Position numbers and translations under genes: made by a program | Source: Dipteris shenzhenensis | Taxonomy: Eukaryota | Assembly: GCA_047967505.1 (NCBI GenBank) | Contig: CM106538.1 | DNA length: 64,000 nucleotides | Reading direction: 5' to 3' (one strand) | Notes under the pieces: model-generated | Seen by the model: the letters and a program-made list of their open reading frames with translations, nothing else | The model's database searches: none | Told to the model about the DNA's origin: nothing | Part shown: positions 1-64,000 of the stretch, one piece after another | Layout: each line of letters starts with the position of its first letter | How positions within the stretch are numbered: position 1 is the first letter of the stretch

Positions 1-713
1 GATAGAACACCCTTTTTTCGTACTTTTGCTGAGAAGAATTAGGTCACACCTTTGGTTTTTAAGAAGAGAGTAGTAATGTACACATGAATGAAAGTGATAA
101 CAAAATAGGAGAGAAAAGGGGTGAATAGAGCTTGGATGGAAGTTTTCTCTGACAGATATTTGTAGGTGTAATAATAACATGAACAAAGAGGAGCAAAAAT
201 GACTAATCAAGAGTAGAATAGAGATAGTTTGAAACAAGGTGCTAGAAGATGGTGGGAATGCATTTTTTGAGTGCATTGAGGAGGTGAAACGTTTTGGAAG
301 AGAGAGAACAGTGAGAGAGTTTATTTGGAAGTCAAAGTTGGTTGGACTAGAAGGAAAACATGAGCATAGTTCTAGTTTAGGGCTATTTTGGATGGGAGAA
401 AAACAACTAGGCCTGACATGTCACGCCGGATCTGCCATATCACACTGGACATGCCATGGGAAATATTTTATTGTGTGAAGCACCAATGATGGGTATTTTG
501 GGAAAAAAAATGAAAACTTTCCCCTAGAATTGGGGAGCCTTTGTTACAGAGAAGTCCACATGGCATAACCTCCTTGACGGATTCCATATTCCCTTATTCA
601 AGCCTATAATATTTTAATAGTTCTCTAAAGGGGCCCTTTTTTAGTCCAAAATTTTTGTAATGCCACATCTTCCCTCCAACCATGCTCTCTCTTTGTGACT
701 CTCCTCCCTCCAG

Positions 714-836
<123 letters not shown>

Positions 837-1639
837 GCATTTCAACAATTATGAGGATCTACACCGGGAAAAAACACTTGCCACATGGAATATTCACAAT
901 CGAAATGCCACATGGAAGTATTTTTAAAGAATATAAATTAACTTTTGTTCAATGTGGTTTTTTTGGGTTATGTGTGCGTGGTGAAAATTTTTAAGAAGGA
1001 AAAATAACTTGGAATCCTCTCAAGTGGTAGGCTAAAAAATATATGGCATGCCTACTTGCATAATTGGTCAACATCGTACTTATTGACCTTAGCAATCCAC
1101 TCCAATAGCTTAAGAAGATGGTTTTGTTTCTCCATATACTTATCTATAATCTTCCATAGATATCCTTAGTTAAGTTTGATCTATTTCAAGATACATGTAT
1201 TCAAGTGATTTCTTGCACCCTTCTCTTGCAATTTTGTATGTGTGTGACATTTGGGTGACACAAGTGTGCAACTTGTGCATACGAAGCTCCCACATGGAGT
1301 TGTTTGATGTTCCAAATGAAACAAAAATGAATTTTCAAGATCTTAGAAGATGTCCATGTCAAAATTTATATTAAAAAGATCCAAAATGTCTAACTAAACA
1401 TCAACAAAATCTATGCTGGTTTTATCAACTGTGGGTGTAGCAATCTCTCCATCTTGTACTGTAATAGAACCTATCCTGGTTTCCTCAAGTACTTCATGCT
1501 CTAACTTGACAAATTACTAGGATCATCTCATAACGAGGAGATTGAGGCTTTGATGATTATTCTTGCACCCGATCACTATTAATTGTTGTAGCTCCCATCT
1601 CTTGATCAGCACCAAGCAACTCATTCATTGCATTGATCC

Positions 1640-2400
1640 ATTGGACAATGAATGATGCTCGGCCTTGGTCCTTCTCAATTGCAACACAATTTTGGCCCTT
1701 CTCCAAAGCACAAATGATGGTAGGAGCCATACAAGAGATACAAAATGAATCCACTCTCAAACCATAATAACTCTATCATCTCATTGATCAATCTGTCAGG
1801 CTTCTGATAGCAATTGACCAAATGATGGGATGCATCTAAGAAGCATAACTTTCTTGTCACAATAGGATACTTGAATACATTTTTGACATTTGTTTTTCTA
1901 CAATACATCCCAACCTTTCTCTTCTTAGAGGTAGAGAAATATCCAATTGTATCATCTCAAATAAACTAACCACTCTATCCCCTGGCATGTGTGTCAGATT
2001 AGTTTTGTACCTTACAAAAACCGGTCATAATATAAAGGATCTTGCAACACATATAGCATCAATATATAAATAAAAAAAATGTTACTAGAAAAATATAGGA
2101 ATGGAATGCTTACCAACACACCACTTTAAGTGCATGTGTTTCTTGCATGAGGACCTTTGTGACTATAAATGATTGCTTCATAGAAAAAAAAATTAAAATC
2201 CTCCACAGTGGGGCTATTGTCACCTATTTGAAATTTTGGAGCATTTGGGCTGATTGGGTATAGTTAAATGGCATTCATTAAAGTTTGATCCCTTCAATTT
2301 TTATCCAAATAGAATTTCAATCATGTAGAATGTGTAATTCCTCCTTGAAATCTTTTTGACCATGTCCATGACATCAATATTGAAGACATCATACTATAGA
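1640..2400 (-). pseudogene. N6_N4_Mtase-type DNA amino-methyltransferase domain (degenerate)
   Basis: Motif order is catalytic IV, WxKxN, QKPxxL, xLDxFxGSGT-like, G(R/Q)NxxxIE, which is the beta-class arrangement. ORFs 1675..1908 and 1557..1760 join by a frameshift inside motif I. Confidence 0.8.
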
Positions 2401-2779
2401 GGTGTGCCTTCTTTTACAAGGATGCATGCATTAACATTGTTAATAAACGAATATCTTAAAGAAGGAATTCAACATTAATTAAAGTTAAAATAATTTGAAG
2501 AAATACTCACTCAGCAAACTCATTTTCCATTCCTTCTAGCGATCAATTCTTGACAATGACTTGGGATAGAATAGGAGTTATAACTTTCTCATCACTAATC
2601 CCTTGCATGGGATAGAACAAGAGTTTTAACTTTGTCATCGCTAATCCCTTGCTTGGACTTCCAATGAGTGATTTTCATATCGTCAGAAATGGACTTGATG
2701 GAGACATCAACATTCCCTTAGTAGGATACCTTTTTATCATCTTGTTGGACTATTTTGACCTTTCAAAACTCTCAAGTCC

Positions 2780-3480
2780 CACAAGTTAAAGATTTGGTCC
2801 ACTAATTCCCAAATTGGACCATTTTGATGCCAATTGAAAGAAATTATAATAATTTTGTAAGGCTTCAAAAGACTTACTTTCATCAAAGACCAACATTTTT
2901 TTTAGGCAACAAAGTTTTCTTAATTTGATGGAAGGTTTAGAATTTGCTGCAATCCACTACGTATACTCATTATTAAAGAACTTGATGGCATTGAATAAAA
3001 GTCATAGTCAATCTGTAGTCATTGTCAATATTGTGGTCCCATGACAAGAGCTTAGCCTCCTTACTGGTAAGACCTATATAGATCTTACATTCACAATTCT
3101 TAAAGTATGGGGAGTCAAGGTACTCAAGTATCAATTCTCTTCTCATTTGTGTAAAATGACCACCCCCAATGCAATAGTAATCATATTGATCCACATAATG
3201 AGGATCAAAGTTAGCCTTTGTCAAACATTGGTATGGACAACTGTTACAACAAATGGAATAAATTAGCGATGGATTGGTCTTCATTTTTATCTTATGTTAT
3301 GCACATACAAAGGTACAGGTGGACATAATTCTAACACTCTTGTTCTAGTGTCCTCATCAATTGGTTGTCGGTGAATCTTATTGATATGTACGTAATATAT
3401 GTAATAATTCGTCACATCTACAAGTTTTTATTTTTGACTTTTCTCCCTACTAATGCATCACCAAGGACCTTTGTGATGAA
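2780..3480 (-). pseudogene. ParB/Sulfiredoxin-like N-terminal domain plus helical region (degenerate)
   Basis: ORF 2973..3284: Y-x-IGGGH-x3-R (cf. ParB IxGxHR), followed by strand-G-L-x3-EA-x5-HN. Confidence 0.6.
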
Positions 3481-3676
3481 TACAGTGAAAACTTCGTATC
3501 TAAAAGCACCTTCCAGGAAAGAAGCACTCTAATGATAAGGGACTTCATGAAAGGTTTAATTTCCTATGCCAAATCACACTATGTCAAAAGGGTTTATTTC
3601 CATAATCTTTCCCGATTTGATGGCATCTTGCTATTGAAGCATTTGGTAATGGAGGCTAATTGGATAGTGAAACCCA
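3481..3676 (+). pseudogene. Fragment of a protein-primed family B DNA polymerase (organellar linear-plasmid type), inserted antisense into the MTase gene
   Basis: YSENFVSKSTFQERSTLMIRDF...RVYFHNLSRFDGILLLKHL...VKP: ExoII motif YFHNxSRFDG typical of plant mitochondrial plasmid DNA polymerases. Both flanks read as the host minus-strand ORF. Confidence 0.8.
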
Positions 3677-4165
3677 TCATCTTCTTCATCTTCATCATCT
3701 TCATCATTGTGCACACGTTTTCCTTTGTCATCCTTTCTTGCTTCATTTCTTCCAGATTTCAGTACATACATTTTTATTTGAGTAGCATGCGAGGATTTGG
3801 CTGCAATGTTCTCATCCTGATGTGTCTAATGTGGAGGTTTTAAAGTAACCAATTGTTTAGATTGAGACTGAATGAAAGTGACATGCTTTAATATCTCAGT
3901 GATAATGTTTCCATTTTCCTTGATGCATTGACTTGATGCTCTGGCAAGCTCTAGAGGTGCAAAAACAAAGCAAAAAAATCTTCACTAAAAATATATTTCA
4001 TGCCATATCCTATATTTATTTATAAGATTGAATTGTAGAGCATCAATGTCATCCTCATCATACCAAATACTATTAAGAACTTTTTGGTGTACCAAACTCA
4101 CCTCTTCCTTTGTTTCTTGAGATCTTCAAGATAGCTCCAATACCTAATATTTGTTTTGTCGCGGT

Positions 4166-4168
<3 letters not shown>

Positions 4169-4239
<71 letters not shown>

Positions 4240-4356
4240 CGCATGCACATGCATGCATGCACGCCTGAGTGCATGTGTGCGCATGCATGTGCATGTGCAT
4301 GTGCACGTGCAAGTGCATGTGCACATGCACGTGCGTGTCCATGTGTATGTGTGTAT
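4169..4356. repeat. (GA)n microsatellite followed by a degenerate (GTGCAT)n tract
   Basis: Read directly. Confidence 0.95.
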
Positions 4357-5204
4357 GTGGAATATAAAAAATAATAACAAGAAGCAATAGCCAAACTAAT
4401 ATGTACCAATCAACATACACATCACATTGTTGGTTCAAGAAAAAGTGGTTTTCTTCCTCTGAAATCTCCTCTATCTCAATCATGATAGCAAGCTCCTTTC
4501 TTAATGTTCTCTTTGGCATGTTTGTTTGTAGAGAATATGCATCTAAAGAAGACTCAAGTTACCTTCATCTATATCTTTTCTTATGTGGTGGAGGGATCAC
4601 ATCCTTTGGTGAATCTTATTGTTGGCCAAATTGATGTGTGCCACTCTTCTTGGGAGGAGGCATTAAATTAACATCAACAAAACCTATAGGATCATCACCA
4701 TGAGTTCTCTACTTTCTCCTTCATCGTTGTGCTTTTACTTTACTAGCAAGAGGTGATTCCGTGTCCTCGTCCACCTCAAAGTGAGACCTCTTTTGAGATC
4801 TTCCCTTGTAGGAGGTGAATCAAAGTCATCTTGAGGTTTGCTTCCTAGAACTTGATCTCTCTGTTAATCAGTTGAAGGCAACGAATAAGAACACATGTAT
4901 TTTGCTGCAACTTGGCTTTCAAGTTCTATCGATTGAACCTTATCCTTAGTTGAGGAAGGATTTTTTAATTTGACTTGAGAGAAGGTTGTTGGCTACATGA
5001 AGAACTAAAAAATCATTAGAAGATGTCATATCACTACATTCATGAAGAAGGCATGAAGGTTTCATGATAGATTTATTGAAAGCAAGTCAAAAGTGACCTA
5101 AAGGAGAGATGATAGCTTGAAGAGAGGTGATAAGAAAGATGAATCCTTTATAAAAACTAGCAGACCAAAGTCATTAACAAAATCTTCATATAAAATTAAT
5201 ACAA

Positions 5205-6572
5205 AAGTCGATTCTATCATCAATTTGTGTCATAACTTATAACCTAGGCATGTTATATGTGTCTCTATCCTTCTTCTATCTAAACTAGACCTAGATGTAG
5301 GAGATAGGAGAAGAAGGTGCTTTTTAAGGAGATAGGATATAGGAGAAGAAGATGCTTTTTAAGAGAGGAGATTTTAGAAATACAAAGTTTAGAACAGATG
5401 AAAATCATGGCTTGAGATAAAGAAAGCTTGACGATAACATCATCAGATTTTGTCATAAATCATGCCAAAAATTGATGACATCATCAAGTTCTATCATGAT
5501 TTTGTCATAGATGATGACAAAACTCGATGAGATCATCAATTTTTGTCATAATTTATGACAAAGTTTGATGTCGTTATCAACCTGTGTCATAATTTATGAT
5601 AGAATTTTCCTAACAAAAGTATGAAATAGTAAAATGTGTGTAACTTTTGAATCATAACTCTACTTTTGGACCTTTATGGCTCAAAATATAGAGAATGATG
5701 GCTCTTTAAGTTACAAACAATATGTTCTTCATTTTCTTATATAGTTTGTTAAAATTCTAAGAAGAAGACACTAATAATTTGATGACAACCGAAGATGATC
5801 ATTATCTACTTTCTTATTTCTTATAGAGAGGAAACACTATCTAATCAACACATATCCCCTACTAGTAGCCAACACTAATCTTTATATAATTAGAGATTAT
5901 ACAACTCTTATTGGGACTTAGTTAATTACAGATCATATAACTCTTACAATGTCTAAGTTAAAACTTATTACACAACTCAAAAATATCATCAAGTTTTGTC
6001 ATGAGTTATGCCTACACTTGATGCTATTATCAAGTTATATAATTATTCTTACTCTCATTTACTATCATGACCTTTATATCATTATATAACTTAGCATTGT
6101 ATCTATATAATTTACCATACTAATGAAGAGCTCGGGGGGTGCACTACTAAGAAGCCCTATCTATCACGTGCATTCAAGGGGTATTTTAAAAACCCCTCAA
6201 CTAAAATTCCCCCCTAGTAAAAACACTCCTCTTTACTTATAACTAAGTGATTTTCTTCTAAAATTGAATTAAAAGTCCCCTCTTATTATTGTAATAATGT
6301 TAAATTTTTTCAAAAAGTTAAATTAAAATACCCCTCCTTTTGAATGCATGAGGTATACTAAAATTTTATGAGGTGAACCCTCCGAGATAAAGAGGTGATA
6401 TATAGCCAAACAAGTTGATGATATTATCAATCTATGCCATCATTGATATGCTACTTGATAACATGATTACATTAACTTACAACTTCATGATGCTATTTCC
6501 ATTTGTCATAACGTTTTCATAAGATCATTGAGCTGAGTCACAACTTATGACAAATATTGATGATGTTATTAA
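5205..6572. repeat. Degenerate ~41-bp repeat built from two palindromes (TTGATGA-NN-TCATCAA and TTTGTCATAA-N-TTATGACAAA)
   Basis: 16-mer copies at 5208, 5431, 5472 (perfect arms), 5524, 5565, 6018, 6415, 6557; second palindrome at ~5448, 5500, 5542, 5583, 5994. Confidence 0.8.
6128..6280 (+). repeat. DNA-transposon terminal inverted repeat-like sequence, inverse homolog of 33400-33546
   Basis: ctcggggggtgcactactaagaa...cattcaaggggtattt..aaaacccctcaactaaaa...cctctttacttat matches the reverse complement of 33400-33546 over ~150 bp. Confidence 0.75.
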
Positions 6573-6577
6573 GCTTT

Positions 6578-6843
6578 TGTTGAGAGTTTGCTCAACATCA
6601 TGTGATCACGTGTGCATAGCACCATCATGTGATCATATGTGCATAGCACTAACCCAATAGAGTGCTATAAAGGAAACGGTTAGATCCCCTAACCCTAACC
6701 CTAAATGGGTTTGTATATATTCTACATTTTCAACTAAATCTAGTGTACAGTTAGTCATTTGTGGTGTGCTCTGTAGCTATGCTCTCTAGTTGTGCCCTCT
6801 CCTCATCTCCACTCTTCTCCTCTCCCCTCTTCATATTTTGTCA
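6578..6843 (+). repeat. 5' LTR of outer Copia
   Basis: Starts tgttgag, ends ttgtca, immediately followed by a Met-i PBS; the left boundary is inferred. Confidence 0.7.
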
Positions 6844-7427
6844 TGGTATCAGAGCATGGTTCTGCCTTCCATTGAGGCGCCATCCTTCTTATGAGAGAGA
6901 GATTGAGTGATCGAGAGATTGAGAGATCAAGAGTTCTTTCACTTCCAATGAGTGATAGAATTTCAATCCATTTGAGAAGTTTCTGTCCATATTTGTGTTC
7001 ATTGCTTGAGTGCTTATGATAGTTTCTTGTGAGGGAAAGAGAGACTTATGTTCATGAGATTTCCGTGGATCTCATCCATTTCAACTAAATCTAGTTACAG
7101 TTAGTCATTTGTGGTGTGCTCTGTAGCTATGCTCTCCAGTTGTGCCCTCTCCTCATCTCCACTCTTCTCCTCTCCCCTCTTCATATTTTGTCATGGTATC
7201 AGAGCATGGTTCTGCCTTCCATTGAGGTGCCATCCTTCTTGTGAGAGAGAGATTGAGTGATCGAGAGATTGAGAGATTGAGAGTTCTTTCACTTCCAATG
7301 AGTGATAGAATTTCAATCCATTTGAGAAGTTTCTGTCCATATTTGTGTTCATTGCTTGAGTGCTTATGATAGTTTCTTGTGAGGGAAAGAGAGACTTATG
7401 TTCATGAGATTTCCGTGGATCTCATTC
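6728..7427 (+). repeat. Near-identical ~350-bp tandem duplication covering LTR 3' part + PBS + leader
   Basis: Units ~6728-7077 and ~7078-7427; PBS at 6844 and 7194. Confidence 0.95.
6844..6855 (+). promoter_or_regulatory. Primer binding site for tRNA-iMet (duplicated at 7194-7205)
   Basis: TGGTATCAGAGC. Confidence 0.95.
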
Positions 7428-9898
7428 GTTTCCGTTCATTTTGATTTGAGAGATTTCTATTGAGAGACCAATTGAAAGCGATTCACTCTGAGAGATTGTG
7501 AAAGAGAGAGAGATTCATGTCCATGCCTCTCATTGAGAGATTTGTTTATCGAATAGAGAGAAGTCTCTGTGAGAGAGAATAGAGAGATTGACTTCCTCTG
7601 AATAAGCCTCAAATTCAATAGAACTCTGCACCTAAGGAGAGACCTAAGGAGATCTCGGCTCCAAGTTCACAAGCCTCAGCTCACAACGAAGAGAAGTGCA
7701 CCTTGCTTCAAGCTCTACTTTTAGCAACTGCCTCAAGGCTATGTCCTACCGGCTACTTGCAGCCTCACAAGCTCCAAGTCTATAACCTTTACAACAATGA
7801 AGGCTTCTACTACAACAAAGTCTTCCAAGCGACCGACTCACCCATGCTCCATGGCAGACTCCAAAGGCCATAGCTCTCCAAGCCACAGATTTGGCTTCTA
7901 CTCCAACATGGGTGCTCTCCAACCACAGCCTTGGCCATGCTCTAGCCAATAGTCATGCCATGAGCGAACCTCTAAGGCATACGTAGTGCCCGCAATGCCA
8001 AAGATTCTACCAACAACCCTCCTAAACGTCCACTGAGGCATTAAACATCAGACGACAGCCTCCTACAATGAAGCTCCATGCTACACGAATGCGCCATCAG
8101 CTCCAACAGCCTTCCTAAAGCCATGGGCCAGCCAATGACATAAGCTGCTCAATCGCTCCTTCAACACATCAAGGCAATACAGGCAACTCAGCACCTCTAG
8201 CAAACCCGAAGCTCTTGCGACTCCTAGCACCTTCGAAGCTCCTCCATATAGGCCGCCTCACGTTAAGTGGTGCAGCTCCTTCAAAGCCCATCTACTAAGC
8301 ACCTCCATCAGCCATCGCCCACAACACCGCCAATGCCTCCAGCATCACCAAGGGTGGATGGCGATGGATCTCCCAAGGTCCATAGCCTTGTTCAACATAG
8401 TGCACCTTCTATAGCACACTGCTAACTCCAACTAGCCCCGCCCACGACCAAAACCTTGCTCATCCAGTTGTGGACTCCTTCAGTGGAACGAAGTGGCCTC
8501 CTCAGCATGCTCCTCGGCGATGGAATCATCCCACAAACCAACGGAGAAGGAGACAGAATCTTAAAGATTCCATCAGCATCACGTAGATTCCATCAAGACT
8601 CTCTTGTTGACATGTGGCACCAACCCTACCCTCAGCGTCACCACACATAGGTTTGGTTCACAGTCTACCACGTGGAAGACCTTATCTACCATGTCACTCC
8701 AAGTGACATGTCAATAGTCTCGTGAGGCTATCACATCATCAACCTTATCCACCACATCAATAGTCCACGTTAGCAGTCCACTTCAACACTACCACATTAA
8801 CAGTCCATGTCACCTATGCCATGTCATCAATGACACATCATCATTTCCCTATCAGCATTACCACATCATCACTTTGACTAGTCAATAGTCAACTACCACC
8901 TCATCAGTTAATAGTTGACCAATCAATACTACCACCTCAGCATCCTACTCAACTACCACATCATCACTGCCATGTGGCACTGACCCCTGCAAGCCCAGTC
9001 CCTTGCCAGGGACACTGTGCACATAGTTGCCACCTCAACATAGGGCTCCACAGGCACACCTCTTGTTAGGCACAATGCCACATCATCACTACATGTGACC
9101 CATTGTGACACATCATCATTGAGCACCATTTGCACTCCTTTTGCCCCTCCATCTAGATCAAGCGGTATCTCTTGATCTAGGAAGAATTTGAGGGCATTCC
9201 AAAAAAGGAAAGCCGCTTGATTTTTTATGCTCTATGCGCTCATCACATCACGCGCACATTTTGGCGCAAGTTACACTCACATTTGAGCCTCATCGACAAA
9301 AGCACTTCCTACATGCACATCAGCCTCTACATCGATGCATTTGACCCAACACTTAAAAGAACAAAAGAAAAGGAATTATTTGCTATTCTTTCATCGATCG
9401 ATGGTTGCTATAGATCTAGATCAGAGTAGGCTAGATCACTATAGAGGCGAAGCTTTGAATTTCCCCAAGTTGCCAATCTAAGCCATGCCCAAAATTTCCT
9501 GATTAGTACTTACTCGAAGTCAATCCATACGCCTACATATGGTTTCACATCATTACATTACCTGAAACTTGATGTTCATCAGTTCAGTGAGCAGACTTTA
9601 GAGAGTTTAGAGGCATTGCCGACTGTTCAGTGGGCATATAGCATTTGATTTCACACACACATGCCACCATTGTAAAGCCTACACGGCTATTTCACAACAT
9701 TGTGCACATCATTTCAGCCTTGTAAAGCCTCTTGGCTATTCCCGACATCATTGCCACAAGCCTTGTAATACATATCAGATTTTATATATTGCAGTTCTAT
9801 TTTCACCGACAGTTCATAGATTTCACTGGCCACAGTCAGTGCTTTACAGTTGATTTATACAGAGATTTTCACGACACTTTGAGTATATTTTTTGCACC

Positions 9899-10843
9899 AT
9901 GTCTATGACTAGCAACCTCAATCTGGAGGCATCTGCTAAGCTACACAACTCCAATTATGATACATGGAAATACCGAATGGAGACCATTCTTGTACTTCAA
10001 GACAAATGGGAGTGTGTCGATGGATCTACACCTAGACATTGGACAATCTAGCCAATGGTAGCTCTACTCCACCTGTTGTCACAGCACTAGTAGCAGGACC
10101 TACAATGGGATGTGTCAGAATTTGTTGTTGGATGGCAGTACTCTAGACTAGATTCTTGTATCCTTATCCTAGTCCATTCAGGATTACTTGAACCATTTCT
10201 ACGGGGTTCATAATCTCTCCTACTGCTACGAGTTGATTGTTGTAGTCTTTTATCTTGAGTACGTAAGCATGACTAGTTTTGTTGCTGTTTCAAAAACTCT
10301 GGTTAATTTGGTTTCTCAATGTGAGAATCCTAGAAGTGTTCTTTGACTCGTAGAGAGCTGCAAACATATCGTATGCTTCTTTCGATGTCTTCACTATGTT
10401 GAGTTGTCCTAGCATGACATCTTGCACATTCTGCTTGATCAGATGTGCTTGATCAGATGATAGGCGTACTTGTCTTTCTTATCCCATTCTGCCTGAGCTC
10501 AAGCAATGGTAGGATCTGCTACTGGCGCAGAAATAAGCATGAAAAGGTCATTCTAATGATCAGGCTTTTATAGCTTCAGACAGAAGCAGAGGAAGAGGCA
10601 GAGGTAGAGGTAGATCATACTAGAAAAGTGGTCATCATCAGCAACAAAATCAAAGTCAGAGTCAACATCAGCATCATCCTCAGCTGCTGCAGCATCAGAA
10701 TCAGCAAAGAGGAAATCATTCCAACTGAGGAAGATTTCAAGGATGAGGGAATGCATCCACCAACGTGTCAAACATCTAGTACAACTACTGTCACAAGTTT
10801 GGACACTATGAAAGAGATTGCCGTAAGAAGCAATACGACCAAG
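9899..10843 (+). pseudogene. gag: Copia gag with an internally inverted segment (~10111-10530)
   Basis: + strand MSMTSNLNLEASAKLHNSNYDTWKYRME; - strand 10530->10111 EWDKKDKYAYHLIKQNV...ILNGLG; + strand resumes QAFIAS-RGRGRG...zinc knuckle. Confidence 0.85.
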
Positions 10844-13770
10844 TGTTGAGAGTTGTGGTGCCATGAGCACTTGTAGAGCAAAGGTATGAGTAAAGGGCAA
10901 GCTGCCACATGGCATGGAGGAGATATCCCACATGTGAGTAAGCAAATGGATGTAAGTACCCTCACCTATAAAAGGGAGGTTCATTTGAAGTAATATCAAT
11001 CAAGCACTTTGCACTATCTCAAGATTCTCTTTATGAGTCCAAGCTAATCTATCTTGGAACCTAATTGACTTGAGGTACATGTCATGAGCACTCTCTTCAT
11101 CATCTTTGCATGTAGGTTGCATCCTCCTTAGATTAGTGTTGTATTAGAATGTTGTCTTAGTGACTAAAAGAGTACGATCGTCACTTTGTCATGGTATCAG
11201 AGCTTAGGTCTAGTCTCCTAGATCAGTTATAGGCTTACAATAGGAGTTCATGGGTTCTCCCAGGTTAATTTTAGTTTTTTAGTTGTAGATGGAGAGTGTT
11301 GTTCTTGAGTGTTCTTTGTGAGAGAATTCCGTCCATGAAAATTTGAGATATTTCCGTTCTTGTGAGAGAGATTTGAGAGAAGAGCTTTTGAGAGAAGGAT
11401 CTAAGCCCAAGCTCCTGCATGATTACAGCAGCCCACTATGCTTCATGCCAAGCCCACTACGACAAGGTCTCCTACTATCTGCAGCTCTATTCAGCTCATG
11501 GGTGCAATGCTCTACCTATGACTAAAGCCTCACGACTAGCCCTTAGCAAGCCAGAACTAAGGCTCTAAAGCTCCTCAAGTCTATAATGACCTCTAGCCTC
11601 GACTCTCTGCAATGATACACAACGCGGAGGCAACAGTCTCCTACAACACTAAGGCAGATGAGCTCCATCTGCAAAATAGTCGAAAGCTTTAAAGAAAGCT
11701 CCGAGCTCCATTGACGGCTCCATCACACGTGAGCACACGGGCTCACGATAGCTCTCAACCTCTCAGCTCGACCAGCGAGCCTCTGCATCAATGTCCATCT
11801 CCAGATTGGCCAGCCTCTCCAAAGCTGACCTCTGCCAGTAACTCCAAGCCTCACAGGCCAGCCCGAAACTATAGCGACTCTAGCGAAGCCAATAGCTCCA
11901 TCAAACATCGCTTCTCTGATGATGTAGCACCTTTGCAACCAGCCGGATCACCACGTTCCAGGAACTCGCCAACAACTCCCCACGGCATTGCCGTCGTCGC
12001 TGCAAATTCTCTGCAGCCTCAAAGTTTCTCTAAGGTGTAACCTTAAGACATGTGGCAGATAATAACTAACTAGGGTTAGTTAGAAACATCCTTGGTTGAG
12101 TTTGTGGTCACACTATGGTTAGCTCACCCTTGGTCAAATGGGCAACCTTAAGGTTAGTTAAGCCACATCAGCATGCATAGTCAGCAGTGCCTTCTAAGCA
12201 CACAGCCTCTTGTTAAGCACAGTATGGAATTCAGCATGTGAATCCTTGTGCCACATCATGAAAGGCTCTCTTCTTCACAAAAACTTCGACAAGGCGTAAC
12301 TTGCAATCCAGAATGAATTTGGACACGCTCCAAAAAGGAAAAGTGATCTTCTTTTTGAGCTCTACACATATGTTAGATCAAAATCATTGTATGCAATTAG
12401 ACAGTACCAGATTTGAAAGTATCTTCAACTGGTAAGACCTTTGCAATGGCAATACGCACCCCAACTATTGAGAAGTTCACTGGGGAAGGATTCCACACGT
12501 GGTCCACACAAGTGAGATATCTCCTGATGCATCAAAAGCTTTGGAAGACTGTGAAAGAAGAAATACCCACTGCACAAAATGATGCCTGGAAGGAAAAAGA
12601 CGAAGCGGCACTATCACTCATTGGTTTGCACTTGGGTCCAAACATAATTCATCATATAGACTCCAAGGATCATGCCAAGGATGCATGGGATGAGTTGAAC
12701 ACAGTGTTTGGTGCAAAAGCCAAAAACCAAGAAATCCATCTTAAAATTGAATTCTATGGAATGCACATGGGCTTCAATGAATCCATGGTACAATTTGTCA
12801 ACAAAATCAAAAGCATTATGACCCAACTAGAAGGCATAAATGCAAAAGTAGGGGAGAAAGATGCACTTGCAATTCTCCTTAAAAGCATGCCTACAAAGTA
12901 CAGTGCATTGACAACCACTTTGAAGAATTTGCCAAATCCAAAGTTTGAGGAATGTGTATCCTCTCTTCTTGAAAAAGAAAGAGAGTTGAAGGCATCGACA
13001 TCGACATCGACATCGACATCTACACATAACAACTATAATAAAGAACAAGCACTATATTCAGTAAAACATTAGTGAAGTGCTACCATTGCAAAAGGATGGG
13101 TCACTATCAAAGTGACTGCAGATTGAAGAACAAACCAAAGTGTCACCATTGCAAGAAGCTGGGACACAAGGAAGAAGATTGCAGATTGAAGAACCAGCAA
13201 GTCAACTACGTGGAGTCATCAGCAAGCCATGAGCCAAAAGGTGACATCAATGGAATGTATTGAGAAACCCAAAAAAAAAACCTTGCCAACCTTGCCTATA
13301 TTTTGTAAATCAAAACCTGACCACTTGAGAGTAGCCATGAAAGCACCCAAGGGAGGATTTGATCTTGTAACTCACATCTAACCACCTTGCAGTAGCCAAA
13401 GGATCATGGCACCAAGGGGAGGTGTTGAGAATTGTGGTGCCATGAGCACTTGTAGAGCAAAGGTATGAGTAAAGGGCAAGCTGCCACATGGCATGGAGGA
13501 GATATCCCACATGTGAGAAAGCAAATGGATGTAAGTACCCTCACATATAAAAGGGAGGTTCATTTGAAGTAATATCAATCAAGCACTTTGCATTATCTCA
13601 AGTTTCTCTTTATGAGTCCAAGCTAATCTATCTTGGAACCTAATTGACTTGAGGTACATGTCATGAGCACTCTCTTCATCATCTTTGCACTTAGGTTGCA
13701 TCCTCCTTAGATTAGTGTTGTATTTGGATGTTGTCTTAGTGATTAGGAGAGTACGATCCTCACTTTGTCA
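10844..13770 (+). mobile_element. Nested non-autonomous gag-only LTR retrotransposon (TR-GAG-like)
   Basis: 348-bp LTRs 10844-11191 and 13423-13770, TSD CCAAG (10839-10843/13771-13775), PBS 11192-11203, PPT ~13414-13422, gag but no pol. Confidence 0.95.
12413..13263 (+). CDS. gag: Copia-type Gag with two CCHC zinc knuckles; frameshift/stop at ~13070
   Basis: IEKFTGEGFHTWSTQVRYLL...AKDAWDEL...LLKSMPTKY; CYHCKRMGHYQSDC and CHHCKKLGHKEEDC in the overlapping ORF 13072..13263. Confidence 0.9.
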
Positions 13771-13775
13771 CCAAG

Positions 13776-16700
13776 GTGGTCAATCCAACGGTAATTGAGG
13801 GAATTTTCATGGTAGAGGAAATCATCGTGGTGGACATTCTAGTCATAGTCATTTTGCAAATGAACATGGGAATATGTTTCTAGCAAGTGAGGAAATGCAT
13901 CAAACTGATATAGTGTACCTAGACACTGACTACAATCTCAAAGAGGATTTAAGCTATCAAGTCGACCAAGCCGAACATGATCCTTGGTATATCGACATCG
14001 GTGCATCATCTCACATGACAAATCATCAGGAATGGTTCACAGAGATGAAACCATTAGAAGGTCAGAAAAATGTCATCTATACAGCACATAATGCACCTAA
14101 TCCAGTTCAAGGGATAGGTGTTATACCTATGAACAATTTCACTAGTACGAAAGGATTGGTGAAAGATGTGCTCTATGTTGCGAAGCTCAATAAGGACCTT
14201 TTGTTAATAAGTCAAATGATGGAACACAACTATCGAGTCATCTTTGACGGAGATGAATGCACTATCAGGGACAAATCCATAAGATGTCTGCTAGTAGCAA
14301 AAGTTGTTAAGGAAGGACACTTGTATAGAATGCTAGCTAAAATATGAGATAAGCATGCTTTGTCAGCTCAACTGCAACAGATGCCACTATCTGCAAAATG
14401 GCACAAGAGATATGGTCATGTCAACTTCAAGTACTTGTTAGATCTCAGGAATCAGAATATGGCAATTGGGATTTCGAGGCTATAGTTTCTTGGAAAAGAT
14501 TGTGAAGCATGCTGCTTCAGCAAATAAAAGCGTACCGAATTTGTTAGAAGTACCTCTCGTGCATGAGGTATTCTTGATTTAATTCATATAGATGTATGGG
14601 GTTCGCAGCATCAATGGTTCAATTTACTACCTGACTTTCATCGACGACTATAGTTTCAGCATTAATGAGCTTTTGCAGAAGTCATGGCATTCAAAGACAA
14701 TTCACTTGTGCATATACTCCTCAGCAAAATGCAAGAGCTGAAAGGAAGAATGGGACTTTAGCAGACACTGCTAGAGCAATGCTTAGTGAGAAGCATCTTC
14801 CGAATCAGAATTGGGCAGAAGCAATAGCGACGGTGAACTATTTGCTTAATCGGATTCCTACTAAACCACATCGAGCATCTCCGCATATTTGGTTGCATAG
14901 CATATGCCCACATACATGATGATCATTGCAGGAAATTGGATGCAAAGTCATGCAAATGCATCATGGTAGGCTACAGTGAAGAAAGCAAAGCATACACATT
15001 GTATGATCCCATCAACCGCAAGGTCATTATCTCTAGAGATGTAATCTTTGATGAGGAATCAAAATGGAAAACCTCACCTACACAGGAGATAGAAGCATCA
15101 ACTTCACAGTGATCTACAGAATAGGCTAATGAAGAAGAGCAAGAATTGCTAGCAATACCCCAAGTATAGCAATAGTAACTCAGACGGTCTACTAGGGAAA
15201 GCAGACCACCAATCAGATTGGCATATGCTTAAAAAGGCAAAGCAATTCAGGTTGAAACCACCAAATATGCTCTTATGACTACCATCATTGCTACAAAAGA
15301 GCCAGTGCACTTTGAAGATGCAATAGACAAGCTAGAATGGCAAACTACTATGAATGAAGAAATGGATGCTTTGAATAAGAATAATACTTGGGAATTATGT
15401 GACCTTCCACCAGGAAAGAAAGCCATAGCAAACAAATGGGTTTACAAAGTGAAGTACAATCTAGATGGAAGTATTCAAAGATACAAAGCCGGCAGACTAG
15501 TTGCAAAAGGATTTGCATAGCAATATGGTCAAGATTATGATGAGACTTATGCTCCAGTAGCAAAGATGGATTCCATATGGTTCTTGATATCATTAGTGAC
15601 ACTCAACAGATGGAATGTGTACCAGCTCGATGTCAAGAATGCATTTCTCGATGGTTACCTAGATGAGGAAGTCTACATGCAACAACCAACATGTTATGTT
15701 GAACCAGGAAAGGAGAATAAGGTTTGCCATCTCAAGAAGAATCTCTATGGCTTAAAGCAAGCACTTAGAAGTTGGTACAGTAGAATCGACAAGTATTTTG
15801 CTGATCTGGGATACATGAAGTCCAATACATATCATACTCTCTACTACAAAGTTCAAGGGAAAGACATCACTATTGCACTTTTGTATGTAGATGATCTGAT
15901 TGTGACCGGAAGACTTATTTGCTGCAAAGTTTGACATGAAAGATCTTGGACTTAATGCACTATTGTCTTGGAATTGAGTTTTGGAGGAATTTAGTAGCAC
16001 ATTCATGAGTTAGCTCAAGTATGTTGATGACAGTCTCCTGAAGAAGTTTCATATGGTAGATTGCAAGATTGCAGCCACTCCCATGGAACATAGTTTGAAA
16101 CTTACTAAAAATTCAGAAAAGCCTATAGTCAATGACAAATACTACAGGTAGCTCATTGGATCTCTTTATATATCTGACTATTACACAGCCATTATGTAGT
16201 AAGCTCACTAGCACAGTTTATGGCAAATCCAAAACAGTCTCACTGGAATGCAGCCAAAAGAGTCTTGAGATACATCAGAGGTACAAGATAGTTTGGGATA
16301 GAATATAGAGGAAGTCATCCACAGCTGCATGGATACTATGATAGTGACTATGAGATCATGAGACCAGGACATCGACATAGGGATATGCATTTTTCCTTGG
16401 TCAAGGTGCTATATCATGGTTGTCAAACAAATAGCCAACTATTTCTCTGTCTTACACTGAAGCAGAATATAGAGCACTTATTATAAGTGCATGTGAGGTG
16501 ATATGGCTTAGAAGACTATTGCCAGAAATAGATTACTTTGATGAGTCAAAGCCAACAACAATATACTGTGATAATCAATTGGCTCAAGCATTGGCCAAGA
16601 ATCCAGTATATCACTCCAGGACAAAGCACATTGATGTCAAAGAGCACTTCATCAGAGAAAGAGTGTTACTTGGTGACATCATACTGCAGCATTGTGATAG

Positions 16701-16815
16701 CAAAGAGAATGTTGTAGACATCTTTACCAAACCACTCGGTAAAGAGCTTTTCGAGAAACACCGATTAGCTCTTGGTTTGACGCAGAGGAAGGAAATTCCC
16801 ATTAAAGGGCTGTGA
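13776..16815 (+). pseudogene. pol: Copia pol (PR-INT-RT-RH), many stops/frameshifts, partial integrase deletion
   Basis: ORF fragments 13874..14347, 14665..14919, 15275..15520, 15566..15934, 16498..16815 in canonical Copia order. Confidence 0.93.
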
Positions 16816-16869
16816 TGGAATGTAATGCTCAGTCCTTCTTCTGGACCCATCTTCTCCCTTCTCTCCCTC

Positions 16870-18245
16870 TAGCTTGCAACTGATGTCCGTGCGACTCCTT
16901 GACTCCCTATGGATGCTTTCCTATCACTATGGCTTCTATTCTTTAATACAATTTGAACTGCTTTTGCAAGTTCAGATGCCTTTTCCTTTTCAGACTTCAA
17001 AGTCCTACCTAGTAAACATCTAAAAAACCAGTCAAACATCTCATGCAATGCATTGCTATGAGTGGCACCACCACCATGCCTTGAGTTCTTGAAGTAGGCT
17101 TCCTTGGCTATATAGTGCGACTTCTCCATGCCTTGTGTATTCCAAATCGACAATGGGACAAAATTCTGTACAAACCATGGTCCGTCTACATAGAGAATAT
17201 GCTGCAAACATGACGAGCCATGTTTCAGCAACAAAAACAAAAAGTAATAAAGCAAGTGCTGAATATTATGATGGTGATAAGATTACCATGGACTGCATAA
17301 TGTGCGGCTCCCCCCATGCTTTCACCATTAATTGCATAAAGTCTTTTACAACCATCCTGAAACTTTCATAATACATCTCATCGATTTGAACTTTTGTCCA
17401 TACTTTAGCTCTCAAAGTTGCTACTTGAGGATGAGAAGCCTTATTGGTTGTGCATTCACACAATGCTTTCCAATATTCCCAACCCAAGTTGCTTTGAGCC
17501 AATGTATATTTATCTTTATTAAGATTGTGGTTAGATAGGGATCTCCTTGCCTTCGCTCCACCCATGGAAACTTTGGCAAGAAGATTCTGTGTTGCCCCAG
17601 GCATTTTCTTATCCTCCTTAAGTTTGACCCATGGAATCCCATCTCTAAGAGAAAATTCTCAGCTTTTGCAATGCACCGTGTGGATACTTCTTGCAAAATT
17701 AATTTCCAAGCATAAACAAGATGCAAATACAATAACTTATCAAGTACATGCAGTTCTGCATGTAAAGTACATATGTGTACTCTCTCTAGTGGGATGGGCA
17801 ATATGGGATCCCACTTTGGATCCTTCTTGTCATGATTGGGAGCTTATGTTTGGCTACAAGATAGAATGTCATTCTCTGATTGTAATCCATCCTTTTGCTT
17901 ATGTTGCAAACACATGCAATAAAGACATGTGAACATTGCATTTGCCCTGTATCACAACCATGCAAGTAATTGAGGGTTTTCAAATCACCAACAAGATGCC
18001 ATTCAACTCGAAATGTTCCATGTCCATCTACTATCAGTGTTTTCCCTTCCTCTTGTCTTCAAATTGTTGATGGGATTCCTATTCTATTTAAGACCCACTT
18101 CAATGTCTCATGGCACTCTTTCAAAGTCTCAAATGTTGTAAGCCACCATATATGTTTCTCTAATTGCACTGAGAAATCTTGCTCTACTTCAATGTTAATA
18201 ATGTTTTTCATTTTCTTGCTATCACTCGGAAGATTAGGTATGTAG
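16870..18245 (-). pseudogene. DDE transposase remnant resembling the RAG1/Transib/Chapaev core
   Basis: FRVEWHLVGDLKTL...GANAMFTCLYC (D + CxxC, across a frameshift), VHICTLHAELHVLDKL, HILYVDGPWF...SIWNTQGMEKSH...FKNSRHGGG. The layout D..CxxC..LHAxxR..H..E matches that fold; the family call is from memory of motifs. Confidence 0.6.
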
Positions 18246-18549
18246 GAGCAAAGGGGGCTTCTTCTTAGCTCCCTTTAGGCAAAGACACAACTTTTTGGCA
18301 ACTCCTGGATAAGCGGGAATATAAGAGGAGGAACACAATTCCTAGACCCTCCTTGCGAAGTCAGCCCAAGAGAATGGTGTGGCACGTCCCAAGACTACCC
18401 ACAAAGGAAACCTAGACTCCTTGAACCTCGATAGCTCAACGATTGGAGAACCAACAACTGAAGCTCTACGAGAGTTTCAAAATATGAGCCCAGAGCTTTT
18501 AGGAGAGGTGTCGCCTTCTAGAATAGGTAAAACAGTCTTTGCCCAAATA

Positions 18550-19380
18550 GACAAATGATTTCTTGAAGAATCAGTTGATGGTTAGAGTCTCATGCACTAG
18601 TCGGATTCCTATCTGGCCCTCGTCCTCCTACTGCTTTCCTTGAGAACTAGTTTTGAACCAACTGGAGTCACAGAGGGCTAATAGTTGCCAATGTTCGTTT
18701 CCTTAGATGAGGGTATTTTATCTTTCTGTTTGAAAGAGCTGATTTTATGTCGAGTTCTACATCACGGGCTATGGAGAACAGTCCACAATCAACCTCTTTG
18801 TCTTGATAGATAGTCGCCTTCCTTCAGCCCTAATAATCCTAAGTCCACTATTCTATCAGTCTAGGTGGAGTTTCTTGACTTACCTTTTTCTCTTTGCAAC
18901 CAGTCGCGTTGCTTTGCAACAGCCTAGGAGAGATGGTAAGCATTTAGCTTGAGAAGTTTATTAATCGTATGGAGAATCCCTAGGTATATGTTCAATTAGA
19001 TCTTGTAGAAGACCTCCCACAGTGACTATAGTAATCCTCAACCATAGAGGTGGTGTTGTTAGGGAGCAAAAAGTTCTTTACAAGAACCTACCCCATTCAT
19101 GCCCTTTGTGATGTCGGATCACACTGTAAAAAATTATCCTTTGAAAAAAACCAAGCCCAAAGTTAACTCTAAACCCCCACAGGTTCCCAGGGAGAAAAGG
19201 GTCCCTAAACATCCTGAAGATCTTGAGCGCCCAGCTAGCCCATTGAAAATGAAAGGTGACAAGAGTATTCAGTCTGAGTCTACTCTAGTACTTGATATTC
19301 CCATGTATAATGCCTACGAGGCATCCTACGAGGCATTGACAAAGTTGCTACCAGAAGAAAAACCCTACATAATAAGATAA
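18550..19380 (+). pseudogene. L1-clade LINE ORF1 remnant (DUF4283-like)
   Basis: Manual translation HALVGFLSGPRPP...NWSHRGLIVANVRFL.*GYFIFLF...SPSFSP...VEFLDLP. Confidence 0.65.
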
Positions 19381-20149
19381 TATATAAATACTCTCAAAGG
19401 GAGACTCTCTTTAACATGAGAAGCACTACACGTTTCAAAGTTACTCTCATAGAATTTACAATCAATGCTACTTCAATCTCTTTCCCTCTCCCTTCGAAGA
19501 GAGTTGATTATATTAATTTATTTTAACCTTTTGAAATTTCAAACTTTACACACTTTACAAGTGGAAGCCTTCATCAAATGGATCTTTTAACTATGAGTTT
19601 CTAAACCCAAAAGCATCAAATTATGTTTAAATAGGAGACCTCCTATATAAAAATGATAAAACAAAGATGAGATGAAAGTTTGAAGACAAACATTCTTACT
19701 TAGATAATTATAAAATTACATAATAAATATGTTAAAGATTGCTTAGTAATATATTAATAAAAAATACTTCAATTTATAATTTAAAATCCTTATAAACAAA
19801 ATAAAAGAATATCTATTTATCAAGATTTGTAAAAAACTCATTTATAACAGCACGTACCCTCAATATAAAAGAAAGGAAAAAGAAGTCCTATATAATAAAT
19901 TAAAGCTTATAATATTAATACAAATATGGATGAACACTATAATTTATTTATTTATTTTGAGCAAAAAAAAGGTATTTGTATTATATATTGATCAAAATAT
20001 ATACATTCATAGCCAAGTGTATAGCCTTAGTAAGAGTAAGACTTTTCCAGATCATGACAAAACAATAGATAGCAAACATAGAAGACTTCATTCTAATTCT
20101 GGATCAGATTTCTGAGTCTGAATTAGATTTGTAGTAGATGCTTCCTTTA

Positions 20150-22300
20150 AATTGACATTCTTCATTAAACACTTTGAGATCTTCCTGCTCATGATCACGT
20201 ATCTTCGAGAAGAACCCATGAAGATCACCCAGGAGGCCTGTTAACCAGTCTAGCAAAAAGATGATTTGTGTTAGTAACATTCTGGATGAATTGAAAATCG
20301 TTTCTTGAAATCCAAATAAACCACAAGGCGTGTGCTCGAAAAAGTGCCCAGTGCGAGTGTTAAACTTTTGCTACATTACCAAAAAATATGGCTTTCAAGT
20401 TCATTGGCTCTCTTAGCTACAAATCTAAACAATCTTCTAGGACTCTTTTGGCAGATGAACATGACACAAAGAGATGGAAGACATCTTCTTGAATCCCAAG
20501 ACAATGCCTACATTTACCATCCCCTTTTCCAATCCTCAACCCCCTCAAATTGGTCCAAAGCACTTTGTGCAAGATAAGCCATAGTAGAGTAGACATCTTC
20601 TTAGGAATAAAAATTGTCCAAGTGTAAAAAAATACCCTTTTCCAACATTGAGAGGAGTTGGAGGTATTCCATCTAGCATTCATGATGAGAATCATGTCGC
20701 CTATGTCCTCAAAAGGGATAGGCACAAGAAGAAAATGAGGTGAGAAGATCCAACTAAACTCTAAGGAGTAATTTAGAAATGACCCCCCCTTCCATTGGAT
20801 GTCCCCATCCCAAAGAGAGAATCTGTTAGTGACAAAATGAGCTTCCTAGTCTATATGTCTGAATTCCCTTCTGATTTCAAGCATAGTTTTCCATCTAAAG
20901 TGCTCACTGAGCCAAAGTTGTCCCCATGATTTCAAATCCTTGTTAGACAACATCCCATGTCTCTCATGGATTGAATTAAGAAGTCCCAATCAAGCTTGTC
21001 ATAGGCCTTATCAAAATCTACTTTAATAAAGAAAATATCTCGATCGGAATCCCTAGCATATTCATTGACCTCTCAAAAGTTGACAATAGCCTCCAAAATG
21101 TGTCTTCTCTTTATAAACCCCTTCTATTACTGTAGGATCAACCAGTGTCCGTCTTATGCTAAATCTTGAGGGCTAATGCTTTGGCAAATATTTTATAATT
21201 GCAGCTAAGAATGGTGAGCGGCCTCCAATTTTTTATGACATCTTTCCTGCCTTCTTTGGGAATAGGTTTGATTATACCACTATTTGCATGCTGAGCAACC
21301 AACTAGGCTTTCCTGCCAAACCTCTAGGAGCCTGGGACCAACCTAATCCCAAAAGGATTTGTAAAACTCAATAGGAAGACTATCTTCTCCTTGGGTTTTG
21401 TCATCCTTCATAACTAGAACAACTTCCTTGAGTTCCTTCAGAGTAAGGGGGGCCTCCGAACTCTATAGATCAAGTCCATTGACAACTCCTTGCCTAGCTA
21501 ACTAGTACCTGGACAAAAGCTTCCTAAAATGACTCCATATAAAATAATTATTTTTAGTATCTGATTGTGCCCATCTCTTTTAACTAACTTCAAGCAAAGG
21601 AATTTCTTTATCTTCTCTTTTCTTGTGAATGAGCTTGAAAGTTTCTTTGGTTGGCCTATCTAACTTGCCTACCCACCATCTTCTAGTGTACAGACTAGTT
21701 GCCGAGTACTTTATGTGTTCGAGTCTTACTAGCTCAATTCTTGACAAGATGTAGCTCAAAATGAGATTGAAGATCTCCATTGCACTCCTGTGCCTCTAGG
21801 TTTTCTATTCGCTCTTTGACAACATCCATTCTCTTGCTACATACCCTGTCTCTGAATTTTCTAGCCTGTTTTAAGACTTTATGAGTTTCTAGCACATTGC
21901 TTATCCAAAAATTCTACATCTAATTCATCAGTGCATCTGGGGGTAATCCAAATGTCTTTGACTTTGCGTTGCACCATTCCTAGCTTGAAAAGGCTAGGCT
22001 CAGCCTTAAACTAGGAAGAGGACTTGCTTCCTGAGCCAAAATCACATGTAACCAGTAAAGGTTTGTGATTGAAAATTGTGAGGGTAGAAAAAAACGTACC
22101 ACCATATTTAGAAGTGCTTTGAAGAAGAATCTGAGAGAGGTAGGCTCTGTCCAACCCGGCTTCTCTTCTTAAATCTCCTATCTGTCTATTAGACTGAGTT
22201 AGGTCCCCTGCACAATTCAGGTCTACCAATACTAGAGAGATCGCCCCATGCCTAGAGCTCAAAACCTCTTAGAACAACGCCTTTTCCAAGCCATCTGTCT
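20150..22300 (-). pseudogene. L1-clade LINE ORF2 remnant (endonuclease end, RT, zf-RVT)
   Basis: LDRAYL..NHKP (EN), KNWRPLTILSCNYKIFAKAL, FIKVDFDKAYDKLDW (RT), CRHCLGIQEDVFHLFVSC (zf-RVT). Confidence 0.9.
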
Positions 22301-24779
22301 GTTTTGCTTTCTACCATATTATAATGAATAAATATGCATCATAAAGTGTAGCTTATCAAAACCTTTGGTTGATAAATTATAAAGGATTTAAAATTTATCT
22401 ATTTTCTTTTAAATATTCCATATAAAAAATCAATGGCTTTTTTTACCTTAGGATTTCTAAAATTATCGAGATAACAAAAATCTATATTAAACTATTATGT
22501 TTTTAAATGAATAGGTTTAAAATTTACCTCAATTTTAAAATTTAGGTGAAATCTTGAAAGTGGGTAACACACAATAGTGTTCATCCCTAATCACATCACT
22601 ATTTATTCCAATCCCATACTTATTATTACATGAGATAAAGAAATGAATGGCAAGCCATAAATGAATGTAAACATCAAATGAATGACAAACCGCAAATAAG
22701 ACTAGCTTCCAAAGCCATCTCCCACTGCCATCTTCTCCATCTCACTTGTCGATTCTCATATTCCATGTCACTAGATTCCCTAGCATCTTGTGGGCCCCTA
22801 GACTATCATAGGAATGATGAGCTCTAAGGTCTTGTTTCAATTGAATGCGTGCATTTATTAGAGGCTCTGGGCTACCATGGTAATGGTGAGCACCTACAGA
22901 TATCGTTTATTTTTCTTTCCTCATAAATAGGCTAATGCAAGGTCTTGTTTAATTTCTATTTCATGTGTAATTAAATCTCATAGATTATCAAAGTCAGAGT
23001 TAAGTTCTCATTCCACGTTTTCACATATACCACAAAGAAATTTCTTGAGTAGGTGGCTGAGATGTATCTCATCTTTCAAGTTTCTAGCTAAGTAGTTATA
23101 GTTCAAGCTCATATAGGTATTGGGGTGTCCCTTGAGCATTGTTCGAGATAGATGCCACATAATAAGATGTCCTTGGCTACCATGCCACAATGTCATCATC
23201 GCCTTGAGGCCTTGAGGATGATGATGAATTGGAGAGAGGGTACCTAGTATGGAATGGCCAACGAGGGTCATGGAGCCTATGTGTGTGATTCAAGAACTAG
23301 CTCCCCATATACAACTCTCTAGTAAGATGGCACATTTTTGCTACTAGTAGATCAGGAACCCGAACCCTGACAAGCACATTGGGGCTGTCATGCACACCAA
23401 GAACTGTTGTACACCTTAGACAATTCCTTCCACATCCTTGGACACCTTCCCTTGAGAGTGTGTTTCATTTCATGGATGACATGAGACAAGAATGATGATG
23501 GATCTCATTCATGTCACGAATGCAATAGATCATGTAAGTGGTCTCTAATAAGGGGGTAAAAGCATGATAACCTTGTACACTTTTAGTGTTGATTAGCATT
23601 TAAATAGCACTTCCATAAACCACTATTCTTCTCACATGACATAATGTCAATTGTGTAATGAATAGTTCTTATGATACATTTTTGTATAAAAAAATTTAAA
23701 GAGCACAAGTATGTTTACAAATTTGTATTAATATGCTAGGATCACTTGCTAGCATCCCTAATAACACTTGTACATGGACATGCTATTATACATCATGCTA
23801 ACATGCTATTACCTAAGGACATATTTAAGGATTGGCCTTGTCACCCATTTACAAGGACTATGTCACTAGGTAGAGAGTTCCACATGCTAGAGTACATGGA
23901 GTTTTATCACAAGTACATGCTTAAGGCATGCAAAATGTGATCATCCATCATAAATTGAAGATCTGAAATGCAATGAGAGCAAGACTAGCATGGCCACAAC
24001 ATGTAAGTTAAGAGGATTAGTACCAATGCAAGGATGACTTCTAAAGTGGCTATGAAAAGTCCAAGTAGTAATAGGAGGTGGTACTAGTCCCAACAAGAGA
24101 AGATGAGATCTTCTCACCTAGCAAGGCTAACTTCGTAGCATATTTTGTAATTATGTTTGTCATTGATGTTTTCTTCATCTATTCCATTTGGTTTTATGTT
24201 CTTTTTGCTTAATATGCTAGTTTCTCATGGAAAACCGTCGGTGTTGTTGCATCATTGTGTGGTCAACCATTAGCCAAACAAGGAAGAGAATTAGTATGCT
24301 TATCATCGTAACATCCACACTCTCTTTGACCATTTAAATCAAAGGGAGTAAAGATCATAGAACATTTCTAAGGTAACTCTCTTGCTCTTACTTTCTAAAC
24401 TAGCTTGTTGTAAATTATGAAATATTGCATTACTTAAGAAACAATTTTGTTCCTATTACATTACTTAATAAATGTTTTTGTTCCTGTTACATAGCCCACA
24501 TCATCTCATGGCAATGGAGAGAGTAGGGGCAATAGAGGATGTGGGAGCAAGGGTGAGATAGAGTAGATGGGGATCAAGATGAGGGCTTTACATATAGTGT
24601 TTTAGAACTTTTGTGCATTTTTACCTTTTGTAGTCCCCATTTCTTGGTGGATGTGCTTTTGTATTTCTTTAAAGGGATTGTTTGTAATACATCTTACCTC
24701 TATATTCTAGTGTATTTCTTAAATTATGGCCTTCCTTTTTTTATGGGAGTATGCTTTTGTATCCTCTTTGAAGAGATTT

Positions 24780-25760
24780 TTCATTTGGTCCCAGGGTTTC
24801 AGAAGAAGTGAGATTGATCACTGCCTCTATACTAAAAGGGCTAAGGATAATAGCCTGATACTCTTGGCACTTTATGTGGATGATATGTTATTGGCTAGTA
24901 AGAACATTTATAAGCTTGATGCATTAAAGGCCAAGTTGCATGAGGCCTTTGACATGAAGTATTTGGGACCTATAGGTCATATTCTCGGTATGCGCATCAC
25001 GCGTGACTGGAGTAGGAAACTCCTTTGGCTTTCACATAAGGAGTATGTTATAAAAGTGTTGCAGCATTTCAATATGGAGGGGGGGAAGGCAGTAAGTACT
25101 CCATTGCATCCATATGTGAAATTGAGTCAGGAAGATAGTCTCAAATCAGATGAGGAGAGGGCCATGATGGCCATGATGGCCAAGGTTCCTTATGCAACAG
25201 GGGTTGGGAGTCTTATGTATGCTATAATAGCTACTAGACCAGATATTGCATTTGTAGTGGGAGTCGTTCACTAGTTTATGGCTGATCCAGGAAAGAGGCA
25301 TTGGGAGTTAGTTAAGTGCATCATGAGGTACATGAAGGGTACCAAGGAGGTGTGTAACTGCTTTGGCAGAGGAGACATGCGTGTATTTGGGTACATAGAT
25401 TTAGACTATGCAGGACATGTGGATAGCAAGAGATCCACTTCTGGTTATGTGTTCACCTTTGTAGGTGGTGTAGTGTCATGGATGTCTCGTGCATAGAAGT
25501 TTGTTGCTTTGTCTACGACAGAGGATGAGTATGTTGCAGCCGACATTGAGGTCAGGTACCATTTTATCAGGGAAGTACTTGAGGACAAGTGCATAGAGGT
25601 TGTCAAGGTTCATACAGATGATAACCCTATAGATATGCTAACAAAGAGTCTACCTAGTCAGTGGGTTGAGTATTGTTGTGTTTTGATGGGCATTGGATAG
25701 TATGCTCATTGATTGTTCTCCCTTAAAGGCACATTGGCCTTTAAGTGGGAGGTTGTGGGG
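24780..25760 (+). pseudogene. pol: Copia RT-RNase H fragment ending in PPT and LTR start
   Basis: DHCLY...LYVDDML, VPYATGVGSLMYA..TRPDIAF, HWELVK.IMRY, RSTSGYVF; PPT aagtgggagg 25743-25752 then tgtgggg. Confidence 0.92.
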
Positions 25761-27469
25761 TTTAAAGGCCACTGTACCTTAACCCCAATTATGTACAATA
25801 CTCAAACACACACACATATATATATGGATGACATAGAAGATTAGGGTGTTCTGCACCCACCATAAACTTGTGTGACTCTCTCTTCTAGCTCTCCCTTTCT
25901 CTCACCTTCTTCCATTCCACTTCCGTTGCTCAGATCTCTCAATTATAAAGCCACTAGGATTGGTAAGTCATGTTGGTAGTGGCCCTTGAGTCGCTAGCGA
26001 AGGTTGTCCCATGGGTCATTGTTTGCTTGGGTGTAGCCATTTTTGGTGAGGTTCAGGGACTTTTCTATATATGGATATCTTACATGACCCATAACGTATG
26101 CATTGATCAACGAAATTCGGCAAACTTTATCTTCAAGTTGTAGTATGCAATCCAAACTTGAACATTAGAGCAAAAAATTATGGAATAAGGATTTAGAACA
26201 AGACCATTAAAGCATTACAAGTGCTATGTTGCATGTGAAGCATGCATCCTGAAGACTATAGGATGTAGCAATTTATTCAAAAACATCAAAATTTTGTTCT
26301 ATACGTACATGCAACCAAGTAATCATTCTAAAGTACACTATGTGAGCTTCTCCTCAATGCAAGGACACACTTAGATGAGATCATTATGCATGGGTTAATG
26401 GGACTCCAATGTTGTGCTAAAGTGATGCATACCCATTTGAGGGCATGCTCCATAACTTTCTTTTGATTTGTTGAAAACCAAAACAGATAGAAGATTTGGA
26501 ATCCAAATTATTGGGACTAGTGCATGGTGATCTTAAAACATTGATAGTTGTTGCTATTGGTATCTAGATTCACCCTAAAATGGAAGAAGTTGGAAAAGTG
26601 CAATTTGTATATGTGCAAAGATATTTTAATAAATTCAACACTCTCTACAATTTTGAATTGTTTCTTTGTCCATGCACTTGCTTGCTATATGGCTCATAAG
26701 CATGCCAAAGGTCATTGCATTTAATAATACATAGCATCAAACCTGATAGTGTGCCCTTTGGCCTATTTGTGTTTTAAAGCATTTTAGGCCACATTGCACT
26801 TGTTTGGGATATCCAATTCTGTTGACGTGTACTATTGGAGGGAAAAAAACCGACAGTTGAAATTTTGCTACTGCGAATTTTAAATTTTCACATTTCCCGC
26901 CCATCAAATCTTGGAAGATTAAGTACCTGCAACTTGCCCTCACCCTATAAATGCCCTACAAACCTGCACGCACCTCGATGTGACCTTGCACAGACTTTGG
27001 TTTGCCATTGTCTTCTTTCGGGTAAGTTGTCTTCTATTCTTTACTTGCCTCAACAACTAGCTTCTCTGGGTCTATTCTAAACTAATCGTGGCCATGGCAT
27101 CAATGGCAACATGCAGCTCACAATGGCTTGCAAGAGAAGCAGACAGAGGCTACGAGATAGGAGAACCAAAAAGCCAAGTCAAGGCACAAGGAAAGTGCTG
27201 GCACGATATTGAATCGACAATGGAAGACACTTTTGCAACATCTGTGAAGGGAGAAACAATGAGAATAAAGAAGACTCCTTGCAGAATAGTAGCAAGAAGT
27301 AGATGCAGATGCACACATTCGATCATTGCCATCAGAGTAAAGAACTCGAGCTGTGGTTTCACGATTGGTGGGAGCATTCGAGGTAGCAACATCAAGCCAT
27401 TCACGTGATTACCAATCTTGAGTCTTCATAAGCTTTAGCCTACACAATGGCCAGTGATGTGATTGTCTT

Positions 27470-28012
27470 GAACCAATGTGTTTGAACTGTCCAGCCTGGT
27501 GGCATGGTTGAGCAAAAATTAACAGCAATACATTGTTATTATACTAAACCAGCTCGGTGGTTGGAACATCATGCAACCGTGGTTGCTTTAGCTCAATCAC
27601 CAGTTATGTGATTGTCCTGAACCAGTGTGGTTGAACAGACATTACTTATTGACCAGCCCGGTGGTTGAAATTATTGTGTTTCTTAGTACTTAAATTTGTT
27701 AAATTTAATTTCTTGCTATTCGGGTCATATACCATGTTAAATTGTGGAATTCAGAAATGAAAAAAAAAAATTGTTATTTTCTAATGGTGAAATTAAAAAA
27801 TGAAAAGCAATATACTAATTAATGTCTAACATGTGAAGTTGAGACCGTCAGGCTAAACCATCTCGGTGGTTAAGACTGTGATAGTGTCCTAAACCATCTC
27901 GATGGTTGAAATTGTGATTGTCCTAAACCTGTCCTAAACTAGCCCAGTGGTTGACTATCCTAAACCAGTGCAGTGATTGAAATTGTGACTGTCCTAGACC
28001 AGCACGGTGGCT
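27470..28012 (+). repeat. Cluster of short direct repeats (aaccagcNcggtggttg-like); a related cluster lies at 33005-33395
   Basis: About 9 degenerate copies seen upstream of the Sola2-like remnant. Confidence 0.65.
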
Positions 28013-28199
28013 AAAAATTACTTTGCTTCATTATATACTTTAATTAGTCTATGTTTTGTATTCTTTTAGTAGTAGCAAAAAGGGGGCTTTTTGTTTTGTT
28101 GTTCCCGCATGTTGGGTCAATAGACGAAGTTGTATCTCAAGTTTGTGGATCAAAATCTAGACATTTCAATTGGACACAGGAGCTTTGAGAATTGTAAGC

Positions 28200-29573
28200 C
28201 CTGGTACTTCAGGAAACTAAAAGACAAGAATGTTTGTTGTTGCAAAACGCACATAGACTTTGACCTAGCCTAGCAAATTATGAATGACTTGAGATCTGGT
28301 CGTGTTGGAGCATTATTCCATGGGGATCGATGCCCATGCCTCCCCAATGAATGCGCAGTCTGTAGGCCACCTGGATCCTCATCATGTGTTGCAAGGGAGG
28401 GCAAGTTTTGTAGCCTGAGGTCTCTGTGGGAGCCAGTGGTTTGTCCAAAGGAAGATCGTGAGTGGCACAAGATTGAATGCATTCATGGCACATGCAAGCA
28501 TTGCATTTTGAAGCTGAAGAAGAAGACATTAAATGTCTATCCAAATGAGATGAGAGAAGACAACCATGTTGCTCTAAAATGGAGGAGATAAGAGCACCCA
28601 GCCAAGGGAGCTTGTAAATCACATGGTTCAATCCATCCCAAAATATGTGCTTCACAATTTCACGGCCAGCTAGTAGGATAAGCAATTCAGGATGTGCCTC
28701 GCTAATTTTCTCCGCGACACTATTGTTTCTTTCATAGATTTTGCAAAAAATTATTCTTTTCAACAACAAGATGAGATATAAAGTGCTCACTGGTACAACA
28801 AGCAGAGAATAATTCTTGTGCATATCATTTACAGTCATTTGCTTGATTCTTCCATGCGTGATACCAGTCTGCTTGCTGACTCACAGGAGTCCAAGTTAGT
28901 GCAATGCACTTACCATTTCTACATTAGATGATAGGTGCATCATGCTTTTCTACTCCATTGGGGTTTCATTACTTGCTCTCTTGTGTCTTAGTAGAAGTAC
29001 CCACCATCCAACAACAAGGTGATGGTACGATGCTGTACAAAACCCTTTTTGGCTATATAATGATGGACAAAGAAAAAATGAGCAGCCAAGCAGCAAGTAA
29101 TATAAAATCCCTCATCTACAACAAACTCATTTGCAAATTTGTCCATTGCCTTTGATAGGCTGGGTGAGAAAATGTTCCACTTGGGACACTTGAGGGAATC
29201 AATCTTTGCCACTCCTAATGATGTCGAAGAGTCGGCCCACACCAAATTGGCCACATGTATGCAAGGATCTCCTTTGTAGGAAAGATCCTTTGCATTCACC
29301 CTATCAAAAAAACGTAACAACCTAGGTGCTGCCTCTTAATTTAAATCAGCATGTGGATTCTACTTCGTCTCAAGGTTCAAATCCTTGACCAGTCTAGACA
29401 TGATGTGGAATTTCTTTGGGTCTAGCCATGGCAATGGTGAACATGATGGATGTGGTGCTGTTATTAAGCAAGCTCTATTTAAACACCAATTACCATGCCC
29501 TCAAGAAAAACTCAATGATGCCCATGATGCTGTAACATGGCTTACAGCCAACCTCTCCACAGGCACACGTTAA
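28200..29573 (+). pseudogene. Sola2-like DDD transposase remnant with the central part replaced
   Basis: Cys-rich VVCPKEDREWHKIECIHGTCKHC; FKSACGFYFVSR...WNFFGSSHGNGEHDGCGAVIKQAL; homologous to 59810-61490. Confidence 0.75.
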
Positions 29574-32500
29574 ACATACAGTAAACAAAGCCTTACGACA
29601 TAGATTACAATCTCAAAGACTCCTTTACTTCAGATTACATCTCAAGGACTCCTTGTTGACATCCCTGATTGGAGGCTCAGCCCTCCTTGCTCCTGTCTAG
29701 AATGGGGCTGGTTCCTTTCTACAGGGGCCTTCCTGGTTGTAGGCTCAGACCTTCTGGCTTCTTTCTTGAAGGGGGATGGTTTCTCCCTTCATGCTCTTTT
29801 TCCTCACGGTCAGATTCGCGGTCTTGACCTTCTTGAATTTGAGCTCCTTTTCTTTAAGATCTTTTGCTCAAATGGTAAAATTGAGCTATAGCATCCACAA
29901 TCTCGTCATAGATAGCTGTAGCAAGTAGGCACATTTGATCTTTTCATGACCTGGGCAATGGCAAATGGCATTCTCTACTACAACTAGATTTTGTATGCAT
30001 AAACACTCCAAAGACAAAAATGTGCACAGTGTGGTAGCACATAGGCCATCGGATACATCAGTCATCTATGATGGGGCTATGGTAGACCATGCATTTTGGA
30101 CCCTGCTGCATAGCAGGATAGGCATCTGATTTAAACTATTGTGACTGTAATTACCATAGTCTTTCTCTATACATGACAAAGCTGCTTCTTGATTCTTTCG
30201 TCCCTCATCCTAAGGCTGCAGATCTATTTTCTCCTTCATCTCCTCCACTTTTTGCTCACTTTGTGCAACAGCTTCAGTTGAATCCCTTTGCATCTGTTGA
30301 ACCTGCATAAATTGCTAAAAAACATCTTCATGGGCGATTTTCCAAGATTTTCACTCTAGTTTGGACATCTCGCAGGATGATGGATTTCTTTTCATAACTA
30401 TCAAAAGTCATGGCAAGTTTGTGCAAACATCTTTCATGATCTTCTTGTAGGGTATTGTAGCTTGCTCTTTGGACTTCCAACAGTGTTTTAAAAAAACAAC
30501 CCTCATCGTGGCTATTGCAAATTGCTCCACCGTGGTAGTTGGAACTTGCTCCACTATGGTGGTTGGAACTTGCTCCACCATGGCTGCTCTCCGCATCCTT
30601 CCTAGCCTAGGGAGTTGCCTCGTTATCTTCTCTAGCTCGGCTGCCCCATCCTTCTTGGCCTTGAAGCTGCAGTTCCTGCATCATGTTTTTGGTTTCTACA
30701 TTCTCTCTTTTCAGCTCCTGGTCTTTTTCAATGTTCAATGCATTCTGCATGTTGCAGAGCCATTTGTAAAGACCCTCCTTTTTGGCTGTATGATCTTCAA
30801 GGTCCTTTCGTATCTTTTCTAGCTCCTTGTTCACCATGTCCCTATCATTTGTCACTTCTTCGAGCCTAACTATCTTGGAGCTCCTTCATGCGCTTCTCTT
30901 CTTCTTCTCTTCTATGCCTTTCCATGTCGACCAATTTTGTAGCAATTTCAACTTGCTCTTGTGCTTGCAAGACCCTCACTTGTGCCTCCTCTACCATGGC
31001 TTCTACACCTTCCCTGAGACTTTTCTCGAGTTGTGCTGCCTTTGTTGCATCGGTGGACTTTGTCTTGTAAAAAAGTCACCTTTTGAGACATCTGCTTCTT
31101 GTATTGCTCAAAAATCCCTTTAAGGGTGGATGCCATTAGGTGCATTCTCCAGTCGAGAGATGACAATTGGGATTTTCCATCCATGCAATTCTTTAGGTTG
31201 GTTAACATGCTCTTGGAGATTGCCCTTGAGAAAGATACATCATGTCCTTTCAGTTGCTCTACTGCTACTTGAACCTTCCAAAACTTGCAGATTCCTCTCG
31301 CTTTTGTGGGAATTACTACGCGATGGTGGTGGTTGTCATCAGCCATGTCTGTCATGGCTATGATTTCATCATGTCACCACCACTGCACTTTAGCATGCAT
31401 GATCACTACGAGTGCAGTAAAAATTACTAGTCACCGGGCTTGCATGCTCAGTAGTAGAGAGCTAGAGTGCATGGTAATGAGTGATTAGACATGGTAAACA
31501 CAATTATTGCTCGGTGGTGGTGGCTCTCATTAGCCACCTCTGTCATGGCTAAGATTCCACTGAGCTGGCAATTAATTACTAGCCATCGGAGTGGCACCAC
31601 ATGGCATCTTCTTCATGATTACCAGTCCATCTGGGGGATTCCACCATGGAGGCATATTAATATGGATGGAACCCCATTCTCTAGCCACCATGGTGGCTCA
31701 AACTTTATAATATATATAAGATCTGTGGCATTTGGCATTTTACTACGTTGCTCTGATCTACCCATGCTTTGCTACTTTGCTCCACACCCCTCCTCCAGCT
31801 CTTTTCTGCCCCTGCTCTACTTTGCTTCACGCTCCCTCCTCCAACTCTCGTCACTGCATCTGCTCTTCTGCTCACCCACTCATCTTCAGCATGCCTAGTA
31901 CCACCCCCCCTCGATGCTATGTGATCCCAATAATATCTGGCTTCTCATATAAGGTGATTGCATTGCACTTTCTTGGTGTAGAAATGCTAGCACTAATGGA
32001 GACCCTTCGTTCCCATAGGCGATTCCCCACACATACGAATCTCATCACCTTAGATAACATGCTCACAGAGGGCCTCTTTATGGCTGTGCTATATGGGTTC
32101 TCCCTAGATGTCGACGAAGGCCTCAATATTTTCAGAGTAGAGTACTCTCGACTTACTGGGGGGATCGTAATCTGAGTCTTGACAATGTGCATGGTCTTTG
32201 GCCTCTCCATCATATCCTCCTTTGGCTCCCTAAAATTTTTTAATGCAACAAGCTAGAGTGGCAAAGAACTGAGTTGTACAAATTCCCTCTTGCTCAGACG
32301 AGGCTCTCAACAATGGCTAGATGTAATCTTTTGGACTCTCAACGATCTTTTGGCTCACTGGATGTAATGTTTTGGCATCTAAGGCATTTATATAATCTCT
32401 TTTTGTTGAATTTGAGGCTCTCAGTATGCACTGTTGTTAACTTTTATATTTGTATTTGAATGGTTATGGCCGCTATCTGTAATCTTTTGTTTAAGGCTCT

Positions 32501-33399
32501 CAACAGTTGCCGAGCTTTTATAAATGTAAGATCCTCTGTTCAAATTTTGCTCGGTATAAGTTGATAATTTTTATATAACCTAATATTGGACGTAGATGTA
32601 CATTGTAATCTCTTTTGCTCAATTTTCACTCCGTAAATTGTACTACAACAAGGACTAAAATACTAGGAAAGAAGGGTTACTACGATTTCCTTGGTTTATG
32701 ACCAAAATAGCACTAAAATAACTCCAATGACCCCACCGTTGTGGTTGCATGGAGATACGTCTAGAAAAATACAATTAAACTTTTAGAAAATGCAATTAAT
32801 GATACGGCCCTTGAGGGGTTCCCTCTAGGGGCAAGGGCCATATCGATGTGCATTATATAATATCCAGGATGCCACTGGACAAAAATGGCATGTTGATATG
32901 GTCCTTGACCCTAAAGGGGACCCCTTAAGGGCCATATCGTCAATTGCATTTTGCTTGGTTGCACAATGAAATACATTTTCCTTGGTACACAAATATATAA
33001 CTCCAAGAACTAATGCGGTGGCTTTCATAGATCTCCTTCTATTTGCCACTATGCTGGTCATCATAGACCTCCTCTTGTAATACGTGAAAATAGGTAATGG
33101 AGCTATAACTCCAAGAACCAGCGCGATGGTCTCTCCAAGATAACCTTGAATTCTGGGTGATGATAGGTGGTCAAGCCAGAGATTGTGGTGAGGCGATGCT
33201 CAAAATTATAGATTGTGTCGCATTATTATGCCAAAAACGAGCACGGTGGTCTCTCTAAGACAATCTATGATTTGCATGGGATGTGGGCAAAGAAGCGACA
33301 AAAGGCTACATGATGACAGGTGGTCTGCACTGCGGCAGTGTTTAGAATGATAGATTGCATCTAATTATTACATTAAGAATCAGCGTGGTGGTCTCTCGA

Positions 33400-33546
33400 G
33401 ATTTTTATTTAAGTTTAGAAAAAATTCCATTAGTTCATAAGTAAAGAGGGGTGATTTTATTGCGATTTTTTTTTAGTTGAGGGGTTTTTTGAATACCCTT
33501 TGAATGCATTTGAAACCTAGGATTTCTTAGTAGTGCACCCCCCGAG
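33400..33546 (-). repeat. TIR-like sequence, inverse homolog of 6128-6280
   Basis: ...ttttagttgaggggttttttgaataccctttgaatgc...cttagtagtgcaccccccgag. Confidence 0.75.
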
Positions 33547-34699
33547 AGAAGATAAAGAGATGGCACAATAGGATGGGGGGGGGTGATCTCCCAACACAAA
33601 GGATTGAGAAGGAAGTTGGCAAAAGAGTGATCTTGCAACAGAGAGGATTGAGAGGGAAGCTAGCTAAAGGAGGGAAACTGGCTAAAGTAGCCGACTTGTT
33701 CCACAAGTCCTCTATTTTGGGTGATTAGAGTTCAATGTGTGCCTGGACATGAAAAGCTTCCATCATGAAAAGCATCAATTGATTCTAAAAAACCTCTACA
33801 AAAATTTTGACAACCATCGAATTAATTAGTGAATGAGTGATCGGCTTTCAAGTCTATGATCGAGCAACTATCACAACCTCCTGCACTTGCATTTAAAGAT
33901 GTGGGTAGATGATAGTTTGCATAGAAAGGAACAGATGGAATAAGAGTACAGAGAGAAGAGACCTATAGGCTCACTTGCAAGAACTTGCTACAAATTGCCC
34001 GGAAAAGCAAGCGGAGTGTAGGTTTTAAGGATTTCAAAAAGTTTCAACATTATAGCATAGAATAGCTTGCAAGAACTTGCTGCAGATCACCCCAAAAGTA
34101 GGCAAAGATTGTTCTGCAGTGTGGGTCCCCAAAAAGCAAACGGTGTAGTGTAGCCTTAGGATTTTGAAAAAGCTTCCACATAAATACCAGGGAAGTTGGC
34201 ATCATCTTCTTGATGGAATTATGCTGCTTGGTTGGCTATGTTATCAATGTGTGCATTATATTTCTCGATCCTAGCATGAGTACTCACGCTACTAAACCAA
34301 AGAACTTCTATGTAAATCTCTCCTTGGTGGTGAAATTTTTTGCTATTGACGCAATCATGGTACTAATCAAAATCTTTCATGTAGAGGATAATAAGAAAAT
34401 GGATTATGAAAGAGATAACAAGGGAGTGATGATAAAATACATGAAAACATCTAAGGGATAATCGATAAACAGAGATAGGACAAAGGTATCTCCTTCTTCT
34501 TGCTTGGAAAAATTGCAACAAGGAATATGAATCATCTCCTACAAGATACATTGCAAATCCTCACGATGGGAAATATAACATCTGTAAACATCCTTGCTGT
34601 TAGACAAAGGATAATAGAAATCTTTAGGAACCAAAAAGAGAAATTGCATCAATTGCTATTAGGAAAGTGATCATCCAGGAATAGAAAGAACATTCACGC

Positions 34700-34880
34700 T
34701 TCCAGGAAACACAAGCATCTGGGCATCCGAAAGTCGGAACAACCGGGAATAAGGATCATCTAAAGAACACAAGCATCCGGGCATCCGATGATCATCCGAG
34801 AAACACAAGCATTCGGGCATCCGAAAGTATAGAACAACTAGGAATAAGGATCATTTGGGAAACACAAGCATTTGGGCTTT
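34700..34880 (+). repeat. Short tandem repeat with core aacacaagcatccgggcatccga (4 copies, alternating ~59/35-bp spacing)
   Basis: Read directly. Confidence 0.85.
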
Positions 34881-34887
34881 GGTGCCA

Positions 34888-35009
34888 TGTTGAACTATGA
34901 GAGACGAGATAACATATGCTCCCAAGGGATGATCATATTCATGTACTAGATGCATATATATAGTTGAGGACAAGGGTTGAGTGTGGGCAAGCTATATATA
35001 GCTCTAACA
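34888..35009 (-). repeat. Short solo-LTR-like sequence related to the split LTR at 38298/48608
   Basis: tgttga...tatatatagctctaaca termini shared with 38298-38356 + 48532-48608; no clear TSD. Confidence 0.55.
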
Positions 35010-38000
35010 AGGAGTAAAGATCATGGGCCTAAACTATGGGTAAGAGGTCTCCCACTAATAAATGCTTTTGGACATCTCAAGATGACATTGGTCCACCTCA
35101 AATGTCTTCCTAATTCTTAAATATTAGGAAAAACTAATTTGGGGCCCTTCCGAGACCCCAGTTCTCCCCTAATGTATGTCTTATGGACATAAAATATATA
35201 GTTACAAGGCTTTTGCTATTCTTTGGAATAAGAGGCTTCCAAGTTTCTTCTCTATTTGAATTTATGTCTTCTATGAGCATTTTTTTCAATGTTTAAGTTT
35301 AAATACAAATGAAATAATTTTATATGATCTATAATGCTTTTATATTTATTTTTGTAAAATATTATGTCATTCTTCAAAGCAAGCTCTTTTGAAGCTTTGA
35401 AGCACTACAAGATGTGTGGGAGTTTTATACGTCAAAAATTTGTAAATGGGCATGGTCATGCAAGTTCCAACAACTTGTCCTCTCTTGTGATCCTTATTTA
35501 AGGACATAAAATTAGTATTCTTTTCACATAGTTGTTTCTTTGGTTAAAGCCTTCACTATGTACAACTATGTTTCCTTTCATAGCCTAGGTTTTGCCTTAT
35601 AACTATAAAATTATAGTATCTTAAAATAACTTTTCCATTTGGAAGGAATTTTAGGTTTGTCTAACAAAGAAAGAAAAGTTCAATATTAATGAAATACATG
35701 CTATAAAGTACTAGGCGAGAGGAAAATGCCGGATGCTCCACTTTGTCTCATAAATCTCAAATTCTTGTTCGCCAAGGCTAGGTATTAACGATTCTTTCTA
35801 AAGTGTGGCAAGGAGCCGCTTCATGGGGTCCATATAGTCCAAAAGGCTTAAAGGCATGCCCTATGCTCTCTTCTCCAATCGAAAGTTCGATTCGCTAGTT
35901 CACTATGCGAATTCCATGCTCTTCTCAAATCCAAAGTTGAACTTACTAGTTCACTCTAGTGGCGCTCGGCAATAAACTCTTCACTCTAATTCGCAAGGAG
36001 GACGCTTGTGCTGAGAAAGGTGGAGGTGGCAATATTTTGATTCGATCCAATGCATCCGATGGCACATATTGCCTAGATCTAATCTAATGGCGAGTATCCT
36101 CCAATGGTCATCCTTGTAAATATATTAATAGATGATACACAACCTTCAGAATGTCCGTCGCTCATGCCTGCCGTTGAGTCTGGACACTTCGTTGATATAT
36201 CCAAAGACGTCGGGGCTCTGAGGTCTAAATTAGCTGCATCCTCTCTCAAGTGAATAAACGATCCTTTCTGGCGAACGCCTGGACTCTGTATACTTGGGGA
36301 GAACGTGCCGTATAAACTAGGACATGAGATTTATTGTAGGAAACCACGCCTTCGTTCATTGGGCGAATCATTTCCAAGGTCGTAAAGTTGGCCGGCTTTG
36401 TTAAGTCAATGTCCTCGTTTTAAGTTTGCCATGTGGAGTGGTGACGAAAGTCCATGCTTCTCCTTTCCCACGGGTGGTGCACTGGTGATTGCAACAGATG
36501 TTGCTGATTGTGAACGCGTGCCGTCTGTAGCAGGTGGGGGAATCGGGATAGATAATTTTACATTTTGGAATTTGGCGTCGAAGTTAGAACGTTGCCTAGC
36601 ATCAATATCAAGGTAGCTGGCGTTGACTCTTGAATGGGACTCGTGAGGCCCAGGCTAACCCTTGCACTGCAGGCTGGGAGCTGAAGAGAAGCGCATTGGG
36701 CGAACTGATCGACTGCAATTTCTCCCAGCATAGCCTCACTCACGGAGTTCTCTATTCCTACAGTGTTTTGCCAGATATGATTTTACAGCGTTAAAATTCC
36801 ACAAAAGCCACGAGAAACTGTCAGTAATTTTCGAGGATTTCGGAGTGTTCCACTCTTTCAGGCTGTAAGAATGACAACGCTAAGTTTATCTCTCAAATAT
36901 GATTTCTATGAAGCATGAATTCGGTATGTTTCCGCTCCGGTGGTTGCAAGTTGCAACGATCAACGTTTAATTTTATTTTAACAGTGCAAATATGCAATAG
37001 CTGGCTAGTTGTCAACGTGCAGTTTATGATCATCCGAAACCGATCGGGTTCACAGGTCTTCCTTAGGAACTTACGTTTGGAAGTATTGTCCTCCCTCAAC
37101 TATGATAATAAAACGACTCAAAATGCCGAAGGGGCATTTAAGCTTTGACTCAGCGGGAAGCATATCCTTTCTAATAGCAGCAAAAAATCAAAATATGCTA
37201 CCTCACGCTCCGGTTCCAGTTCCAGCATAATGCCATGCAGCTTTGATTTCGGTAAACGCTTGCTACCATTGGAAGAAATAAATTAACGACATAAGTGGTA
37301 ACATCTATCTATAATAAATTAACGACACTAGGCGGTTACGACCATTGGAAAATATGGGCCGTTGGATTTAATCCAGTCAATGTGCACCCTTAGATTTGTA
37401 ATCAATGCCGATAATACATGTAGAAACCACCTCGGATCTATTTGATTTGCGAGGCATGGAGAGACTTTGTGATATCCGAAGCACATGACCTAAATTTGTC
37501 AGATTGATAGCCCTCTTGTTGGGGCTGAAGTTGGCAAAGATAGAGGAGCCTTGAGAGGGAGGACGAAGATATACCATTGATTTGATTAGGGATGTGATCT
37601 TCATCACTACACCGCCTTGTTGTTGACATGGATGATGATGTTGATAGTGTTGCATTCATCTTGGAGAGAATGATTGTGGGAACAAGGGAATCACGATCAA
37701 TGTAAAGACAAACTACCAAGCCCAAAAGCTTTGGGCAAGTTGAAAATCATAAGCATCTCGATCTTTTTCTCTTGTGTTAGACATAGTTTCCATTGGAGAT
37801 AACTTTGTTGATTAGCATCAAAACAATAGTTGCTAGAGGTTTCTACCGTCAACATACAAAAGAATGGCCTTCCATAGTCCAAAAAGCACATTTGTGATGA
37901 AGGTAACAAATCTTGTATGTAGATGAGGATGGTATTCAATGAGTTCCTTTACAATTAAGTGGTGAGTGTAGGCAAGCAATCTCTCAAAGACATGCCACTT

Positions 38001-38994
38001 GGGCATTTATCTATGTTTAACAACTACGGGCTCATCATTCCATGTGGAATCAAATATCTAATCAAAGCATGTTCTTGATATTGGACAATGTTTCAAGCAA
38101 TACCTATATCGATTTGATAGAGAATGCTAGAAATTCTCACATTGTAGTCTCATCCAAAAGGTATGTTCAATGCAAGGGATAAAGACATGATGTCGAGAGA
38201 TCTATTCCATAAGCTACTATTTAGCCCCAAGTCATAGAATTTTATGACTTTTGTGACCATCATTGTGTTATCATTCTCATGGCTTTTATCCATGGCATGT
38301 TGAGACAGATGAAGAAGAGATGATAGACATACTGTATAGACTCCCAAAGATTGATTCACAACAAGACAAAGCACCCATAGACGCGCACACAAATGCGTTT
38401 ACTGAACTTAAAAAAAAACTTACGGGTGCATCTATTTGCGCATCTATTTTCGCATCTAGAGACCTGCGTCTAATAGCACGTCTATATAGCAGACAGACAC
38501 GTGTATAGACGCGCATCTAGACGCGTAAATAGACGCTTTGCTAAAAAATCTAAAAAACAGACAGATGCATCGTTAAACGCGTGTAGAGACGTGTTTATAA
38601 ATGGTCTTATAGACGTGTTTATAGATGCACAAATAAATGCTTCTTGAATAGACACACACGTATATAGATGCGTTTATAGACGCACTGATAGACACGCTAC
38701 ATAATATATTTTTGAAAATTTACAGAATGCTGTGTATGTTGTGTATGCTATATGGTTACAAGAATCCCATTTCCACATTGTGTAATTCAATTCTTACAGC
38801 CAACCGCATTTTAATTACAATTCCAAATAAAACATTACAACTCCAAAATGCAATAAAATTGAAAGCTCAAAAAGTGCTTATATGTACATATAGCACGAAG
38901 CTAAGCCACGTCATGTGGCTTCAAGTACAAAAAATAAGAGGAGTGTATATACAAGAGGCACGAAGCCAAGCTAGTGGCTTTAAGTACAAAAAAG

Positions 38995-41900
38995 AGTAGC
39001 TAGCACTACTTCTACGACTAATCCTTGCTCCTTTCCACGCTCCCTTCTGCGCTCCCTTCTTTGCCTCCTTCCTCGTCTTCTTCCTCGTCTTCTTGTGTAG
39101 GGACCTGTAAACAAGGGACAACATATATCAATGTATAAAAAATCAAATCTTTACTTATAATATTGAAATTATTCAATTACTTTCAAATACCTTGGGGGCC
39201 GCTCCAGTAGCCTGGATATACTGCTCCTAAGTAATCAACTCGTCATGATAGAAGTGCCTCCATGTATCTCCGTTGCGATGGTGGCGGTGGTAGGCTGTCT
39301 CGACAGGAGTAGGGTATCTGCCCATGATATCAAACTGTGAGATGACACAATTTGTGGAGGGGTTAGTACAAAGAAACAACCTCCTAATAAACTACATAAG
39401 CAATATAATTTGAGATCCATACTTACAAATTGGGCCTCCCATGAATCAACACCCCCTGCTCCAAAATGCATGCTTCCATATTGCTCCATCTGGATCCTTC
39501 ATGCCTCCACGTGCTGCAGACTGGGGTCCTCCCTCGCTGACTTCATTGCTTTCTTTCACTCACGCTTGTGAGCGGTGTGGGACGGGCCCCTTGGTGGTTG
39601 ACCTCCCTCGAGCCTGGCAAGCTCCGCTAGTGCCTGCCTCTTAAGCGAAGATCTTTTATTGCCAAGTATCCTGACTTGGCCCATTTATCTGTGAACTGAC
39701 GATTAAGGGGGTTAGGATACCTAGAGTGAACAGTAGCGAGGGTCTCATCAGCCAACCTCTTTGGCTGATCTTTGTAGTGGATAAAGCAATCTTTGTAATT
39801 GTTAGCAATTACAGAGCGCATGAAGGCCATGATGTCCTTCCCTCATGCATCCATCAAGATGCCTCCTGTCTGAGTGATGTCATAGAATATTGTACCATCA
39901 CCTGGAGGCACGTCTAAATCATCTGAATCATCATCGTCCGTACCACCACCCCTCCCAAAGCACTGTGCCATGCATCCCCCACCGCTCTCCCTGCTACTAC
40001 CCTTGCTACCGTATCGTGTCGAGCTAGTATGCTGGCCACTCATAGCTGGAGACTGCACGGGATACGTGGACCACTCGTAGCTAGAGAACTGAGTCTCAAC
40101 CTGTACGCCGACGGCTCTGCAAGACAGAAGGGCCTCCTGACGTCATGGGGGAAGGGGCATAAGACGGCATGGCAGAAGGGGCATAAGACGGCATGAGGGA
40201 AGGGGCATAAGATGGTATGGGAGATAGGCCCGCGCTATGTAGCCGGCTAGACTGTGCTGACTCCGCTGGGGTAATCTCAGCTAGTGTGAGGTGGTTTGGA
40301 GTTTGTAGTGCCGACTCCTAGGGGGTGTTTAGAGTACCCATCATATACCTGTATAACTCCGCAGGACTAGGAGTGTTGAGATATGGTGCCATGAGCACAT
40401 AGATTAAAGGGCTAAGGTATGTGCTAAGGAAAGAATTAAAGTAGCCACCCTAGGATGTGGACTACATGATGTGGAGATGTGGATTGAGGATATCCACAAG
40501 GAGAGATGTGGATGAGAGGATCCCACAAGTGTTGACTATTCAAAGGGCACTCTCTATATAAGAATCCTATCATGTATTGTTGTGAACACACATTGCAAGA
40601 GATATAGATTTGCAATCTCCCTCTCATGCTTTATTTAGTGTGCTTTGAGCCTCCTTAGTTCTTCTACTGATCTTGTGTACACTAGGCTTGGTGGCGATCA
40701 TATCTTGGCTCTTTGACATGGTATCAGAGCATAGGTTTAGCTCTCCTAGTTTAGCTCATTAGTAGTTCACTAAGATTGCTCCCATTCCTTGATTAGTTTT
40801 AGAATGTAAGATTAGTTTTAGATCTCAAGAGTTCTTCATTTAGAGAGTTCAATTCATTGTGAGCTTTAGTGTTCCTTATTCTGTGTGAGAGAGAGAGTCC
40901 CTTGAGTATTTTCTTTGAGAGATATATTGTGTGTGTGAGTTTCTTGAAGTGAGAATTCTTGTAAGGTTCATTCTTCCTGAGTGGTCCTTTTGCTCATTGA
41001 GAGAGAAAGATATCTCTATTGTTCTTCTCCAAGAGAAAGAGAGGGAGATACTCTAAAGGCTATGACCTATAGTTATGATCTGCATCTACCTAAAGCTACA
41101 TAGCCAATGTTGGCCTCTCCATCAACTAACAAAAGAAAAGAGCTGTAGCCTCCAAATGGCTTGAATGACTTCAACAAGTGCCTCTTGGTCTTCACACAGC
41201 TGTAACGAACTATCTGGCAGCCCCTATGCGCCAAGCTCCCACACAATGGATTAGCTACACCAACTAGCTATGCAAAGGTCGTTTGAAGGCTACATCTGCA
41301 TAGAAATGATCTCTTGGCTCCTACACCAAGCTTCAATGCTCAAGCTTCTCCACTCGGATGCCACCTTCTACAACGTCCTCTAGCCTGCAGACTAGCTTCT
41401 AAATCGACAACAATGCTGTCCAATGACCCACATCTTCGAAGGTAATGGCTGCTTCTTCGGCTTGCATAGGAGACAGCAACTCAACTCCAATCACCAGGTG
41501 ATTCACCCCAACACAACGAGCTCCATTGCAACCCTCGAAGACCCACCTCCAAGCCTCGCCACTTCCACCACCTCTCGTCTTTCCAACAACGAAACTTTTG
41601 CCCATGCCCGAAGGAATCTACTAGCAACTTGGAGCTCTCCAAATTGCATTAGCCTCTTGATTGCTAGTATTGTTGACTCGAAGGAACCACGGCTTAGAAA
41701 AAGCTCCTTGCTGAAGCCACGAGTTGCTTTGCTCAACTCCCTGTGGCTATAATGACGAGGATCGATATCGATGAAATTTGAGTAGATGAATTCCCTTTGG
41801 AGCCGCTATGGTTTCTTCCAATGTAGTATGAACGCCATGGCTACCCTACTACAAGCAACTGCAAGAGTGGTTGTGATGAGAGCTGCAATTAAGAAGGCCT

Positions 41901-43290
41901 TTTGTTTACAAGATCTGCAATGAAGAGGAGCAATACTTGTAGTATTGAAAGCAGCAGGTGATAGAAATTCATTGGGAACTGGTGAAGAAGATGGGCCATT
42001 GTGTTGTTCATTGGGAGCTGCTGGCAAAGGAGACGGGGTGAATGAAGCACTGATCCAAAATCAAAGATTTGAAGGCGGTGACTCCACAAGCCTCACGAGA
42101 TCCACAGACATCCCCGTCGCACTTGCATCACATATTTCCACGAAGGTTTCATAACCTTCGGCCACGTGGCAGATAGGGATGGTCATGTTAACCGTGGTTA
42201 GTTTCCACTTTACCAGTGGTCAGTAGAGTGCCACATGGCACACATGCTTATCATGACATGTGTCATACAGTGCCACCCAGGCACAGTCCCTTGCTAAGCA
42301 CAATGTGAGTGCAGCATGTGAATCGCTCTTCCACATCATCAAAGGCTCTCTTCTTCACAGAACCTTTGACAAGCCGTAACTTCCAATCCATGAAGAATTT
42401 GGACATGCTCCAAAAAGGAAAAATGATCGTCTTTCCGAGCTCTACGTGCTTGTTGGATCAGAATCATTGTTAGCAATTAGACACTACCAATATTGAAAGA
42501 AATGAATTGGTAAGACCTTTGCAACAAATGGAAAAGCAAAGCATGAATGCAGACATTGCTGTCATAAGCATGCCAAAAGCACAAGTGCATGAGATGACCA
42601 TAGCAGAAAGCATGGCATCCACACATAAAGAATTAAAGCACATGGAAGAACAAAGCATCATGCATCAAGCTACGAAGCGAACGTCATTGACATGAAGCAT
42701 TGAAAAGTAAAATCCTTTCCACCTACAGCCCATATGTTTGTAATCAACCTGATCACCTGAGAGTAGCTATGAAAGCACCCAGGGGAGGTATTGACATGTA
42801 ACTCACATCTGACCACCTTGCAGTAGCCAAAGGATTATGGCACCAAGAGGAGGTGTTGAGATATGGTGCCATGAGCACATAGATTAAAGGGCTAAGGTAT
42901 GTGCTAAGGAAAGAATTAAAGTAGCCACCCTAGGATGTGGATTACATGATGTGGAGATGTGGATTGAGGATATCCACAAGGAGAGATGTGGATGAGAGGA
43001 TCCCACAAGTGTTGACTATTCAAAGGGCACTCTCTATATAAGAAGCCTATCATGTATTGTTGTGAACACACATTGCAAGAGATATAGATTTGCAATCTCC
43101 CTCTCATGCTTTATTTAGTGTGCTTTAAGCCTCCTTAGTTCTTCTACTGATCTTGTGTGCACTAGGCTTAGTGGCGATCACATCTTGGCTCTTTGACAAG
43201 GAGGGTGCCCTAAAAGGTTATATAAGTCCTTAAAAATAGACTCCCGGAGATCAGGTGAGCCCGAAGAGCTTCCTGGCCACATGATGAACT
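38995..43290 (-). pseudogene. Second CACTA ORF (putative TnpA-like), divergent from the transposase and interrupted by the LTR insertion
   Basis: Fragments 39843..40058, 39627..39830, 39235..39489, 38921..39124; candidate intron ~39105-39190; no diagnostic domain recognised. Confidence 0.45.
40374..43198 (+). mobile_element. Non-coding LTR retrotransposon related to the gag-only element at 10844
   Basis: 345-bp LTRs 40374-40718 and 42854-43198, TSD AGGAG, PBS 40719-40730, PPT aagaggagg; internal blocks homologous to 12190-12450 and 13300-13422. Confidence 0.95.
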
Positions 43291-44099
43291 GGAAGAAAGA
43301 AAAAAAGACGATTATTGATGAGCTGAGAGGAAAGGGGAAGGAAAGAAAAGATTACTGTCGGAGCGCATCTATAGATGCATCTGAGAAGTGCGTCTATTTT
43401 TGCATATAATAGTGTATCTATCTGTGTCTGCACACAAGCTAGACGTGCCTGTAGATGCAGTTTTAGACGCGCTCTGAGACATGCCTATAGACGCGCTCCG
43501 ACAGACGGACTTTTCTAAAAAGTAGAAAAGGACATGCGCCTGGCACAAAAATGTAACACTAATACCCAAATCATGCGTTTCTTGGATACGAGAAAGTACA
43601 AATCCAAAGAGAGCAAACTTTCAAAAAAGATCAACTGCAAAAAGACTTACCTTGGATAGAGGTATGGAAGGTTCTTCTCCTTTTTCAAAGTTGCTTCTCT
43701 TCCTTGTTATCCCTCTTCTCCTTTAAGCTTGGAAGTAAGTGTGGGTGCCTTCATCTTAAGTGTAAGCTTGGAAGTAAGTGTGGGTGCCTTTCTCTTAAGC
43801 ATCGAAATTATGGATCTGCTAATAGCAAAGCAAGCAAGCCGCACGAAGTATAAGTAATGTGAAGAAAAGCAAAGCGAGCGCGCTAAAAGCAGATTTAAAA
43901 GCTGCATCTATAGGCGCGTCTAATAGTGCATCTATACACGCATCTAAATACACAGAGCAGACGTGGTTTTAGACACATTTGTAGATGTGCACCATAGAAC
44001 AAACAGATGTGGTTTTAGACGCGCCTTTAGACGCACCACAGAGTTTAAAATTAAATATTTGAAGAAAAGCAAAATTTTTTGGGTTGTTTGTTTGTAGGA

Positions 44100-47000
44100 T
44101 GTCTTCATCTTCAACAAGTAGCTCTAGTGAGGATGAATCCCTCCATATCCACCATCGCGAAATGTGGTTAGAACAAAAGTCAAATGTTTGTGTGATCGAT
44201 GTCGAGGAAACATGTATCGTGCACACAGGATTACACTCAATCACAACTCAAAGTATGGAGAATGGGATGCGACCGTAAACATGGTAAGTGTTAAAGAGTT
44301 AAGGTTGATTGAGATACCTATGGGTGTTCATATGTTTGACTTATGATCCCGTTTTAATTTGATATAGGATGCAGCCCCACACCCACATATGTTGCCCTAT
44401 GCTCGCCGCAAGGAGGCGAAGTGTCAATGATATGAGGTGGGATCTTCAAGAGGGACCATTACGGATGCATGGAGTGATGGTGATAGTAGCCCTCTGCCAT
44501 TACCTCATGAAGCCGTGGAGGAGGAGGTGTTTGATGATATGGTGCAGGATTTATATGTCCATCAAGGGAGGGATGATAGCATGGAGTAGGATGATCTTTT
44601 TACTGCAGCATCGACTCCACTGTTTGAGGGGTGCACATTCTCTATTCTACGTGCCTCCCTTGAGTTACTAAACTTGCAAACCATCTATGGATGGAGCAAT
44701 GCAAGTTTGAATGCATTACTTAAGCTTTAAAGTCTATTTTGCAAACATGGTGAATTATGCTAGTGGGTTAATTACTCGAAAGCTTTTCCTCATTTATGGT
44801 CTTCACGTGCACGCTATTGTGTAAAATGCTTCCAAGGGAGAATAAATTACCTACCTCAAGAGATATGGTAAGGCAACATGTGACCTCTCTTGGAGAATTA
44901 GATTCCAAGCACATCCATGCATGTGTCAACGATTGCGTTTTGTTTCAGGGACTACATAAGGATGCAAGAGAGTGCCCTACTTGTGGAGAGGCAAGATATA
45001 GAGAAGATCTCAAAACTTTGGACGTGCCTCATAAGGTTCTGTGACATTTTCCCATAATCCCTCGCATCCAACATATGTTCAAGTGCAAATCCATTGCAGA
45101 GCTGATGTCATGGCATTCCTCCCAATGGCAAGTGGAGAACTCCCGCAGACTCTCCTGCGTGGAAGCATATTGAAGACACATGGCCAAGCTTCAAGGAAGA
45201 ACCTAGGAGCTTGAGACTTGGATTGGTTATGGATGATGTGAACCCATTTGGTCTCAAAAGCACCTCTTACAGTGTATGGCTAGTGATATTGGTGAATTAT
45301 AATCTTCCACCCTCTATGGCTATTAAGAAAGGACATGTTATGCTGTCCCTTCTGAAAGTCGAAAATCTTGATGTTTATTTGGAGCCTTTGGTTAACGAGC
45401 TAGAGATACTTTGGAGAGGTATCGAGGTGCATGATGTGAGTAGGCCTCCCTCATCACGAGACTTCAACTGCAAAGAAGTCTTGATGTGGACGATGCATGA
45501 CTTCTCAGGCTATGGCGAGTATTCAGGTAAGCATTGCACTTCTAATTATGAATAGGCAAAGGATGTGGCACCCTAAACCCACCTTCAACTCTTAATTGCA
45601 TCTATTGTTCAGGTCTCACTACATCAGGTTACCATGCATGTCCTGTTTGTGGTCCTTCGCTAGTTGCCTCATGGGTAGACGCATTGAATAAGGTCATCTA
45701 TGAGAATCACCATCGATTTCTCCCACCTGATCATCCTAGATATGTTGCCCCTTGGAATGAAGTCCTCCCACAATCACTCACCGCGGGAGATTCGATGAGA
45801 ATTTGGGATGGTTCCATGACTCCTCCACCACTTGTAAGCATTTGTAACTATTGTGTGCTATATTGGCTGGAAATAAAGATTACCCACTAACACTTTATTT
45901 TGTTTAGATACTCCATCTTTTATCGTTTACCATATTGGTCCCACCTCAAGATCAATCACCTGCTTGATCCCATGCATATCTTCAAGAATGTGGCATCTAC
46001 CATTTGGGAGCATTTGAATGGGACACGAGATTCTGTAGGCATAAGGGAGGATCTATGTACCACAGGGAGGATGTGTGAAGCTTGGCCACAAGAGAGACCA
46101 AATGGGTGTGTTTTTTAACCTCGTGCAGCGTGCTATTACTACAATTTGTACTCCCACTGGATGCATGAGGTGTTTGAAGGGAGCCTTTACAAAGAGCAAG
46201 AAAAGAGGTGTAGAGCAATTATATAGCTTGAAATCTCATGATTGGCACAAGATGCTCCAAGTAAGTATTTTATGTGCATAATATCTTTTTCCTTTCAAAT
46301 TTGTGAGTGAATAATTATAAGCAACTAATCAACCACCTCCTTGTGGGTTCAGTTCATACTACCTACTAGCCTTTCACGTAGTGCATCGAAGGACGTGAAA
46401 GATTGTATTTACAAGATGGGCGAGCTTGTGAGGTACTTTACATGATACAAAATATGATGCGTATCAATGCTCCATTCAAGGTGTTCATATTGCTAATATG
46501 GTGTACTTTTTCATTTCTAGGTATGTAAGCTCAAAGGAAATAGATCCCAACATGCTTGAGAATGCTCGAGTTATGTCAGTGGAGGTGGTTTGTTTATGGA
46601 GGAGACATTTCCACGTTCTATTCTCACGAGCCAACTACATCTTATAGTGCATTTGGTGGATGAGATTGCTATATGCAGTGCTATACATGCACGATGGTTG
46701 TTCTTCCCCGAGCACTTCATGAAGACCTTGAAGGGCTTCATGAGACAAAATGCAAGACCCGAAGGTAGCATGGCCGAGGGTTGGTTGGTACAAGAGTCAC
46801 TTGTATATATTTCTGAGTTTCTTGTTAATGTGGATGGCTCTCTCCCATGACTATGGAGAGATGATGAAGACCTAAGGATGACCTCTATTGTGCCTCAAGG
46901 GAAAGGATGCAACAAAGTAATAGACATAGAGTTGCATAATAGTATCAACCTCTATTGCGTGCTTAATAGTGATGTGATGAAAAGATGGGTGACAAGATAC

Positions 47001-48068
47001 AAGGATGCAAAGGCAAGAAGACAAGAAGAAAGGGGCCTCTTTTGTACACACTACGGATCTCGTGTGCCATACCGTCAGTATCTAAGAGCACTTCCAAAGG
47101 ATATTCATGTGGATTGGCTACTTGATGAAATGGAGAAAGCAGAGAAAGACGAGGGGATGCATATCACAATGGAAGAATGGGAGTATGCTAGGGGATGCGT
47201 GAGCAAGGTCGGTATATAGAATGTTATGCATAATTTAGGAGCTTTCAATAATTTAGATTTCTTATTTAATTGATTTTTTCTTGGTGTAGTGCACTATCTT
47301 CAATGCCATATGGTGTGAGGGCAAGCATTTTCGAACACAACGGATTGATGATAAGAGAAACACACAAGATTGCGGCATCATTGCTAGATTTGAGGGAGCC
47401 GATGGAGCCATGGATGATTATTGCGGCATAATCGAAGATATTATTAAGCTTGACTTTCGACGCTTCTTTGTGTATGTTTTGGATGTAAACTAGTTTAAGG
47501 ATGTGGTGGAAAGAGGCCCTAATGCAACAATCAAACGCCATGCAAGTGGCTTTGTAACTATTGACTCCACAAAGTTTTGGCAAAGTAGGAAGGACACACT
47601 AGTACTACCGCAACAATGTGAACAGGTACTGTGCACACATATAACAATACTCACTTTTAAATATTTGATGCAAGGAAAATAACATGATTGTATTTGTGTT
47701 TGAATTAGGTTGTCTATCAACCAATGGTGGATAATAATAGATGGTGGCATGTCATACCTATTATGCCACGTTCCAAAGTGATGTATAGTACATTTACTAA
47801 TATGGAGCATATGGAGGATGATCATGGCCATGGATGTGATGATGACCGTGATACGAGAGAGGAGGATGATCATGAGATAGGAGATACAGATATTGAGGAC
47901 ATTACCCGTGAGGACGAGCCTACCATTGGTGATGCTGATTTCGATGAGCACATGAGTAGCACAAGTTGTAGTGGGTTGAATGTATTTATAGATCTAAACA
48001 CTTGTTTTGATTTTGAAGTAGATATTTTGGCAATGGTTGATCTCATTGAGGATGAGATTGAACCGTAG
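44100..48068 (+). pseudogene. tnpD: CACTA Tnp2/TnpD transposase (Transposase_21, DUF4218/DUF4216-like), intron-containing, decayed
   Basis: IHACVNDCVLF..CPTCGEARY, DSPAWKHI, RLGL..D.VNPFG, NYNLPP, LPYW..L.INHLLDPMHIFKNV, LKSHDWH, HLIVHLVDE, RPEGSMAEGW. Confidence 0.95.
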
Positions 48069-48531
48069 CCCATGATTGATATTGGCAAAACTATTTTACA
48101 TATTGTCTCATTCTCCTCACCTCACTTAATTCTTGTATATGTGGGCTTGCAAAAAAGCATTGATGTTTTTGTTAAAATTAGGTGCTTTGGTAATCATGGG
48201 CAATATTTGGAAAGCAATGATGTACACCAAAATCTCACTTTCTGTATTCTCTATTTTGCATCTAAATATGCGTCTAATTCTCAGTGTAAATGTGCTAATA
48301 GATGCGCTAATATACGCACAAATAGACACGCTGATAAACGTAATGTTAGATGGGCCCATATTTTCTCAGTGTAGATGCGTAAATAGACGTGTTAATACAC
48401 ATGCAAATAGATGAGCTGTCAGAATCGTGATTAGATGCACCCATAATTTCTCTATTCAGGCAACGCCTATAGACGCGCTCGCTATTTTGCGCATCTACCA
48501 AGCGTGTCTATAGCTGCTTTGTGTTGTTGTG

Positions 48532-49495
48532 ATTCATATTGATCACAAGTCACACATATATAGGTGAGACCTAGTTCAAGTTAGAACGAGGTATATATAG
48601 CTCTAACACCCCCACTCTTGAAAACAAACGTCTCTAGCTACAGATTAAAAAAATCCTTGGGGAGCACAAGGAGAAAACCTGAGTTTCTATATAAAAGTAT
48701 ACAAAGTTGATCATAGAGTTGAAGTGATGCATTTGTGCAATTAGTTATAAGTATGTATGTAATGCTGATCATAAATTACCACCAGTACAGATGTGCATCT
48801 ATATACAAATGTTGAAAGTTAAAGATAGGTGTGTTAATCTTGTAGGAAGAGAGAGGCTGCAAGAACTCCAAGTTCTGATCGTAGCACTGTGAAGCATGCC
48901 TCACTAAGTCCTTTACTGAGAGGTCTGCAAGCATCAGAGAAGTGGGACAATGTTCAATCATTATCATCCCTTTCTTCATCACATGTCTGACATAATGATA
49001 ATGAACAACAATGTGCTTGGATTTGTTATGCTGAACATAGTCTTTAGCCAGACTAATGGCACTTTGATTATCACATCTGAGAGGAGTATTGAATGAGGGA
49101 GGATGTCCAATATTTGTAAGCAATTGGTGTCGCCAAACCAATTCTTGAGCCTACTAGAGAGGCAGCTACATAATCAGATTCTGTGGTAGAAAGGGCAACA
49201 CAACACTGCTTCTTACTTGCCCAAGCGACCCTACAACCATTGATAAAGAAATAATTACCACTTGTAGATTGCATAGTAGTGAAGTGAGACCTTGCCCAAT
49301 CTACATCCATATATCCCAAAAGATTAAGAGACATCCTGGAAGATGATCTGCATGACATTGATAAACTAATCCAGAGTCAACAGTGCCTTTCAAATACATT
49401 AGAACACGTTTTGTTGTAGACCAATGTGGCATTGAGGGAGTAACCAAACATTGACATGGAAAATTAGTAGCAAAAAGAATATTTGGTTGAGTGTT
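48532..49495 (-). mobile_element. 3' end of a Copia: RT end/RNase H, PPT and short 3' LTR; the rest of the LTR is at 38298-38356, split by the CACTA
   Basis: HWSTTKRVLMYLKGT, GYMDVDWA..QSTSG..WASKKQCCVALSTTESDY, CDNQSAISLAK..SKHI; PPT rc aagagtggggg next to LTR edge 48608. Confidence 0.85.
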
Positions 49496-50394
49496 GTTAT
49501 GGATAAGATTGTCTAAGGAAAAAGGCATTAATATGTGTGTGTGTTTGTATATGTGGCAATAGTATAATAAAATATGGTGTGCATAGGGCCCAGGGTTGAG
49601 GTGGCAAGGCATGACCATGTGCCACCCTTCCACGTAAGAGGACCCATAAGGTGTGTTGTACATAATCCATGATAGTAATATTATAAAATGTAAGGTGGCA
49701 TGGCTCCTCCATGTGCCACCCCTCCACCTAGGTTGCATTTAGTGAGATATGGCTCAAAGTACATGGGAGAAGTAATATAAAATAGGTGGAGATGGATATT
49801 ATATTGAGTTATTCCCTCCATATGGGATAGGCCCATGTGGGGGAGGTACAGAAGGTCCAAGAGAGCAAGTTAAATAATGGGGAAAGTAGGATGAGGTGGC
49901 AAGATTCCTTGTGCCAACCCTCCACTTGTCCTCCTAGAGGTTTGAACATATTCTAAATTTGGGAAGAGACCAAGGGAGTATCATAGACTTGAGATATGGG
50001 GCTTGATTTATGTGGAAAATTGAGGCAAAGGGTTGTCGCACACAATTGAGAGTGCATAATTGCCTAGCCCACATGGGAGACTTTTCCACACACACCTTGC
50101 ATGTGGGAGGATACATTAATTGAGAGAGACCCCCTCTTTTGGCAATAAAAGGAGGGGGCTATTCCTTGATGAGACATGCTCATTCTTGTAAAGCCACCTA
50201 GCTAGTACTTTGATATTTCCCTCTCATCCTTTCTTTCAAATAAAGTATGGTCCTCTTCCCATGATGTCTCCATCTTTACATTCCTCCTTCTATCATGTAC
50301 ATGCTTCTCTCCCCCCTCTCCCTTTCCCCTTGTGTCATAGTCTCCCTCTTCATTCCCTCCCCTTCTAATTCCTTTTCCCCTCCCATGATAACGG

Positions 50395-53300
50395 TGTGAA
50401 GATAGTGGGAGAGAGGGAAGGAGTCTCACTTGCGGCTTTCTCACATGCACAATGGGGGAATACACACAAAGGTGGAGGCTGAAAATAGTTTTCCTCTTCT
50501 TAGTTGTGTAAGCCAAAAGAACTCAAGTACAAAGAAATAGAAGAACCCTATATGTGGGTCTCAAATCAAACTCAACTAACTAAGGTGGCATACTAACTGA
50601 GCCACAAACTAGAGTAGATAAGGATAGCTGTCATCCAGCTATTATTCGTGGGCAGTGTACCAATTGCATCTGCAGCTAACAAGTCGGTGACATAAATGCA
50701 CAACGGTCACCCTGGCATATCACGAGTGGAGCTCGATATCTCAACACTCCCCCTCGAGCTCAATCCCAATTCCTCCACACCAAGCAGGTCTCTGAACTTG
50801 CACAGCTTCTCTGCGCCCAATGTTTTCGTGAATATGTTAGCTACCTGATCCTCTGTGCTGACATAAACTAGATCAATAAGACCAGGTAGAACCTTCTCCC
50901 ACACATAGTGATAATGCACCTCAATGTGCTTTGTTCTAGCATGATAGACTAGGTTATTTGCCAAGTGTATGTTGCTCATGTTGTCACAATGAATGACAAC
51001 TGGACCATCTGGAGACTGATGCATATCATAGAGTAGCTTATGCAACCAAGCTACCTCACATGCAGCCATTGCTGCACCACTGTACTCAGCCTCTGTGCTC
51101 GACAAGGCAACTGTAGGCTGTTTCTTGCTGCTCCAAGTGACTGCAGCACTCCCAAAAGAGAACACATATCCACTGGTAGATCATCTATCAGAAATGCTAC
51201 CAGCCCAATCAGCATCAGTGTATCCATGCAACTGTATCTGAACCCCAGCCTCATAAAATAGTCCATACTGCAATGTGGACTTCACATACCTGAGTATGCA
51301 TCTAGCCGCATCCAAATGCGGAGAATAACCAATAAAGATGCACTTCTCAGCTTTTGGATCCAACTTGGACCTGAACTCATCTGGCACATGAACATAGGCA
51401 ATGCAACCAAAAATTTTCAAATGAGAAATGTCTGGTTTCCTACCAGTATACATCTCCTCTGGCGTCATGCCATGTATTGCTGCAGTGGGAGTCCTGTTCA
51501 TTATATAAACTGCTGTAGCAACTACTTCAGCCCAATAATAATCTGGTAGACCTTTTTCATTTAGCATGGCCCGAGATACCTCTCCAATATGCCTGTTTTT
51601 CCTTTCTGCAATTCCATTTTGCTATGGGGTATGACTGCATGAATATTGTTGCTTTATACCATGCTCTTGCAAGAACCTTGCAAACTCATTTGAGAGGTAC
51701 TCTCCCCCTCCATCTGACCTTAGGCATTTTATTTGCAGGCCTGTTTCTTTTTCAACCATAGCTTTAAAAGCTTTGAAGTGCCCAAACACTTCACTTTTCT
51801 TTTTCATAAAATACACCCAAAGTTTTCTATTGAAGTCATCAATAAATGTGACAAAATAGTGACAGCCTCCAATAGATGCAGCTTTAGTAGTCCACACATC
51901 AGAGTGGATTAATTCCAATGGCCTTTTACTCTCTTGAACATGCTTAGGAAAAGGTTTCCTTGCCTGTTTCCCAAATTGACAGGCTTCACAAACCTTGTGC
52001 ATTTCTGCAACCTTGAATTTAGGCAATCTTGCAACAATATTTTGGGCTTGCATTGATTTAAGTCGCTGTATATTAACATGACCAATGCATTTCTGCCAGA
52101 TATTAATATTTTCAACTACACCGGTCCCATGTGCAAACATTGCTGCACTCCATTCAGGCATGTCTGCATCCAACGTAAACATCCTGCCCTTCTTCTTTCC
52201 TTTTGCTATCAAGTGACCGTTATTTTTCATATCCTCAACAAAGCATCCATGAGGATTAAATATGACCTGCAAGCCCTGCTCAACCATTTGACCAATAGAA
52301 GCCAAGTTCTTGGTGATGTTCGGGACATGAAATACATCGGACAAGTATTTCTTTTTCCCATCCTACATAGACAAAGGAATTTTACCAATCTGCACAATAG
52401 GATGTGCAGTATCATCACCAGTCCCCACAAATCCTAGGTTTTCCATTTTCCTTGCATCCTGCATCCATTCTGCATGACCTGTCATGTGGTTTGATGCACC
52501 TGAGTCAACATACTACACATCATTTCGTTCTTCTACACTTGTCACAGAGTTGGTCATATGCTGTACCATAAATAGATGCTCATTTCTGTCATCACCCTGT
52601 CTACTGGAAGATGCATAATTGCCTTGCTGCAATTTTCCATTCATAATGTCATTCTGCTTTTTGTAGCAGTCCTTAGCCATATGACCCATTTTACCACAAT
52701 AGTAGCATTCAACATTGCTGTTTGCATTTTGGCCTCTCTGCCATCACCACAGCCTCTTTGGCTCCCCCTGCCTCTAGAGTTACCACGTCCTCCTGCATAG
52801 GACTAGTTTTCTTGAGTTTGCTGCATAATCTGATTTCTACCATGGGCTGCAGATCGGCCTCCCCTACCTCTGCCTCTACCTCTTCCAGCATTTGAGTAGA
52901 AGATAGTTTCTTTTGAAGTTCCTCCTGAAGAGGATGCACCCCCATTTCTCTGCTCTTCAGAAATTAGAAGAGCAAACAACTCTTCAAAATCAGGAAATTT
53001 TTCACGGACGGCAATGGATGTCCGGAACTATGCATAGTCCTTTCCTAGACCATTCAAGGTCACAGAAACTAGATCATCATCTTCCACTGGCGACCCAATG
53101 GAAGCAAGTGCATCTGCAATTTTCTTCACCTTCATGTGGTAGTCATTTATGCTCAAATTTTCTCTCTGCACATTGTGCAACTCTTGTTTGAGCTGCATTT
53201 TCCTGGCTTGCGTATTTGTGCAGTACATTTTTGCCAAAGTATCCCATGCCTCCTTTGGCATACTTGCATCCTGAATATGCACAATCATAGAGTCCGAAAT

Positions 53301-54425
53301 ACTGATAGACAGCCAGTACATAACTTTTCTAACTCTCTCATGCCATCCTTTAAATGCCTACATTTCCTGTTGATTGGGAACATTAGGAAGAACAGGTTCT
53401 TCTTCATTTCCTGTAATGAACTCCCAATAGCGTTTTCCCATAAGGAAATTTGTCATTCTAAACTTCCATGCCTGGAAGTTGTTCTTGTCAAGCTTTTCAG
53501 TGACAATCTGTGAAAGAGAATCAGATGCCATTAAGAACACTACAAAATATTCTGTCACTGCAAAAAACACAGCTTTTGCCTCACACGGGCAGATCTGCAA
53601 AACTAACGAAAGTGGTATTTCACCACACAGTCACTTCCTAGTGACGATTTTGCATCAACAGGCAACAAGCATGATTATGCAACTCCCAATATCTCTACAC
53701 ACAGGCATACGATGCAATTTCTGTGGCAACTTTTCACCGACTAGCCGAGCAGTGGTCGCACAGCCAAAACAGGGCCTTTTTCTGAGTGCCTGCGAAGAAC
53801 TTCCGCCTTCAAAATGGGCCCCGAAATGGCCTCGAATCAGAAAAATAAAGTCACCATGGGCTTTGCCCTTTCCCGTAGCATATACTGCGCTCTCGCCACA
53901 CCGTGAAGGGCGTCTCAATCTGAGACAGTGCACTCTTGCACTTTTGGCTATGCTACCTGCAGAGATTTGCTCCCAAACTCGAAATAGGAAAGCAACACTG
54001 GTCCTCTTACTAGGACACCGCGAACTTGGTTTGCTTTCTTGAGCTCCTTACCACAAACAAGGCTCTGATACCATGTGAAGATAGTGGGAGAGAGGGAAGG
54101 AGTCTCACTTGCGGCTTTCTCACATGCACAATGGGGGAATACACACAAAGGTGGAGGCTAAAAATAGTTTTCCTCTTCTTAGTTATGTAAGCAAAAAGAA
54201 CTCAAGGACAAAGAAATAGAAGAACCCTATATGTGGGTCTCAAACCAAACTCAACTAACTAAGGTGGCATACTAACTGAGCCAGAAACTAGAGTAGATAA
54301 GGATAGCTATCATCCAGCTATTATTCATGGGTGGTGTACCAACCGCATCTGTAGCTAACAAGTCGGTGACATAAATGCACAACGGTCACCTTGGCATATC
54401 GCGAGTGGAGCTCGATATCTCAACA
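50395..54425 (-). mobile_element. Copia LTR retrotransposon with RT deleted
   Basis: 352-bp LTRs 50395-50746 and 54074-54425 (about 15 mismatches by eye), TSD AACGG, PBS rc 54062-54073, PPT rc 50747-50755. Confidence 0.97.
50760..53531 (-). pseudogene. pol: gag-PR-INT-(RT deleted)-RNase H polyprotein, several stops
   Basis: MASDSLSQIVTEKLDKNNFQAWKFRM; YVDSGASNHM; LELIHSDVW..FIDD..LRSDGGGEY; fusion KCIFIGYS/PHLDAARCILRY; WSSKKQPTVALSSTEAEY. Confidence 0.95.
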
Positions 54426-54962
54426 AACGGTTCACCCTCATGATCTCCTTTTCCCTATGGCCCTCGAGCATCGCCATGCTTAGCCTCTAGCCTTTGGTCT
54501 TGATTTCTTTTCTGGCTAATAGCAATGGTGTGGCTGCTGGGATCGAAATCTCCACGGCTAGTGGCGGATCTTTTGCTCGTAATAGTCGCATCTACAAAAC
54601 TATACCATATGTGCTCCTTCTAAGCTACTGCGTGCGCATTCGATTCGTCCGTCTACTGTGTTCACTCGTGCGACAGTTTTCTGGGCTGCTGTGTCTTCTG
54701 GTCGCGGACAGTTTTCTCGCTTTGTGCATCTACTGCGTTGACCCGTGCGATAGTTTTCTAGGAGGCTGCGTATTCTAGTCGTGGATAGTTTTCTCGCTCC
54801 GCACGACGACTGTGTTCACCGCGTGATAGGTTTTTGGGCTGCTGCGTCTTCTGGTCACGGATAGTTTTCTGAGTTTTTGCAAAACTATAACAGCAGATCC
54901 CGCACCCCCCTCTCTCTTCTCTTTCTCTTTCTCTTCTCCTCCTCCTCTCCTCTCTTTTTATT

Positions 54963-55032
54963 AAAGAGTAGGATTTGAACCCAAGACTCCCCCTTCACAA
55001 AAGTGAGACTTATCATTGGGCCAACAAGTTGG
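54963..55032 (-). other. tRNA-derived fragment (SINE head or tRNA pseudogene) with Pol III A- and B-box-like motifs
   Basis: rc: ttggcccaatgataag (A-box-like) ... gggttcaaatcc (B-box); stems degenerate. Confidence 0.45.
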
Positions 55033-55868
55033 AAGTGGTGAAAATGTAATGATTTTTGTTTATATATTGAAATCTCGAGAACTGTAACTCTCTAACCGTG
55101 GGGAGTTTGCTCTTGCCATAAAAAGCAAAAGTACTTCATTTCATGTGCTCTATTCACATCTCCTGCTAGATCGCCGATTCAAAACTTCTCCAAGCTTACT
55201 TCACGGATGCACGCCACATGAGGAGGGTGGATATTTATGTCACTTCTCGATGCGTTTAACATTTGGTGCCGGGTCCTCCACACCTTATGGCTACCAATGC
55301 ACGAGATCTCTTCCTTGATCTTCATGTTGACCTTCAACGGCTGATTATCTAGTGCATTGTTCAAGGAGATAACGGGTGGAATGATACACCATGGATGATT
55401 CATGGTGAAGAACTACTAATACGCTGGGAGAACTTTGATTTTACTTCTACTCATTGTGCGGTGATCGAACTACTTGCTGCTTCAGAGGTAATTAAAACGG
55501 TGTCCTTCATCAAAGGGTGGGATGCTCCCCAAGCTTGGGGCGAGATTTGGCACATCTGCTTGTTAATTCCTATAGATAAGCTCATCCTGAATGGTTTATT
55601 CTCAATCTCACTACGAAGGTTTCTAGGCCTCGGCTATGGTTGGTAATGTTTCGACCAAGAATCCATTTGTACCTAATCAACCTTTTGTCCCTCATTTCGA
55701 GCTTCAAGTTGTAATTCTTTTTGGTCTAAAGATAAACTATCAACAAAGGATTGCAAGTTTATTTGGTGCTGAATGTTTGGCTCAAGTGTTGAATTCTCCC
55801 CACCCTCTCCTCCTACCTATCTTGGACTACCTAGAAACGTGGGATGTTCGAATTTTAGTCTTGGTGTG

Positions 55869-56250
55869 ATGACATCTTGGATCCTTCAATTTGACGGAGC
55901 TTACAAACCTTCGACCAAGGCTGCTGGTGTGGGTGTGAAGCTCACTTCACCGGGTGGTGAGGAGTATTGTTACAGCAAGTCTACACCTGCAAGTACTTGC
56001 AATCAAGCTGAGTACTCGGCACTCATTTTTGGGCTACAAAAGGCATAAGAACATCATGCCAAGCAACTTGAAGTGCAAGGAGATTCTCAACTAGTGTGTG
56101 AACAAGTTAGTGGAAGGTGGAAGGTGCGGAGCAAAGGCTTGGTTCCATGACATCAACATGCATTGGAACTTTGCAACCAATTTGAAGAGGTAAAAATTCA
56201 GCATATCCCTCGAGCTCGAAATCTAGTGGCTGATTTCTTAGCACGTGAAG
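55869..56250 (+). pseudogene. Archaeal-type RNase HI (aRH/RVT_3) as carried by Tat/Ogre Gypsy elements
   Basis: WILQFDGA...AGVGV...TCNQAEYSALIFGL..*...LEVQGDSQLV...QHIPRARNLVADFLA; two in-frame stops. Confidence 0.88.
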
Positions 56251-56764
56251 CTTGTACTTCAATCACGCATGACGCGAGTGGAAGCACCACCCCAACAAAG
56301 CCGCAAGCCACGAAGAAGAGTGATCATTTGTAAGGAATGCAAAGGTTGTGGTCATCATGAAACTAAGTGCTGGGCGTACTTGATACGAGTTCACAGACTT
56401 CAGAAGATCATCAGGAAGGTCCTCAAGGACATTGCTCAAAAGAAGGATGCCAGACTGCACACCCCTTGAAGAAATAGCATGGCGACTACAAGAACTGAAA
56501 GAAGCTGAAGGTGATGTGCAAGCTCTCCAACTGTTGACATTTGTCATGGCATTCTTGTTTGCCTTGATGAACAACCTCATGCAGCACCATGTCTCTAACC
56601 CTCGCTTGTAAAGATGGATGTGATATCATGAGGGTTGGTCCTTTTAAGATTGTCTATGTGCTATTCTATGCTGAAGATTCTTCCCATGTAGTATTTCACA
56701 ATACACCAGTCACACCCTACCCTGCCTATGTGTGCTTTGTGGATGTATCTTCACCCGATTTTCA

Positions 56765-59530
56765 ATTAGTACATGCACCATTTTTCATACGTAGTCGTGC
56801 TAGTAGGGATTGTAAAAATGTACGCATTATACCTTCCATGTGGCGCATACCAAATCAATTGGATACCAAATCTTGCATGGATGTACGTCTAGGGTAGCCT
56901 AAGAGCCGTGCAAAGTTTAATCTCCAACAGATAAGTCCACATGCGTATTTCGTTAGTACGTGCACCATTTTTCATACGTAGTCGTGGTAGTAGGGATTGT
57001 AAAAATGTACGCATTATACCTTCCATGTGGCGCATACCAAATTAGTTGGAGACCAAATCTTGCGTGGATGTACGTCTAGGGTAGCCTAACAGCCGTGTGA
57101 AGTTTCATCCCCAATAGGGTTTAGGGTTTAGTCGTGTTAGTAGGGATTGTAAAAATGTACGCATTATACCTTCCATGTGGCGTATACCAAATCAGTTGGA
57201 GACCAAATCTTACATGGATGTACATCTAGGGTAGCCTAAGAGTTGTGTGAAGTTTCATCCCCAACAGATAAGTCCACGTGCGTATTTCATTAGTACGTGT
57301 GCCATTTTTCATACGTAGTCGTGCTAGTAGGGATTCTAAAAATGTACGCATTATACCTTTCACGTGGCACATACCAAATCAATTGGACACCAAATATTGC
57401 GTGGATGTACGTCTAGGGTAGCCTAAGAGTCATGCAAAGTTTAAACTCCAACAGATAAGTCCACATGCATACTTCGTTAGTACGTGCGCCATTTTTCATA
57501 TGTAGTCGTGCTAGCAGGGATTGTAAAAATGTACGCATTATACCTTCCACGTGGCACATAACAAATTAGTTGGAGACCAAATCTTGCATGGATGTACATC
57601 TAGGGATCCTAACAGCCGTGTGAAGTTTCATCCCCAACAAGGTTTAGGGTTTAGGGTTTAGTCGTGTTAGTAGGGATTGTAAAAATGTACGCATTATACC
57701 TTCCACATGGTGCATACCAAATCAGTTGGAGACCAAATCTTACGTGGATGTACATCTAGGGTAGCCTAAGAGCCGTGTGAAGTTTCATCCCCAATAGATA
57801 AGTCCACGTGCATATTTCATTAGTACGTGCACCATTTTTCATACGTAGTCGTGCTAGTAGGGATTCTAAAAATGTACACATTATACCTTCCACGTGGTGC
57901 ATACCAAATCAGTTGGACACCAAATCTTGTGTGGATGTATGTCTAAGGTATCCTAAGAGCCGTGCAAAGTTTAATCTCCAATAGATAAGTCCACATGCAT
58001 ATTTCATTAGTACATACGCCATTTTTCATATGTAGTCGTGCTAGTAGGGATTGTAAAAATGTACGCATTATACCTTCCACGTGGAGCATACCAAATCAGT
58101 TTGAGACCAAATCTTGCATGGATGTATGTCTAGGGTGGCCTAAGAGTCGTGCGAATTTTCATCCCCAACAGATAAGTCCACATGCGTATTTCATTAGTAC
58201 ATGCACCATAGCTTTGCCACAGTCGTGCTAGTAGGGATTGTAAAAATGTACGCATTATACCTTCCACGTGGCGCATACCAAATAATTTGGAGACCAAATC
58301 TTGCATGGATGTATGTCTAGGGTGGCCTAAGAGTCATGCAAAGTTTCATCCCCAATAGAAATGTCCACATGTGTATTTCGTTAGTACATGCGCCATTTTT
58401 CATACGTAGTCGTGCTAGTAGGGATTGTAAAAATGTACGCATTATACCTTCCATGTGGTATATACCAAATCAGTTGGACACCAAATCTTGCGTGGATGTA
58501 CGTCTAGGGTAGCCTAAAAGCCATGCAAAGTTAAATCTCCAACAGATAAGTCCACATGCATATTTCATTAGTACGTGCGCCATTTTTCATACTAGTCATG
58601 CTAGTAGGGATTGTAAAAATGTACGCATTATACGTTCCATGTGGCGCATACCAAATCAGTTGGAGACCAAATCTTGCATGGATGTATGTCTAGGGTAGCC
58701 ATCTGCAATAGGGTTTAGGGTTTAGTCATGTTAGTAGGGATTGTAAAAATGTACGCATTATACCTTCCACGTGGCACCTACCAAATCAGTTGGAGACCAA
58801 ATCTTACATGGATGTATGTCTAAGGTAGCCTAAGAGCTGTGTGAAGTTTCATCCCCAACAGATAAGTCCATGTGCGTATTTCATTAGTACGTGCACCATT
58901 TTTCATACATAGTCATGCTAGTAGGGATTCTAAAAATGTACGCATTATACCTTCCACGTGGCGCATACCAAGTCAGTTGGACATCAAATCTTGCGTGGAT
59001 GTACGTCTAGGGTAGCCTAAGAGCTGTGCGAAGTTTAATCTCCAATAGATAAGTCCACATGCGTATTTCATTAGTACGTGCGCCATTTTTCATACGTAGT
59101 CGTGCTAGTAGGGATTGTAAAAATGTATGCATTATACCTTCCACGTGGCACATACCAAATCAGTTGGAGACCAAATCTTGCATAGATGTATGTCTAGGGT
59201 GGCCTAAGAGTCGTGCGAAGTTTCATCCCCAACAGATAAGTCCACACGTGTATTTCGTTAATACGTGCGCCATAGCTTTACCGCAATCGTGCTAGTAGGG
59301 ATTGTAAAAATGTATGCATTATACCTTCCATGTGGCACATACCAAATCAGTTGGAGACCAAATCTTGCATGGATGTATGTCTAGGGTGACCTAAGAGTCG
59401 TGCAAAGTTTCATCCCCAACAGAAATGTCCACATGCATATTTCATTAGTACATGCACCATTTTTCATATGTAGTCGAGCTAGTACGGATCAATAGATAAG
59501 TCCACACGCGTATTTCATTAGTACGTGCAT
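56765..59530. repeat. 187-bp tandem satellite, ~15 units; three shortened units contain TTTAGGG repeats
   Basis: Anchor gatt(g/c)taaaaatg at 56808, 56995, 57145, 57332, 57519, 57675, 57862...59300. Confidence 0.97.
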
Positions 59531-59809
59531 GAATTTTCTTAGTCACGTTTTTAAAATGTCCTAAAGCACAAAACACAATTACAACATTACTACTAATAAA
59601 CAATTTTTTGTTTTACAAACACAACAAATCCCATTGAGAAGACATTGGACATCATGTATAAAATAGAATCTAATACAATGATGTGTATGAATGTTTATAC
59701 AACCATCAGATTGAAATACAAAATATGAGTCCATGAAAATTACAATGGTACGGTCACACAGTGAGCCTATACATATCGAATACAAAAATGTGTAATCAAC
59801 TAGTAATAC

Positions 59810-61490
59810 CCAATAAAAATCAATCTGATCAACTGATGATCCCAAAAAATATGATATGTAATGTGCTACTCCTCAGGATCAGCTCTCATGCCAATAGTTG
59901 CAAGTATGCTCTCGTGATCCGCCACTGCAAGGCACCATCGTGGAGTGGATGTCGCCTTGCGAGTGCGAACACGACTCAAAGTAATCTTAATCGCAACAAC
60001 AAGATGAGAATACATGTATGCCTCCTGATCCGCCATGTACTCCTGGAACTCAATATAGCGATCACGCCTCTATATCTGTTGAAAATAGTGGCCACCTATG
60101 ATCAGGTTATGAGCATTGAAGTGCATCCAATGCCCATCCACTGTATCCTCATTCAGCACACTCTTCAGCATAGAGCATCGCAACAAGTAATAATCCACAC
60201 CCTCCTCATTGCCCTCCAAAGCAATAACCGTGAAGATATCACCAATACACAAAATATTTGTAAGCTGGTCATAATATCTAGAGGAACTGAATCCCGCATC
60301 CTGATCATCACATGTACCTCCTCCTAAGGCTGGAAGGGAGAAATAACTCACCGTACCCATGGATCGGCCCATGGTATCATGGAGCACCCTCCCCAATCAT
60401 CATCAATGCATGCAGAGCAAAAACATGCAAACCGTCGAGAAAAGATCACGGGGTGAGACTCACCTATGCTCCTGATGGAATGGAAATCAAGAGTGCCAGA
60501 CATTGAATGATAATCAAAAGGCCTAGACCAATCAAGACTCCCAATGTCCACACACCAAAAATACCGGCTCACCACCCTATCGTCACGCGACTGAAACGAG
60601 GAGATAGCACTAGTGGATAAGTGCTGGCTACACCACCGCACCACATCATGTGCATCCTTGAAGCGATCGGCACTATGATGCAACTGGTATCGATGCAAAG
60701 CACGCTTCACACAAGCACCTGCACCATTGTGCTCTCCCTTACCATGCCCTGTCTCGAAGTAGCTCCATGTGATCGGAATGCCTATCTCACGGTGCCATCT
60801 GTAGAACCAATAAAACTGTTTAGCCAATTTGAACTGACCACCACAGTCGTCTGACCAGATCCAGCACCGCTACCATGTGACACCATGATCCCTCAAGAAA
60901 CTATCATGCAAAGTGAAGCAATGTTGCACAAAATGGGCATCATGCGATCGATCATCACTAATGTAGAAGTGATACTCTCACACAATGATGCATGAGTCCA
61001 TGGTGCTATCAATGCCATCCACATGAGCCTATGCATGACGATAGCTAATGTGCACAAATATAGCAACCTGCAATATGGCATTGAAAAAAAATATGACTAT
61101 TGAAATAATTCAATATAATGAGGTGGGGAAAAAATCAATACTCAATCACACATCACCTGTTCGGAGAAATAATACTCCGATTGGATCTCACATGTGCTAT
61201 GGTGCAAAGGTGTAATTCTCCGCAAAGTCCACCACTGAGACAACCACCCCTATAGGAAATGTCCTCAAAAATGCACGGAACTGACGATCCTCCCATTTCG
61301 CAGTGTGCGAGTGGCGTATGTAGCGGTATAGCTTCCCTAGAAAACTGTCAATGAATACAACACGTGGTGTCTCCTTCCCCACAAGTTGCAACCTCCTCGA
61401 ATGTGCACCACCATCTAATGTCAAAGTACTATACTCATACTGCTACCAATGAACCATCTGCACATCACAAGTATCTAGTGCAACTCGTGC
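59810..61490 (-). pseudogene. Sola2-like DDD transposase, C-terminal half, with a probable intron ~61080-61155
   Basis: VVDFAENYTF, HFYISDDRSHD..FVQHCF, WIWSDDCGGQFK, WSYFETGHGKGEHNGAGACVKRAL, RFACFCSAC. Confidence 0.82.
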
Positions 61491-62879
61491 ATTAGGAAAA
61501 AAGGGAGCTCATTTTGGGGCCTTTTACGGTTTGGAAAAATAAGCTCTCAACCAATCAATAGAGGGCCAACGTAACGTTGGAAATTCACGAAAATAAGAGA
61601 AAATAGAAAAAAGAAACAATACTTTATGTAGGTACAAGCGTGCTACATCAATGTGGAGATTGGTTTTTTATTCTCACAAGATCTTTGGACAAGAAGATAG
61701 AATCTAAACTGACATTTTATCTGATAAGGGCCTTCCCGCTTCCACCTTCCTTTGAACTTTGAAATTTTGTGCCGCCTTTCCTTCGAAAGGTCTGCCATTC
61801 TACACCACTGCCTCATTGTGCAGCAGCCTTTTCTTTTCCAAAACTGCTCCCTTGATCCTATTTGGCATAGAGTAAGATGTTTCTCGTCAACTGTCTGTCT
61901 GCCCACTTTCTCTTTCTTGAAACTTCAAGTTGTTATCTTATTTACATTACTTTGCTATTGTTATAGATTCAGAAAATCTCCAAGGTGAATAAAAACCATG
62001 GCCGTTCTTGTGGAAGACGCTCTGTGGATGATAATGCTATGAAGGCCTCTTTGGTCTTTCTTCAGTTCATCATGTGGCCAGGAATCTCTTCAGCCTCACC
62101 TAATCTTCAGGATAGGAGAAGTACCAATTTCTGACACAAAAAACATATGTAACATCTAAAACACAATTTCCACAACAAAGAAGAAAGCTTCATTATAATA
62201 AAAATTACAATACATTAAACTAAGTAACACCTAGCTTGTGTGATGAAAGTAACATCACTTGGTTTTTCAATGTTCTATCCCTGGGGTGCTAGCTCCTTTT
62301 GGTAATAAATCTAATAAAATATTGAGTATGTAATGCATAAAAAATAACTCCATGAATAAAGTTTAGTCATGTTTGCATGTTGGTGTTCTACACTAAAATA
62401 GCTTTGAAAATAATGCATTTACATCTTGAAATTTACATAATGCATGTAGAAATCAAAGAAGGTTGGTCCATATTCTATTATAGTTATTGTTTAATGCCCC
62501 CTTAGTCTTGTATTGTCCAAAATATGCAAAATCCTTGTGATCTCACATATTTCATAAAGGACATGACATGTTTTGTGCATGGGAGGCCTTAAAATTTTAG
62601 ATTTTCCCCTTGAGTATTTAAGGTACTTTTGGGAGATCCATGCATATTCTATAAAACCTTATCCCCCTGTATCGTAGATTTTGAACTAGGTCACATAATA
62701 CGCAATGAGTTGGAACTCAATGATTCTACCAAATAATGAGGCAATTTGATGCCTGATACCATGCAATTACTTTCATTGTTGTATATCTATTGAGTTGTAT
62801 GTGGGTGCACCAATAGATTCCTACCAAAGATGGGGAGATAGCCTTATTAGCCAATTACATTCTCAGTGATCCTTCAAAT

Positions 62880-63375
62880 TCTATGAAAGACGAATTACCA
62901 TTTGGGTTACCTCCAAAAAAAATTGTTTATCATAAAATTGAGCTTGTTCTTAGGGTAGAACCTATTAATAGACCCCCTTATAGGTTGAGTTTATTGAAAA
63001 ATTTGAGATACATAGACGACTAGAAGAATACATCAAGTTAGGATAGATTTAACCTAGTTTCTCAGCTTTTACATCAATAATGACATTACAAACAAAGAAA
63101 TGTATGATACCTTTTGGTTATGTAACGATTAGTGAGGTTTGAGTAACATTACAATTATTTAATAAGCACAAGTATTTGATTGGCAAGCATTGATAAATGC
63201 ATGATATGGGGCTATAATTTTTAGTAAGATTGATCTTAAATGTGGGTACCACAAATTAAAATGCGAACACAAGATATGAGTAAAATGACTTTTAGATTCA
63301 AATTTGGTCATTAGGAGCTTTTGCAAGCCATTAGGGCTTAGTAATGCTCCAACTACATTTGCCATGCTCATGAAT
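62880..63375 (+). pseudogene. Ty3/Gypsy reverse transcriptase fragment, highly decayed
   Basis: GLPP....HKIEL....PINRPPYRLS; KIDLKCGYH; F...FGH.E...P.GLSNAPTTF..LMN. Confidence 0.8.
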
Positions 63376-63842
63376 GGTCTATAGGAATCAAAGATGTAGA
63401 GAGAGCACGTCATGAAGAGAGAGTGGGTAGTTCTAGAGAGTCACACCACTATCAAACATTCATACCTAATCCCAAGTTCCACACCTTTGGCTATGAAATA
63501 ACCCACAAACCCCCCTTTGAAGCAAGAGTGGCGAGATACAAGATGCAAGGATAACACCACTCTCCAACTCCATTGTAATACTAGAAAGAGCATGCTGATG
63601 AATGGTCTATAGGAATCAAAGATATAGAGAGAGCTACAAAGATTCATACTTATCCATCATGAAGAGAGAGTGGGTAGTTCTAGAGAGTCACACCACTATC
63701 AAACATTCATACCTAAGCCCAAATTCCACACCTTTGGCTATGAAATAACCCACAAACCCCCCTTTGAAGCAAAGGTGGTGAGATACAAGATGCAAAGATA
63801 ACACCACTCTCCAACTCCATTATAATACTAGAAAGAGCATGC
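63370..63842. repeat. ~230-250 bp tandem duplication
   Basis: atgaatggtctataggaatcaaaga at 63370 and 63598; catgaagagagagtgggtag at 63410 and 63658. Confidence 0.9.
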
Positions 63843-64000
63843 CTTATTGCCTAGACCTCCTATGTGACAGTGACTCTCATCGATCTACTCAAACCATAGT
63901 TAAGACCATCACTCAATCACCTCCCTGTGCTACTAACTAGGTACAGGTATTTTAAAAGCCTAGAACTAATTCTCTCACACAAGGAATGCAAAAATACAAT

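Follow-up and report, generated by a model that had tools for sequence, protein, structure and literature searches.

Results

A decayed gene and a palindrome array

We analysed 64,000 nt of Dipteris shenzhenensis DNA (contig CM106538.1), here called the window. Tblastn with full-length relatives showed that the minus strand at 3454-1521 is a colinear but decayed member of a protein family of streptophytes. The colinear span ran from 3415 to 1521 (~1.9 kb), and a weaker piece pushed the edge to 3454. The original prediction had placed a spliced gene for a ParB-like DNA methyltransferase at 1400-5029. That range held for 3454-1521, whereas 3455-5029 is not demonstrably gene because significant similarity ends at ~3454; tblastn of the relatives detected no similarity to the gene in 3455-5181. 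An array at 5182-6430, outside the predicted range, appears to belong to the same element. The features are as follows (P and L numbers denote related proteins and loci; ^ marks a splice site):

5182-6430, no strand: array upstream of the gene, each of its 52- and 41-nt units with a decayed palindrome, T[CT]GATG..CATC[AG]A (direct-repeat family D2)
3290-3454, minus: N-terminal strands of the ParB/Srx-like domain (..INKIHRQPIDEDTRTRVLELCPPVPLYVHNIR), in a frame differing from that of the core; tblastn of P0065 residues 155-196 to 3415-3290 and 145-192 to 3454-3302 (E 1.3e-4, 2.3-kb subject)
2991-3293, minus: ParB/Srx-like core (YYCIGGGHFTQMRREL ... GLTSKEAKLLSWDHNIDNDYR); phmmer, tblastn at 46-54% identity, and 70-80% nucleotide identity with many loci over ~2946-3125
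2513-2986, minus: helical middle region (FFQLA.., IWELVDQIFNLWD..KGQ, DDMKITHWKSKQGISDDKV.., SLEGMENEFAE); tblastn
2394-2512, minus: remnant behind the conserved exon-1 donor (GA^gtgagt); compared with L006 6090-6440 and P0063
2274-2393, minus: methyltransferase motif IV region, IEILFG at 2321-2304 and then a stop; tblastn of P0068 residues 102-145 to 2390-2274
2114-2271, minus: remaining motif-IV exon (PFNYTQSAQMLQNFK, stop, VTIAPLWRILIFFSM..HALKVVCW), ending within the W codon; tblastn of the L006 exon to 2271-2113, E 3.2e-10
2011-2113, minus: intron of 103 nt, GT..AG, phase 2 (TG^G), read from the sequence
1521-2010, minus: last methyltransferase part with YKTN, QKPDRLI (1806-1786), LYLLYGS / TIICALEKGQNCVAIEKD and a C-terminal tail; tblastn of P0013 residues 468-612 to 1947-1536 and of the L006 exon to 1950-1536 (E 2.8e-17)

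The copy contains at least eight frame changes and at least five in-frame stops, and it has lost one internal exon wholly and another in part: the small HKVYMKIQE.. exon of the relatives is absent, and the motif-IV exon lacks ~60 codons that they have at its start. In the helical middle region, which carries a 46-nt tandem duplication at 2562-2653 (direct-repeat family D3), the tblastn pieces are spread over frames -1, -2 and -3 with stops. The last methyltransferase part has two frame changes and one stop. Because of the three frames and stops, the exon losses and the mutated catalytic and AdoMet motifs, the copy is unable to make a protein. Its predicted inactivation is thus evident from the tblastn alignment; it is a dead relic, of value as a pointer to its family.

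An intron-bearing family of streptophyte proteins

The 107-aa ORF at 3296-2973 (minus), which contains IGGGH..R and GLTSKEAKLLSWDHN and had been read as ParB-like, matched 60 proteins at E <= 1e-3 among 1.84 billion in a phmmer search. The best match, P0001, had an E value of 7.6e-27 and 54% identity. Among 20 proteins checked for a host name, 11 had one, in each case a streptophyte (Ginkgo, Adiantum, Riccia or Chara); five gene models of the family are from Ginkgo. In plant-bearing assemblies we found 153 relatives, of which 80 loci were kept, and the window copy was similar to 57 loci at the nucleotide level. The proteins of the relatives, which we call accessory proteins, are about 650-800 aa long. 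In a tree of the ParB domain the copies cluster by host, and the family has diversified within streptophyte lineages.

All motifs named in the original prediction lie where it had put them, and each aligns with the homologous motif of real proteins. IEILFG (2321-2304) lies opposite ADIPYGF of P0068 (tblastn), CW^YKTN opposite IWHKPN and LAW^IKTN of relatives, QKPDRLI (1806-1786) opposite YQKPQSLI, and the motif I sequence LYLLYGS / TIICALEKGQNCVAIEKD opposite DLFSGSGTTIACSLKKGRNCISVEKD. The 103-nt GT-AG intron (2113-2011) splits the W codon as TG^G, a codon that an intron of L006 interrupts in the same phase. Alignments reached the last residue of the exon before this intron in 41 of 48 related loci, and that residue was W in all 41. 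The second predicted donor, at ~2510 (GCTGA^gtgagt), corresponds to the conserved donor after ..EFNK^gtaagt in L006. That the gene is intron-bearing is borne out by introns at conserved places in the relatives.

A beta-class methyltransferase joined to a ParB/Srx-like fold

The original prediction had proposed PF01555 and ParB profiles as a check. PF01555 (gathering cut-off 26.7 bits) matched the relatives: P0061 with 68.9 bits (7.8e-19), P0013 with 65.7 bits (7.6e-18), P0023 with 42.3, P0057 with 33.0 and P0047 with 28.8 bits, and the last exon of L006 with 42.1 bits (1.3e-10). None of eight window fragments matched the Pfam methyltransferase or ParB models; therefore, the window copy is assigned to the family through its alignment with PF01555-positive relatives. 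Pfam ParBc gave no match at E <= 1 on seven relatives, the sole trace being DUF6551 on P0061 (E 0.032).

Both domains occur in one protein in P0013, P0057 and P0023, and the window copy is colinear with these. In P0013 the motifs DIPHG (378), WHKPN (446), YQKP (518) and FSGSGT (543) follow the beta-class order, in which catalytic motif IV comes first and AdoMet motif I (FxGxG) last. The window shows the same order (2321-2304, 2114/2010, 1806 and ~1730). Across the relatives the motifs read D-I-P-Y-G-F, W-x-K-[PT]-N, N-P-Y-Q-K-P and F-S-G-[ST]-G-T.

The (D/S)PP(Y/F) tetrapeptide is not intact in the window, where D, P and Y are all replaced in IEILFG. Motif IV of the relatives has the form D-[IAFL]-P-[YH]-G, with D, the second P and mostly Y kept and the first P present in none. 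As foreseen, intact relatives exist: DIPYGF was whole in 43 of 48 loci with a mutual identity of 50-100%. Its retention across such diverged loci is, on sequence grounds, a mark of selection on the enzyme. The Ginkgo models that cover motif IV (P0013 and P0064) read DIPHG, and two Riccia models are entirely without the motif. An Asp in motif IV is adenine-specific and a Ser N4C-specific. The Ser/N4C reading also appears in the accessible text of a study of Marchantia (bioRxiv 10.1101/2021.02.12.428880). The sequence DIPYGF suggests a better fit to N6-adenine than to N4-cytosine methylation.

The ParB-like assignment is one at the level of predicted fold; the domain fails every sequence-level ParB test, and a profile of 39 family sequences found no ParB in the PDB. 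It was made on the relative P0066, a stand-in for the window copy, whose AlphaFold model had a mean pLDDT of 74.5 and values above 90 over most of residues 200-340. In a Foldseek search of the PDB, the best matches of this model, from E 8.6e-6 upward, were Noc, CTP-bound ParB, sulfiredoxin, PadC and KorB. There were 14 matches at E <= 1e-3; the best 12 of the 14 were all Noc/ParB, followed by Srx, PadC and KorB. Against BFVD the best viral matches were phage ParB/Spo0J proteins. The part of the model matching the middle region is helical and lies within ParB/Noc alignments of about 290 columns. Set against the GERRxR-type arginines of the nucleotide-binding box II of ParB, the family conserves G-G-x-H-S-x-x-A-R-R; all 10 sequences compared have G298, H301, S302, R306 and R307. 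The predicted combination of a ParB/Srx fold and a beta-class N6_N4 methyltransferase in one protein agrees with PF01555 on the relatives and the P0066 model. An intact accessory protein consists of a variable N-terminal part, the ParB/Srx-fold and helical domain, a linker and the beta-class amino-methyltransferase; in alignments, the helical domain after the fold covers the segment with which ParB and Noc bind DNA.

Transposons carrying the gene in relatives

The original prediction of a transposon-borne family proved right for the relatives, on the evidence of terminal inverted repeats (TIRs), many insertion sites with differing flanks and a divergent DUF7869 gene. In relatives the gene sits in TIR-bounded elements of about 7.6-8.6 kb. 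The TIRs of L034 (180-216 and 7737-7773, 37 nt, 97%) and of L006 (1-26 and 8595-8620, 26 nt, 100%) enclose both genes. Element ends of two types were compared, eight and 11 in number, and every one begins with AACAC. Flanks were visible at 18 of these 19 ends, one being at a contig start, and each flank was different. No target-site duplication was readable in L034, the sole copy with both flanks.

A neighbouring ORF of 651-916 aa lay beside the gene in 8 of the 14 loci with ORFs listed; it was divergent in seven and downstream on the same strand in one (L029). Among five large neighbouring ORFs scanned, four contained DUF7869 (E 1e-51 to 2e-53) and the fifth was a host PPR gene. The DUF7869 partner is ~900 aa long, and the accessory gene faces away from it. 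MIDGMDQ, QLDN and HDHIDQ, with conserved acidic residues, are invariant in eight copies that are 54-99% identical. The DUF7869 protein is probably the transposase. It had no sequence match in the PDB, its AlphaFold model (pLDDT 42) was too poor for use, and a literature search found no mention of DUF7869.

Between the two divergent genes, upstream of the accessory gene, relatives carry a palindrome array with the core TCGATGC...GCATCGA and a period of about 52 or 41 nt. Such arrays were found in 43 of the 80 loci, and the half-site varies among subfamilies (TCGATGC, TCGATAC or CCGATGC). The window array has the same 52- and 41-nt periods (TRF) and differs from those of the relatives by CpG to TpG/CpA changes. 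The decayed-palindrome pattern matched six times in the window against 0.69 expected, and five of the six matches lay at 5472-6415. We read the array at 5182-6430 as a likely remnant of the element's intergenic palindrome array.

Discussion

Origin of the window copy

We consider it probable that 1521-3454 (minus) and the array at 5182-6430 are the decayed remnant of a land-plant cut-and-paste DNA transposon whose transposase is gone. What is left would be the transposon's accessory gene and the upstream palindrome array. Tblastn of the window with four DUF7869 proteins gave nothing below E 1, and the surroundings of the window copy yielded no TIRs. Because 3455-5181 is without detectable similarity, the transposon setting of this copy is drawn entirely from the array and the relatives. 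A window devoid of transposase and TIRs would also be expected of a duplicated pseudogene of an ordinary host family with no transposon link here, for example a germline or sperm methyltransferase akin to MpDN4MT1a/b. The grouping of copies by host in the ParB-domain tree, as host genes would group, fits this explanation too, and the four named hosts (Chara, Riccia, Adiantum and Ginkgo) all have motile sperm. MpDN4MT1 is, moreover, a beta-class enzyme of prokaryote type; in the accessible text, however, its motif IV is TSPPY, compared with D-x-P-[YH]-G here, and the word ParB has no occurrence (bioRxiv 10.1101/2021.02.12.428880). A word-index-limited search with Riccia P0047 yielded one Riccia paralogue only and no Marchantia protein. 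Since the relatives lie within multi-copy elements that have TIRs and a DUF7869 partner, and an element-type palindrome array is kept in the window, we regard a host gene as unlikely.

The original prediction had also proposed horizontal acquisition, and here the evidence did not bear it out. The nearest prokaryotic and phage methyltransferases matched in the C-terminal AdoMet-binding region only, and weakly (E 1e-7 and 2e-4); the NCBIfam CcrM model scored 4e-12, far below its cut-off. A prokaryotic origin of the gene is plausible; given such weak, C-terminal-only matches and no sequence-level ParB match, any transfer would be old. Recent arrival as a fragment of an integrated giant virus, phage-like element or bacterial DNA is very improbable. 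ParB and N6_N4 methyltransferase fusions are described as frequent in phages in the accessible text of one report (bioRxiv 10.1101/2025.10.10.680097), and phage ParB proteins, together with two ParB/Srx proteins of giant viruses, are among the fold matches. The introns at conserved positions and the diversification of the family within streptophyte lineages nevertheless speak against such a fragment, as does the GC content of the gene region (0.34-0.38), which is like that of the remaining window. The phage matches were all weak and confined to the C-terminal 13% of the query; nothing was found with a 71-aa window fragment against phages or with a 93-aa fragment against longer proteins. Chance assembly of short motifs out of AT-rich junk DNA read in three frames, with which the failure of all eight window fragments against the Pfam models would agree, has a negligible probability and was rejected on E values down to 7.6e-27, colinearity over ~1.9 kb and nucleotide similarity to 57 loci.

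Relation to known systems

The novelty assumed in the original prediction was too high: ParB-like plus DNA-methyltransferase accessory genes have been described for an Ectocarpus Sola1 element. In Sola1-1_Ec32 such a gene lies opposite the transposase, and Dinatale et al. (2025, PMC12477816) propose that its product binds the element encoding it and modifies that DNA. The likeness is one of architecture as described: an accessory gene inside a DNA transposon on the strand opposite the transposase, as in L034 and L006, whose TIRs enclose both genes. Sola1-1_Ec32 is a 21.5-kb element of a brown alga encoding a 1104-aa protein, whereas the present elements are from streptophytes, measure about 7.6-8.6 kb and encode proteins of about 650-800 aa. 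In red-algal Plavaka elements, PAG2 has PF01555 and PAG3 a ParB-like domain; tandem inverted-repeat arrays adjoin PAG3, and self-binding and self-modification of the transposon were proposed (Petroll et al. 2025, bioRxiv 10.1101/2025.02.11.637652). There the domains are on separate proteins with other partners (SET, 2OG oxygenase), carried by Plavaka/EnSpm, Zisupton or Fanzor elements, whereas here they form one protein. The phage fusions share the domain pair, its order and the location on mobile elements (bioRxiv 10.1101/2025.10.10.680097), but lack introns, have no detectable similarity in the ParB part and are weakly similar in the AdoMet-binding end only.

Among green-lineage eukaryotes, the chlorophyte/chytrid ParB-HTH plus 'chlorophyte-type Dam' proteins likewise have an N-terminal ParB-type domain on an adenine methyltransferase; that enzyme belongs to the M.EcoKI/TaqI-like group 2, in contrast to the beta-class N6_N4 type found here (Iyer et al. 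2016, PMC4738411). The same review notes that N6A methyltransferases are few in land plants. The sperm N4-cytosine methyltransferases MpDN4MT1a/b of the land plant Marchantia are beta-class amino-methyltransferases of prokaryote type, but they are a tandem host gene pair with TSPPY, whereas the present family is multi-copy with D-x-P-Y-G (Walker et al., bioRxiv 10.1101/2021.02.12.428880). Genes of the kind described here had been reported from algal transposons alone; this one is a land-plant member. It brings land plants into the range of the 'self-modifying' accessory proteins, previously noted in brown, red and green algae only.

A possible self-methylating transposon

In the transposon reading, the ParB-like part would recognise the palindromes TCGATGC N1-3 GCATCGA between the element's own divergent genes and so bring the methyltransferase onto transposon DNA. 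The Asp of motif IV points to N6-methyladenine as the putative product. Such a mark might shield the element from host silencing, regulate the two promoters or label the DNA for the transposase. We put forward tentatively, and with somewhat more doubt than belief, that still-active transposons of land plants and charophytes carry their own sequence-targeted base-methylation system, in which a ParB-like reader delivers an N6-adenine (or N4-cytosine) methyltransferase. This reading spans liverworts, ferns, Ginkgo and charophyte relatives, with the array in the bidirectional promoter region as the reader's site.

5mC is the canonical DNA methylation of plants; for 6mA and 4mC the reports are contested. 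A transposon-encoded amino-methyltransferase with a targeting domain and adjoining candidate sites would give ferns, gymnosperms and bryophytes a concrete, testable source of 6mA or 4mC. The transposon DNA would then bear a mark other than 5mC, written by the element itself, that replaces silencing by the host or interferes with it. Since the candidate binding site can be read straight from the DNA, binding and methylation assays can be designed at once. The half-site differences among subfamilies would, if this reading is true, reflect co-evolution of reader and site.

A decayed ParB–methyltransferase gene and its relatives

To check the gene fragments described in the original prediction, we read the minus strand of 1200-5400 and listed all stop-to-stop frames; the fragments were all present. 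On their own, these window fragments were not convincing: none of eight matched a methyltransferase or ParB model in a Pfam scan, a 93-aa methyltransferase fragment found no match in a word-index search against longer proteins, and tblastn of a 71-aa fragment against phages gave none either. The longest fragment, a 107-aa ORF at 3296-2973, settled that the gene fragments are real. Exhaustive phmmer search with this ORF returned 60 proteins at E ≤ 1e-3, of which 14 had E ≤ 1e-10; the top match reached E 7.6e-27 with 54% identity. A Pfam scan of ten long phmmer matches found PF01555 above threshold in four and not in the other six. The predicted fusion of a ParB-like part with a methyltransferase is borne out by the Ginkgo gene model P0013, which has the complete architecture within one chain.

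By tblastn, the relatives are colinear with the window from 3415 to 1521, and an extra piece extends the homology to 3454. We also looked for the gene's N-terminal part in 3301-5600 at very lax settings; beyond the piece that ends at 3454, this returned noise alone. Each motif that had been read from the window was matched to a counterpart in the tblastn alignments: IEILFG to ADIPYGF, CW|YKTN to IWHKPN, QKPDRLI to YQKPQSLI, and LYGS/TIICALEKGQNCVAIEKD to FSGSGTTIACSLKKGRNCISVEKD. The overall observation was thereby confirmed.

The window copy is a pseudogene, and the inactivation claimed for it is documented in several ways. The best path through it needs at least eight frame changes (near 3293, 2988, 2835, 2715, 2608, 2272, 1955 and 1735) and runs through five or more stop codons, and a 46-nt tandem duplication has doubled the segment QGISD[DE]KV. 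The first donor, GA|gtgagt at 2512, is conserved and is followed by just 118 nt before homology restarts midway through the motif-IV exon, so a small exon and approximately 60 codons of the relatives are missing. Both the catalytic motif and the AdoMet motif are mutated. A tree of the ParB-like domain gives this relic the second-longest terminal branch (0.9 versus a median of 0.13).

Long microsatellites flank the pseudogene on both sides, (CT)n(CA)n and (GA)n(TG/CA-rich), at 715-850 and 4168-4400; the one at 4168-4400 interrupts the stretch expected to hold the gene's N-terminal part. We considered whether 'inverted repeats' of (CT)n/(GA)n at 715-850 and 4168-4237 could be terminal inverted repeats and rejected them as simple microsatellites.

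Conserved introns

The intron called in the window, 2113..2011, is 103 nt long, has GT..AG ends and splits a Trp codon as TG|G. In L006, a related locus on a metagenome contig, the homologous exon ends ..CTT GCT TG|gtaagg and restarts ..atcag|G ATT AAA ACC AAC, giving W|IKTN, and a further locus, L032, has the same junction. The alignment reaches the final residue of this exon in 41 of 48 loci, and in all 41 the residue is W. The intron therefore keeps its position and phase even between copies with only ≈ 38% protein identity. Both the splice call and the more general claim of an intron-bearing gene were thus right. The relatives have further introns after ..EFNK, after a 46-codon exon, and between FSGTG and TT.ACALK; the last is present neither in the window nor in the Ginkgo protein models.

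Domain identity and predicted enzyme type

The methyltransferase part is assigned by its sequence to the beta-class N6_N4 enzymes. Among named bacterial models the closest are those of adenine enzymes, CcrM and YhdJ for example, with scores far below the cut-offs. All members having the region show D-[IAFL]-P-[YH]-G as motif IV, and 43 of 48 metagenome loci keep DIPYGF, so that intact relatives, considered possible in the original prediction, do exist. The Asp in motif IV would be in line with N6-adenine enzymes. For the N4-cytosine enzymes of Marchantia, a TSPPY motif is reported (bioRxiv 10.1101/2021.02.12.428880), and on the evidence available the present family lies outside the MpDN4MT1 family. 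A search of the relative P0068 against the PDB gave borderline matches to M.RsrI and N4CMT (E 0.18-0.84) among chance matches to nanobodies.

Motif IV is DIPHG (Tyr to His) in both Ginkgo models covering it (P0013 and P0064), and the half with motif IV is absent from both methyltransferase-bearing Riccia models (P0047 and P0110). The Chara model P0020, of 1825 aa, has two full ParB–methyltransferase units in tandem.

The label 'ParB-like' found no confirmation by sequence in a Pfam scan of the relatives or in a PDB profile search, in which a weak match to M.MboIIA (E 0.23) stood alone. The identity was confirmed through the predicted fold of a close relative, P0066. The best PDB matches of its AlphaFold model were Noc, CTP-bound ParB, sulfiredoxin, PadC and KorB, and the best BFVD matches were phage ParB/Spo0J proteins. 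These alignments span ≈ 290 columns and so also cover the helical part after the N-terminal domain. In the N-terminal part of the accessory protein, residues 37-135 of P0066 are modeled as a beta domain of six strands with two helices after it (pLDDT ≈ 70-86), possibly a chromatin-reader-like barrel; no counterpart was recognisable in the window.

The relatives are carried by a transposon

Scanning metagenome contigs with a tight alignment yielded 153 relatives, from which 80 loci were kept. We regard the contigs as plant DNA because an intronless PPR gene adjoins one element. A large ORF (651-916 aa) adjoins the gene in eight of the 14 loci with ORFs listed; in seven it is divergent and ≈ 1 kb away, and in the eighth (L029) it is found downstream on the same strand. 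Pfam DUF7869 was found in four of five neighbour ORFs scanned (E 1e-51 to 2e-53), the fifth being the PPR gene. In eight DUF7869 copies that are 54-99% identical, MIDGMDQ, QLDN and HDHIDQ are invariant, and their spacing would suit a DDD/DDE nuclease. In the Atlas, the neighbours of the DUF7869 proteins are hypothetical proteins, present in multiple copies, from arthropods and molluscs. The structure model reached a pLDDT of 42, and the literature searched yielded no mention of DUF7869. In the C-terminal third (L007:513-3260:-, residues ≈ 745-810), after the putative catalytic core, a conserved segment ..GHQFWIGKV....SIKVHWY.. resembles, by eye, small beta-barrel chromatin-binding modules.

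Two loci have inverted terminal repeats enclosing both genes:

Inverted terminal repeats of elements carrying both genes
L034: repeats of 37 nt, ≈ 7.6 kb apart
L006: repeats of 26 nt, ≈ 8.6 kb apart

Homology among copies stops exactly at these repeats. Two types of element end, with eight and eleven examples, share the start AACAC; flanks are visible at 18 of these 19 ends, and every one is different. No target-site duplication was readable at the element ends examined. Taken as a whole, the sequences identify the element as a cut-and-paste transposon carrying an accessory gene. The predicted transposon carriage is thus borne out in the relatives by the terminal repeats, the DUF7869 partner and the differing flanks. 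Contig coverage was rejected as evidence of copy number, as the contig with the host PPR gene had similar coverage and depth varies between assemblies.

At 3280-3309 of L002, an element end of the L034 type (AACACCGGGTCATTT..) lies within the methyltransferase gene of a copy from another subfamily, as if one member of the family had inserted into another to give a nested element. The ORFs on both sides of the element copy in L025, 2-757 (-) and 8360-8809 (-), by eye resemble fragments of gypsy-type integrase/pol (..FAEFAYNNSVHSSTGYTPFF), and this copy may lie within a retrotransposon.

Arrayed palindromes as candidate target sites

Between the two genes, the elements of the relatives have arrays of palindromes with periods of ≈ 52, 103 or 41 nt:

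Variants of the arrayed palindrome
Variant 1: GGAAGTCGATGC-N3-GCATCGACTTCC
Variant 2: CTCGATACG-G-CGTATCGAG
Variant 3: CCGATGCA-TGCATCGG

The core pattern occurs in 43 of 80 loci, usually in runs. Upstream of the pseudogene, the window has a family of 52-nt units (TRF periods 52 and 41) that carry T[CT]GATG..CATC[AG]A, the sequence expected of the palindrome once its CpG has decayed. This decayed pattern occurs six times in the window, versus 0.69 expected and a maximum of three in 200 random sequences, and five of the six occurrences are at 5472-6415. Because of this enrichment upstream of the pseudogene, we extended the feature:

5182-6430: decayed palindrome array

The ParB-like part would bind the arrayed palindromes; binding of a ParB-like protein to its own sites has already been proposed for red-algal PAG3 (bioRxiv 10.1101/2025.02.11.637652). 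It is the family, with candidate target sites that can be read from the DNA, that is of interest rather than the relic in the window. Just past the array are two 300-nt direct repeats, 6746-7045 and 7096-7395, which are 98% identical and 350 nt apart.

Hosts, known systems and origin

An organism name was available for 11 of 20 proteins looked up, and all 11 came from Ginkgo biloba, Adiantum nelumboides, Riccia sorocarpa or Chara braunii. At least five gene models come from Ginkgo; they share 52-95% identity with P0013, and most are truncated, in differing ways. On the ParB-like-domain tree, copies group by host. The window copy falls beside the related protein P0001 without strong support, and both are in a weakly supported group with Ginkgo, fern and metagenome-plant clades. 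The P0066 cluster comprises eight distinct intact 509-aa first-exon products with mutual differences at just 2-14 positions, which represent many nearly identical intact copies or alleles, as expected for a recently active element.

No report of this ParB–methyltransferase family in land plants was found in the literature searched, and we therefore take it as a land-plant addition to an already known kind. Its novelty is lower than the original prediction assumed. The two domains are on separate accessory proteins in red algae (bioRxiv 10.1101/2025.02.11.637652), and in phages they are often fused (bioRxiv 10.1101/2025.10.10.680097). According to a 2016 review, few N6A methyltransferases are found in land plants (PMC4738411). 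Similarity to prokaryotic and phage proteins is weak and limited to the AdoMet-binding end; for the ParB-like domain, recognition was by fold alone. The matches identified no donor. That a phage-type fusion was acquired long ago is plausible, and the horizontal acquisition originally put forward is unproven.

Other content of the window

The window is rich in retrotransposons, particularly copia, in keeping with a large plant genome. Copia-type LTR ORFs, with gag and Pol beta-barrel, RVT_2, and integrase with GAG-pre-integrase, are located as follows:

12401-14347 (+): copia-type ORF
24723-25274 (+): copia-type ORF
51622-52362 (-): copia-type ORF
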